Source: Promethearchaeota archaeon
GTDB taxonomy: Archaea > Asgardarchaeota > Lokiarchaeia > Sigyniarchaeales > SOKP01
Assembly (NCBI GenBank): GCA_019894975.1
Contig: JAGXNO010000034.1
Span: 1 to 43,025, forward strand
Reading direction: 5' to 3'
DNA length: 43,025 nt
The position numbers and the translations under genes were made by a program. The notes beneath the pieces are model-generated. The model saw nothing but the letters and a program-made list of their open reading frames with translations, was not told the origin of the DNA and ran no database searches. Below, one piece after another: positions 1 to 43,025 of the stretch; the first letter of the stretch is position 1, and every line of letters begins with the position of its first letter.

Positions 1-795
1 CCTATGTAGCTGATTATACCTCTGGCTTGGCGGTCATTGACATTTCCGACCCGACCAACCCGGGAATACCCGTCTACGAACCCACGACCGGATATGCATG
101 GGGCGTGTACGTGAGCGGAGATTACGCCTATGTAGCTGATGGTGCCTCTGGCTTGGCGGTCATTGACATTTCCAACCCGACCAACCCTGGAATACCCGTC
201 TACGAAGACACGACCGGAGCTGCACTTGGTGTTTACGTGAGCGGAGATTACGCCTATGTGGCAGATTATACCTCTGGCTTGGCGGTCATTGACATTTCCG
301 ACCCGACAAACCCGGGAATACCCGTCTACGAACCCACGACCATGTTTGCATATGACGTTTACGTGAGCGGAGATTACGCCTATGTGGCAGATACGAACTC
401 GGGCTTGGCGGTTATTGACATTTCCGACCCGACAAACCCGGGACCGCCAGTTTATGAAGACACGACCGAATCTGCAATAGGCGTGTACGTGAGCGGAGAT
501 TACGCCTATGTGGCAGATTTGGGCTCGGGCTTGGCGGTTATTGACATTTCCGACCCGACCAACCCGGGAATACCCGTCTACGAACCCACGACCGGATCTG
601 CGCGTGATGTTTTTGTAAGCGGAGATTATGCCTATGTAGCTGATTATACCTCTGGCTTGGCGGTCATTGACATTTCCGACCCGACCAACCCGGGAATACC
701 CGTCTACCAAGACACGACCGGATATGCATGGGGCGTGTACGTGAGCGGAGATTACGCCTATGTGGCAGATCATACCTCTGGCTTGGCGGTCATTC
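1..795 (+). repeat. 126-bp intragenic tandem repeat (LVIVD blades), about 6.3 copies in window
   Basis: CCTATGT(A/G)GC(T/A)GAT recurs at 1, 127, 253, 379, 505, 631 and 757. Confidence 0.97.
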
Positions 796-1778
796 AAGTA
801 AGAGAAATAATTGATAGGTGGAATCCTGTTATTACCGATGCCCCTAGTAATCTTCCCGTAGAATTCGGCTACACCGGACAGAGTCTATCATGGACTGCGA
901 CCGATGCTAACCCAAATACATACACTATCAAACTGGAAGGAACAGGTATAGTTACGGGTCCAACTGCTTGGACGAGTGGTGTTGCAATAATATATAATAT
1001 TCCTGACGGATTTGCTGTGGGAATATATGTTTACACAATTAACTTCACAGATACTGAGGGAAATTACGTTACAAATAATATTGCTTTTACTGTGGAAGAT
1101 ACAACAAGTCCGGTTATTTCTGATGCTCCGACTGATCTTACTGTAGAATATGGCTACACCGGACAGAGCTTATCATGGACGGCGACCGATGCTAATCCAA
1201 GTACATACACCATCGAACTGGAAGGAACAGGCATAGTTGCGGGTCCAACTACTTGGACGAGTGATATAGCAATAACATATGACGTTCCTAACGGATTTGC
1301 TGTGGGAGATTATGTTTATACTGTCAACTTCACAGATGATAGAGGAAATCACGTTACAGATAGTGTTGCTTTTACTGTGGAAGATACAACAAACCCAATT
1401 ATTACCGATGCTCCGACTGATCTTACTGTAGAGTACGGTTACACCGGACAGAGCTTATCATGGACCGCGACTGATGCTAACCCAAGTACATATACTATTG
1501 TGCCGGAAGGAACAGGTACAGCTACGGATCCAACTGCTTGGACGAGTGGTATAGCAATAACATATGACATTCCTGACGGGCTTGCTGTGGGAATATATGT
1601 TTATACAATTAACTTCACAGATACTGAGGGAAATTACGTTACAGACAGTGTCACTTTTACTGTAGAAGGTGACGGAGATGGTGCCGGTGCCGCTATTTCA
1701 TTTGGTAATTATTATTTGATTTTTCTAGTAATCGGAATAATTTCATTAGCATTTGTTCAAAGACGAAGAAAATTATAA
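3..1778 (+). CDS. Cell-surface protein, 5'-partial: LVIVD-repeat beta-propeller + three 95-aa Ig-like repeats + C-terminal TM helix and basic tail (Loki-CTERM-like anchor)
   Basis: Frame is open from position 3, so the start lies outside the window. 42-aa repeats VYVSGDYAYVAD..SGLAVIDISDPTNP are typical LVIVD blades. Ends ISFGNYYLIFLVIGIISLAFVQRRRKL. Confidence 0.9.
   Translation, partial: YVADYTSGLAVIDISDPTNPGIPVYEPTTGYAWGVYVSGDYAYVADGASGLAVIDISNPTNPGIPVYEDTTGAALGVYVSGDYAYVADYTSGLAVIDISDPTNPGIPVYEPTTMFAYDVYVSGDYAYVADTNSGLAVIDISDPTNPGPPVYEDTTESAIGVYVSGDYAYVADLGSGLAVIDISDPTNPGIPVYEPTTGSARDVFVSGDYAYVADYTSGLAVIDISDPTNPGIPVYQDTTGYAWGVYVSGDYAYVADHTSGLAVIQVREIIDRWNPVITDAPSNLPVEFGYTGQSLSWTATDANPNTYTIKLEGTGIVTGPTAWTSGVAIIYNIPDGFAVGIYVYTINFTDTEGNYVTNNIAFTVEDTTSPVISDAPTDLTVEYGYTGQSLSWTATDANPSTYTIELEGTGIVAGPTTWTSDIAITYDVPNGFAVGDYVYTVNFTDDRGNHVTDSVAFTVEDTTNPIITDAPTDLTVEYGYTGQSLSWTATDANPSTYTIVPEGTGTATDPTAWTSGIAITYDIPDGLAVGIYVYTINFTDTEGNYVTDSVTFTVEGDGDGAGAAISFGNYYLIFLVIGIISLAFVQRRRKL
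822..1668 (+). repeat. 285-bp intragenic tandem repeat (95-aa Ig-like domain), 3 copies
   Basis: ACACCGGACAGAG recurs at 871, 1156 and 1441; the motif GYTGQSLSWTATDANP occurs three times. Confidence 0.95.
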
Positions 1779-1833
1779 ATAAACAAATTTAAAACTTAAA
1801 AAATTATACTTTTTTTTTAATTATTACTAATTT

Positions 1834-1959
1834 TTATATTTCCCTACATGCATTCATGGATTTCTTCCAAATGGAAAGCCCTCCCTTTCCTACGAGATCA
1901 GCGTTTTGAGTATAAGTCGAAACCGCTTCTTCTAAAGTCATTAATTTGCTTGAACTCAT
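1834..1959 (-). pseudogene. N-terminal 41-aa remnant of a family I CoA-transferase alpha subunit
   Basis: Hand translation MSSSKLMTLEEAVSTYTQNADLVGKGGLSIWKKSMNACREI* resembles the KLMTLEEAV...DxVxxGG...PMA..REI start of GctA/PcaI-type subunits. Confidence 0.6.
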
Positions 1960-1987
1960 TCTTCACGATCTCTTTTATTTTATTTTG

Positions 1988-2160
1988 TTAAGATGAGATT
2001 TTTTTCTTGTTCTTTAATTCTTTTAAGATTCTTCTTTTTTGGGGCAGTGAAGACCTGTTTTAGCTAAAGTAAATAAGCAATTGTTACAATAATCACATTC
2101 AACAATTGTACTTCCGATGCCTTTCATCCACCTATTTGGGAGAAAGATATTTTCTAGTAA
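1988..2160 (-). pseudogene. C-terminal remnant of an NADH:flavin oxidoreductase (old yellow enzyme-like) gene
   Basis: Hand translation ..LPNRWMKGIGSTIVECDYCNNCLFTLAKTGLHCPKK has the LPNRW + CxxCNxC..C tail of that family; no start codon for a full gene. Confidence 0.5.
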
Positions 2161-2192
2161 GTAATACTTACTATAAATCCAATTTTCAATAA

Positions 2193-2932
2193 ATAGAGCA
2201 ACTTTTTTTAAAAATTTATATAATTTGCGATCAAAATTATTTAGAGAGACTTCAAAGTATCTATAGATCCAATCGTTATACTAATGAGCCTGTATTAGAA
2301 GCATTACATGACCTTATTCCCTTTTGGAAAAAACTGGCAAGAGAAGAGGTAAAAGAAACTTTTTCAGGAAATCTAAATGATCTTAATTATCTACAGAGAA
2401 ATATTGCGAGATATACAAATTACTTACAAATTAATATTATATATGATTTGGAACTATCTGAGATATACGAAAATTGCTTAAGTGAACTACACCAGACAGA
2501 TAGACATTTAAAGTATAAAATACAATTAGTTAAAGAGAAAATAGAGAGAACTAAAGATTGGATTGAGAATTACTCAAAAATTTTATCCCTACAACAGATT
2601 CAAATTTACCAGCTGGGATTGTAGTACTTGAGGATGCCGATCATATACTTGAAGAACCGCCTCATGTTTATTACAAAAAAGCTTACGACTCAAATAGGGA
2701 TTATTATAAGAGGAATAGAGAGAAGAACTACTTTCTGACAAAAGAACAAATAGAAGAAGCCTTTGGGGATTCGAATTACCTATTTAATATTCAATTTGAA
2801 AGTATATTTCGTGATTTAATCGTAAATGAGTTTCGATATAGAGATATTTCACTCATTACTGTTTGTGTAGATATGTTTAAAATCTATAAATTTCTTGATT
2901 CAAGTTCTAAAATAAAGTTATTGCTTGATTAG
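2193..2932 (+). pseudogene. Start-less, frameshifted remnant of an unknown protein
   Basis: Stop-free frame 2193-2624 continues in the -1 frame from about 2579 to 2932; the junction is near the AAAAATTTT run at 2576-2584. Confidence 0.5.
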
Positions 2933-3032
2933 TTGAAAAAAAGTGATTTAGGAAATAGAGGAAATAAAGAAGGTAATATCATGTTAGGAGCAGAAAAGAT
3001 GGAAATTAAAACAAAAGAACGGCTTAAGGGAT

Positions 3033-3251
3033 TTACATATCCAATCTCAAAAAGCTCTTATCTGTGATCTCTGCGATACTATGAAAGAAGATTATATCAA
3101 TCCTGAAAGAGGAGAAAAGTATCCTGCTTGTATAGATTTATGCCCAAAGGAAGCTATTTCATTAAAGGATGTTGAGCAAATCGGTGAGGAAAAGCGGATT
3201 GACGCTGTAAAGAGACTTTTTGGGGATATTTTAAAAGAAACAGAAGCTTAA
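3033..3251 (+). pseudogene. C-terminal half of a 4Fe-4S electron-transfer subunit (CooF/HydN/AOR-associated ferredoxin type)
   Basis: Translation ..KALICDLCDTM..YPACIDLCPKEAI..KETEA*. In-frame TAG at 2985 and no start codon before the CDLC motif. Confidence 0.7.
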
Positions 3252-3300
3252 ATTTTTTTATTTATTTTTTATTATTTTTTATAGTTAGGCTCTTTTTTTA
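3252..3300 (+). terminator. Oligo-T archaeal terminator-like tract
   Basis: Successive T runs directly after the stop at 3251. Confidence 0.5.
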
Positions 3301-3398
3301 CCGAGTTTAATAAGGAAATGTAAATTCAATGAAAAAGAGCTAAATTAAAATACTTTTTAATCGAAATTTCAAATTATTATTTTATGGTGATTTAAAAA

Positions 3399-4697
3399 AT
3401 GGAAAATTTACCAGATAATGTACCTCTTTATGAACTTGATATGGTTAAGGATCTGATAAGTGCTATACTAGGAAGAGCCTCAGCACAGATGATGATGGGA
3501 AGTTTTAGAACAGCCAAGATATTCTTCGGAATTACAGCTTTAAATCAACTCAGTGGATTTATAAGTAATAGACTTGAGAAAGAAGAAAGAAGAATATTAC
3601 TTATCACCGATGATTTCACTGAAAAGTTCGCAAGTCAAGTAATTGATGTGTTAAATTCTATAGATGCTGAGTCAAAAGTATGGTCTGGAGTGAAACCAGA
3701 GGGGCCTCTCCATACAATTGAAGAGGCTGCAGAGGTATGCAGAGAATTTAAACCAACAGTATTAGTTGCAATTGGTGGAGGAAGTGTTATGGATTCTGCA
3801 AAAGCAATAATGATTAAATATGAAAATCCGGAGGCAAACCTTTATAGAATTTTAGGACTGGGAGGTTTGGGGTTACGTAAAAAAGTAAAGTTCTTAATAG
3901 CCATTCCTACAACCTCAGGAACAGGATCTGAAGTTACTGCTGCTGCCATGCTTACAGATATGGGAAGAGATCCTCCAAAAAAATTAACACTTAATCATGG
4001 CGAACTGGTTCCTGATATAGCAATTTTGCATACTGATTTTGTAAAAGACATGCCACCATTTTTAACTATGGCTACAGGACTAGATGCTCTTGCACATGCA
4101 ACAGGAGCGTATGTTTCTACATGGGGGGGTCCTATAACTGATGCTCTTAACATTGCTGCTATTAAGGAAATCCTAAAATATTTACCTCGATCTTACAAAT
4201 ATGGTGCAAAAGATTTAGAAGCTAGAGAGAAAATGCAAATGGCGACCGTCATAGCAGGAATGGGTTTTGGGAATTCTAAAGTTGGAATCGACCACGGTTT
4301 AGGTCACAGTTTAGGAAAAGTATTTAATATGCATCATGGATTCTGTGTAGGTTTATTTCTCCCTTATACAGTCGCTTATACCGCAAAAATCTCAGATAGA
4401 TGGAAAGATTTATGTCCCGTTTTTGGAGTCGAGTCAAACAGAATCGAAAGAAAGGCACTCCTTACTGCATTGCTTCAAGCAATTAAAGACTTCATACATT
4501 CCATAGATGGAGCCGTATTTGTTAAAGAAGTAAAGGATCCAATTATTTCGAAAGAAAATTATATGGATAACATAGATCTTTTAGTAAATTATGCAGAAAC
4601 AGATGCAGTTGACCTTTTAGTACCCCGTTGGACGCATAAAGAGACTTATAGAAAGATATTTGAATATGCTTGGGATGGGAGGGATATTGATTTTTAA
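3399..4697 (+). CDS. Iron-containing alcohol dehydrogenase
   Basis: GGGSVMD, IPTTSGTGSEVT, metal ligands DALAH/HGLGH/HG; GGTGA RBS at 3386-3390. Confidence 0.93.
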   Translation: MENLPDNVPLYELDMVKDLISAILGRASAQMMMGSFRTAKIFFGITALNQLSGFISNRLEKEERRILLITDDFTEKFASQVIDVLNSIDAESKVWSGVKPEGPLHTIEEAAEVCREFKPTVLVAIGGGSVMDSAKAIMIKYENPEANLYRILGLGGLGLRKKVKFLIAIPTTSGTGSEVTAAAMLTDMGRDPPKKLTLNHGELVPDIAILHTDFVKDMPPFLTMATGLDALAHATGAYVSTWGGPITDALNIAAIKEILKYLPRSYKYGAKDLEAREKMQMATVIAGMGFGNSKVGIDHGLGHSLGKVFNMHHGFCVGLFLPYTVAYTAKISDRWKDLCPVFGVESNRIERKALLTALLQAIKDFIHSIDGAVFVKEVKDPIISKENYMDNIDLLVNYAETDAVDLLVPRWTHKETYRKIFEYAWDGRDIDF

Positions 4698-4720
4698 CTA
4701 TAATGAGGTTATGAGAAAAA

Positions 4721-6604
4721 TTGGCAGATAAAATGAATGGATATAATGGAAAAATTGTAATTATTAATTTAAGTGATAAAAGCTACGATATTCAAGATTT
4801 GGATCCCCAAATAGCAAGAGAATATCTTGGGGGAACCGGATTGAGTGCGAAAATTACTTATGATTTACTCTCTGAAGAAGACTTCACTACTCTAAAAACC
4901 GATCCTTATGCTGAGATTAATCCCTTGATTTTTGCAACTGGCCCTGTAACGGGGACAATCAGACCATCTTCAGGAAGATATTCGGTCACTGGGATATCCC
5001 CTTTAACAGGAATATGGGGTGAGGGGACTTCAGGGGGTTACTTCTGTTTATCTTTACGCAACAGTGGTTATGATGCAGTAGTTTTCACTGGAAAGTCAAG
5101 TGAACCTGTGTATGTATATATAAACGATGGAACTATTGAGTTTAAAAATGCAGATAATCTATGGGGTAAAGACTGCTATGAAAGTCAAGATTTCATTAAA
5201 AAAGAAATTACTCAAGCTAACCTTAGAATTGCTTGTATAGGTCAGGGTGGAGAAAATTTAGTGAAATATGGAGCGATTATTAATGATGAAGGAAGAGCCG
5301 TTGGGAGATGTGGAATGGGCGCGCTTATGGGTTCGAAGAATTTGAAAGCTCTTGCTATTCATGGTGCTAAAAAAATTGATATTTTTGATAAAGAAATTGG
5401 GAAGGAATTAAGAAAACAAGAAGAACTTGCTAAACAAGGTAACCAAATGGGAAATGTTGCTTTAGAATTGTTTAAATTATACGGTACTAATTTCTATCTC
5501 GATCTCGGAATGGTTAATGGTGATACTCCTGGTTATTATTTTACTGAGTCAGAATTTCTTGCTGAAAAATTAACAAGTAAAACATTAAAAGAAGAATATC
5601 CAATGTTTAGTTATGGATGTGCAGGTTGTACGGTAAAGTGCGGAAAAGCTACAGTTATCGAGGTAGACGGTGAGGATATTGAAGTTGATGGTCCAGAATA
5701 TGAATCGGTTGCAGCTTTAGGAACTCTTTGTGGTCTTTTTGATTCTAAACAAGTGATTTTGGCAAACCATCTATGCAATAAGTTTGGGATTGATACGATT
5801 TCCTGTGGTGTGAGTATCGCATTCTTAATCTACTTAGTCCAAAATAATTTGGGAATAGAGAAGATTAAGTCTTATACAAATAGCTTTCAAATAGAAGATA
5901 TAAAATGGGGAAACGGAGAAATGATCTTAGCTTTAATAGAAAAAATTGTTAATAGAGAAGGAATTGGCAGTGTACTATCAGAGGGAGTTAAAATCATGGC
6001 AGAAAAGTTTGAAGTAGATCCAGAGTTAGCTGCCCATGTAAAAGGATTAGAGATACCCATGCATGAACCCCGCGCGTTTGCAGGACAAGCGCTAAGTTAT
6101 ATGACTGGTTGCGTTGGGGCTGATCATAATAAATGTGATTGGTATGGTGCTGAATTAGGTAATGTAAGCTATCCGTCAATAAAAGTAAAAGCAAGTAAGG
6201 GGAGGAATACCATTAAAGGAAGCGAAAGAGGAATTGCAAATCTTCAAGATCTTCGAGCTATCGATGATTCTGCAGTAAATTGTAATATGAATGGTCCTCC
6301 ATTAGAAAATGTAATCGGATATATCAATGCTGCCACAGGTTTTAACTATGATAAGAAATCTTTAATGGAAGTAGGAGAACGTATAAATAATCTTAAAAGG
6401 TTAATCAGCTGCAATTTAGGAATTACTCGAAACGATGATAAGCTACCAAACCACATTCTAAAAACCTTACCTTCGGGAAGAGTAATGGGTGTAAAACTTG
6501 ATTTAGAAGAAAATCTAAAGAAGTATTACACCAGAAGAGGTTGGGATTGGGAAACAGGAAGGCCTTCTGAAGAAAAATTAAAGCAATTAGGGATTATTTC
6601 TTAA
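4721..6604 (+). CDS. aor: Tungsten-dependent aldehyde:ferredoxin oxidoreductase family protein
   Basis: SPLTG, GRCGMGALMGSKNLKA, CAGCTVKC, GPEYES, DTISCG and VKGLE motifs. Confidence 0.93.
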   Translation: MADKMNGYNGKIVIINLSDKSYDIQDLDPQIAREYLGGTGLSAKITYDLLSEEDFTTLKTDPYAEINPLIFATGPVTGTIRPSSGRYSVTGISPLTGIWGEGTSGGYFCLSLRNSGYDAVVFTGKSSEPVYVYINDGTIEFKNADNLWGKDCYESQDFIKKEITQANLRIACIGQGGENLVKYGAIINDEGRAVGRCGMGALMGSKNLKALAIHGAKKIDIFDKEIGKELRKQEELAKQGNQMGNVALELFKLYGTNFYLDLGMVNGDTPGYYFTESEFLAEKLTSKTLKEEYPMFSYGCAGCTVKCGKATVIEVDGEDIEVDGPEYESVAALGTLCGLFDSKQVILANHLCNKFGIDTISCGVSIAFLIYLVQNNLGIEKIKSYTNSFQIEDIKWGNGEMILALIEKIVNREGIGSVLSEGVKIMAEKFEVDPELAAHVKGLEIPMHEPRAFAGQALSYMTGCVGADHNKCDWYGAELGNVSYPSIKVKASKGRNTIKGSERGIANLQDLRAIDDSAVNCNMNGPPLENVIGYINAATGFNYDKKSLMEVGERINNLKRLISCNLGITRNDDKLPNHILKTLPSGRVMGVKLDLEENLKKYYTRRGWDWETGRPSEEKLKQLGIIS

Positions 6605-6635
6605 ATTTTTTTTTTAATTATTTGGTGATAGTTAT

Positions 6636-8552
6636 CTGATAAATGAAGAATATTTTGGTCCTGCTATCATTGATATCGATGAATGGAGAGATAAACCAGT
6701 CAAACATCGATTTGTGCATGGATCTTTTGAAAATACGCACACTCGTTTCATTCTTTGCTTTCCTCATGCTAAAAACTATGGTGGACGTTTCATCCAACAT
6801 TTAGAAGGAGGATTAGGAGGAAATGAATACACAGGTTATGTTGCGGGAGGACTCTATCTTGCACGTCGTAATAATGCTTATTATGTAGAATCAAATCAAG
6901 GTCATTCTGGTGATCTAAGGGTGTTACGTGATCATGCCTCGGTATTCGATTGGGAAGCAAGTGCTAAAACAGCTCAATATGGTCGTGAGTTTGCAAAGAA
7001 AATATATGGAGAGGAGCCTCATCATGGATACTTGTATGGAGGTAGTGGGGGGGGATATCGATGTGTTAAATGTGCAGAAGCCCCGATTAAAGTGTGGGAT
7101 GCATTTATGCCTATGATCATGTCTTATCCAAGTTTTTTTACTTTTTACGATTCAATAATGGCATTAACTGTTCAAATCTTAGGAGATAAAATTAAAGACG
7201 TTGTGGATGCTACAGATCCTGGTGGGAATGGAAATCCATTTGCGATATTGGAAAATAATTTACAGAAAGAAGCTCTAGCGAGCCTCTATCAATCAGGCTT
7301 TCCTCGTGGAGCAGAAGCACAGCTAAGACCAAATCCTTTCTGGCCGTATGCTATGCAAATCTTACCTGATCCGAAGCATTATGAAACGTTCTGGGAAGAA
7401 CCTGGATTCGAAGGAAAAGATGACGATCATGTGGTAAGATCTTTACTAATAGAAGAAGACGTAGAAGTAGAAGAGTTATTGAAGGTAAATCAAATTCGAT
7501 CTTTAATTGTAGTAAATGATCTGGATGATGGTATGTTAAGGGACCTTATATTCCCAAAAGAAGCTAATATTGGTATGAAGGTAAAATGCATAAATCCGGG
7601 AAAATACGTTGGTTGTACAATACAATTACCTAATGGTCGTAAAATGTATTGTACCCACAACGCAGATGATGTATTAGTTGCCTTATTTTCGCGTCATAGC
7701 TTAGATGATGTAGAAAAGGGTGATATAGTTCATCTTGATAACCGTCGACTTGTAGCGTTTAGCTTTCACCATCGCCATTTTGTAAGTAATCGATATCCAG
7801 AAATGAAGCAGTTCTTTATTGATGGAATTCCCATTTATAAACCATCTTCACGCTCACTAGATCACATTCCAATACCTTCTGGAAAATTTCATGGAAAAAT
7901 GATCATTGTACAAAATGCCCAAGATTGTGATGCATGTCCTAGTAATGCTCGGGCATATATCGAATCTGTAAAAAATCATTTAGGGAATTCTCTAGATAAT
8001 TATTTTCGTATATACTGGACTGAAAATGCATGTCATCTTCAACCACTAACATCAGTTGAATCAACCAGATATATCCCATGGGGGTCTATCGTCTCTCAAG
8101 CGATGAATGATCTCATAAAATGGATAGAAGAAGGTACTTCACCACCCACCAGCACTAACTACAATTTCAATATTCATTCAGCACTTCAATTGCCTGGGAA
8201 TGCTTCTGAAAGGAAGGGTATTCAACCAACTGTTAAATTAAGTATTAATGGTAAAAAAAATGCTCATATCAATGTAGATCACACAATTTTATTAGATGGT
8301 GAAGCGGAAGCACCACCAAATACAGGTTACTTTATAAAATTGGATTGGGATTTTGATGGCTCAGGTAAGTTTTCACATCAAGAAGAATTAGGTGGAAATG
8401 AAAGTAAAATAAAAACAACAGCTTCACATCAGTATAGTAAACCTGGCACTTATTTTGTGACCTTTCGAGTTTTTATGGAACGTAATGGAGAAAAACGAGA
8501 TGTAATACACCATATTATAAATCAATCTCGAGTTCGTGTTATAGTTTCTTAA
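6636..8552 (+). CDS. Alpha/beta-hydrolase-like (tannase/feruloyl-esterase-like) protein with C-terminal PKD domain; start uncertain (CTG 6636 or GTG 6714)
   Basis: YLYGGSGGG nucleophile elbow; PKD signature WDFDGSG...HQYSKPGTYFVTFRV. Frame is open from 6618. Confidence 0.65.
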   Translation: MINEEYFGPAIIDIDEWRDKPVKHRFVHGSFENTHTRFILCFPHAKNYGGRFIQHLEGGLGGNEYTGYVAGGLYLARRNNAYYVESNQGHSGDLRVLRDHASVFDWEASAKTAQYGREFAKKIYGEEPHHGYLYGGSGGGYRCVKCAEAPIKVWDAFMPMIMSYPSFFTFYDSIMALTVQILGDKIKDVVDATDPGGNGNPFAILENNLQKEALASLYQSGFPRGAEAQLRPNPFWPYAMQILPDPKHYETFWEEPGFEGKDDDHVVRSLLIEEDVEVEELLKVNQIRSLIVVNDLDDGMLRDLIFPKEANIGMKVKCINPGKYVGCTIQLPNGRKMYCTHNADDVLVALFSRHSLDDVEKGDIVHLDNRRLVAFSFHHRHFVSNRYPEMKQFFIDGIPIYKPSSRSLDHIPIPSGKFHGKMIIVQNAQDCDACPSNARAYIESVKNHLGNSLDNYFRIYWTENACHLQPLTSVESTRYIPWGSIVSQAMNDLIKWIEEGTSPPTSTNYNFNIHSALQLPGNASERKGIQPTVKLSINGKKNAHINVDHTILLDGEAEAPPNTGYFIKLDWDFDGSGKFSHQEELGGNESKIKTTASHQYSKPGTYFVTFRVFMERNGEKRDVIHHIINQSRVRVIVS

Positions 8553-8887
8553 TTGATGAATCGAAAAACTGATGGTTTAATCATTTAACAAATTTAGGGC
8601 AGAACTAATTATCGTTACCGATAAAAAAGCTGAGAAAAGTTTAGAAAATTAATAATTAGATGAAAATAATAGAATGAAATCAATCAAAATATACCATTTC
8701 ATTAAATTAAAAAAACTAGTAATCCGCTAAATTATCAGAATTTAGTCGGATTGAATTATGTTTTCATAATAATTTAATTTTAATAATATAGACTATTTTC
8801 AATATCATAATTCATTTCATAGAATTACTAAAGAACTAAATGAGTGAATATCGTTAATCTTTAAAACATAGGAGGTAAGGATTAACA

Positions 8888-8894
8888 AAGGTGA
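8888..8894 (+). promoter_or_regulatory. Shine-Dalgarno-like AAGGTGA before the TTG start of hdrA
   Basis: GGTGA at 8890-8894, 6 nt before TTG 8901; the same motif precedes the ADH gene. Confidence 0.7.
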
Positions 8895-8900
8895 ATAAAA

Positions 8901-10880
8901 TTGTCTGAAAAACAGACCAATGAAAATGTAAACGAAGAAAGTCAAACTAGAATAGGTGTGTTCGTATGTCACTGAGGTATCAATATAGCAGGAATCTTAG
9001 ATATCCCAAAAATCGTTGAAGAAATAGATAAAATAGAGAATGTTTGGGCTTATCCATATCTTTCTCTTTGAACTGAAGGCGGTTCTGCTGAAATTAAAGA
9101 AAAACATGCAGATCGAAAGTTTGATAGAGTTTTGGTAGCAGCTTGCACTCCAAAAACGCATCAACCAGTATTTCACGCGATATTAACAGAAATGGGATTA
9201 CCCCCAAGATACTTAGAATTCGTTAATATAAGAGAACATTGTTCTTTTGTACATCAAGCTCCAGAGGTACGTGAAAAAGCAACTCTTAAAGCGATAGAGT
9301 TAATTAAGGCAGGTATAGCTCGTTCAAAGTTATTAGAAGATGTTCCCACTAAAACAGTTCCAGTAGAACCTTCCGCTCTCGTAGTGGGAGGAGGAATTGC
9401 GGGATTATCTGCAGCTATTGATTTAGGAGATGCAGGATACAAGGTATATTTAGTTGAGAAGAACACGACAATTGGCGGTCGCATGTCCCAGCTTGATAGA
9501 ACTTTTCCTACTGATGATTGTTCGATATGAATATTGGGACCAAAGATGCTTGAAGCTAATCGACATCCAAATATTGAGATTCTTTCCTACAGTGAAGTTG
9601 CTGAAATCGATGGCTACATTGGTAACTTTGAAGTGAAAGTAAGGAGAATGGCTCGATTTGTTGATGAGGATAAATGCACGGGTTGCGGCACTTGTACAGA
9701 TGTATGTCCTGTCTATATAAGTAATTACTTTGATGAGAACTTATCCGCAAGAAAAGTTATTGACGTAGCTTTTGCGCAAGCAGTACCAGCAGTATCACAA
9801 CTTGATAGAAAAACGTGTATTGAATGTTTTGCTTGTGTAGATGCATGCGACCAAGATGCCATAGATTTCAGTCAACAGGATAAAATCGTGGAACTTAAGG
9901 TTGGAACTATAATAGTTGCTACTGGTTGGGACCTCTATAAAGGCGATGATTATGGATATGGCAAATTTGATAACGTAATTAATCAAATAGAACTTGAAAG
10001 GATACTTGCACCAAATGGTCCTACATATGGTCATTTAAAACGTCCTTCCGATGGTAAGCGTCCTTCGAAAGTATTATTTATTAATTGTGTAGGTTCAAGA
10101 GATGTGAATAAAAATGCTCACTGTAGCGTAATCTGTTGTAACCTTTCACTGAAAAACTCTAAGCTAATTAAATCCGAATATCCTGATTCACAAATCGTCG
10201 TTAGCTATATAGATATGCGCTGTGCTGGAAAAGATTATGAAGAATACTATAGAAGATCTCGAGACGCTGGAGTTATTTTTGTTAAAGGATTAATTGGGAA
10301 AATTGAAGAAGATCCTCTTACAAAGAACCTTATAGTACAATTTGAGCCTGTTGGTACCGATTCCGTAGTAACCATGGAAGCCCATATGGTTGTATTATCA
10401 TCTGCTTCACTTCCATCTCAAGGTACATTGCAAATTGCTAAGGTATTAAAAATGGAAAGAAGCCCCGATGGCTTTCTAAAAGAATATCATGCAAGACTTG
10501 ACCCAATCAGCACTAAAGTACCAGGTATATACATCTGTGGTTCTGCTCAAGGGCAGAAAGAGATTGATAAAGCAGTAAGTCAAGCTAGAGGTGCAGCATC
10601 AGTAGCAGGTATTCCAATGGGAAGAGGAGAATATACTATGGAGTTAATACGTGCTATTCCTTCAGATGAACGTTGCGCAAAATGTTATATGTGTATAGAG
10701 GCTTGTCCATATAGAGCTATTTCGGTAAATGAAACAGGAAATATTGTTGTTGACTTAATTAATTGTCGAGGATGCGGAACTTGCGCAGGCATATGTCCTT
10801 CTAAAGCGATTGAATTAACTTACTATAGAGACGACCAATATATGGCTCTAATCGATCAACTTTTACCAATTGAAGAGTAG
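8901..10880 (+). CDS. hdrA: Heterodisulfide reductase subunit A, selenoprotein (659 aa; Sec at codons 25, 57 and 210)
   Basis: One frame from TTG 8901 to TAG 10880, interrupted only by TGA at 8973 (RIGVFVCH-U-GINIAG), 9069 (YLSL-U-TEGG) and 9528 (DRTFPTDDCSI-U-ILGPKM). Each is at a conserved HdrA Cys. GGGIAG FAD motif, CVGSR, HCSVICC and four ferredoxin motifs. The ORF track splits it into 9132..9530 and 9534..10880. Confidence 0.95.
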
Positions 10881-10894
10881 AGAGGTAATAAAAA

Positions 10895-11353
10895 ATGGCA
10901 GAAGAAAAAGATATAAAAATTATTGTATATGCTTGCTGGAAATGAGGATATGGTTCAGCTGATATGGCAGGTACAATTCGCGCGCAATATCCAGACTCAA
11001 TCCGAAATGTCTTAGTACCTTGTACGGGGCGTGTAGGATCTGACTTAATAATGCGTGCTTTTGGTAGAGGTGCTGATGGTGTTGTAATAAATGCTTGATA
11101 TCCTGGTGAATGTGATTATGAGACAGGGAATTATTTTGCGTACCGACAAGTAGAATATGTCAAAGAAATACTTAAAACAGTAGGAGCAAGTCCAGAGAGG
11201 ATAAAAATCATATATTGTACCGCAGCAGAAGGCCAGAAATTCCAAAATGAAGCTATTGAATTCGATAAAACTATACGCAAATTAGGACCAAGTCCTCTAC
11301 GTACAAAAGGCACACCTAAGAAAGGAAAGGCCAAAGCGAAAGCTAAGGCTTAA
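10895..11353 (+). CDS. mvhD: MvhD/VhuD [2Fe-2S] hydrogenase delta subunit, selenoprotein (152 aa; Sec at codons 17 and 68)
   Basis: Hand translation MAEEKDIKIIVYACWK-U-GYGSADMAG...VPCTGRV...GADGVVINA-U-YPGECDYETGN...LGPSPL. TGA at 10943 and 11096; GAGGT RBS. Not in the ORF track. Confidence 0.95.
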
Positions 11354-11360
11354 ATAATAA

Positions 11361-11434
11361 ATGTGTTTACTAATGAAGCTGAGTTAAAAAAACGAGAACT
11401 CATGCTGAAGAAATGGGTGCACCATAAGACACAT
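11361..11434 (+). promoter_or_regulatory. Candidate eukaryote-like SECIS element 3' of hdrA-mvhD
   Basis: ATGAA 11373-11377; stem GCTGAGTT (11378-11385) pairs with AACTCA-t-GC (11397-11405); loop AAAAAAACGAG; TGAA 11406-11409 completes the tandem G.A/A.G core; outer helix ATGTGTTT (11361-11368) pairs with AGACACAT (11427-11434). Confidence 0.85.
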
Positions 11435-11549
11435 AAAATAGTTTTTAAAATATAAGCAATAAGAGTAAAAATTTAGTTATCATATTAGTAATATAAGAAA
11501 AAAAAAGGAAATTGTAAGTACTAATTTAAAATTTCAGAGTTGGAAATAC

Positions 11550-12689
11550 ATGGATGCAATGGCAGAATACCTAATTAAGAGTGAAGATTTTTCTAAAATT
11601 TTAGCAACGTTACTAAAGGAAAAAGTTGTAGACAAAATCATAGGTGCAGAATTAAGAGTTGATAAGAAGTCAGGTAATATTGACAGATTTACAGTTCAAC
11701 CAAAATTAGTGGAAAAAGAAGAAGATCTTTCAGATTTTCCATTATCTCCATTAATCGCTTTTGGATATGCGAGAACAGATTCTGCATCAAAATTCCTTCA
11801 TAAATCTGTAGCAGGTGCTATGAATGAGAAAGTAGGACTTATAGCTCGCCCTTGCGATACACGTGCTTTAATTGAGCTTGCTAAAATTAAACAAGTTAAT
11901 CTAGATAATCTCTTTATAATTGGTATAGAGGATCGAGGAATGCTTCCGAAAGCAGGAAGAGAAATGAGAGCAATTAAAGATGTTGATCCTACTAAAATCG
12001 TGAAAGAGAAAGTTGGAGACAACGGTTTAATTGTCAAATTAGATGATGGGAGTACAAAAGAACTTAAATTTACTGTCTCAGAAAATTGTCTAAGATGTTT
12101 TCGCAAAATTCCTGTTGTTGCTGATTTAACTGTAAGTGATCTTGGTATACCGATCGATTCAGAAGAAATCATTCTTAAAGTGTACTCTGATAATGGAAAT
12201 GATATTTTAGAAAAATCAAGGATAAATAAGAAAGACCTTCCTGATAATGTGAAGAAAGAACATACCGAAAAATTTACCGAAATTATTGAAAAAGCTAAGG
12301 AGAAAAGAGCAAAGGATTTAGAAGAATGGGATAAACTCTCACAAGATGAAAAGATAGCAGAACTGCTTAAATGCACGATGTGTAACACGTGTATTCGAGG
12401 ATGTCCTGTTTGTTACTGTGTAGATTGTATACTCCAAAAGAAGAGAAAGGATAAAACAATAGATAAAGTTACGTATCAATTAACACGAATTGCTCATGAT
12501 GCAGATAGATGTGTTGAGTGTGGGAACTGTGATAACAATTGTCCTCAGAATTTACCCCTCTCACTTTATTTCCAATCTCTCAATGATGCTTTCAAAGAAA
12601 AATTCGGATATGAAGCAGGTATGTCTCTTGATGATATTCCATTCCGTAGTGCAAAAGCAATTGCGGAGATGGAATTAGAAAAGACTTAG
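11550..12689 (+). CDS. FdhB/FrhB-family (F420-interacting) subunit with C-terminal 2x[4Fe-4S] domain
   Basis: ARPCDTRALIELAK..QVNLDNLFIIG, NCLRC, ADLTV, CTMCNTCIRGCPVCYCVDC and CVECGNCDNNCP match the formate dehydrogenase beta subunit layout. Confidence 0.85.
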   Translation: MDAMAEYLIKSEDFSKILATLLKEKVVDKIIGAELRVDKKSGNIDRFTVQPKLVEKEEDLSDFPLSPLIAFGYARTDSASKFLHKSVAGAMNEKVGLIARPCDTRALIELAKIKQVNLDNLFIIGIEDRGMLPKAGREMRAIKDVDPTKIVKEKVGDNGLIVKLDDGSTKELKFTVSENCLRCFRKIPVVADLTVSDLGIPIDSEEIILKVYSDNGNDILEKSRINKKDLPDNVKKEHTEKFTEIIEKAKEKRAKDLEEWDKLSQDEKIAELLKCTMCNTCIRGCPVCYCVDCILQKKRKDKTIDKVTYQLTRIAHDADRCVECGNCDNNCPQNLPLSLYFQSLNDAFKEKFGYEAGMSLDDIPFRSAKAIAEMELEKT

Positions 12690-12700
12690 GTTATTTAGGA

Positions 12701-12730
12701 TTTTTTTTATTTATTTTTATTATTTTTTCT
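12701..12730 (+). terminator. Oligo-T terminator-like tract closing hdrA-mvhD-fdhB-like unit
   Basis: TTTTTTTTATTTATTTTTATTATTTTTT 12 nt after the stop. Confidence 0.6.
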
Positions 12731-12844
12731 ATTTAATGAACATAATCTAGATCTGTTTGTACAATGCATCAATATTAGGTCAAATTTATCACCATTTTTC
12801 TTATACAATAGAAGGTTTTTATTTCTTCAATCATTTCTTCAACC

Positions 12845-13507
12845 ATGTTATCAAATTTAACAAAGAATCTAGTTGAACTTGAACGTGATCAAGTATTATC
12901 TGAAATAAAAGAACGCATTGGTCAAGGTGAAGATCCATTGAAGATCTTCGAGGAATGTAAGAAAGCCATGGATTTGGTCGGTGAGAAATACAAAAATAAA
13001 GAGTATTTTCTTGCGGAGTTAATGCTCTCAGGTGATCTTTTTAGAGAGGCAACGGAGCTAATCGAACCATATTTACGAGGAAAAGTAACAGAAGGAGATA
13101 TTAAAGGTAAAATAATACTTGCTACAATTCAGGGAGATATTCATGATTTAGGCAAAGATATTTTTGGTATGCTTCTAAAATTAGAAGGTTTTGAGGTTTA
13201 TGACTTAGGTGTAGATGTCAATCCAGATGTTGTGATTGAGAAAGTAAAAGAAATTCAACCCGATTTTCTTGGGTTTTCAGCTCTTCTTACTATAACTTTT
13301 GATCCTATGAAAGAAGTGATTGAGAAATTGGAAAAAGCGGGACTTCGGGATAGATTGAAGATATTGGTTGGTGGAGGAATCACAACCCCACTGGTGAAAG
13401 ATTACACTGGAGCAGACTTTCAAACAGTCGATGCCATGGAGGGTGTTCAATTTTGTTTGGAAACAATTAAAGCAAGAGTTGTAATTAGAGCACGGGGGGG
13501 AATATAA
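12845..13507 (+). CDS. Cobalamin-binding corrinoid protein (MtaC/MtbC-like)
   Basis: N-terminal B12 cap, GDIHDLGK (DxHxxG), GFSALLT and VGGG. Confidence 0.93.
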   Translation: MLSNLTKNLVELERDQVLSEIKERIGQGEDPLKIFEECKKAMDLVGEKYKNKEYFLAELMLSGDLFREATELIEPYLRGKVTEGDIKGKIILATIQGDIHDLGKDIFGMLLKLEGFEVYDLGVDVNPDVVIEKVKEIQPDFLGFSALLTITFDPMKEVIEKLEKAGLRDRLKILVGGGITTPLVKDYTGADFQTVDAMEGVQFCLETIKARVVIRARGGI

Positions 13508-13509
13508 AG

Positions 13510-14652
13510 GTGAAGGAAGAATACATGACTCCTCAAGAGAGAACAACAGCTGCAATAAACTTGGAAGAGCCAGATCGTGTACCAATTGCTCCTATTGTAG
13601 GCATGGACTTACCTGCGACATATTATGGATTAAATATCGCAGAATTGCATAGAGAACCTATAAAAGCTATTGAGGCAATGGTTAAATTTTTTGATGAGTT
13701 TGGAGGTTGGGATGGATATTCTACTCTTCCCCTTGTTAAAATAGGGTATATCTTAGGAGGATTAAAATTTAAAGCACCGGGACAAGAATTGCCCGATGCC
13801 CCGGGTTATTATGGACAGTTTGATGAAGGAGAGTGGATGAAAGTAGAAGATTATAAAACAATTGCGGATATTGGCTGGGGTAAATTTGTCGCAGATGAGT
13901 ATATCTATCGGATCAGTGATTGGACTCCTGAAGATGTGGAAGAAAATAGAAAAAAATATTTTCAGTTCGCTCTGAAAGGTGGTGAAGAATACACTATAAA
14001 AAGAAAAATGGGAATGAGAGCGGGAGCTAATCGTGTTCATCCTTTTTTCCTGCTTTCTCTAAATCGGTCACTGCTTAAATTCACCCAAGATCTCTATTAT
14101 AGACCTGAATTAGTCGAAGCAGCGCTCGACACTATGACAGATGGTTTAATAAAAAGCACCATAGCACAATGCAAAGGTAATGGGGGTAATGTAGTTTTTA
14201 TACCTGAAGAAAGAGCGGAAGGTGCTATTTATCCTTTGAAAATTTTTGAGCGATTCTGGTGGCCGTATACGAAAAGAATAGTAGAAAGTTTATACGATGA
14301 GGGAATTATCTCTTGGCTTCATCTTGATCAATGTTGGGATTTAAATATCCCCTATTTTAAAGACCTACCTAGAGCGTCATGCATAATTGACCTTGATGGG
14401 CTTACAGATATATTCAGAGCTAAGGAAATCCTTAAAGATCATTTATGCATTATGAGTGATGTTAGCGGTTCTTTATTTTCCATTGGAAGTCAAAAACAAG
14501 TCGAGGATTACGTTAAAAAGCTTATTGATAAACTTGGTGTTGATGGAGGGCACATTTTATCATCTGGTTGTGAAGTACCTCCCAATTGTAAACCAGAAAA
14601 CTTTAAAGTTTTTCTTAAAACGGGTAAAACTTACCAATTATCAAAGGAATAA
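13510..14652 (+). CDS. Uroporphyrinogen-decarboxylase-fold methyltransferase (MtaA/CmuA-like)
   Basis: MTPQER..EEPDRVP, HLD and ILSSGCEVP motifs; coupled to the corrinoid gene (2-nt gap). Confidence 0.85.
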   Translation: MKEEYMTPQERTTAAINLEEPDRVPIAPIVGMDLPATYYGLNIAELHREPIKAIEAMVKFFDEFGGWDGYSTLPLVKIGYILGGLKFKAPGQELPDAPGYYGQFDEGEWMKVEDYKTIADIGWGKFVADEYIYRISDWTPEDVEENRKKYFQFALKGGEEYTIKRKMGMRAGANRVHPFFLLSLNRSLLKFTQDLYYRPELVEAALDTMTDGLIKSTIAQCKGNGGNVVFIPEERAEGAIYPLKIFERFWWPYTKRIVESLYDEGIISWLHLDQCWDLNIPYFKDLPRASCIIDLDGLTDIFRAKEILKDHLCIMSDVSGSLFSIGSQKQVEDYVKKLIDKLGVDGGHILSSGCEVPPNCKPENFKVFLKTGKTYQLSKE

Positions 14653-14685
14653 TACTCCTAAATTTTTAATTTTTTTATTACTAAT

Positions 14686-15297
14686 TCAAGTTCTTTGTTT
14701 TTCTTCATTAATTGTGGTTAATAGACGCTTTACTTCGTAGGAGTCTGAATATTTTTCGAGGATTTTTTGACAGCATTCAATCGCCAGATCATATTTTTTT
14801 AATTCTCTATAGGTAAGAGCTAGATTATACCATGTTTCAAACTTATCAGGTTTTATGTCTAGGGCTTTCTTACAAACATCAACAGCATTGCTAAATTCAC
14901 CTTTTCTATTATAGGAAACAGCCATATTGTTCCAGGCTTCATGATCTAATGGATTTTGTTCTACTACCTTCTGATAATACTCAATTGCTTTATCAAAATC
15001 AGCATGCTCTTTGTAAGCATTTCCCATGTTATATAATACATCAACGTCATCTGGTTTAAGTTCCAAAGCTCTATTCCAGCACTTCAATGCGCTTTCAAGA
15101 TCTCCCCGACCTATATCATAAGCGTTACCTAAATTATACCATGCTTCAAAGTGATCGGGATTGAGCTCTACAGTTTTTTCCCACGACTCAATCGTACCAT
15201 CTGCGTCAGATTGCTGTCCGCAGATTAACCCCTTTTGATAAAATTCTTCGGCTTCTGAGATCTTCTTGCTTTTTTGAAGAGTATTTTTTTCTGACAT
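14686..15297 (-). CDS. Tetratricopeptide-repeat protein
   Basis: About five 34-aa repeats (AWYNLG..ALELKPD). Confidence 0.9.
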   Translation of the reverse strand: MSEKNTLQKSKKISEAEEFYQKGLICGQQSDADGTIESWEKTVELNPDHFEAWYNLGNAYDIGRGDLESALKCWNRALELKPDDVDVLYNMGNAYKEHADFDKAIEYYQKVVEQNPLDHEAWNNMAVSYNRKGEFSNAVDVCKKALDIKPDKFETWYNLALTYRELKKYDLAIECCQKILEKYSDSYEVKRLLTTINEEKQRT

Positions 15298-15424
15298 TAA
15301 TCTAAATAAAAATTATTTGAAGTTAATATTTTTTATTAAACTCAATTTTTTTAAATCTTATTACACATAGTACACATAGTATTTTAACCGGGATATTAGA
15401 TATTTTTCCATCTTTACATTTTTT

Positions 15425-16369
15425 TTACATTATTTTTTTACTGAAAACCTCTAAAGGATCCTCTAAGTTAGAGTTCCCTATAGATAGCAAAATTTTATCA
15501 ATACCCATATTTTCGAATTCGATTACTTTTTGCTTGATATCTTCTGGAAATCCTAGAAATTGATGTTCTAAGAGGTATTCCCTTGTAGGTTTCATTGGTC
15601 CTGGAGAGTTTTTAATAATATTTCCAATTCTTTTATCTAAATCTTCCTGATCTTTTGCAATGGTAAATGAAGTGAACAGAGAAATTTCAAAATTAGACCT
15701 TTCTTTATTGTACTTCTTTAAAATTTCACTAATCTCAGAAACTTTGCGGGATAACTGAGCTTTTAAAAACATTTCTTGAGTTGGATACCCTAGATTTACA
15801 CCATCAGCTTCTCTGCATGCGATATCAATCATTCTTTTTCCGGTTGTACCTAAAACGATTTGTGGATATGGCTTTTGAATAGGTTTGGGGTAATTTCTAT
15901 TTCTTTCTAATTTCCAGAATTTACCTTCAAAATCAGTCACATCTTCAGTGAACATTTTTTTATAGATAATTAATGATTCCTCAAGTTCATCGACCCTTCT
16001 TTTTGGAGTAGGAAAGGGATAGCCATACGCTTTATATTCTTCCTCGTACCAACCCGCACCTAACCAAAATAAAGCTCGACCATTGGAAATAACATCCAAT
16101 GTAGAAATCATTTTCGCTAAATATGTAGGATTTCGATAAGAGTTACAAACTACTATATTTCCTAGTTTTATTTTCTTAGTTTCAGCAGCCAAAGCAGCTA
16201 GAACCATCAAAGCTTCCAAATAAGGTTCCTTTTTATCTTGAGTAGCATCAAATCCAATGAGGTGATCGTTTATGTGAGCAGAATCAAATCCTAATTTTTC
16301 GACCTTTACTGTTAAATCTCTAATCTCAGAATAATCTAATGGTGTTCTTATATAATACCCAAATTTCAT
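15425..16369 (-). CDS. LLM-class (luciferase-like) flavin/F420-dependent oxidoreductase
   Basis: GFDS..NDHL, LAAETKKIKLG, YRNP..LAKM..TLDVISNGR, GAGW. Confidence 0.9.
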   Translation of the reverse strand: MKFGYYIRTPLDYSEIRDLTVKVEKLGFDSAHINDHLIGFDATQDKKEPYLEALMVLAALAAETKKIKLGNIVVCNSYRNPTYLAKMISTLDVISNGRALFWLGAGWYEEEYKAYGYPFPTPKRRVDELEESLIIYKKMFTEDVTDFEGKFWKLERNRNYPKPIQKPYPQIVLGTTGKRMIDIACREADGVNLGYPTQEMFLKAQLSRKVSEISEILKKYNKERSNFEISLFTSFTIAKDQEDLDKRIGNIIKNSPGPMKPTREYLLEHQFLGFPEDIKQKVIEFENMGIDKILLSIGNSNLEDPLEVFSKKIM

Positions 16370-16462
16370 AGTAGAGAAAAGAAAGAAATTTCTAATAAAA
16401 GTTTTAGTTTTATAAAAAAAAGATCTTTGGATTTTTTCCGTTCAGTCTAGTAAGATATGAGT

Positions 16463-17452
16463 TCATTTTTGAAATTCTTCCGGAATTTGAACTGTAAATG
16501 TACAGATTAATCCTCCTGTAAGAGGTGTTTCTATTGGTTCTACAATAGTTGGTTGATCAAATATTACATCCCAATATTTTTTAGTGTATCCTGCACTGCA
16601 ATGACAGAAGTGTGAGGAAAGTTCTTGTCGTGTGTCGTTTTTTATTGCACCTCTAACCCATGGGCAATAACAACTATAAAATCCTTTCATATTATTATCT
16701 TTTGCTTGTAGAAAGTTTTTTGTTTGATAAGGCATTTTAGCAGTAATAATTTTATCTCCTTCTCTTATACCAGGAGAAATGGTGGGTGTGTTTTTGACAA
16801 AATTTATTACTTCTTCATCAATAAATTGAGCAAATTCTAGAGTTCCTTCTTTTTGATGATTTTGAAGCCTTTCAACCAGTTCTTGCTTTTTTACCTTTAA
16901 AAATTCATCAATATCATTCATTTTTAAGAAATCTTCTCTATCTTTCTCAATAGACCCAGGCCTACCATGTAAACATGGTTTTAATAGTTCAATTGTTTTT
17001 TCTTCACCGATTTTCCCTTCTAATCTTTTCATTATTACTTTAGTGAATTCTGGTTTTCTCTCGGGATCAATCCCTAATGGGGGAATTTCAATATCTTCAA
17101 AAATTTCATTTCGTAATTTTTCTCCATATTGCTCAGCAACTCTTTGATATAGATTATCCATTGCATTATATGACTCGGATATATCAATAATCTCAACTAT
17201 ATAATCATAAGCTTTAATAAAATTTGCATAATTAATCAGAGCTCTTATTGCATCTAATACAAGATCTTTCTTGCCATTTTCAACTAAATCTTCAGTAAAT
17301 TTTGTTATCTCCCCATTGGAAATAGTATCAATATCTTTGTCGCTTTTATCTAAAAAGCTGTTGAATTCGTTTAACCTTGAAATGTAAATGGCAGTTTGTT
17401 CTTGAGAGACTTTGTTTTCGGAGAGATATTTTATGAATTCTTTTTCATTCAA
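16463..17452 (-). CDS. Hypothetical Cys-motif protein (DUF6144-like)
   Basis: C-terminal CYCP...FCHCSAG...C.F pattern; ends in a genuine TGA stop. Confidence 0.6.
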   Translation of the reverse strand: MNEKEFIKYLSENKVSQEQTAIYISRLNEFNSFLDKSDKDIDTISNGEITKFTEDLVENGKKDLVLDAIRALINYANFIKAYDYIVEIIDISESYNAMDNLYQRVAEQYGEKLRNEIFEDIEIPPLGIDPERKPEFTKVIMKRLEGKIGEEKTIELLKPCLHGRPGSIEKDREDFLKMNDIDEFLKVKKQELVERLQNHQKEGTLEFAQFIDEEVINFVKNTPTISPGIREGDKIITAKMPYQTKNFLQAKDNNMKGFYSCYCPWVRGAIKNDTRQELSSHFCHCSAGYTKKYWDVIFDQPTIVEPIETPLTGGLICTFTVQIPEEFQK

Positions 17453-17812
17453 AACATAACACCTATTCAGACAATATAAAAATTAATTTATGAAATAGCT
17501 TAATTATACTTTGAGGTTATGAAATTCATTTTACTGTTTATCATGATACGTTCTTTATTTAAAATTGATATGTAATTTTAGTTTTGATTTATTAAATCCT
17601 AGAGCGTGCTTATTGAAATTTGTTAATATTCCAGAAGCAAGACCCAACTTTATTTGTTCTATGAAACCGAGAGTAATATTTTTTATGATAAAGATTTATA
17701 TATAAAAATTTATATAAATTATAAAAAACTAACAAATATTATCAAGAATTACAAAATTTGCACATATTCTCTTGACTCTTTTGTATAAAAAACAATTTAA
17801 CTGGTTAAATCA

Positions 17813-18940
17813 ATGGTAGAAACTAATTTTACAATAATAGATAATCAAGCGACAACAATAATTATAATAGCGACAATAATTTTTGTCTTTGTTTGTAGAA
17901 AGCGTCGTGACCTATTGAAATGGCTTCCTTCTTATTTTCTAGTCATGATAGGGCAGTTATTAAGTGCATTTCATAATTTTTTAGGAGAAACAGGAAGCAT
18001 ATTAATGAATGTTCTCTTCGTTCTTTCTATAATTTTAATATTCATTGGGGTAACCAAAGAATATTATTCCACATTTATTGAACCAAAATTAAATAATAAA
18101 ATTAATGAAAAAAATCTGTTTGGGATGTTTTCAATATTGCCTATTATACTTGGTGCAGAATTTCTTATCCTAACTCTTTCTCTCTTAAGTATTTTCATGC
18201 AATTTAAATTATATCTAAAAAATAGGTCCCCAACATACGCTTTTTTCATTTTAACGCTAGTTGCTGCTTTTCTCACGATTCTTTCTTCAACAATAAGAGA
18301 CTTAGATTTAATAGAGACAAATGAATTTGGTATAGGAATGACAATTATATTTGTTTCTTTAATGTTAATAACTGGTCTTGTTGCTATATTAGAATTACAA
18401 ACTGAAAAATTTCAAAAATCATTGAGAAACATATTGGCTGAGAGTTCCTCCGCAAGCATAAATGTATCGAATATTGCAACAGAATTATCTGCAAGTGCAA
18501 GTGAAGTAAATGCTGCATCCGAAGAAATTTCGTCTTCTACACAAGAAGCCACTTCCATAACCGAAGAAGTAATGAATTTGTCAAATAAAATTTTGAATAT
18601 TATGAATATAATCACAAGTATTTCAGATCAAACCAATTTGCTAGCTTTAAATGCTAGTATAGAAGCAGGAAGGGCGGGGATGCATGGGCGCGGATTCGCA
18701 TTTGTGGCTAGTGAAGTGAGAAAATTAGCAGAGAACTCTAAAAATGCCATTTCAAGCACGGATACGGATATAACTGAAATTATCCACAAAATCAGAACTG
18801 TTTCTCAATCGATGGAGGGAATAACTGCTAGTGCTGAGCAACAAACGGCTTCGATGGAAGAGATAGCTGCTACAGCAAATAAATTAGATAAATTAGCTGA
18901 ATCTTTAAAAGCATCTCTAATTCAAAGTAAAAAACTCTAG
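17813..18940 (+). CDS. Methyl-accepting chemotaxis-like protein: about 6 TM helices + shortened signalling hairpin
   Basis: [36 protein letters not shown] hairpin tip; hydrophobic N-terminal half. Confidence 0.85.
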
Positions 18941-19087
18941 AGGAAATTTTTCTCTTTTTTCTATTTTTCTTCTTATAAAAAATAAAGATTCCAGAAAGAA
19001 TTATAAGGTATAGATTAAAAATTAATTTAAGAAGGAATTCAGTTTCAATGAAGGTTTTTAATTTATATATTTAAAATATGATATTAT

Positions 19088-20473
19088 ATGGCTTCTCAAG
19101 TTATTGAACGTAAATTAGTGAATAATAATATTTTTTTTGTAATCCCAAGTTGGGGAAATGTACTCGGGTACCCAACGCTTGGTAATTATGCAAATCATAA
19201 GATTTCTAAAATCTCCCAGGATCTAGTTATATTCTTAAGTGGTACCGAATGTGCTATATCAACAGAATTCGGAACGCATTATTATTTATTTGGGTTAGGA
19301 TATTATTACGTTAAATTTGAATTACAATCTGGAAGATATATTACAGACAATCGACAATTAACAGGCTTAATGTTAAACGATTTTGTTTATGATCACTTAG
19401 CAACTTCAAAAAACATTACATTAGAAAATGATAGAGATGTTATTGTTGGTGAAAAATTAGTTAAATTGCCGATTGACATGTCATTCAAATCAGAAAACAA
19501 GATAACGTTCATCCAAGGCACTCTTATGCGAAATTTATTTATTCCCTATAAAGACATCTTCTTGGAGTTCATGGAAACAATTCGCGATCCCCAATCCTTT
19601 CAATTAAATAAAAATGGTCACATGATGTTAAGTACGGAAAGGGATTCTTATAATAAAATATTGATATCAGGGGATATGGAATACGAACCTAAAGCCGCAT
19701 ATTTAAATCCTACAGCCGGATTATCTGGAATTACTTTTGGAGCAGACAGACATTTAGCGGATAATTTTACATCCTCTGAATTAAAACAAATTAAAGAAAC
19801 GATTATAAAATTGAAAATTCTCTTTTCTTCTATTGACTATGATCCTATGTTTTTGTTTTCAATTATTGAAAACTCAGCTCCTGTACTCAACACATCTCAA
19901 CCCATTACATTTAATCTTGAGAATGACCGTATGGATAAAAGAATGCCTAAAGAATCAATTTTCATTTCAGCTGAAAATAGGATGAATTCTTTCAAAGAAT
20001 GGCCTCAAGAATTTAAAAGACAAACAAAAGCTCAATCAGAAAATAGTGGTATCCGAGAAAAATCTAGACTATATCAACCTAAAAAACAAGAGAAGCTTGT
20101 AAAACCTGCTGTTATGAAACTACAAAAGAAAGAAGAGGAATTTCAATTGAGGACAATGAACCATCCTTTTGTAGAAAAAAAACCTCTTCCATATATGCCC
20201 CATGATAATGTTATGGAAATTCTTTTGACTTTAAAAAAGATTGTTGAAGAAAATTATGAGATGAACACTATTGGAAAAGCGTTTGATATCGCAAGAAACA
20301 ACATAAAAAAGAAGGTCCTTCATGAAAATTATCTATGGGATCTTAGCAAATATGCAAATCTTTATCAACGAACAGAACCTAATCTAGGATTAAGCCCAAA
20401 AGAAACCACAGAACTTCTTGAAGAAATTGATAAGTGGGTAAAAATATCAATAGAGCACTCTGATAAATTATAA
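19088..20473 (+). CDS. Hypothetical protein (globular N-domain, low-complexity linker, C-terminal helical domain)
   Basis: 461-aa ORF with host-like composition; no family recognised. Confidence 0.75.
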   Translation: MASQVIERKLVNNNIFFVIPSWGNVLGYPTLGNYANHKISKISQDLVIFLSGTECAISTEFGTHYYLFGLGYYYVKFELQSGRYITDNRQLTGLMLNDFVYDHLATSKNITLENDRDVIVGEKLVKLPIDMSFKSENKITFIQGTLMRNLFIPYKDIFLEFMETIRDPQSFQLNKNGHMMLSTERDSYNKILISGDMEYEPKAAYLNPTAGLSGITFGADRHLADNFTSSELKQIKETIIKLKILFSSIDYDPMFLFSIIENSAPVLNTSQPITFNLENDRMDKRMPKESIFISAENRMNSFKEWPQEFKRQTKAQSENSGIREKSRLYQPKKQEKLVKPAVMKLQKKEEEFQLRTMNHPFVEKKPLPYMPHDNVMEILLTLKKIVEENYEMNTIGKAFDIARNNIKKKVLHENYLWDLSKYANLYQRTEPNLGLSPKETTELLEEIDKWVKISIEHSDKL

Positions 20474-20494
20474 TATCAAAATTAAGATTTACTT

Positions 20495-21154
20495 ATGGCA
20501 AATATCAAATCGATTGTAGATAAACTGCAGAAACATTATCCCGATGCCTCTCAAGTTGCGGTTGTAGAGAGATCGGGAAAATTATTACATTCCCGTGGTA
20601 AGTGGGATGTAAAAAGAGACATTAAAGATGTAATCACTAATTGGAATAATGGGAATGCTCAATTTGTAACTCTTGATGGCATTAGATATTCTATTTTACA
20701 AATGGAACCTGAGCGATTCATCGCAACAAATCGTAAAAACAAGGGTCATTTGATTGGAGCGTCTACTCCAGACGGAAATACGCTTTTTATTGCTCATATA
20801 AAACCAAAAACAAAGGGCTGGTTTCATATGGCATATCCCGCTGTAGCTAGAGCTGCTGCTATGATAACAAAGAAATCAGAATCGCAGTTTATAGAAACTG
20901 ATGTTGATTTATCAAATGTGAGTGAAACTAATGTAGTAGAATCCTCCACAGGATATAATTCTTCTAGCGTTCTCGTACAACAATCATCGATAGATTCTTC
21001 TCTTAAAGCTGAAATTGATGGATTCTTACAATGGATCAATAATCCTCAAGGATTAGCAGGATATATTTCATATGTCTTGCAGCAAAATGATAACTATAAA
21101 ATATCTCAACTTGCTCAATTGTATAACGAATTCTACGATATTTTCTATGGCTAA
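20495..21154 (+). CDS. Asgard profilin-like protein with C-terminal extension
   Basis: The first ~125 aa carry VAVVERSGKLL..W.V and TLDGIRYSILQMEPERFIATNRKNKGHLIG, matching the G(I/V)KY....ER..GTN..GKGH pattern of Loki profilins as I recall it. Confidence 0.75.
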   Translation: MANIKSIVDKLQKHYPDASQVAVVERSGKLLHSRGKWDVKRDIKDVITNWNNGNAQFVTLDGIRYSILQMEPERFIATNRKNKGHLIGASTPDGNTLFIAHIKPKTKGWFHMAYPAVARAAAMITKKSESQFIETDVDLSNVSETNVVESSTGYNSSSVLVQQSSIDSSLKAEIDGFLQWINNPQGLAGYISYVLQQNDNYKISQLAQLYNEFYDIFYG

Positions 21155-21249
21155 ATTTTCCTTTTATTATTAAATCTTAATTGTAACTTTTATTATCTTG
21201 AGTAAATTATATTTTATTAATCTAAAATTCTAATTTAACTAGAGAAAAA

Positions 21250-22020
21250 ATGTCATTACCTTCTAAAAAAGCGATACAAGTAGATGAGAATACAACAGAT
21301 TATGAGTATAAGATGCTAAATCATGTTATGCAACTTCGATACCATGAAGAGAAATGCGTTGAATGTGGCTTCTGCACACGTGTTTGTCCTGTTACTATCT
21401 CGATTTACGATGAACCCTTGAAAAAAACAGCTATAGGCACTCCAGCTTTTATGAAAGTCGAATCTGATAAAAAGATCGTAGTTGATACTGATAAATGCGT
21501 TTGGTGCGGTAGTTGTACATGGATCTGTCCGGGTTATACCTTAGAACTATTTATTAATGGTGAAAAAAAGCTTAACCTTGTTGATAATGGTTCTCTTCCA
21601 GAATTTGACGAAGAGGTTCGAACTTTAGAGAATGGAAATAAAGTTCGCAAGGTAGTAGAAGGTTCTATAACAATTACCTGCAATGAAAAAGACACAAAAG
21701 TGTTAGATGCATTTTGCGATGAGTGTGCTGTAGTTGCTATGGAACGTCAAGATAAAGAGATAAAAGTTGATCGCGATAAATGTATTCTATGTTTCAAATG
21801 TACTGAAGCTGCTAATAACTATGATAACATAAGTGTGGAAGTACATCGTGATAGATTTAGAAATATAAAGGGAGAGCCCTCTTCTATATGGAATGGAATA
21901 ATGTTAAGACTTCTTGGAAAAGAAGGGAAAGTTAAAGGAATTTTAAGCCGTAGTCAAAACAAACTCGCAGATGCGGTTATTAGATTACTAGGCCGAGAAG
22001 AAACAGAAGAAGAATCTTAG
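21250..22020 (+). CDS. 4Fe-4S polyferredoxin (FwdF-like)
   Basis: CVECGFCTRVCP, CVWCGSCTWICP and a partly degenerate second pair (CDEC; CILCFKC). Confidence 0.8.
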   Translation: MSLPSKKAIQVDENTTDYEYKMLNHVMQLRYHEEKCVECGFCTRVCPVTISIYDEPLKKTAIGTPAFMKVESDKKIVVDTDKCVWCGSCTWICPGYTLELFINGEKKLNLVDNGSLPEFDEEVRTLENGNKVRKVVEGSITITCNEKDTKVLDAFCDECAVVAMERQDKEIKVDRDKCILCFKCTEAANNYDNISVEVHRDRFRNIKGEPSSIWNGIMLRLLGKEGKVKGILSRSQNKLADAVIRLLGREETEEES

Positions 22021-22103
22021 TTTAATTTTATTTTGGCATTACTCTTTAGTATTACTTCTTGTTTTTATTAAATTATCTTTATAATCCAAATTGTGAATGA
22101 AAA

Positions 22104-22610
22104 ATGGAGGAATCTTTAGAACAATGGTTAGCAAAGCATAATATTAAATACATCTTACATAGTCATACTGCGGTTTTTACAGTACCTGAAGCGAAAATTC
22201 ATGCGGGACACATATCGGGATCTCATTGTAAGAACTTATTCCTCAAAAATAAAAAGTCAGGACAATTATATCTAGTGACAATTCCGTATGATAAGCGATT
22301 GGATCTTAATCAATTCCGCAAGATGATTGGTGCCCCAAAAATACGATTTGCAGGTCCAGAGGATCTTCTTGAAGTGTTGGGTATTACACCTGGTGCTGTA
22401 TCCCCACTCGGTTTAGTAAATGATACAGATGATAAAGTAATATTCATGATTGATGAAAATATTTGGAATGCTAATGAGATTTGTTGCCATCCTAATGTAA
22501 ATACTGAAACTCTCCAAATTCCGGGCACTGAATTTCAGAAATTAATTAAAGCTACCGGAACTACTATGGAGATTAAGAACCTGCCCTATTTAGAACTAAC
22601 AAATAATTAA
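22104..22610 (+). CDS. YbaK/ProX-family aminoacyl-tRNA deacylase (PrdX-like)
   Basis: H..VFT, CKNLFLK, LGITPGAVSPLGLVND and HPNVNT. Confidence 0.9.
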   Translation: MEESLEQWLAKHNIKYILHSHTAVFTVPEAKIHAGHISGSHCKNLFLKNKKSGQLYLVTIPYDKRLDLNQFRKMIGAPKIRFAGPEDLLEVLGITPGAVSPLGLVNDTDDKVIFMIDENIWNANEICCHPNVNTETLQIPGTEFQKLIKATGTTMEIKNLPYLELTNN

Positions 22611-22628
22611 AGCTATTTAATTTGATTT

Positions 22629-23558
22629 TTAGTTTATATTCTGAAGTCCCTTATAATAATTTAAAGCATTTTTAACCACCGATTCCAGACTAATTTTAAG
22701 AACTGGCATGCTGGAAAAATCTTTATAAACTGTATCCCATATTAAATCTAATAAAAATTTAAGATCATTAAGTTTTTCATTATTTTGGTTAAAAATGTCC
22801 ATCCATGTATTGTACATCGAGACGGAATTATCTAAAAAACGCTTAATATCGCTGTCAGTAAATACACCGAAATGCGCGATGCAGAGATAATCTAAATCTA
22901 GTGACCTCATTTTTTCAATTGATTCAAGATAATCTTTTTCTTGCCAATATACTGAATTCGCATTACATACAAAAAAATTAGTGAACCACCGCATCCCAGG
23001 AGCATCACCAACAAAGGCACATTTATTTTTCTCATCGAATATAGAGATATGATCTGGCATATGCCCTGGAGTTTCGATGATTTCTAAGTAAAAGTCATCA
23101 TCAAGGAACAGTTTTTCTTTATCTTTCAAAGGAGACACTCCTTCTATATTAAGATAATCAGAGTAATATGGTTCATCTTCAAAACAAACGTTATATGATT
23201 GATCCTCCAAATTTGGGATCGCTTTTTCAGAGGCAAATATCTCAATTGGAGCTAATCCTTCCTCTTCCACTTTTTCTCGAAGAGTAATTACTCCTTGAGT
23301 GTGATCCCAATGAGAATGAGTGAGAATTAGTTTTTGTAAAGGCCATGCGCCGAATTTCTTTAAGGTTTCATAAACAGTAGAAGCCCCACTTCGAGAACCG
23401 GAATTAATTAAACAGTTAGCACCACTTTCTGTTTGTATTAAGTAAGTAGCATGCCCATTTCTAGATTGAATCCCTTCCTTATTTAGGTAAATAGCATCAA
23501 TAAGCCAGGTGTTATCATTAAATTTACCAGTTTTGTAAATATATCCCATAATTAACAA
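22629..23558 (-). CDS. Metallo-beta-lactamase-fold hydrolase
   Basis: THSHWDH, TPGH, GDA and HFG. Confidence 0.9.
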   Translation of the reverse strand: MLIMGYIYKTGKFNDNTWLIDAIYLNKEGIQSRNGHATYLIQTESGANCLINSGSRSGASTVYETLKKFGAWPLQKLILTHSHWDHTQGVITLREKVEEEGLAPIEIFASEKAIPNLEDQSYNVCFEDEPYYSDYLNIEGVSPLKDKEKLFLDDDFYLEIIETPGHMPDHISIFDEKNKCAFVGDAPGMRWFTNFFVCNANSVYWQEKDYLESIEKMRSLDLDYLCIAHFGVFTDSDIKRFLDNSVSMYNTWMDIFNQNNEKLNDLKFLLDLIWDTVYKDFSSMPVLKISLESVVKNALNYYKGLQNIN

Positions 23559-23617
23559 CCTTTTAATCAGTTTAAGTAGTCAAAAAGAATTTAAATTTAA
23601 AAAGAATAGTATTTGAT

Positions 23618-24409
23618 TTAAGAATACTTCTTGTATAATCCTTGTATGAATTCATCCAGCTCCTTCATGGATTTCTTCTCAGTAGCATACGCAATTTTCG
23701 CGCATTCATCTTCTAAATCGAAGCATGATTTTATGAAGCCTTTATTCATTATTGTTAGCATCGATTTTATAAAGAAGAGAAATTCTGTCTGATATTTACT
23801 TAACTGTTTCACAAACGAGAGCGTTTCAGTTTCTAATTGGTCAAGAGGGAATATTCTTGTAGGGAAGTTGATGTTTTTAAGTTCTTCTAATCCAACTTTA
23901 TCAGTAGTAAAAAGCAAGTTTTTGGCGTAATTCAATCCAAATGCTAATAACGGTAGAAGCGTTGCACCGGTTTGAGGAAAGGCTGAAATAGCTATTTCAG
24001 GTAAACGCAAATATAATTCTTCTTTTGAACGATCGGCAATTATCTTTAAATCGCATGCTAAGATAACCATGACACCAAATCCAACTGCAATTCCTTGCAC
24101 TTGAGCTACTATCGGCTTTTTCATGAGAATCAAGGTTTGATTTATCTTTCTTCCCCATTCCGTTATTAATGTCACATTCTCAGGGGAGCCTTGAATTTCC
24201 TTTAGGTCATAACCAGCTGAAAAAAAGCGTTGTCCCGAGCTTTTAATTAGAAGACATTTAACTTTTTCATCTTGATCAGCTTTAATTAAGCTTTCATGGA
24301 TTCGTTTTAACATCGCGACATTGCAGGAATTTGCCTTATCTGGTCTGTTAATTGTAATTGTAGCGATACGTCCTTTTACATCATACAAAATTAATTCTGG
24401 GTTACTCAT
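23618..24409 (-). CDS. Enoyl-CoA hydratase/isomerase family protein
   Basis: ITINRPDKAN, FSAGYDL, KPIVAQVQG.AVG.G and LPE. Confidence 0.9.
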   Translation of the reverse strand: MSNPELILYDVKGRIATITINRPDKANSCNVAMLKRIHESLIKADQDEKVKCLLIKSSGQRFFSAGYDLKEIQGSPENVTLITEWGRKINQTLILMKKPIVAQVQGIAVGFGVMVILACDLKIIADRSKEELYLRLPEIAISAFPQTGATLLPLLAFGLNYAKNLLFTTDKVGLEELKNINFPTRIFPLDQLETETLSFVKQLSKYQTEFLFFIKSMLTIMNKGFIKSCFDLEDECAKIAYATEKKSMKELDEFIQGLYKKYS

Positions 24410-24463
24410 AAGGTATTTAACTTAGAATATAATTTAAAATTCATTACAATTATAGAGACTAAT

Positions 24464-25984
24464 TTGAATTTAAGAATTATGACAGGTAAAGTAGAAATAA
24501 AAGGATTGTGCGAACCTCGATTTGAGGCTGTTAAAGATGCATTTACACAAAACTTTGAAGAAGGGATGGAAGTTGGTGCGACTTTTGCGGTAACAATTGA
24601 CGGTAAATATGTAATTGATATATGGGGAGGGTATAAAGATAAAGAAAAAACTCAACCTTGGGAAAAAGATACAATTTGTAATGTATATAGTACGACAAAA
24701 GTTCCTACCGTACTTTGTACAATGATGTGTGTAGATCGAGGTCTCCTAGATTTAGATGAAAAAGTCATGAAATATTGGCCAGAGTTTGGACAAAACGGAA
24801 AGGAAAATGTTTTAGTAAGACACTTGTTAAGTCATACTTCAGGTTTAGCAGGAATCGAAGAAGAGATTCCTTCAAGTACTTATTATGATTGGAATAAAGC
24901 TACTAGTCTTTTAGCTGCTCAGAAACCATGGTGGGAACCAGGTACTAAATGTGGTTATCATGCTATTACTCATGGATATTTGTTAGGTGAAGTGGTAAGG
25001 AGAGTTACTGGAAAAACACTTGGAACGTTTTTCAAGGAAGAGATAGCTAATCCTCTTAATATAGATTTTCATATTGGATTAGCAGAGAAACATACTCCGC
25101 GCGTTTCCAAATTGATTCCAGGGATTCCTAATATGGCTTTGATACCTCTTCTTATGGACGCTATATTTAAGAGAGCTAATGATTCGGAAATAATTAAGAG
25201 AGAAATTAAGAATTTAGAGAAAAAGGTAATACTTGATTATGGGGATGATGATCAATTTGCTATTACAATATCGAATGGAAAGATTCAGTTTACGGTTGGG
25301 AAAATCGATAATCCCGATTGTAAATTTACCACTACAAAAGATCGATTAGGAGTAATGAATTGGTTATTTACTAGTATAAATGAAGAACCAGACTATATAG
25401 CGGAAAATTTGAAAATGGAAGGGAAACCTGAGGATATCGATCAAATTAAGAAGCTTTTTGAATTAGTTGCTAAAGAGGCTAAAAGGTCAGGATCTGTAGG
25501 AATTAAAATGGCTCTAACCCCAATGGGAATACGAAACAGATCTGGAGACCGTGAATGGCAAGCTGCAGAAATCCCTGCTGGTAATGGTCATGGGAATGCA
25601 AGATCTGTAGCACGGATAGCAGCGATAATTGCTTGTGAAGGAGAACTTGATGGTAAAAGAATAATATCCAAGGAAACTCTCGAAAAAATACTTGAAGAAC
25701 AAATTCATGATAGAGATCTTGTCATGGCCTATCCTATACGCTGGGGTTTGGGAGTAGGATTACCAACTAAAGTACGTCCACGTCCAAATTTGCGAACTTG
25801 TTTTTGGGGAGGAGCTGGTGGTTCTGCTATATCAATGGATCTTGATGATCATATTGGATTAGGGTACGTAATGAACCAAATGAGAAATCAAACTATGCAA
25901 GAAACTGCTGCGAATATGTATCATTCAGATACCCGTGGGAATAGATTAATCACCGCATTATATGAATCATTGGGATTGATCTAA
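24464..25984 (+). CDS. Beta-lactamase-family serine hydrolase (EstA/family VIII esterase-like) with internal SCP2-like insertion
   Basis: YSTTK (SxxK), LLSHTSG, WEPGTKCGYHA and WGGAGGS; about 120 extra aa in the middle. True start may be ATG 24479. Confidence 0.88.
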   Translation: MNLRIMTGKVEIKGLCEPRFEAVKDAFTQNFEEGMEVGATFAVTIDGKYVIDIWGGYKDKEKTQPWEKDTICNVYSTTKVPTVLCTMMCVDRGLLDLDEKVMKYWPEFGQNGKENVLVRHLLSHTSGLAGIEEEIPSSTYYDWNKATSLLAAQKPWWEPGTKCGYHAITHGYLLGEVVRRVTGKTLGTFFKEEIANPLNIDFHIGLAEKHTPRVSKLIPGIPNMALIPLLMDAIFKRANDSEIIKREIKNLEKKVILDYGDDDQFAITISNGKIQFTVGKIDNPDCKFTTTKDRLGVMNWLFTSINEEPDYIAENLKMEGKPEDIDQIKKLFELVAKEAKRSGSVGIKMALTPMGIRNRSGDREWQAAEIPAGNGHGNARSVARIAAIIACEGELDGKRIISKETLEKILEEQIHDRDLVMAYPIRWGLGVGLPTKVRPRPNLRTCFWGGAGGSAISMDLDDHIGLGYVMNQMRNQTMQETAANMYHSDTRGNRLITALYESLGLI

Positions 25985-26129
25985 AATATCTTATTTTCTT
26001 TATTTTTTTCTTTGGTGAAATTCAGTGATTTCATCATTCATATCTATAAAAATACAAAACTATAAAATTTTAAAACTATCTACCACATAATTAGATTAGA
26101 ATTTAATCAAAAATTAAACGTGAATATAA

Positions 26130-27131
26130 ATGGTAAAAAGAGTTGCTATAAACGGATTTGGAAGAATCGGACGATTATTCTTTAGAACTGCTTGGGGAAA
26201 CCCAGAAATAGAGATTGTTTCAATTAACGATCTTTTTGAACCAAAATATCTAGCTTATGTATTGAAATATGATACAGTTCATGGTAAATGGCCAGGAACT
26301 GTTGAGGCTGAAGAAAACGCCTTAATCGTTGACGGAAAAAGAATCCCTATAACTGCTGAAAGAGATCCAGCGAATTTACCACACGGAAGCAATAATATTG
26401 ATGTGGTGGTTGAGTCTACAGGATTTTTTATAAACAGAGAAGGAGCTCAAAAACATCTAACTGCAGGAGCAAAGAAAGTCGTGATTAGTGCTCCAGCAAC
26501 TGATCCAGATATTACTGTAGTCCTTGGGTGCAATGATGATAAAATCACCGAAGAACATAAAATTATCTCAAATGCTTCATGTACAACTAACTGTCTCGCA
26601 CCAATCGTAAAAGTTTTACACGAGAACTACAAGATATCCAAAGGGATTATGACTACGATACATGGTTATACAGGTCCACAAAAAACAGTCGATACTGCTG
26701 TGGCTGGAGCCCCAATTAAGATGATTAGAGGACGAGCGGCAGCACAGAATATTATCCCCACTTCAACAGGTGCAGCGAAAGCCATCGGTGCAGTCTTTCC
26801 GGATTTAAACGGAAAACTAGATGGAATTGCTATGAGAGTTCCTGTCCCTGACGGAAGTTGCGTAGACTTAAAATGCATAGTAGAAAATCCTCCAACAGTC
26901 GAGGATATAAATGCTAAAATGAAAGTTGCTTCCGAAAGCTACTTAAAAGGGATTTTAGAATATACAGATGACCCTATAGTTAGTAGTGATATTATCGGAA
27001 ACCCTGCAAGCTCTATCTTTTGTTCTTTATGGACAAAAGTAATCGGTAATTTAGTTGCAGTAGTTTCTTGGTATGATAATGAAATGGGCTACTCTAACCG
27101 GATAGCTGATTTAATTGTAAAGAAATTGTAG
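26130..27131 (+). CDS. gap: Class I glyceraldehyde-3-phosphate dehydrogenase
   Basis: INGFGRIGR, ASCTTNCLAP, NIIPTSTGAAKA and SWYDNE. Confidence 0.97.
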   Translation: MVKRVAINGFGRIGRLFFRTAWGNPEIEIVSINDLFEPKYLAYVLKYDTVHGKWPGTVEAEENALIVDGKRIPITAERDPANLPHGSNNIDVVVESTGFFINREGAQKHLTAGAKKVVISAPATDPDITVVLGCNDDKITEEHKIISNASCTTNCLAPIVKVLHENYKISKGIMTTIHGYTGPQKTVDTAVAGAPIKMIRGRAAAQNIIPTSTGAAKAIGAVFPDLNGKLDGIAMRVPVPDGSCVDLKCIVENPPTVEDINAKMKVASESYLKGILEYTDDPIVSSDIIGNPASSIFCSLWTKVIGNLVAVVSWYDNEMGYSNRIADLIVKKL

Positions 27132-27347
27132 ATTTAAACTTTTTATTTTTTTTTATTCTTTTTAAAAAATCAATTAAGTTTCAATAGGAAATTTAGGAAC
27201 AGTATAAAGTTAAAGATTTACTATTTTTAAAATTTAATTGATATCAAACTAAAACCCAGATTTTGCATCAAATTCCCTACAGGAATGATAGAAGAACCAT
27301 TTTGAAAAAGATCTGATCTTATATTTAAAACTACGTGAATAAAAAGT

Positions 27348-28685
27348 TCACAAACAATCCCAGAAGAACCTTAGATTTTCTGGTGAGGTAAGAATTCTTT
27401 CATCTGCGGCTAAAAATATATAATTTGGTCCTGGATAAATAAAATCAGCGTCTCCAACTTCATAAAGCCACCCACATCTCCCGACTGCTTCGTCAGAATT
27501 TATTTCATTAACGAAATAACTATAAACATACCTAGCACGGCTAAAAGATTTAATCCATTTGAGTTCATAAGTAATATTTCCTAAATCACCAAGTGTCATA
27601 ATTACATCAAGAGCCGTTATCACATCATTTTGAAGAGTATCGTTTCTTATATTATGTGGTGTAATTGAAATATTGTAAAATTCTACATTAAAGCTGCTCC
27701 CATTTATGGTAACAGTAGGAATAATTATTGTTCCGTTGTTACTCGCAAGACGTATAACTTCTTCTTCAAAAGATGAATATATTTCATCAATATACACGGG
27801 GTTTTCATGATATATTTTAATAGTTGTTCCCGGTTTCCATGGATAATGATCCATTCGATGCACGTTTGGTTCATTAGGATAACCACCATCATAAAATACG
27901 TAATACCACCAGTCTTGTTCTCCATTTAAAGAATCTATGACATGAGTATTCAAACTAAGATTAAAATGATACGTGAGATTGATTTCACCTATTGAATTCA
28001 AGTGCACAAGAATATCAAACACTGAAAAAGACTCGTTTTGAAAAAGATCAGGCCTTGTAGTGTTAACTTCAGCAGAATCATAACTATACCTTGTATTTCC
28101 GATGGTGACTACATTTGGACCAAGGATTGGAGGATAATTTATAGAAATTACTGTGATCGTCAAGGAGAGAATTAATAAACCAATAGAGATATCATAGCCC
28201 CAGTGTTTGATCCTTTTCCGAGTTAAATAGAATTTAAAACCAACTCCGACATGTATTATAATGAATATCAAAAGAAGAATATCATAATCGATATGCCATG
28301 AAAAAAGGAAGAAATCACCAAAGATTTCGGCAAACCACATATAATATGTTAAACCTGATAGTCCTAAAAGGATTGATAGGATAACAATGCCCCATTTAGT
28401 AAGAAGTTGCATTTACCTTAAAAAACTAGTAGTATAAGCTTTTTCGCTCCTAAGTCCCACTATAATCCTATGTCGTTTTAGTTTCATGTATTTGCGTGAA
28501 AAAATAACATGAGCGATAGATAATCCAATTAGAATCCATTGAATAACCAAGTGGAGAGCGATGTAAAACTCATAAGGAGAAAACCAACGACGTGTAGAAG
28601 CATATCCTAAAAAGATTGTAATAAGTGCGAATAATACAAGCAACCAGGAACTTATTCTATGTATTTTTAATCCTTTAATCGGTAC
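27348..28685 (-). pseudogene. Membrane protein with His-bearing TM helices and two DUF4430-like domains, split by an in-frame TAA
   Basis: ORFs 28413..28643 and 27348..28412 share a frame and are separated only by TAA at 28413-28415. The frame extends upstream to a GTA near 28685. Confidence 0.6.
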
Positions 28686-28829
28686 TTATTATAACCCCTA
28701 ACAAGAAAAAAAGTTAATAGATGTTTAAAAAGAGTTCTATTGTAAAAAATAATCTTTATAAGCTCTCTATTAGTATGATGGTAACAAAACTAGCATTAAT
28801 TTTATAAATTTCAATATTTTTAAATATAC

Positions 28830-29762
28830 ATGGAATTAAGCCAAGCAAAACCAATAACTATTGGAGATAAAGCACTTTTTGACAAATTCTTTCAGAAATA
28901 TCCACCGGAAACATCTGAATTTACCTTTACAAATCTCTTCATGTGGAGGAATTATTATAATTTCTTGTTTTTAGAATATAATGGACATATAATCTTACTT
29001 TCCAACGATTATTTGAAAAATAGAAAAAAACCAATTAATTCGGACTCTAAAGATTATGTATACTGTTTTCCCCCGATTGGTCCTTATCCTAACAAAATTA
29101 TTATTGAATTATTTGAAAATATCGAAAATATAGAAGTGCATAGGGTTCCAGATGATATCTGTCAGAAATTAACTGAAAATGATAATTACACTAAATTAAA
29201 CTTAAATTGTATTGAAGATCGAAATAATTGGGATTACCTATATAACAAAGATGAAATTCTTAACTTGGCGGGAAACAAGTACAGGCAAAATAGAAGATGG
29301 CTCAATAAGTTTAAAGAAAATTATAATTACGATTTTCAATTATTAACAGAAAATAACATTGAAAAATGTAAAGAACTTCAATTAGAATGGTGTGTTATGA
29401 GGGCATGCACTGAAGACGAAAGCTTAGAAGCGGAGCAGGAAGCAATATTAGAAGCATTGGATAATTTTAGTTCTCTTGGTTTTAGTGGGGGATTAATATG
29501 TGTAGATGACAAATGTGCTGCTTACACATTTGGTGAGATGTTAAATAATGAAACATTAGTAATTCATATTGAGAAAGCTCATATGGATTATGTGGGTGCC
29601 TATCAAGCAATAAATAACTTGTTGTTAAAGAATTGTTGTGTTAAATCCATTTATGTGAACAGAGAACAAGATTTAGGAATTGAAGGATTAAGAAGAGCAA
29701 AAGAGTCATATAAGCCTATTCGAATGATTAAGAAGAATATTATTCATAAGAATATAATATAG
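28830..29762 (+). CDS. DUF2156 / phosphatidylglycerol lysyltransferase-like GNAT-domain protein
   Basis: SEFTFTNLFMW, DYLY, IHIEKA and VNREQDLGIEGLRRAKESYKP. Confidence 0.88.
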   Translation: MELSQAKPITIGDKALFDKFFQKYPPETSEFTFTNLFMWRNYYNFLFLEYNGHIILLSNDYLKNRKKPINSDSKDYVYCFPPIGPYPNKIIIELFENIENIEVHRVPDDICQKLTENDNYTKLNLNCIEDRNNWDYLYNKDEILNLAGNKYRQNRRWLNKFKENYNYDFQLLTENNIEKCKELQLEWCVMRACTEDESLEAEQEAILEALDNFSSLGFSGGLICVDDKCAAYTFGEMLNNETLVIHIEKAHMDYVGAYQAINNLLLKNCCVKSIYVNREQDLGIEGLRRAKESYKPIRMIKKNIIHKNII

Positions 29763-29783
29763 AATAATAGGTGTTTTAATGTC

Positions 29784-29837
29784 ATGAAATTTATTGAAGA
29801 ACAATCTAGAAAAGTACCAATCCTAGCCGAAACTTAA
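29784..29837 (+). pseudogene. 17-aa N-terminal stub of a FAD-dependent oxidoreductase
   Basis: MKFIEEQSRKVPILAET* resembles the E..R.(V/I)P(V/I)..E.DV.V.GGG start of that family; AGGTG RBS upstream. Confidence 0.35.
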
Positions 29838-29980
29838 AAAACAAGGAGTAAGGATCAAATAATAATTTTTTAATTCTTGTTTAAAAAATTAATAAGGAAA
29901 ATATTGGATTCAAGAATATTTATATTAATATATGTGAAATTACTTATAATACTAAAAAACGGGATAATATGTGAAAGATA

Positions 29981-31639
29981 ATGTCAGAAGAATATACAGA
30001 AGAAGAAAAACCTATTGGCAGATTAACTGGTAAAACGACAACTCATACAGTTACCGTTCTATTTGAAGGATCCTCGGTTGAAAAAAATAATTATTTAGTA
30101 ATTTATGGGGAAAAAGATGAAGATGGAAACAAATCTTTCTATGTACTTTATATTACTGATATGTGGACCGATGAAAAAGGGCGTATGGCAAAATTGGGAG
30201 TATTAGGAGAGCGACCTAAACGACCGTTTGAAATTGGTTCGGATGTTTTCTTGGCAAAAGAAGAACAAATTTCAAAAATTTTAGGAATCTTCAATCCACC
30301 AGAAGAATCTATCTTATTAGGAAAGCTTATTGGTTATCCTTACGAAGTGTATTTATTAATTAAAAATTTTGGCAGAATTTTCATTACGGGTAAATCAGGT
30401 TCTGGAAAATCGTATACCATGGGAATTTTATGCGAAGAATTTCTTAGGAAGGGAATCCCTATCGTCATATTGGATAGACACGGAGAATATGGGAGTTTAA
30501 AGGTTTCCAGTGAAGATGCTGGAGAAGGTGAGAGTGAATTCGTAGATAATATTATTGAATTTTCTGATTTAAAGAAAAATAAGGGTGGTGATATTGATAT
30601 TGAGTATATGTTTTCACTAAGTTCTGCGGATTTAGTTGCTCCAAACCTATGTACTATAGTAAATTTGAATGGTATGGCATTAGAAGTTCAAGAAGCTATT
30701 GCTGGCAAACTGCTTAAGAAACTTTACGAATCAAGCACAACAAGAAAAATTCCACCATTTTATTTGTTTTTAGATGAAGCTCATTTATTTGCAGGAAAAA
30801 AGCAGACAGAAACTTGTGATGTCGTTAGGTTATTTGCTCAAGAAGGGAGAAAATTTGGAGCAAATATTGTTATAGGAACACAACGCCCACAATTATTAGA
30901 TACCACAATACGAGCACAAGCAGGAACTTGGGTTGTTCATAACCTTTCTGATATCAGAGATATAGGAATTACTATTTCGAGTGCAGAAGATTTAAGTAAT
31001 GATAACAAATCAGATATATCTGGATTGGATAAAGGAGAAGCTATAATCTGTGGAGAAGCCGTGAAAGGAATCCCCCTGTTTGTGAAAATAAGATCAAGGA
31101 CAACTAGACATGGTGGAGTAAGTTTCAATCCATTAGATTTTCTTTCCGGGTCCACTGTAGATGAATTACAGAAGCGAAAGGAAAGAATTTTGGGGGGAAA
31201 ATCTGCTGATGAATTGGAAACAGGTAGATCAATGTATCAGGAAATGATGGAACCAAAAAAAGCTGCAGATTACTTAGATGAAATAACCGCTCTAAAGATA
31301 AGGATCCTAGAATTAGAAGATGAAGTTTCAAGACTTAAAGAAAAAGTAGCTACTATAAAAGAGGGAAAAAATATTCCGTTAATTGCTACTGATGACGTTG
31401 TTCAAGATCTCCAAACTGAAATTGAAGTATGGAAAGAAAAATATAATTACCTAAAAGAGATGGCAGAGAAAGGAGAGGGAGATATGATTCCTTTAACCGA
31501 AGATACTGAAGAGTTACTTGATTTAAATAATAGAGCAATTGAGCTTGAAGCACAATTAAAGAAGTATAAATCCAAGTATGATGATGCTATAATTTTAGCC
31601 GAAAAAACTCTCGCAGAACTCAAAAAAACACGTAAATAA
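29981..31639 (+). CDS. HerA/FtsK-superfamily (DUF87) ATPase with C-terminal coiled coil
   Basis: GKSGSGKS, D.HGEY, LFLDEAH, EGRKFG and TQRP; heptad-rich last ~130 aa. Confidence 0.88.
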   Translation: MSEEYTEEEKPIGRLTGKTTTHTVTVLFEGSSVEKNNYLVIYGEKDEDGNKSFYVLYITDMWTDEKGRMAKLGVLGERPKRPFEIGSDVFLAKEEQISKILGIFNPPEESILLGKLIGYPYEVYLLIKNFGRIFITGKSGSGKSYTMGILCEEFLRKGIPIVILDRHGEYGSLKVSSEDAGEGESEFVDNIIEFSDLKKNKGGDIDIEYMFSLSSADLVAPNLCTIVNLNGMALEVQEAIAGKLLKKLYESSTTRKIPPFYLFLDEAHLFAGKKQTETCDVVRLFAQEGRKFGANIVIGTQRPQLLDTTIRAQAGTWVVHNLSDIRDIGITISSAEDLSNDNKSDISGLDKGEAIICGEAVKGIPLFVKIRSRTTRHGGVSFNPLDFLSGSTVDELQKRKERILGGKSADELETGRSMYQEMMEPKKAADYLDEITALKIRILELEDEVSRLKEKVATIKEGKNIPLIATDDVVQDLQTEIEVWKEKYNYLKEMAEKGEGDMIPLTEDTEELLDLNNRAIELEAQLKKYKSKYDDAIILAEKTLAELKKTRK

Positions 31640-31760
31640 AGTATTTTTTCTCATTTTTTAAACATTTTTACTTAATTTTTATCAAACTAATTATATTGAT
31701 TAAGCTGTTTACATTATACCATATTATTTTTTCAAAATATTAGTGCAGATAAGATTAATC

Positions 31761-32852
31761 ATGAATAGTGAATCATTAAAAATTGAAAGTATCAAAGATC
31801 TTCAACGGAAATTATCATCTTTAATTGGAGTTTCTGGACGTGAAGAAGACGTTAGTGCCTTTATTCTAAATGAAATTCAAAATAACGAGTTAGCTGATAA
31901 AACATGGATAGATCCTTTAGGAAACGTTCTTGCAATTAAGGAGGGAACAGACAAAAATAACAGAATATTATTAGATGCCCACATGGATGAAATTGGGTTT
32001 ATGATCTCACATGTAGAGAAAAAGGGATTCTTAAGATTCGTGTTGATAGGAGGATGGGACACACGAATTCTTCTAGGTCAATCTATCTTTTTAAAATCAA
32101 GTACAGGTGAGATTTTCAATGGAATAATCGGGTCAAAACCACCTCATCTCTCATCAATAGAAGAAAGGAAAAAGAGGGTTGATGTTAGCGAAATGTATAT
32201 TGATATAGGATTGTCATCGGAAGAAGAAGTAAATGATAACAACATAACAATCGGAACTGTAGGTACTTTATCATCTCCTTTTACGGACTTTCCCAATGGA
32301 ATGATTAAAGGTAAAGCATTTGATGACCGCACAGGGTGTAATGTAATACTGCATACTCTGAAATTGTTAAACGAAAATGAACCTTTTAATGACACAGTTC
32401 TATGTAATTTTGCAGTGCAAGAAGAAATTGGTGGTAGAGGGGCGGAGACAGGAGCTTATGCTTTAAAACCTACTATAGCATTAGCAATCGAAAATACGAC
32501 TGCGGGAGATATGCCTGGTATTAGGGAAGCAGAGAATCCTGTTAATATTGGTGATGGCCCCGCTATAACCGTTGCGGACATGAACCTTATCTCACATCCC
32601 AAGGTTAACAATAGGCTCATAAAGAATGCAGAAAAAGAGAATATTAATTATCAAATCAAAAAACCCCTTTATGGTGGAACTGATGCGGGAAAGATCCATG
32701 TTTCTAGAAGCGGTGTCCCTAGTTCAGTTGTTTCAGTTCCTTGTAGATATATTCATTCTCCTACTTCTCTTTTAAAACTTCAAGATCTTTATGAAACAAT
32801 ACGATTACTTGATGTGTTTCTGAGAAATCCTGCTAATATTACATTTCAATAA
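31761..32852 (+). CDS. M42 family aminopeptidase (TET-like)
   Basis: AHMDEIG, KAFDDR, QEEIG, GGTDAG and RYIHSP; ATG 31761 preferred over GTG 31743. Confidence 0.93.
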   Translation: MNSESLKIESIKDLQRKLSSLIGVSGREEDVSAFILNEIQNNELADKTWIDPLGNVLAIKEGTDKNNRILLDAHMDEIGFMISHVEKKGFLRFVLIGGWDTRILLGQSIFLKSSTGEIFNGIIGSKPPHLSSIEERKKRVDVSEMYIDIGLSSEEEVNDNNITIGTVGTLSSPFTDFPNGMIKGKAFDDRTGCNVILHTLKLLNENEPFNDTVLCNFAVQEEIGGRGAETGAYALKPTIALAIENTTAGDMPGIREAENPVNIGDGPAITVADMNLISHPKVNNRLIKNAEKENINYQIKKPLYGGTDAGKIHVSRSGVPSSVVSVPCRYIHSPTSLLKLQDLYETIRLLDVFLRNPANITFQ

Positions 32853-34290
32853 ACTCTTCTTTTACGGGTTTATGGTTAAAAAATTCTATATTTTTTATTT
32901 TAATTTTCTTTATAGCTACCAAAGCCATTAAGTAGAAAAAGCCCATACCAACCCAAAGTAGTACCATAATTATTGGATTGCTTTGATTTTCTCCTGAGAG
33001 TATAAATCCTATAATAAGCGAAATAATAGCAGCTCCTAATGTTCTTATGAATGATGCTAATCCATAATATGAGCCAGAGATTTTTGACATTGCTATATCA
33101 ATATCACGTTCCTCTGAGTTTTCTGCAGCTTCATGAACTAATGCTGCTGTTAATGGAATTGAAAATAAGGGTGCTGAATACATTGATCCTAATACAGTAC
33201 TCCATGTAATGATATATATGGTTAATTCTACACCAAACGGAAGGATCGGTATTAAGAAAAATGAGCCCAAAAACGAACCAATTATAGCGAATATCATAAT
33301 AGTGGAATACGATTTAAGGATATCATTCCTTTTTCTCATTTTGATCCAAATGAAATACCACCCAAATTTTCCAAATATTGAGATAAATATATAGGTGTAA
33401 AATGTAATACCTGAGAATTCAAGTACAAAATTCTGGAAAGGAAAAACTAGGATTCCTAAAGTTCTTCCCGCGAGACCAGCAAAAAATCCAGTAATTAGCA
33501 AATATAGAAAACTAACATCCTTTAAGGGGATTGCCATTTGACGGAACCTATCCACAATACTGACTTTCTCATGGTGATAATCACCAGCTAAATTATGAAA
33601 ACTCTCATCCACAGAAAAGAATATTGATAAAACTGCAATTAAACCAAAAATAGCGAATCCAGTTCCTATTATTGGGATCAAAGTAGTAACTATTCTTCCA
33701 GAATCAGTCCACCATTTAGCATCTTGAGCATTTGGAAGAATACTACTAACAATTTGAGGCATCAACAAAGCCACAATGGAAGCTAATATAGAGAAAACTG
33801 TTCTTACAGAAGCTATCTTCTGCCTATTTTTGAGAGTTTGGGATTGTTCAGGCAACATTGATATATAAACATTGAATAACAGTGACCTTGATAAAGATCT
33901 GATTATGATTATAACCCAAAAGAATATTGCTGTAGGAAGAAATAATTGATTTCCCTGTGGGGCTTTGGGTGGAAGCCAAATCAAGATTGTTGCTGCAAAC
34001 CAAATAGGTAGACCAATGAGTAAGAAAGGACGCCTTTTCCCTAATTTCCCTGGTTTTTTATTGTCAACAATTACTCCGAAAATTATGGCAAACAACGCAT
34101 CTAAAAATAATTGAGCAAAGATACCTACCGAAACAAAAAGTGGGTCAAGATTGATTGTATAAACATAAAATTGAAATAAATATATTCCTGTGAATATATT
34201 CACTAGGGGCATTCCTAAGTCGCCCATAGAATATCCAAACAGTCTTTTTCCATTTAATTCTCGTGGTGGTAGGGGGAGGGTATCTTCCAT
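32839..34290 (-). CDS. MFS transporter, glycoside-pentoside-hexuronide (MelB-like) family
   Basis: About 12 TM segments; D...GKLGKRRPFLL motif. Convergent 14-nt overlap with the M42 gene. Confidence 0.88.
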   Translation of the reverse strand: MEDTLPLPPRELNGKRLFGYSMGDLGMPLVNIFTGIYLFQFYVYTINLDPLFVSVGIFAQLFLDALFAIIFGVIVDNKKPGKLGKRRPFLLIGLPIWFAATILIWLPPKAPQGNQLFLPTAIFFWVIIIIRSLSRSLLFNVYISMLPEQSQTLKNRQKIASVRTVFSILASIVALLMPQIVSSILPNAQDAKWWTDSGRIVTTLIPIIGTGFAIFGLIAVLSIFFSVDESFHNLAGDYHHEKVSIVDRFRQMAIPLKDVSFLYLLITGFFAGLAGRTLGILVFPFQNFVLEFSGITFYTYIFISIFGKFGWYFIWIKMRKRNDILKSYSTIMIFAIIGSFLGSFFLIPILPFGVELTIYIITWSTVLGSMYSAPLFSIPLTAALVHEAAENSEERDIDIAMSKISGSYYGLASFIRTLGAAIISLIIGFILSGENQSNPIIMVLLWVGMGFFYLMALVAIKKIKIKNIEFFNHKPVKEEFIEM

Positions 34291-34510
34291 TGTTAATCAA
34301 ATTATAATGAGTAATTTTGAAAATATTGGTGAATTGAAATAATTTTTGATTTTATATCCTTAATTGTGTAGCTTATTTTCAATTTGTAATTAGATACCAT
34401 TTTACTTTACAATCAATTACTAATTTATTATAGTATTGGAAAGTGGAAACAATAAAATCACTTTTCACTTCAGTTGGTTCAAAAAAAATTTAAAAAAATT
34501 CAGGTATTTT

Positions 34511-35392
34511 TTATTTTTCTTTATTTTTTTCTTTTCTTTTCTTAATTTTTTTCTGCTGCTCTACTATTACATTACTTATGAATTGTGTTGTAGAATAGGC
34601 GGATTCAGCTTCTCCAAGTGTTAAACCGTCAAGTTCATCTTTCATTTCTTCCGCTTCCTCGTCTGAAAAGGACATTTCAGATTGAATATATTCTTTCGCG
34701 CTTATTTTATGCCGTTTGGTTCTTAGCTCAGCACGTTGGAGATAATAGTGACTAGTCATATGAAGTACAGTCCCTCCATCTCCAAATTCAAAAGTAATCA
34801 CAATTGGGGCTTCTCCGTATTTTTTTTCCATTTCTACACTAGTTACTAACACTTTAACTTTTTTCTTGTCAAGGATTTCGATTGGGTATGACGATGATTC
34901 GAGCCACCAAATTGGCTCTTCATCAGCTTTAAATAAGCCCTCTAGAAATTTATTAGATTTATCAACCACTTGAACTGCGACACAATCATCTCCCGTAGGC
35001 TGTTGATTATATCTCACGACCTTTGGGAATATTTTTTCCAAGATATTCTGGAGAGCCCAATCTGTAGTAAAGAGGAAGCCCCCTTTTTTAACGAATTCCT
35101 TAACTTTAGGTAAAGCCTCGTCATATACATTTCCGGGACAATTAATAATTAGAATTTGATCAGGATTTAATTCAATTTGACTAACTTCTTCTGGTTGGAT
35201 CAGTACATAAGGAACATTAATCATATCTAAGACCGTTTCCACTCTATCATATGAACCGGTAACAATTACGATTGAAGAATCTTTGACTTTTTTTAAGATT
35301 TCTAAATCTATTGGACGTTCCTTAGCCATACGCTTCTCTAGTATCTTAGAAGAGGCCTTATATGCCTGTTCCATTTTTTTAAAATCTCCCAT
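34511..35392 (-). CDS. Hypothetical protein, possible class I glutamine-amidotransferase-like fold
   Basis: GSYD.VE.VL, LIINCPG and FVKKGG.LFTTDWA; fold assignment is tentative. Confidence 0.6.
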   Translation of the reverse strand: MGDFKKMEQAYKASSKILEKRMAKERPIDLEILKKVKDSSIVIVTGSYDRVETVLDMINVPYVLIQPEEVSQIELNPDQILIINCPGNVYDEALPKVKEFVKKGGFLFTTDWALQNILEKIFPKVVRYNQQPTGDDCVAVQVVDKSNKFLEGLFKADEEPIWWLESSSYPIEILDKKKVKVLVTSVEMEKKYGEAPIVITFEFGDGGTVLHMTSHYYLQRAELRTKRHKISAKEYIQSEMSFSDEEAEEMKDELDGLTLGEAESAYSTTQFISNVIVEQQKKIKKRKEKNKEK

Positions 35393-35559
35393 TATAGTAA
35401 CCTTTTATTTTTGATTTATTCCAAATTATAGTTTTGAAGAATATGAAAATTAATACGTATAAACTTTTTCCCTTTGTCCTTAATTTCAAAAAATTTAATA
35501 TGAACAAATTACAAAATCCAATTATTCAATATTAGAAGTACCAGTAAATTAATCTAATT

Positions 35560-37257
35560 TTGACAATTATGAATAAAATATATATTGACAAGAAAAAAAC
35601 AATCCTAATTTCCTTATTTCTCATAATTTTCGTGGTAGGAACAGTTCTAATGTTCATTTTACCTTTGAATGTTAAAGCTACATACAACAAAACAGTTAAA
35701 ACTGTGGATGGAGAAACTATTTCATTTAATGTATTTGAACCAAAAAGAACAGGAGTGAATAAAAAAGCTATAATATTAGGTCATGGAATTATGTCAAATA
35801 AAGAAATGCTGAAAGGATTTGCTATTGAACTTGCTGCAGCAGGATTTGTTGCAGTTACCCTTGATTTCCGAGGACATGGGCAAAGTACCGGAGAATTGGA
35901 AAGAGATTTATTAACTAATGACATAAATGCTATCGTTTCTTATTTAAACGCAAGATCTGACATTAATACAAGCGCGCTTGGTTATTTTGGTTTTTCTATG
36001 GGTGGAGGTCCTGGAATAGAAATAGTTAATCAATCAACTGATTTCAGGTGTTTTATTGGTGCGGGTACGTGGTTACCGAATGATGTAAGAAAAGGTAATT
36101 CAACTGATCCATTAAACATTCTCATGATTCTAGGTAGATATGATGAACTAATCACCCCTGAAGATCTTAAGGAAGGTTTGTCTAATTACACGGGCATAGC
36201 TAGTGAGGATTTAGATGTTAATAGGTTGTATGGTAGTTTTCAAGACGGAAATGCTGCTATGATTTATCTTGACGATAATACTAATCATGTATTAGGAGAT
36301 TGGGATCCAGATTTTATAAGAGAAGCAAGAAATTTTGCGTTAAACACTTTCCCTGACGTAATCCCTATCGATGAGAACTTCTATGCTAATACACGACTTA
36401 TAATTTTGTTTTCACAACTAATTGGGGGTTTTGGATTCTTCATTTTAATAACCGATCCACTTTCAAAGCTAATTCTGAAATCAAGAGAAGAAGAATTGAT
36501 ACTAGAAACTGAAGGAGAGACTATAGTAAGTCTCGGTGGAAAGACTATTGGTTATTCATTGATACTAAGTCTACCAGGGATACTTATCTTTGTTCCAATT
36601 GTTTTACTACTATTTCTGGCAACAGCAGGATTTATTTCTGCATTGTTATTTGGTCAAGCTTTCGGAATTCTGGTTTTATTATGGAGGATTGGGAAGAAGA
36701 AAGATATCAAACTACGAGATATAATTAAAAAACCATTTAAGATTTCAAGAAATAATCTTATTAGACAATTCTGTTTAGGGGGAATTTTGGCGATACTTTT
36801 TACCATAATTATCTATTTATCAGGGGGATTGCACTATATTGGCATGATCCCTTCAATCACTAAGATCCCGTGGGTACCATTGTATTTCGTTATTTTCTTC
36901 ATAATCTTCATGATATTCGGATTAGTATTTCATGGAATTTTACAGAATAAATTTGAGAAGGGAGTCAAACCACTCGTAAAGATGTCACTGATAGTCTTTG
37001 GTACGCTATTCCTATATATGTTTACAATTCTTCTGATTCTAGCACTTGTAATGGGGAGTTTTTTCTATTTTGGTTCTTTTCTTCCACTCGCCGTACCTCT
37101 ATTTCTATTGATTAGTTTCATCTCGACAATTCTTTATGATAAAACGGGGAGCATAATACCTGGAGCTCTTGTAAATACATTATTTTTTACTTTGCTAATA
37201 TGCACTATTTCTCCATACCAGAGTGGATTCAGTTTTATCCTTGGATTCTTCCATTGA
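35560..37257 (+). CDS. Membrane-anchored alpha/beta hydrolase with multi-TM C-terminal domain
   Basis: N-terminal TM, HG, DFRGHGQS and GFSMGG; about 8 C-terminal TM helices. Confidence 0.85.
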   Translation: MTIMNKIYIDKKKTILISLFLIIFVVGTVLMFILPLNVKATYNKTVKTVDGETISFNVFEPKRTGVNKKAIILGHGIMSNKEMLKGFAIELAAAGFVAVTLDFRGHGQSTGELERDLLTNDINAIVSYLNARSDINTSALGYFGFSMGGGPGIEIVNQSTDFRCFIGAGTWLPNDVRKGNSTDPLNILMILGRYDELITPEDLKEGLSNYTGIASEDLDVNRLYGSFQDGNAAMIYLDDNTNHVLGDWDPDFIREARNFALNTFPDVIPIDENFYANTRLIILFSQLIGGFGFFILITDPLSKLILKSREEELILETEGETIVSLGGKTIGYSLILSLPGILIFVPIVLLLFLATAGFISALLFGQAFGILVLLWRIGKKKDIKLRDIIKKPFKISRNNLIRQFCLGGILAILFTIIIYLSGGLHYIGMIPSITKIPWVPLYFVIFFIIFMIFGLVFHGILQNKFEKGVKPLVKMSLIVFGTLFLYMFTILLILALVMGSFFYFGSFLPLAVPLFLLISFISTILYDKTGSIIPGALVNTLFFTLLICTISPYQSGFSFILGFFH

Positions 37258-37405
37258 ACTAAATAATCTATTTTTTTTTTTAATTTATTTGAAATTGTGA
37301 TTCACATATTTCCGAATCAAATTATAAGTTTTAAATTAAAGGGTGACTTACTTTTTCAATAAAATTCAGAAAATTTAATTAATAGTGAAGAAGTAAAGTG
37401 TTAAT

Positions 37406-38443
37406 ATGTCTCAAGATCAAATCCTATCTATTGCTTATTTTGACCAAATAATAGGACCGAATATTTTTTATTCAAGTGAGCCTTTAGAAGATGTAGTAGG
37501 TGCTCCAGATTTAGATAGGATTCTTGAATTTAATGAAGAAGAAGGTACTTTTATCTTTGCCTATCGAAAATTTCAGACAGTAAATCATTTATTTTATATT
37601 GATTCCAAATTCGCACGTGGCGGAAAAGAATTGATGATGATCTCTTATATGATTAAAACAGCCTTCTTTAAAGACGGAATCGTTGATGTTTTTAAATACT
37701 TAGATTCTAAAGGCCCAATTTTGGAAGATTTTGCAGAAGAAATAAAAAAAATAAATGATCTCACATCTCTATTGCATAAAAAAAAAAGTGTACTTTCAGA
37801 AGGAGACGTATTGAAATATGCGGATGAAAGGCTTAAAAATGCTTTTTTAGAGATATTTAATAAATATTTTCAAAAACTAATCCCTAAGTATCGTGTAGAA
37901 ACTCCTATAAAAGATAAAAAAAAAATAAGGAAAATCTTTATAATAGGGGCACCAAAAGCAGGTAAGAAAACGTTATTGAAGAATATAGAATTTATCCAAT
38001 TCCTAAATATAAAGAATAATGATTTATCTGTAAGGATTCTAGAAGTAATCATAGAGAATCTAGAAATTTTAAATTATAATGAAGAAAAGTGTGATTTTGG
38101 TTGTAAAGGATTCAATTCTTTTGATGATTGTATAGCTCATGCTCAAGGTATAATTCTAATATTTAAATTATCAGACAAAAAGTCAATACTGGATACAAAG
38201 GATATGTTTCAAATCATTGAAGACAAATATTTGGAAGATAATTTTGAACCTGTTCCTGTTTTAATTGTTGGTAATAAATTTAGAATAGAGGAAGAAGACA
38301 AAAAAGAATTTATCCATAAAATCTTTAAGATTGAGAAATTAAAAGAAGAGGGAAGGAGAATTAGATATTTTCCTATAAAAATCTTAGAAGAGGATCAAAA
38401 AGTCATGAAATCCCTTCGATGGATGGTTAAAAACATCCTATAA
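37406..38443 (+). CDS. Longin/uDENN-like domain fused to a degenerate Ras-superfamily GTPase domain
   Basis: N-terminal IAYFDQIIGP...ARGGKELMMIS; C-terminal KIFIIGAPKAGKKT, AQGIILIF and VPVLIVGNK. Confidence 0.7.
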   Translation: MSQDQILSIAYFDQIIGPNIFYSSEPLEDVVGAPDLDRILEFNEEEGTFIFAYRKFQTVNHLFYIDSKFARGGKELMMISYMIKTAFFKDGIVDVFKYLDSKGPILEDFAEEIKKINDLTSLLHKKKSVLSEGDVLKYADERLKNAFLEIFNKYFQKLIPKYRVETPIKDKKKIRKIFIIGAPKAGKKTLLKNIEFIQFLNIKNNDLSVRILEVIIENLEILNYNEEKCDFGCKGFNSFDDCIAHAQGIILIFKLSDKKSILDTKDMFQIIEDKYLEDNFEPVPVLIVGNKFRIEEEDKKEFIHKIFKIEKLKEEGRRIRYFPIKILEEDQKVMKSLRWMVKNIL

Positions 38444-38518
38444 TAATTAACCTTGTTTCCATGTCTCTTTATAAGCCTTCTAACAAATCTTTTAAATTAT
38501 TGTGAATATAATAAATAG

Positions 38519-38875
38519 ATGACTTCTAATTCTTTAAAAGGGATACTGTGGGGAATAGTTTTTTTCTTCACTGCAGTTATCTATAGTGCAATTCCTACCT
38601 ATTTGATTGTCAGATTTTGGGTATGGTTAAATGAATTACCCGTGTATACTCTATCACTATTCATGTTATTTCTTTGGATTGTGGCTATAATAGTTGTCTT
38701 AATTTACATTGTGGCAATGATTCGTGCTTTTATTCAAAGAAAAAGTGAAGATTTAGGAATTCCTAAAGGTGTGAAGGGTTTTGGTTTAATTTCAACCGTG
38801 ATTATAGTAGTTTTTATGGTAATTTGGTATTTTATATTTGGTCAAATAGCTTTTTTCTCTTGGGTTCCACTCTAA
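38519..38875 (+). CDS. Small membrane protein (3 TM), hypothetical
   Basis: 118-aa hydrophobic ORF. Confidence 0.7.
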   Translation: MTSNSLKGILWGIVFFFTAVIYSAIPTYLIVRFWVWLNELPVYTLSLFMLFLWIVAIIVVLIYIVAMIRAFIQRKSEDLGIPKGVKGFGLISTVIIVVFMVIWYFIFGQIAFFSWVPL

Positions 38876-38895
38876 AGAATAAATTTTAGACTATT

Positions 38896-40098
38896 TTATA
38901 GATTTAAGGGATAATTTCCATACTTATGGGTCGCCTCAACCATCCATTTTAAATTTTGAACTTTAACAGCAGGATGCATGTTTGCCGCACTTACCATAAA
39001 ACCACCACCAAGACCACCAGTTTTAATAGCGAATTTAACAGCATCAAAGACTTCTTCTTTTGTTCCGTATGTTAACACATGAGCAATATCAATATTACCC
39101 ATAAGACAAAGTTTATCCCCCACTTTTTTCTTTACTAATGCTAAATCGACACCAGCAGTAGGTTCAAGAGATTGAAGTCCGTCAAATCCACAATCTACAA
39201 TAAAATCTAAAAGTGGTGTTATTTGTCCATCAGAATGGAGAACTATTTTTCCTCCTCGTTCATGTACAGTATCGGTAATTATCTTATATCCCGGAAGAAC
39301 CAATTCTGTGAACTTTTTTGGACTCATCATAGGGCCTGTCTTATACGCAAGGTCTCCTGACTCAACGAATACTTCTGCACCAGCATCCATATAGCTTTTA
39401 TATAATTCTGCGGTAAATTGTGCAATAACGGTATGAACTTCTTTTATAAATCTTGGGTCTTTTCTTACCATCCTTGCATAAAAAGGCCATCCTAGTCCTT
39501 GACAAGCGGCTTCAAAAGTACCCAGATAATCATTAGTAACAATAACGAATATTTTATCATTGTGTTTTTTATTTATTCGTCTAAAGAATTTTTTCACAAT
39601 TTTCCTATATTTATCAATAACAGGGCCTTCTAAGTTTTCTCGAACCTCTTCCCATTTCTCTTTTGAATTTGTAGTACCATATATATAATAGGGATTAAAG
39701 TTGCCTTTGTTATTCAACACTGACCATACTCTGCCATAAACATCCCCTAAAAGCAGTTTTCCATCTTCTTGTTCCCCTAATGCATAAAATGGGATAACTC
39801 CAACTTGCATGGCATCTAGTCCGATTTTTGCCGCAGCTTCAACACATCGAGAAAACACAGATGTTTCAATTCCTTCAATTAAATTACTCATATCTTTAAT
39901 CCAACCATCGGGATTATTTTGTTTCACTTGATTGAGTGTATCGAAATCATCAATTTCAGGCTTTCCAAGAATCTCATCACTATTATTGGCATCAATTAAA
40001 ATTGTATGACATGGTACTCGATCTGGTTCCTCTAAATTAAGGGCAGCAAGAACTCTATCTCTACATTCCAAAAATATATCTCCTTTAGTAAAGTGCAA
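38896..40098 (-). CDS. Uroporphyrinogen-decarboxylase-fold protein (probable methyltransferase)
   Basis: EEPDRVP, GDLAYK.GPMMSP, LHSDG, LMGNID; start may be the TTG about 9 codons in. Confidence 0.88.
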   Translation of the reverse strand: MHFTKGDIFLECRDRVLAALNLEEPDRVPCHTILIDANNSDEILGKPEIDDFDTLNQVKQNNPDGWIKDMSNLIEGIETSVFSRCVEAAAKIGLDAMQVGVIPFYALGEQEDGKLLLGDVYGRVWSVLNNKGNFNPYYIYGTTNSKEKWEEVRENLEGPVIDKYRKIVKKFFRRINKKHNDKIFVIVTNDYLGTFEAACQGLGWPFYARMVRKDPRFIKEVHTVIAQFTAELYKSYMDAGAEVFVESGDLAYKTGPMMSPKKFTELVLPGYKIITDTVHERGGKIVLHSDGQITPLLDFIVDCGFDGLQSLEPTAGVDLALVKKKVGDKLCLMGNIDIAHVLTYGTKEEVFDAVKFAIKTGGLGGGFMVSAANMHPAVKVQNLKWMVEATHKYGNYPLNL

Positions 40099-40140
40099 TT
40101 GATTTAATTAATTATTCAATCGAGAAAAATATAATTAGTT

Positions 40141-41346
40141 TTATTTGGTAACGATCCTGAAGAGTTCTACAAAAATGTCGGGATTCTTTAAAATAAATCT
40201 CACAAGAAAGAATATAACAGTAGGATTTTTTATAAATTTGAAAATGAAGGATTTTGGGAAATCCATATCACCGTAAATATTAATTATTTTCCCGATTTTA
40301 TTACTTTTTATAATTTCAAATAATTTTTTGAATCCTTTATTATCTAACCTTTCCAAAATAACTCTAATTAAATAATGTATTTTAAGTTCTTTTCCAATAG
40401 TTAGTTGGCAAGGCTTTTCATAATGTTTTTTAATTATTTTTTTTGAGAAATTATTAGTTTTAATACATGTTCTAATACAATCAGCAGCATAATGCGCAGC
40501 TGTTAGAAGATTAATTATGCCCCCGCCCGTTGTGGCTTTCACTTGACATCCCGAGTCCCCTAATAACAGGATGTTATTGAATGCAATTTTATTCATAATA
40601 CCGTAAGGAATAAGACCCCCCTGTTGGTCTATCTTGTCATTAATGTCGATTTTATTCTTTTTAAGGAAAAAACGAAAATTTTTCGCTAGATCGTAAGAAC
40701 AAGCCATTCCAATTCGGAAGATACTGTTTCCTTCTGGAACAATCCAACCAAATAGTTCTTTCCATCTTGGATTAAAATACATAACAGCTTCATTTTCATC
40801 AAAATTGGTGGATATTCGAATTTGAGTTGCGAATAAATTTTTATTTTTTACATTCAAAGATTTCGCTATTGGAGACAGCGGACCATCACATCCGACTAAA
40901 ACTTTGACTTTGAATGTCTGTTTAGAAGTCTGAATTAATAACAGCTTTTGGTTTTTTTCTTTAATACGTTTGTAAGATTTGAACTTTTCTCCAAGGTATA
41001 TTTGAATGTTTTTACGCTTCCTAACCTTGTTATAGAAAAAGAAATCAAGAGCAGTTCTATCAATTATATATGGTTTTTCCTTACCTGATAATTTAATAAA
41101 TCGTCCCCCAGGAGCAACAATTCTAGCTATATTCACTCTATTTAACACAATTTCCTTGGGTAGGTCAATTAACTTACTTAATTTCTGAGAAACGATCCCT
41201 GCACATTGAAGGGGAAACCCAACTTGTTCATGTTCTTCAATAACTATGATATTTAAATTCGTATTAGACAATAAATAACATAAATAATTCCCAGCAATAC
41301 TTGCACCTACAATACAAATATCAAAATTATCAATTTCTCTATCCAT
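40141..41346 (-). CDS. Geranylgeranyl reductase family FAD oxidoreductase
   Basis: IVGASIAG, PLQCAG, GCDG, FGWIVP and GDSG.QVKATTGGGI. Confidence 0.88.
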   Translation of the reverse strand: MDREIDNFDICIVGASIAGNYLCYLLSNTNLNIIVIEEHEQVGFPLQCAGIVSQKLSKLIDLPKEIVLNRVNIARIVAPGGRFIKLSGKEKPYIIDRTALDFFFYNKVRKRKNIQIYLGEKFKSYKRIKEKNQKLLLIQTSKQTFKVKVLVGCDGPLSPIAKSLNVKNKNLFATQIRISTNFDENEAVMYFNPRWKELFGWIVPEGNSIFRIGMACSYDLAKNFRFFLKKNKIDINDKIDQQGGLIPYGIMNKIAFNNILLLGDSGCQVKATTGGGIINLLTAAHYAADCIRTCIKTNNFSKKIIKKHYEKPCQLTIGKELKIHYLIRVILERLDNKGFKKLFEIIKSNKIGKIINIYGDMDFPKSFIFKFIKNPTVIFFLVRFILKNPDIFVELFRIVTK

Positions 41347-41437
41347 TATGAGATTTTATGTTAATAATAAATTAGAACTTTTAGGAAAAATTAGAATTGA
41401 AGTAAACTTACTTTTATTAAAATCTGTTGAAATAGAT

Positions 41438-42475
41438 TTAGAGTGAATAGAATTTCTTATAGTAAACCAGTTCCTCTTCTGGAATTTCTCGATATCCTAA
41501 TGATGTCATCATCCCATAAACAATTCCAAGGGAAATTCCTGATAAAACAGGACTGTGATCCATGGATAAATCAGTTCGATGGAGTAAAAAAGATTCCATC
41601 TTTTTCAACACGTATGAGGTCTCAGGTTTCTCTTTATAATATTTTATTATTTTTTCTCTAAATTTTTTCATATAGGATTTATGTTCTAAAAATAAAGTTC
41701 TAACATTTTGCTCTCCATTAACAAGCCCAAAATGCCCAAATCCCGCTTTTAAGGGTGTTAATTTCTCAAGGTTATTTAATGTATCCATATACTTCTCATT
41801 ATTATAAAAAATAGGCATAGATGTAGGCATTGTAACCAATTCTGATGAATGATATATTGTACCTACCGCTTCCCCGAAATGGATAAAATCTAATTTCCCT
41901 TCTTTAATAAATCCGGGACATTGATGATCAGGAGTATGTCCTGGTGTATCATATATAACCAATTCAACTTCAGAACCATTACTATGAAAAAGAAAACTAT
42001 TTTCAAGATCATCGGAATTAGTATGATAATTAGTATTGGGGTAAATGATTTGAAAGGCTGATTCTTCTATTGGTTTCATAACACCTGTTAAGTCACCATA
42101 AGTTCTTTTTCCTCGTTTTAAATGAAGATGAAAGTCATTTAGTAATTCTTTTGTAATAGTATTTGTAAGAATCTTTACATCTGGATTGTGTTTTTTTATT
42201 TCCTCATATAGTTTCCATAAACCTCCTACATGATCGAAATGATGGTGAGTGGTAATCAAATACTTAAATGATGATAGAGGAACGTTGATTTTGTTAAAAT
42301 ATCTTAGAGTTCTATTTATATCTAAAGATGAACCACAATCTATTAATACTGAACCATCATCAAATTCTCCTAGAAAAAGAGATAGCATTCGATTGGTGCC
42401 ATAACTTAAAGCATCAATATGATGGAGATATTCATTTACTTTTCCAGAATTAAGTGTAATTAATTCTTTTACCAT
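41438..42475 (-). CDS. Metallo-beta-lactamase-fold hydrolase
   Basis: THHHFDHVGG, TPGHTPDH and GHFG. Confidence 0.9.
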   Translation of the reverse strand: MVKELITLNSGKVNEYLHHIDALSYGTNRMLSLFLGEFDDGSVLIDCGSSLDINRTLRYFNKINVPLSSFKYLITTHHHFDHVGGLWKLYEEIKKHNPDVKILTNTITKELLNDFHLHLKRGKRTYGDLTGVMKPIEESAFQIIYPNTNYHTNSDDLENSFLFHSNGSEVELVIYDTPGHTPDHQCPGFIKEGKLDFIHFGEAVGTIYHSSELVTMPTSMPIFYNNEKYMDTLNNLEKLTPLKAGFGHFGLVNGEQNVRTLFLEHKSYMKKFREKIIKYYKEKPETSYVLKKMESFLLHRTDLSMDHSPVLSGISLGIVYGMMTSLGYREIPEEELVYYKKFYSL

Positions 42476-42555
42476 AAAACAAGTAATTATGAATTACATA
42501 ATAATTATTTTATTGACGTAGATAAAGGATAAGAAAAATAATTAAAAAAGATAAG

Positions 42556-43023
42556 TTATAAATCGAGTTGCTGACGCCATAGTTTCATTTTTGATTTTAG
42601 ATCTTCTTTCTCTGATGGATTGAGTAAACTAGTAGTACCTTTCAAATCATTACATTCAGTATGGATGTTCTTTAAAACGCTATTATACCCTTTGCGTTTG
42701 ACGAATTCACTCTGAAATTTTTCTAAAGATGTGGAAATCTCAAGACCTGTTTTATTCTCTAATTTATTCATTATACTATCAAATAATGTAACTAAGAAAG
42801 ATGGAGCTCTTACTTCACCGATTTCTTTTTCAAGTTCTTTAGCTATAGGTTCAGGTGATGGTGGAATCGTAAGAGGTTTTTCTGGTCTGCGAGGTGGTGG
42901 AGTTATTTCTTCTGATTCTCTGGAGAGAGAAGATTTAATATCACGCATAATCTCTTTTCTTGCGCCTACCCAAGCATCCTCGAGTATGGGTACGAAGATC
43001 TTGATGTGTTCTTCAATTATACT
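42556..43023 (-). CDS. 5'-partial hypothetical protein with proline-rich linker and C-terminal helical domain
   Basis: Frame stays open to the window edge (SIIEEHIKIFVPILEDAW..MRD); TPPPRRPEKPLTIPPSPEP linker. Confidence 0.7.
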   Translation of the reverse strand, partial: SIIEEHIKIFVPILEDAWVGARKEIMRDIKSSLSRESEEITPPPRRPEKPLTIPPSPEPIAKELEKEIGEVRAPSFLVTLFDSIMNKLENKTGLEISTSLEKFQSEFVKRKGYNSVLKNIHTECNDLKGTTSLLNPSEKEDLKSKMKLWRQQLDL

Positions 43024-43025
43024 CC

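Follow-up and report, generated by a model that had tools for sequence, protein, structure and literature searches.

In Lokiarchaeota, the genes for HdrA and VhuD form a pair with one SECIS, for which a single polycistronic mRNA has been inferred (Mariotti et al. 2016, PMC4989117). According to that work, as many as six UGAs, spanning about 2 kb, would depend on the one element, and HdrA of the tandem never terminates in UGA (Mariotti et al. 2016, PMC4989117). The published features of the lokiSECIS are an AUGA, a 9-bp stem, an 11-nt A-rich loop and a GA (PMC4989117). In Huang et al. (2024, PMC11227280), the shared-SECIS reading covers hundreds of Asgard MAGs, and experiments with a beta-lactamase Sec reporter in Methanococcus maripaludis found an archaeal 3' SECIS to act without a strict distance limit within one cistron (Peiter and Rother, PMC9622424). 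The shared-SECIS arrangement and its reading are already known from independent data (Mariotti et al. 2016; Huang et al. 2024), and the significance of a long-range shared SECIS belongs to these two papers (PMC4989117, PMC11227280). Long-range Sec decoding has no more extreme known example than a lone 3' element that would serve as many as six UGAs spread across two cistrons and more than 2 kb, and the shared lokiSECIS has a central place in the proposal that an Asgard VhuD SECIS was the ancestor of the eukaryotic one.

Here, we describe an instance of this arrangement in a 43,025-nt stretch of DNA from a Promethearchaeota archaeon (GCA_019894975.1 JAGXNO010000034.1:1-43025; the whole stretch is called the window below), of which positions 8,901 to 11,434 are shown. 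We consider it very likely that hdrA and mvhD together make up a selenoprotein unit of two genes, in which five UGAs are read as Sec via a single eukaryote-like SECIS behind mvhD. The two genes, each of which is one frame when TGA is read through, and their UGA codons are as follows:

8901..10880, + strand: hdrA, 659 codons (8901-10877) plus a TAG stop (10878-10880); homologue of heterodisulfide-reductase subunit A, three Sec codons
8973..8975, + strand: UGA, predicted Sec25 of HdrA (codon 25) in the N-terminal Fe-S domain; 2400 nt 5' of the SECIS core
9069..9071, + strand: UGA, predicted Sec57 of HdrA (codon 57); Sec or Cys depending on the relative
9528..9530, + strand: UGA, predicted Sec210 of HdrA (codon 210); canonical HdrA Sec position of methanogens
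10881..10894, + strand: hdrA-mvhD spacer of 14 nt; contains AGAGGU, the Shine-Dalgarno box of mvhD, and leaves no room for a SECIS or a promoter
10895..11353, + strand: mvhD/vhuD (FlpD family), 152 codons (10895-11350) plus a TAA stop (11351-11353); two Sec codons, 51 codons apart
10943..10945, + strand: UGA, predicted Sec17 of MvhD (codon 17); 430 nt 5' of the SECIS core
11096..11098, + strand: UGA, predicted Sec68 of MvhD (codon 68); 277 nt 5' of the SECIS core

By Pfam, the product of hdrA is an HdrA-type FAD/4Fe-4S protein (an FAD/NAD-binding domain and several 4Fe-4S domains) and that of mvhD is FlpD/MvhD (E 1e-40); both match solved protein chains (E 5e-204 for HdrA and E 6e-34 for MvhD). 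There is no TAA, TAG or frameshift inside either frame. Under the standard code, hdrA yields ORFs of 132 aa and 448 aa, and mvhD yields a 44-aa ORF only. The two genes are intact selenoprotein genes that are fragmented by standard gene callers. A preliminary description of this DNA had reported the five in-frame TGAs, at family-conserved Cys positions and free of other interruptions, and had stated that gene callers would break hdrA and lose mvhD; re-reading of the frames and alignment with homologues confirm these points, coordinates included.

The window has every testable defining feature of the Asgard HdrA-VhuD (FrhD/MvhD) tandem with a lokiSECIS: hdrA and vhuD in that order, on one strand and barely separated (14 nt here), multiple Sec in HdrA including the canonical one near position 200, two VhuD Sec ~50 codons apart, a sole lokiSECIS behind the second gene, an hdrA stop that is never UGA, a genome with tRNA-Sec, a PSTK-like gene, SepSecS, EFSec and SelD, and a Lokiarchaeial/Asgard origin. 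Compared to the published tandem, the orthologue group examined here shows a single bulged base within the upper SECIS helix, and its third HdrA site is Sec/Cys-polymorphic; otherwise, nothing of substance differs. The hdrA-vhuD genes of Methanococcales and Methanopyrus share with the window the orthologous proteins, the gene order, the canonical HdrA Sec, the two VhuD Sec and the one 3' element (PMC4989117), but their SECIS is of the GAA_A type, which is not found here, and methanogen HdrA contains one Sec only. What the window adds to the published cases is a clean instance, with one SECIS per locus across 35 loci, a 4-vs-5 split of hdrA genes into Sec and Cys types, and a solitary Sec-hdrA with a SECIS.

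We compared the TGA sites across 35 related loci, obtained from a scan of species-representative genomes, almost all of them under the label of Promethearchaeota or of another Asgard phylum; 27 of the 35 are orthologues (MvhD identity 85-92%) from Promethearchaeota and other Asgard MAGs. The counts of sites and stops refer to 34 genes for hdrA and to 35 loci for mvhD. Codons 25 and 210 of hdrA are TGA in 34/34 related genes, whereas codon 57 is TGA in 9/34, TGT in 24/34 and TGC in 1/34, a variation that, judged from the sequences, has the appearance of a textbook Sec/Cys pair. Codons 17 and 68 of mvhD are TGA in 35/35 related loci. The per-site tabulation of TGA against Cys suggested in the preliminary description accordingly gives four sites with invariant TGA and one, 9069, that alternates with TGT and TGC.

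In alignments with other homologues, Sec25 of HdrA is opposite Cys both in Cys-type paralogues and in solved HdrA, and the four TGAs other than hdrA codon 210 are all opposite Cys in solved HdrA and MvhD chains. Sec210 is opposite a non-standard residue, X, that follows DDCAM in the methanogen HdrA chain 9sfi_A. Among Cys-type paralogues of the same genome, mvhD codon 17 is Cys in 10, and codon 68 is likewise Cys. All five TGAs are aligned with Cys or TGA in homologues, in a genome with a G+C content of 31.6%, and the TGA pattern of hdrA-mvhD is far beyond chance. The predicted Sec positions match conserved Cys of Cys-type homologues and are presumed to be Fe-S-cluster ligands, together with the canonical HdrA site. 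Past the TGAs, protein identity is ~90% with a synonymous pairwise diversity of ~0.4, which indicates that the hdrA and mvhD frames are under purifying selection over their whole length. The stop codon of hdrA is TAA or TAG in 34/34 related genes (TAG in the window) and never TGA, and hdrA and mvhD are separated by 12-17 nt in the 27 orthologues, with a maximum of 35 nt among the more distant loci.

The only observation in favour of assembly errors, of pseudogene lesions or of TGA being reassigned throughout the genome is that in-frame stops are present at all. However, the same TGAs are found in 34-35 independent assemblies; two other studies yielded DNA contigs that match the window without a difference over 8761-9310 and 8769-9134, a region that includes the first two TGAs; and the TGAs occur at Cys positions only. 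In the 3.9-Mb assembly, TGA terminates 214 of the 1611 long frames (13%), so that TGA serves as a regular stop here. The Sec machinery for which the preliminary description proposed a search is present as well: the genome encodes a tRNA-Sec (62.6 bits, anticodon TCA), SepSecS, EFSec/SelB, a PSTK-like gene that covers the full profile and scores 125 bits compared to a curated cut-off of 290, and two SelD genes with one TGA in each. We regard errors, lesions and reassignment as refuted, with a probability close to nil.

The element to which we attribute the decoding of the five UGAs is located immediately downstream of mvhD and, together with its parts and the tract that follows it, is described below:

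11361..11434, + strand: complete lokiSECIS, 74 nt, beginning seven bases past the mvhD stop
11361-11368 with 11427-11434, + strand: basal helix of the fold, 8 bp
11373-11376, + strand: AUGA core of the fold
11377-11385 with 11397-11406, + strand: upper helix, 9 bp, with a bulged U at 11403
11386-11396, + strand: apical loop, 11 nt, with seven A at its 5' end
11407-11408, + strand: GA of the fold
11413-11425, + strand: mini-hairpin, 4 bp, on the 3' strand of the internal loop
11442..11446, + strand: T5 tract just 3' of the SECIS, perhaps an archaeal terminator, poorly conserved among orthologues

The fold has an MFE of -17.8 kcal/mol (z = -4.0), and 0/200 shuffled sequences were equally stable. 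The element is conserved in all related loci, and a consensus fold was obtained from 28 orthologues. In a comparison of 29 elements from two subtypes, pairing in the upper helix reaches 95% and 9/9 pairs covary; in controls in which the partner strand was slid, pairing was 32-45%. The loop ends in GAG here, compared to the UAG that is common in other lokiSECIS elements. The overall shape is that of three helices, namely the basal helix, the upper helix and the mini-hairpin; the first and the last of these are absent from the main-text descriptions of the lokiSECIS in PMC4989117 and PMC11227280.

With the eukaryotic 3'-UTR SECIS, such as that of selenoprotein P, the element shares the kink-turn AUGA/GA core, the unpaired A's of the apical loop and the location in the 3' UTR. 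In eukaryotes, such an element serves several UGAs located hundreds to thousands of nucleotides upstream, selenoprotein P being an example. The element described here differs from its eukaryotic counterpart in the shorter upper helix, in the polycistronic mRNA and in that no SBP2 or other SECIS-binding protein is known in the lineage (PMC4989117). Furthermore, no Rfam model (SECIS_1 and related) matches it, even at E up to 10. By analogy, the element would work like a eukaryotic SECIS, yet it is no member of that class by the Rfam test.

We searched for further SECIS elements with a covariance model, R2, whose seed comprised 29 elements from the two subtypes. R2 recognises loki-type elements only and took the place of a model (R1, 11 elements of other selenoprotein genes) that was dropped as too sequence-specific, given that it missed the window's own SECIS. 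R2 was run with filters off on the whole 43-kb window, and on the 35 related loci of 4-8 kb (274 kb), in which about half of the elements matched were absent from its seed alignment. In the window, there was a single significant match, at 11368-11419 (60.8 bits, E 9e-13), and the second-best match, on the opposite strand and far away, scored 15 bits. Each of the 35 related loci gave one significant match, always just past mvhD. The only + strand match in the intergenic region 5' of hdrA was a weak, non-significant one at 8551-8575 (12 bits, E 1.1), which overlaps the stop codon of the preceding gene. Rfam families, those for SECIS included, had no match in the window at the gathering threshold, and the SECIS families had none in 8300-12900 at E up to 10, where the matches obtained were chance miRNA and snoRNA matches only, and a descriptor of the Methanococcus GAA_A type had no match on either strand of the window.

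No second SECIS of the Rfam, Methanococcus or loki type was found 5' of or within hdrA, a location in which such an element would have argued against sharing, as the preliminary description pointed out. Its other statements on the element hold too: the one SECIS-like hairpin visible after the mvhD stop is the sole element recovered by the covariance scan that it recommended, the 14-nt gap contains a Shine-Dalgarno box only and is too small for another, and the first UGA, which it placed about 2.4 kb away, precedes the core by 2400 nt.

Synonymous-site diversity was flat (0.31-0.50) over hdrA and mvhD except for the ends and one modest dip of 12 codons (0.18) near 9021 in hdrA, where there is no structure; the flat profile indicates that there is no hidden RNA element in the interior of either gene. 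A loose-pattern candidate inside hdrA, at 9592 (GUGA, a stem with a 2-nt bulge and a 14-nt loop), was judged to be a chance match because orthologues vary freely at synonymous sites there without retaining the pairing.

We further compared the hdrA genes within the genome, in which there are nine full-length paralogues, four of the Sec type and five of the Cys type. The TGAs of the four Sec-type genes are at sites 25, 57, 82 and 210 and are always opposite Cys in the others. A lokiSECIS is located downstream of 4/4 Sec-type hdrA genes; in three cases it lies behind a Sec-type mvhD, and in the Sec-hdrA without mvhD at C109:34055 it lies directly behind hdrA. In contrast, no downstream lokiSECIS was found at 5/5 Cys-type hdrA genes, the mvhD partners of which, where present, are of the Cys type. 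This contrast between Sec and Cys types, along with the solitary hdrA that has its own SECIS, provides the strongest arguments that a 3' SECIS is required for hdrA and that the one behind mvhD is used for this. For another SECIS of the genome, at C98:164925, three-frame translations gave no identification of the gene served.

Three conserved elements are located at the 5' end of hdrA:

8766..8808, + strand: conserved AT-rich block ~100 nt 5' of hdrA, likely an archaeal BRE/TATA promoter
8869..8894, + strand: conserved 5'-leader motif with Shine-Dalgarno-like boxes GGAGGU and GGUGA, the second 6 nt ahead of the start codon
8903..8917, + strand: 5-bp hairpin GUCUG-N5-CAGAC that contains the last base of the start codon; not SECIS-like

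Across 27 orthologous upstream regions, the mean column identity of the AT-rich block is 0.84-0.96, compared to 0.2-0.6 in the adjoining intergenic DNA, and the leader motif is nearly invariant in the 27 orthologues. The start codon itself varies among orthologues (TTG, GTG or ATG). The hairpin has the lowest synonymous diversity in hdrA (0.07, compared to a mean of 0.41 for the gene), its stem is invariant and its loop variable, and it is made of minority codons; it is present also in two distant Sec-hdrA paralogues.

The conservation of the leader motif and the hairpin points to constraint at the RNA level, and one Methanocaldococcus selenoprotein gene has its SECIS in the 5' UTR. It could accordingly be proposed that hdrA uses a recoding signal of its own that has escaped recognition, be it in the 5' leader, in the start-codon hairpin or in an internal element, and that the 3' SECIS serves mvhD only. 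We consider this very unlikely. Neither the leader motif nor the hairpin has the hallmarks of a SECIS, that is, an AUGA/GA core or a GAA_A bulge; the hairpin is missing in the Sec-type hdrA at C109:96709 and at loci L060-L066; the solitary Sec-hdrA at C109:34055, in which the hairpin is present, still bears its own 3' lokiSECIS; and the flat synonymous diversity across the remainder of hdrA and mvhD speaks against an internal element.

Evidence on transcription comes from two metatranscriptome runs, which contain short contigs over parts of both genes, mostly 85-95% alike, with possible DNA carry-over, and in which uncovered stretches are uninformative. One RNA-library contig covers 11295-11433 with 2 mismatches and joins the 3' end of mvhD to the SECIS. 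None of the contigs listed bridges the hdrA-mvhD junction, and one of the only two T runs of 5 or longer in 8553-11550 is located inside hdrA, at 10276-10280 (the other being 11442-11446). Both observations would fit separate transcripts for hdrA and mvhD, in which case the SECIS would act on hdrA in trans, or hdrA would be translated to the first UGA only.

Several lines of evidence make separate transcripts very unlikely. The spacer is short in the orthologues and, at up to 35 nt, still short in the more distant loci; apart from a Shine-Dalgarno box it is empty, with nothing that resembles the conserved block 5' of hdrA. In the 27 orthologues, purifying selection acts on HdrA over its full length, which excludes routine termination at hdrA codon 25. 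In addition, the avoidance of TGA as the hdrA stop in all 34 genes is expected if this stop is within reach of the SECIS. We infer from the sequences a single hdrA-mvhD transcript and Sec insertion at its UGAs.

Under decoding of both genes via the shared 3' SECIS, one mRNA for the unit would start at the promoter-like block near 8780 and end past the SECIS. The kink-turn core (AUGA/GA) of the SECIS would recruit the Sec-specific elongation factor with Sec-tRNA(Sec), either directly or via an adaptor, and delivery would occur in cis to ribosomes that have paused at any UGA of the mRNA, 1.8-2.4 kb away in hdrA and 0.28-0.43 kb away in mvhD. Translation of mvhD would begin from its own Shine-Dalgarno box beside the hdrA stop. 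The preliminary description had proposed that one SECIS serves both cistrons by processive insertion across a true stop and re-initiation. The sharing is supported by the computational tests reported above, but "processive" is an over-reading: a 3' SECIS need only act in cis on ribosomes that pause at UGAs of its mRNA, in whichever cistron they started, so that processive decoding is not needed, and mvhD has its own ribosome-binding site, so that nothing need carry across the hdrA stop.

The leader motif and the start-codon hairpin might also be viewed as a second, 5' cis element that throttles the initiation of hdrA and so matches the ribosome load to the limited capacity of the distant SECIS (three to four UGAs). 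We consider this unlikely; if true, such a throttle would be a new layer of control in multi-Sec decoding. Both the hairpin and the leader with its two Shine-Dalgarno boxes are conserved in nucleotide sequence across three lineages of Sec-hdrA paralogues whose proteins are only ~45% identical.

In the window's own genome (G000), we identified a Sec-type hdrA (that is, with in-frame TGA codons) at C109:34055-36148 (L025:256-2349), which contains two UGAs, lacks an mvhD behind it, and is followed by its own lokiSECIS, the eukaryote-like Sec insertion element, beginning 11 nt past the stop codon. In the literature, hdrA and vhuD (mvhD) of Asgard archaea are described as invariably adjacent, a rule that this solitary gene breaks. 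A second 3′ end of this kind, in which hdrA is followed by a lokiSECIS, was found at C74:580-630 on a 1-kb contig. Neither hdrB nor hdrC adjoins the hdrA-mvhD pair of the window, where the following features were located:

8869-8894, 5′ of the hdrA start-codon hairpin: conserved leader with two SD-like boxes
8903-8917: 5-bp hairpin GUCUG-N5-CAGAC, overlapping the hdrA start codon at its third base
11413-11425: mini-hairpin of the lokiSECIS, also noted in stretches L023-L028 and among the SECIS matches of G000
11550-12689, same strand as hdrA-mvhD, directly downstream: FrhB/FdhB-C-terminal and 4Fe-4S protein
12845-13507, same strand, downstream of hdrA-mvhD: B12-binding-domain protein

The lokiSECIS consists of three helices, namely a basal helix, an upper helix and the mini-hairpin, a stem of 3-5 bp formed within the 3′ strand of the internal loop. 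Across 28 orthologous elements the mini-hairpin is invariant; of the 11 SECIS elements in G000, about 8 include a mini-hairpin in their MFE fold, and its sequence differs between them. No description of it was found in the main texts of Mariotti 2016 (PMC4989117) and Huang 2024 (PMC11227280).

Among orthologues, the stem of the start-codon hairpin is invariant and its loop is variable. The hairpin is made up of minority codons (CAG, 21% of Gln; ACC, 13% of Thr; TCT, 28% of Ser), and it recurs in the Sec-type hdrA paralogues of G000 at C109:34055 and C110:27098, with a protein identity of only ~45%. It was not found at C109:98649, in Cys-type hdrA paralogues (Cys codons at the corresponding sites), or in the Sec-type hdrA loci L060-L066. 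Approximately 100 nt 5′ of hdrA, a block of ~43 nt (8766-8808) is AT-rich and almost invariant across 27 orthologous loci; this block is probably the BRE/TATA promoter and, if so, would give a leader of ~90 nt. Within the HdrA protein, site 57 (9069-9071) is occupied by Sec in 9 loci vs. Cys in 25 among close orthologues (~90% identity), and the Sec/Cys exchanges at this presumed Fe-S ligand are recent.

Other SECIS-linked genes and components of the Sec machinery were identified elsewhere in G000:

C87:80162-80662 (L026:263-763), minus strand: 167-aa protein with two adjacent in-frame TGA codons (HAD-U-U-ADI)
C98:164925-164975 (L027:2426-2476): high-scoring lokiSECIS, 49-61 bits
C108:10686-12773 (L009/L010): neighbouring pair of SelD/SPS genes, both containing a single in-frame TGA

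The 167-aa protein matched no Pfam family; a lokiSECIS lies 7 nt past the TAA stop of its gene, and homologues, each with exactly two TGAs, were detected in 33 of 41 genomes (G000 and 40 relatives from four families). Upstream of the C98 element, no selenoprotein gene was recognised in three-frame translations; in one frame, a small membrane-like ORF ends in ...CDIF-TGA ~110 nt upstream of this lokiSECIS. On contig C44, the tRNA-Sec, SepSecS and EFSec genes are grouped within 8 kb.

Follow-up and report, generated by a model that had tools for sequence, protein, structure and literature searches.

A conserved third arm and a k-junction-like layout in the SECIS of a Loki-type hdrA-mvhD operon

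The stretch of DNA analysed here, hereafter the window, is 43,025 nucleotides long and constitutes contig C103 of a Loki-type Asgard MAG (genome 3.9-Mb, 95% complete). Permafrost metagenome runs contain the window DNA in full. Its hdrA gene, encoding heterodisulfide reductase subunit A, carries three in-frame UGA codons (8973-8975, 9069-9071 and 9528-9530). When TGA is translated as selenocysteine (Sec, U), the gene reads as a single 659-aa frame, in which Pfam detects FAD/NAD-binding and 4Fe-4S domains. The adjoining mvhD gene (also named vhuD) carries two further in-frame UGA codons (10943-10945 and 11096-11098), and both TGA are retained in mvhD orthologues. The two frames are otherwise intact, and the UGA codons stand at conserved cysteine positions. 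The first two Sec residues of HdrA, U25 and U57 (codons in 8973-9071), fall within an N-terminal MvhD-like part of the protein and mirror both Sec positions of MvhD.

Just past mvhD lies a compact SECIS element at 11361-11434, whose AUGA core is 277, 430, 1845, 2304 and 2400 nt downstream of the five UGA codons (Table 1). Elsewhere in the genome there is one tRNA-Sec (contig C44, 65491-65583, complement), with a SepSecS gene about 320 nt away from it (C44, 64016-65170, complement). Judging from these gene and codon arrangements, the UGA codons of hdrA and mvhD are most likely read as Sec under the guidance of this element. Downstream of the element and on the same strand follow genes for an FrhB/FdhB-like Fe-S protein (11550-12689), a B12-binding corrinoid protein (12845-13507) and a URO-D/MtaA-like methyltransferase (13510-14652), which tie HdrA-MvhD to a methyl-transfer module. 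Four sediment metatranscriptome runs yielded hdrA/mvhD fragments from close relatives, as contigs; the interval 11322-11515 was almost uncovered.

Table 1 Coordinates of the hdrA-mvhD locus and of the parts of its SECIS element.
Feature	Position	Strand	Description
hdrA (heterodisulfide reductase subunit A)	8901..10883	+	UAG stop; 14 nt before mvhD
mvhD/vhuD (FlpD family)	10895..11353	+	UAA stop 11351-11353; Pfam PF02662, E = 1e-40
Whole SECIS, three-way junction	11361..11434	+	begins 7 nt past the mvhD stop
P1 basal helix, 5' strand AUGUGUUU	11361..11368	+	pairs with 11427-11434; 8 bp including one U-G
Junction nucleotides	11370..11372	+	C11370:G11410; U11371 (L1):A11409 (c1); A11372 unpaired (L1.1)
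AUGA core, 5' side	11373..11376	+	A and U = L2 and L3; G and A = sheared-pair positions
P2 upper hairpin	11377..11406	+	9-bp stem 11377-11385/11397-11406, U11403 bulged
P2 apical loop AAAAAAACGAG	11386..11396	+	11 nt
GA core, 3' side	11407..11408	+	opposite AUGA
Connector AGAA	11409..11412	+	A11409 (c1) and G11410 (c2) pair back to U11371 and C11370
P3 mini-hairpin (third arm)	11413..11425	+	AUGG / loop GUGCA / CCAU, 4 bp
P1 basal helix, 3' strand AGACACAU	11427..11434	+	1 nt past P3
T5 tract	11442..11446	+	8 nt past the SECIS; next gene starts at 11550; probable archaeal transcription stop

The original prediction for this locus, made from the letters of the DNA, had described a eukaryote-type SECIS with an extra hairpin in its internal loop, and all the parts it described at 11361-11434 are found where it placed them. 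It gave the upper helix as 8 bp with one bulged U; the bulge is there, and the length becomes 9 bp once the core-adjacent A-U pair is counted. The folding check it proposed came out in its favour: unconstrained RNAfold of 11361-11434 returns the three-way fold at -16.8 kcal/mol (z = -3.05, 0/200 shuffles as good), which stays when flanks are added. A covariance model of Asgard SECIS elements, R3, matches 11359-11437 with 44.8 bits (E = 7.6e-10) as its sole match in the window. On its own, the third arm P3 reaches -3.8 kcal/mol, a value that 9% of shuffled versions of its 24 nt also attain (p about 0.09). The case for its reality is thus made by conservation and covariation in related elements, not by the stability of a single sequence.

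In its key region the element is of a published kind. Mariotti et al. 2016 described the lokiSECIS as an AUGA, a 9-bp stem, an 11-nt A-rich loop ending in AG, and a GA, and reported multi-Sec HdrA and as many as six UGA codons served across about 2 kb (PMC4989117); Huang, Xiao and Zhang 2024 generalised it as the Asgard type I eSECIS-like structure (PMC11227280). All lokiSECIS features are present in the window, in agreement with the earlier call of a eukaryote-like SECIS with an AUGA/GA core: AUGA stands directly 5' and GA directly 3' of a 9-bp stem with one bulged U, the 11-nt loop starts with five A and ends with a G preceded by A, and a single element just past vhuD is present for the hdrA-vhuD pair. 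No difference exists in the published key region, and the basal helix, P3, the junction pair described below and the P3 loop motif apparently lie outside the published models. By these features the window SECIS is a further member of the lokiSECIS class, and the SECIS itself was already known. No Rfam SECIS model matches the element at its gathering score or at E up to 10, and Mariotti et al. likewise obtained no Rfam match for Loki elements.

The third arm, the three-way junction and the loop motif find no mention in the texts of Mariotti 2016, Huang 2024 or a 2026 review (PMC13188914), while the supplementary fold drawings of PMC4989117 may show the arm. The same holds for Sun 2021 and for Peiter and Rother 2025, and a literature search on SECIS together with a "three-way junction" brought up no mention either. 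The third arm is apparently missing from the published models, which comprise the core, the upper stem and the apical loop only.

To see how general the arm is, SECIS elements were collected in ways that do not depend on it. A scan of this genome for a pattern of AUGA, stem, loop and GA only, which is blind to the flank, gave ten convincing elements, and model searches added three. All 13 have P3 between the 3' GA and the basal helix, and no two of them share a P3 stem sequence. The genes before them are three hdrA-mvhD pairs, one hdrA, prxL with one or two Sec, a 52-aa vhuU-like gene and ORFs of no assigned family; a Pfam search with three ORFs beside other SECIS of this genome gave no match. 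Loci in other genomes were chosen by their MvhD or PrxL protein, ignoring the RNA. Guided by MvhD, we found P3 in 35/35 loci of GTDB species genomes and also behind mvhD genes with Sec codons in five more Asgard families (f2, f8, f13, f16 and f19), with a SECIS missing from the fetched stretch in 2/20 of these other-family mvhD loci (L110 and L111). Guided by PrxL, we found it behind 12 single-Sec orthologues. Altogether, P3 occupies the same place in 63/63 distinct SECIS 3' flanks examined. A measure that needs no alignment agrees: the 24 nt after GA reach -3 kcal/mol or better in 92% of the 63 distinct true flanks, against 8% of 96 decoys, which are pattern matches in the same genome. Across the six families sampled, sequence comparison therefore identifies P3 as a conserved third arm that belongs to the normal build of Asgard SECIS.

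Covariation was assessed by aligning 79 distinct elements with model R3, which is fitted to P1, P2 and P3 and so favours those helices; many rows of the alignment are close kin. In this alignment 92.5% of the modelled positions are paired, compared with 52.7% in column shuffles (0/500 reach it) and 27-48% with slid partners. Pairing reaches 94% in each of P1 and P2 over the 79 rows, and every one of the 6 modelled P1 pairs and of the 9 P2 pairs shows double changes. P3 shows double changes at all 5 of its pairs; its four inner pairs are 80-100% paired, and its stem occurs in 39 distinct combinations. Compensatory exchange within single families is illustrated by ACUCU/AGAGU versus ACCCU/AGGGU in f13 and by CCCCC/GGGG versus UCCCU/AGGGA in f19. 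These double changes, with the arm present in every GTDB species locus behind orthologous mvhD, bear out the covariation check that had been proposed for the element. The core varies little: AUGA is invariant in all elements but one (GUGA), and its 3' counterpart is GA or AA throughout. The apical loop has 11 nt in 57/80 elements and a final G in 74/80.

An alignment made with MAFFT (A1) was discarded because it put the window subfamily out of register, setting AAUGUG against AAUGA. Models R1 and R2, built on other subfamilies, did not find the window element even with filters off; the broader R3 did. R1 matches family f1 only (25/25 genomes), plus two marginal hits, and this restriction reflects a narrow model rather than absence elsewhere, since protein-guided sampling found SECIS in other families.

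Next to the core, the base 2 nt before AUGA (L1) pairs with the base right after the 3' GA (c1) in 80/80 elements, as G:C in 44, U:A in 31, U:G in 4 and A:U in 1. In the R3 alignment this pair is formed in 98.7% of the 79 rows, though it lies outside the aligning model. The independent switches between pair types number only about three or four: U:A occurs, along with the four U:G, in the window subfamily and, independently, in one type II-like element of this genome, and A:U in family f2. The window subfamily is an outlier of the class, with U:A and not G:C at L1:c1, the connector AGAA and not C plus 1-2 nt, and a P3 stem of AUGG/CCAU and not ACC../..GGU. It is because these departures are compensatory that the junction pair is convincing. 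A second junction pair, between position -3 and c2, is formed in 74% of rows, the window included. The TPP riboswitch arrangement, in which c2 pairs with L1.1, was also considered; in the SECIS rows c2 is seen to pair with position -3 instead.

The strands around the core follow a constant order. Past L1 come three unpaired bases (R, A, U) and then G-A; on the other strand come G-A, c1, 1-3 bases, P3, 0-2 bases and P1. P3 thus begins 1-4 nt beyond the 3' GA in every element, the positions of the tandem G.A / A.G pairs are invariant and compatible in sequence across elements, and the P3-P1 spacing of 0-2 nt is compatible with coaxial stacking. This arrangement resembles the k-junction, in which a kink-turn gains a third helix on its non-bulged strand, c1:L1 is paired and the third helix is coaxial with the C helix (Wang et al. 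2014, PMC4005666; Li et al. 2023, PMC10573300). Further traits of k-junctions are cross-strand hydrogen bonds to the A1n and A2b adenines and a kink induced by metal ions. The likeness is closest to the DUF-3268 type: in both, the non-bulged strand carries a third helix directly past the G.A / A.G positions, L1 pairs with the first connecting nucleotide, three more unpaired loop nucleotides precede GA, and the third helix adjoins the C helix, on which it could stack. Unlike the solved k-junctions, Asgard SECIS have 1-3 extra unpaired nt between P1 and L1, and they also differ in having 1-3 extra nt between c1 and P3. The known k-junctions belong to riboswitches, rRNA and a bacterial intergenic RNA, and none to a recoding signal. 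In secondary structure and covariation, the Asgard SECIS core is therefore laid out like a k-junction, and from this layout we infer a k-junction fold in three dimensions. The covarying L1:c1 pair and the k-junction layout are what is new here.

The published behaviour of k-junctions also bears on how the element might be recognised. Metal ions alone fold k-junctions (PMC4005666, PMC10573300), whereas neither of the two k-junctions tried with A. fulgidus L7Ae was folded by it, as the third helix occludes its site (PMC10573300). By analogy, this argues against binding of L7Ae to the element. Taken together, exclusion of L7Ae and ion-driven folding suggest that the arm may serve to fold the core without a protein of the SBP2 type.

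The loop of P3 is conserved in its own right. It ends in G-Y-R in 68/78 distinct rows from six families (the GCA of GUGCA in the window), and the G is present in 34/37 distinct P3 loops. The motif is constant across families of very different G+C content, while loop length ranges from 3 to 9 nt. Many relatives (e.g. L100-L103 and L113-L124) allow another reading, in which the stem moves by one base and G-Y-R with the A behind it becomes a GNRA tetraloop (GCAA, GCGA); the window loop GUGCA does not allow it. A conserved G-Y-R on a stem that varies freely points to a specific contact.

We then propose a model for the hdrA-mvhD element, which we consider probable as a whole: this Loki-type SECIS would be a compact, k-junction-like three-way junction in which P3 and L1:c1 lock the kink and G-Y-R contacts the reader. 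From the 3' untranslated end of the transcript, the element would send Sec-tRNA(Sec) to the five UGA codons 277 to 2400 nt upstream. P2 would open with the AUGA/GA kink-turn core and bear the A-rich loop, and P3, placed on the non-bulged (3') strand immediately beyond the core and abutting P1, would together with the junction pair hold the core kinked without a helper such as SBP2. The G-Y-R of the P3 loop would be the putative contact for an Asgard SECIS reader. What is observed is the fold, together with its conservation and covariation and its recurrence behind different genes in six families; Sec insertion, the three-dimensional fold and the binding partner enter the model as what these observations suggest. 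Several points stand against the model. A Loki SECIS was non-functional in Methanococcus maripaludis (PMC11881835). The R3 alignment was fitted to the very helices it supports, with kin among its rows and few switches at L1:c1. The unpaired nucleotides between P1 and L1 have no counterpart in solved k-junctions, and the second junction pair is formed in part of the rows. The 4-bp P3 of the window is not significant alone, and two of the other-family mvhD loci gave no SECIS.

Three other readings of the arm were weighed against this model. The nearest to it takes P3 as a recognition hairpin whose loop is directly bound by an Asgard SECIS-binding factor or by the Sec elongation factor, the kink-turn core being secondary. 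It would then work like the hairpin loop of the bacterial SECIS, which is read by SelB. The recurrence of G-Y-R and of the loop G in six families on freely varying stems speaks for such a role, as does the fact that archaea have no known SBP2 (PMC4989117, PMC9723677). Loop length is nevertheless inconstant, and the AUGA/GA core and the apical A-run are even more strictly conserved than the P3 loop. We regard this reading as possible and rather doubtful; it is compatible with the model above and so not exclusive of it. A different view is that P3 and P1 serve to stabilise or terminate the 3' end and accompany the SECIS without belonging to the recoding signal. The transcript unit does end with this element, the T5 tract being close behind it, and the published models require the core, the upper stem and the loop only (PMC11227280). 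Yet P3 sits within the basal helix, 1-4 nt from the core, to which the junction pair ties it; it is retained where the SECIS overlaps coding sequence and a stop codon (C93 vhuU and C109 mvhD); and its loop motif holds across families of widely differing G+C content. This view is therefore improbable.

The original prediction itself had favoured an adaptation to the gene pair, with the extra hairpin either letting one SECIS serve many distant UGA codons or recruiting a protein of the L7Ae family. Kink-turns are bound by L7Ae-family proteins, eukaryotic SBP2 among them, and the element at 11361-11434 would indeed have five UGA codons to serve, the farthest of them 2.4 kb away. However, P3 is just as present behind single-Sec prxL (the 12 orthologues and two in this genome) and behind vhuU, and P3 is therefore no device for multi-UGA recoding. 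Recruitment of L7Ae meets the failure of the A. fulgidus protein on both k-junctions tested, its site being blocked by the third helix (PMC10573300). An adaptation of this kind is very improbable. Of the predicted three-way-junction variant, the three-way junction stands; the idea of a variant special to the hdrA-mvhD pair was dropped, as the compact SECIS is published and the hairpin is the norm in every Asgard SECIS sampled.

Compared with the eukaryotic SECIS (types I and II; Rfam RF00031 and relatives), the window element shares the AUGA/GA quartet core, the unpaired apical adenines, the 3' UTR position and action at a distance on several UGA codons. It differs in its shorter upper stem (9 bp) and in bearing a third hairpin on the 3' strand, a place taken in the eukaryotic element by a simple internal loop. 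With the euryarchaeal SECIS of Methanococcales and Methanopyrus it shares the 3' UTR position and service to a vhuD with two Sec codons, whereas its P2 lacks their GAA_A internal loop and G-C clamp and has a single bulged U only. The elements of methanogen vhuD read AUGA...GAC, with GAC/AAC noted (PMC4989117), and the C that follows GA in most Asgard elements recalls this GAC/AAC.

It is tempting to speculate that Asgard SECIS are self-folding k-junctions, in which the arm and L1:c1 replace SBP2 and shut out L7Ae, G-Y-R docks a Sec-decoding factor, and from which the eukaryotic SECIS lost the arm once SBP2 appeared. We think it unlikely that this bolder scenario holds in full. Taken alone, the window is ordinary, one more member of a published class. 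SECIS recognition in archaea is nonetheless a long-standing question, and Asgard SECIS serve as a model for the origin of the eukaryotic signal. If the conserved unit is, as it appears, a k-junction-like three-way fold whose third loop is conserved in sequence, published search models built on core, upper stem and loop would be incomplete, truncated elements might fail in heterologous tests through the missing arm, the P3 loop G and the L1:c1 pair would offer concrete handles for experiments, and the step to the eukaryotic SECIS would be recast as the loss of an RNA arm.

Some of the other SECIS of this genome lie beside ORFs of interest in themselves. At C87:80159-80632 (-) (L047:363-836 (-)), a 158-aa ORF without a Pfam match contains two in-frame UGA codons side by side (..HADUUADIM..). 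A lokiSECIS that has UAGGA/UCCUA as its P3, but no clear basal helix, stands 8 nt further on; the ORF is a candidate selenoprotein, possibly with a diselenide. A full three-armed SECIS at C98:164916-164990 (+) (L049:4019-4090) stands right behind a small ORF that contains a stretch of acidic residues and a single in-frame UGA (..DDDDDDCDIFUKRIF..), possibly a small selenoprotein. The type II-like SECIS at C33:26167-26246 (+) (L126:2968-3045), with its apical ministem, third arm and U:A junction pair, lies behind a 320-aa ORF without a Pfam match, whose sole in-frame UGA lies near the N terminus, perhaps before the true start. At C93:20517-20593 (-) (L125:115-194 (-)), the 52-aa vhuU-like gene with one Sec (..RCFDCULSCAAH..) has as its stop codon the UGA within the AUGA core of its own SECIS. 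The stop of the C109 mvhD likewise falls within the core of its own SECIS (96162-96237).
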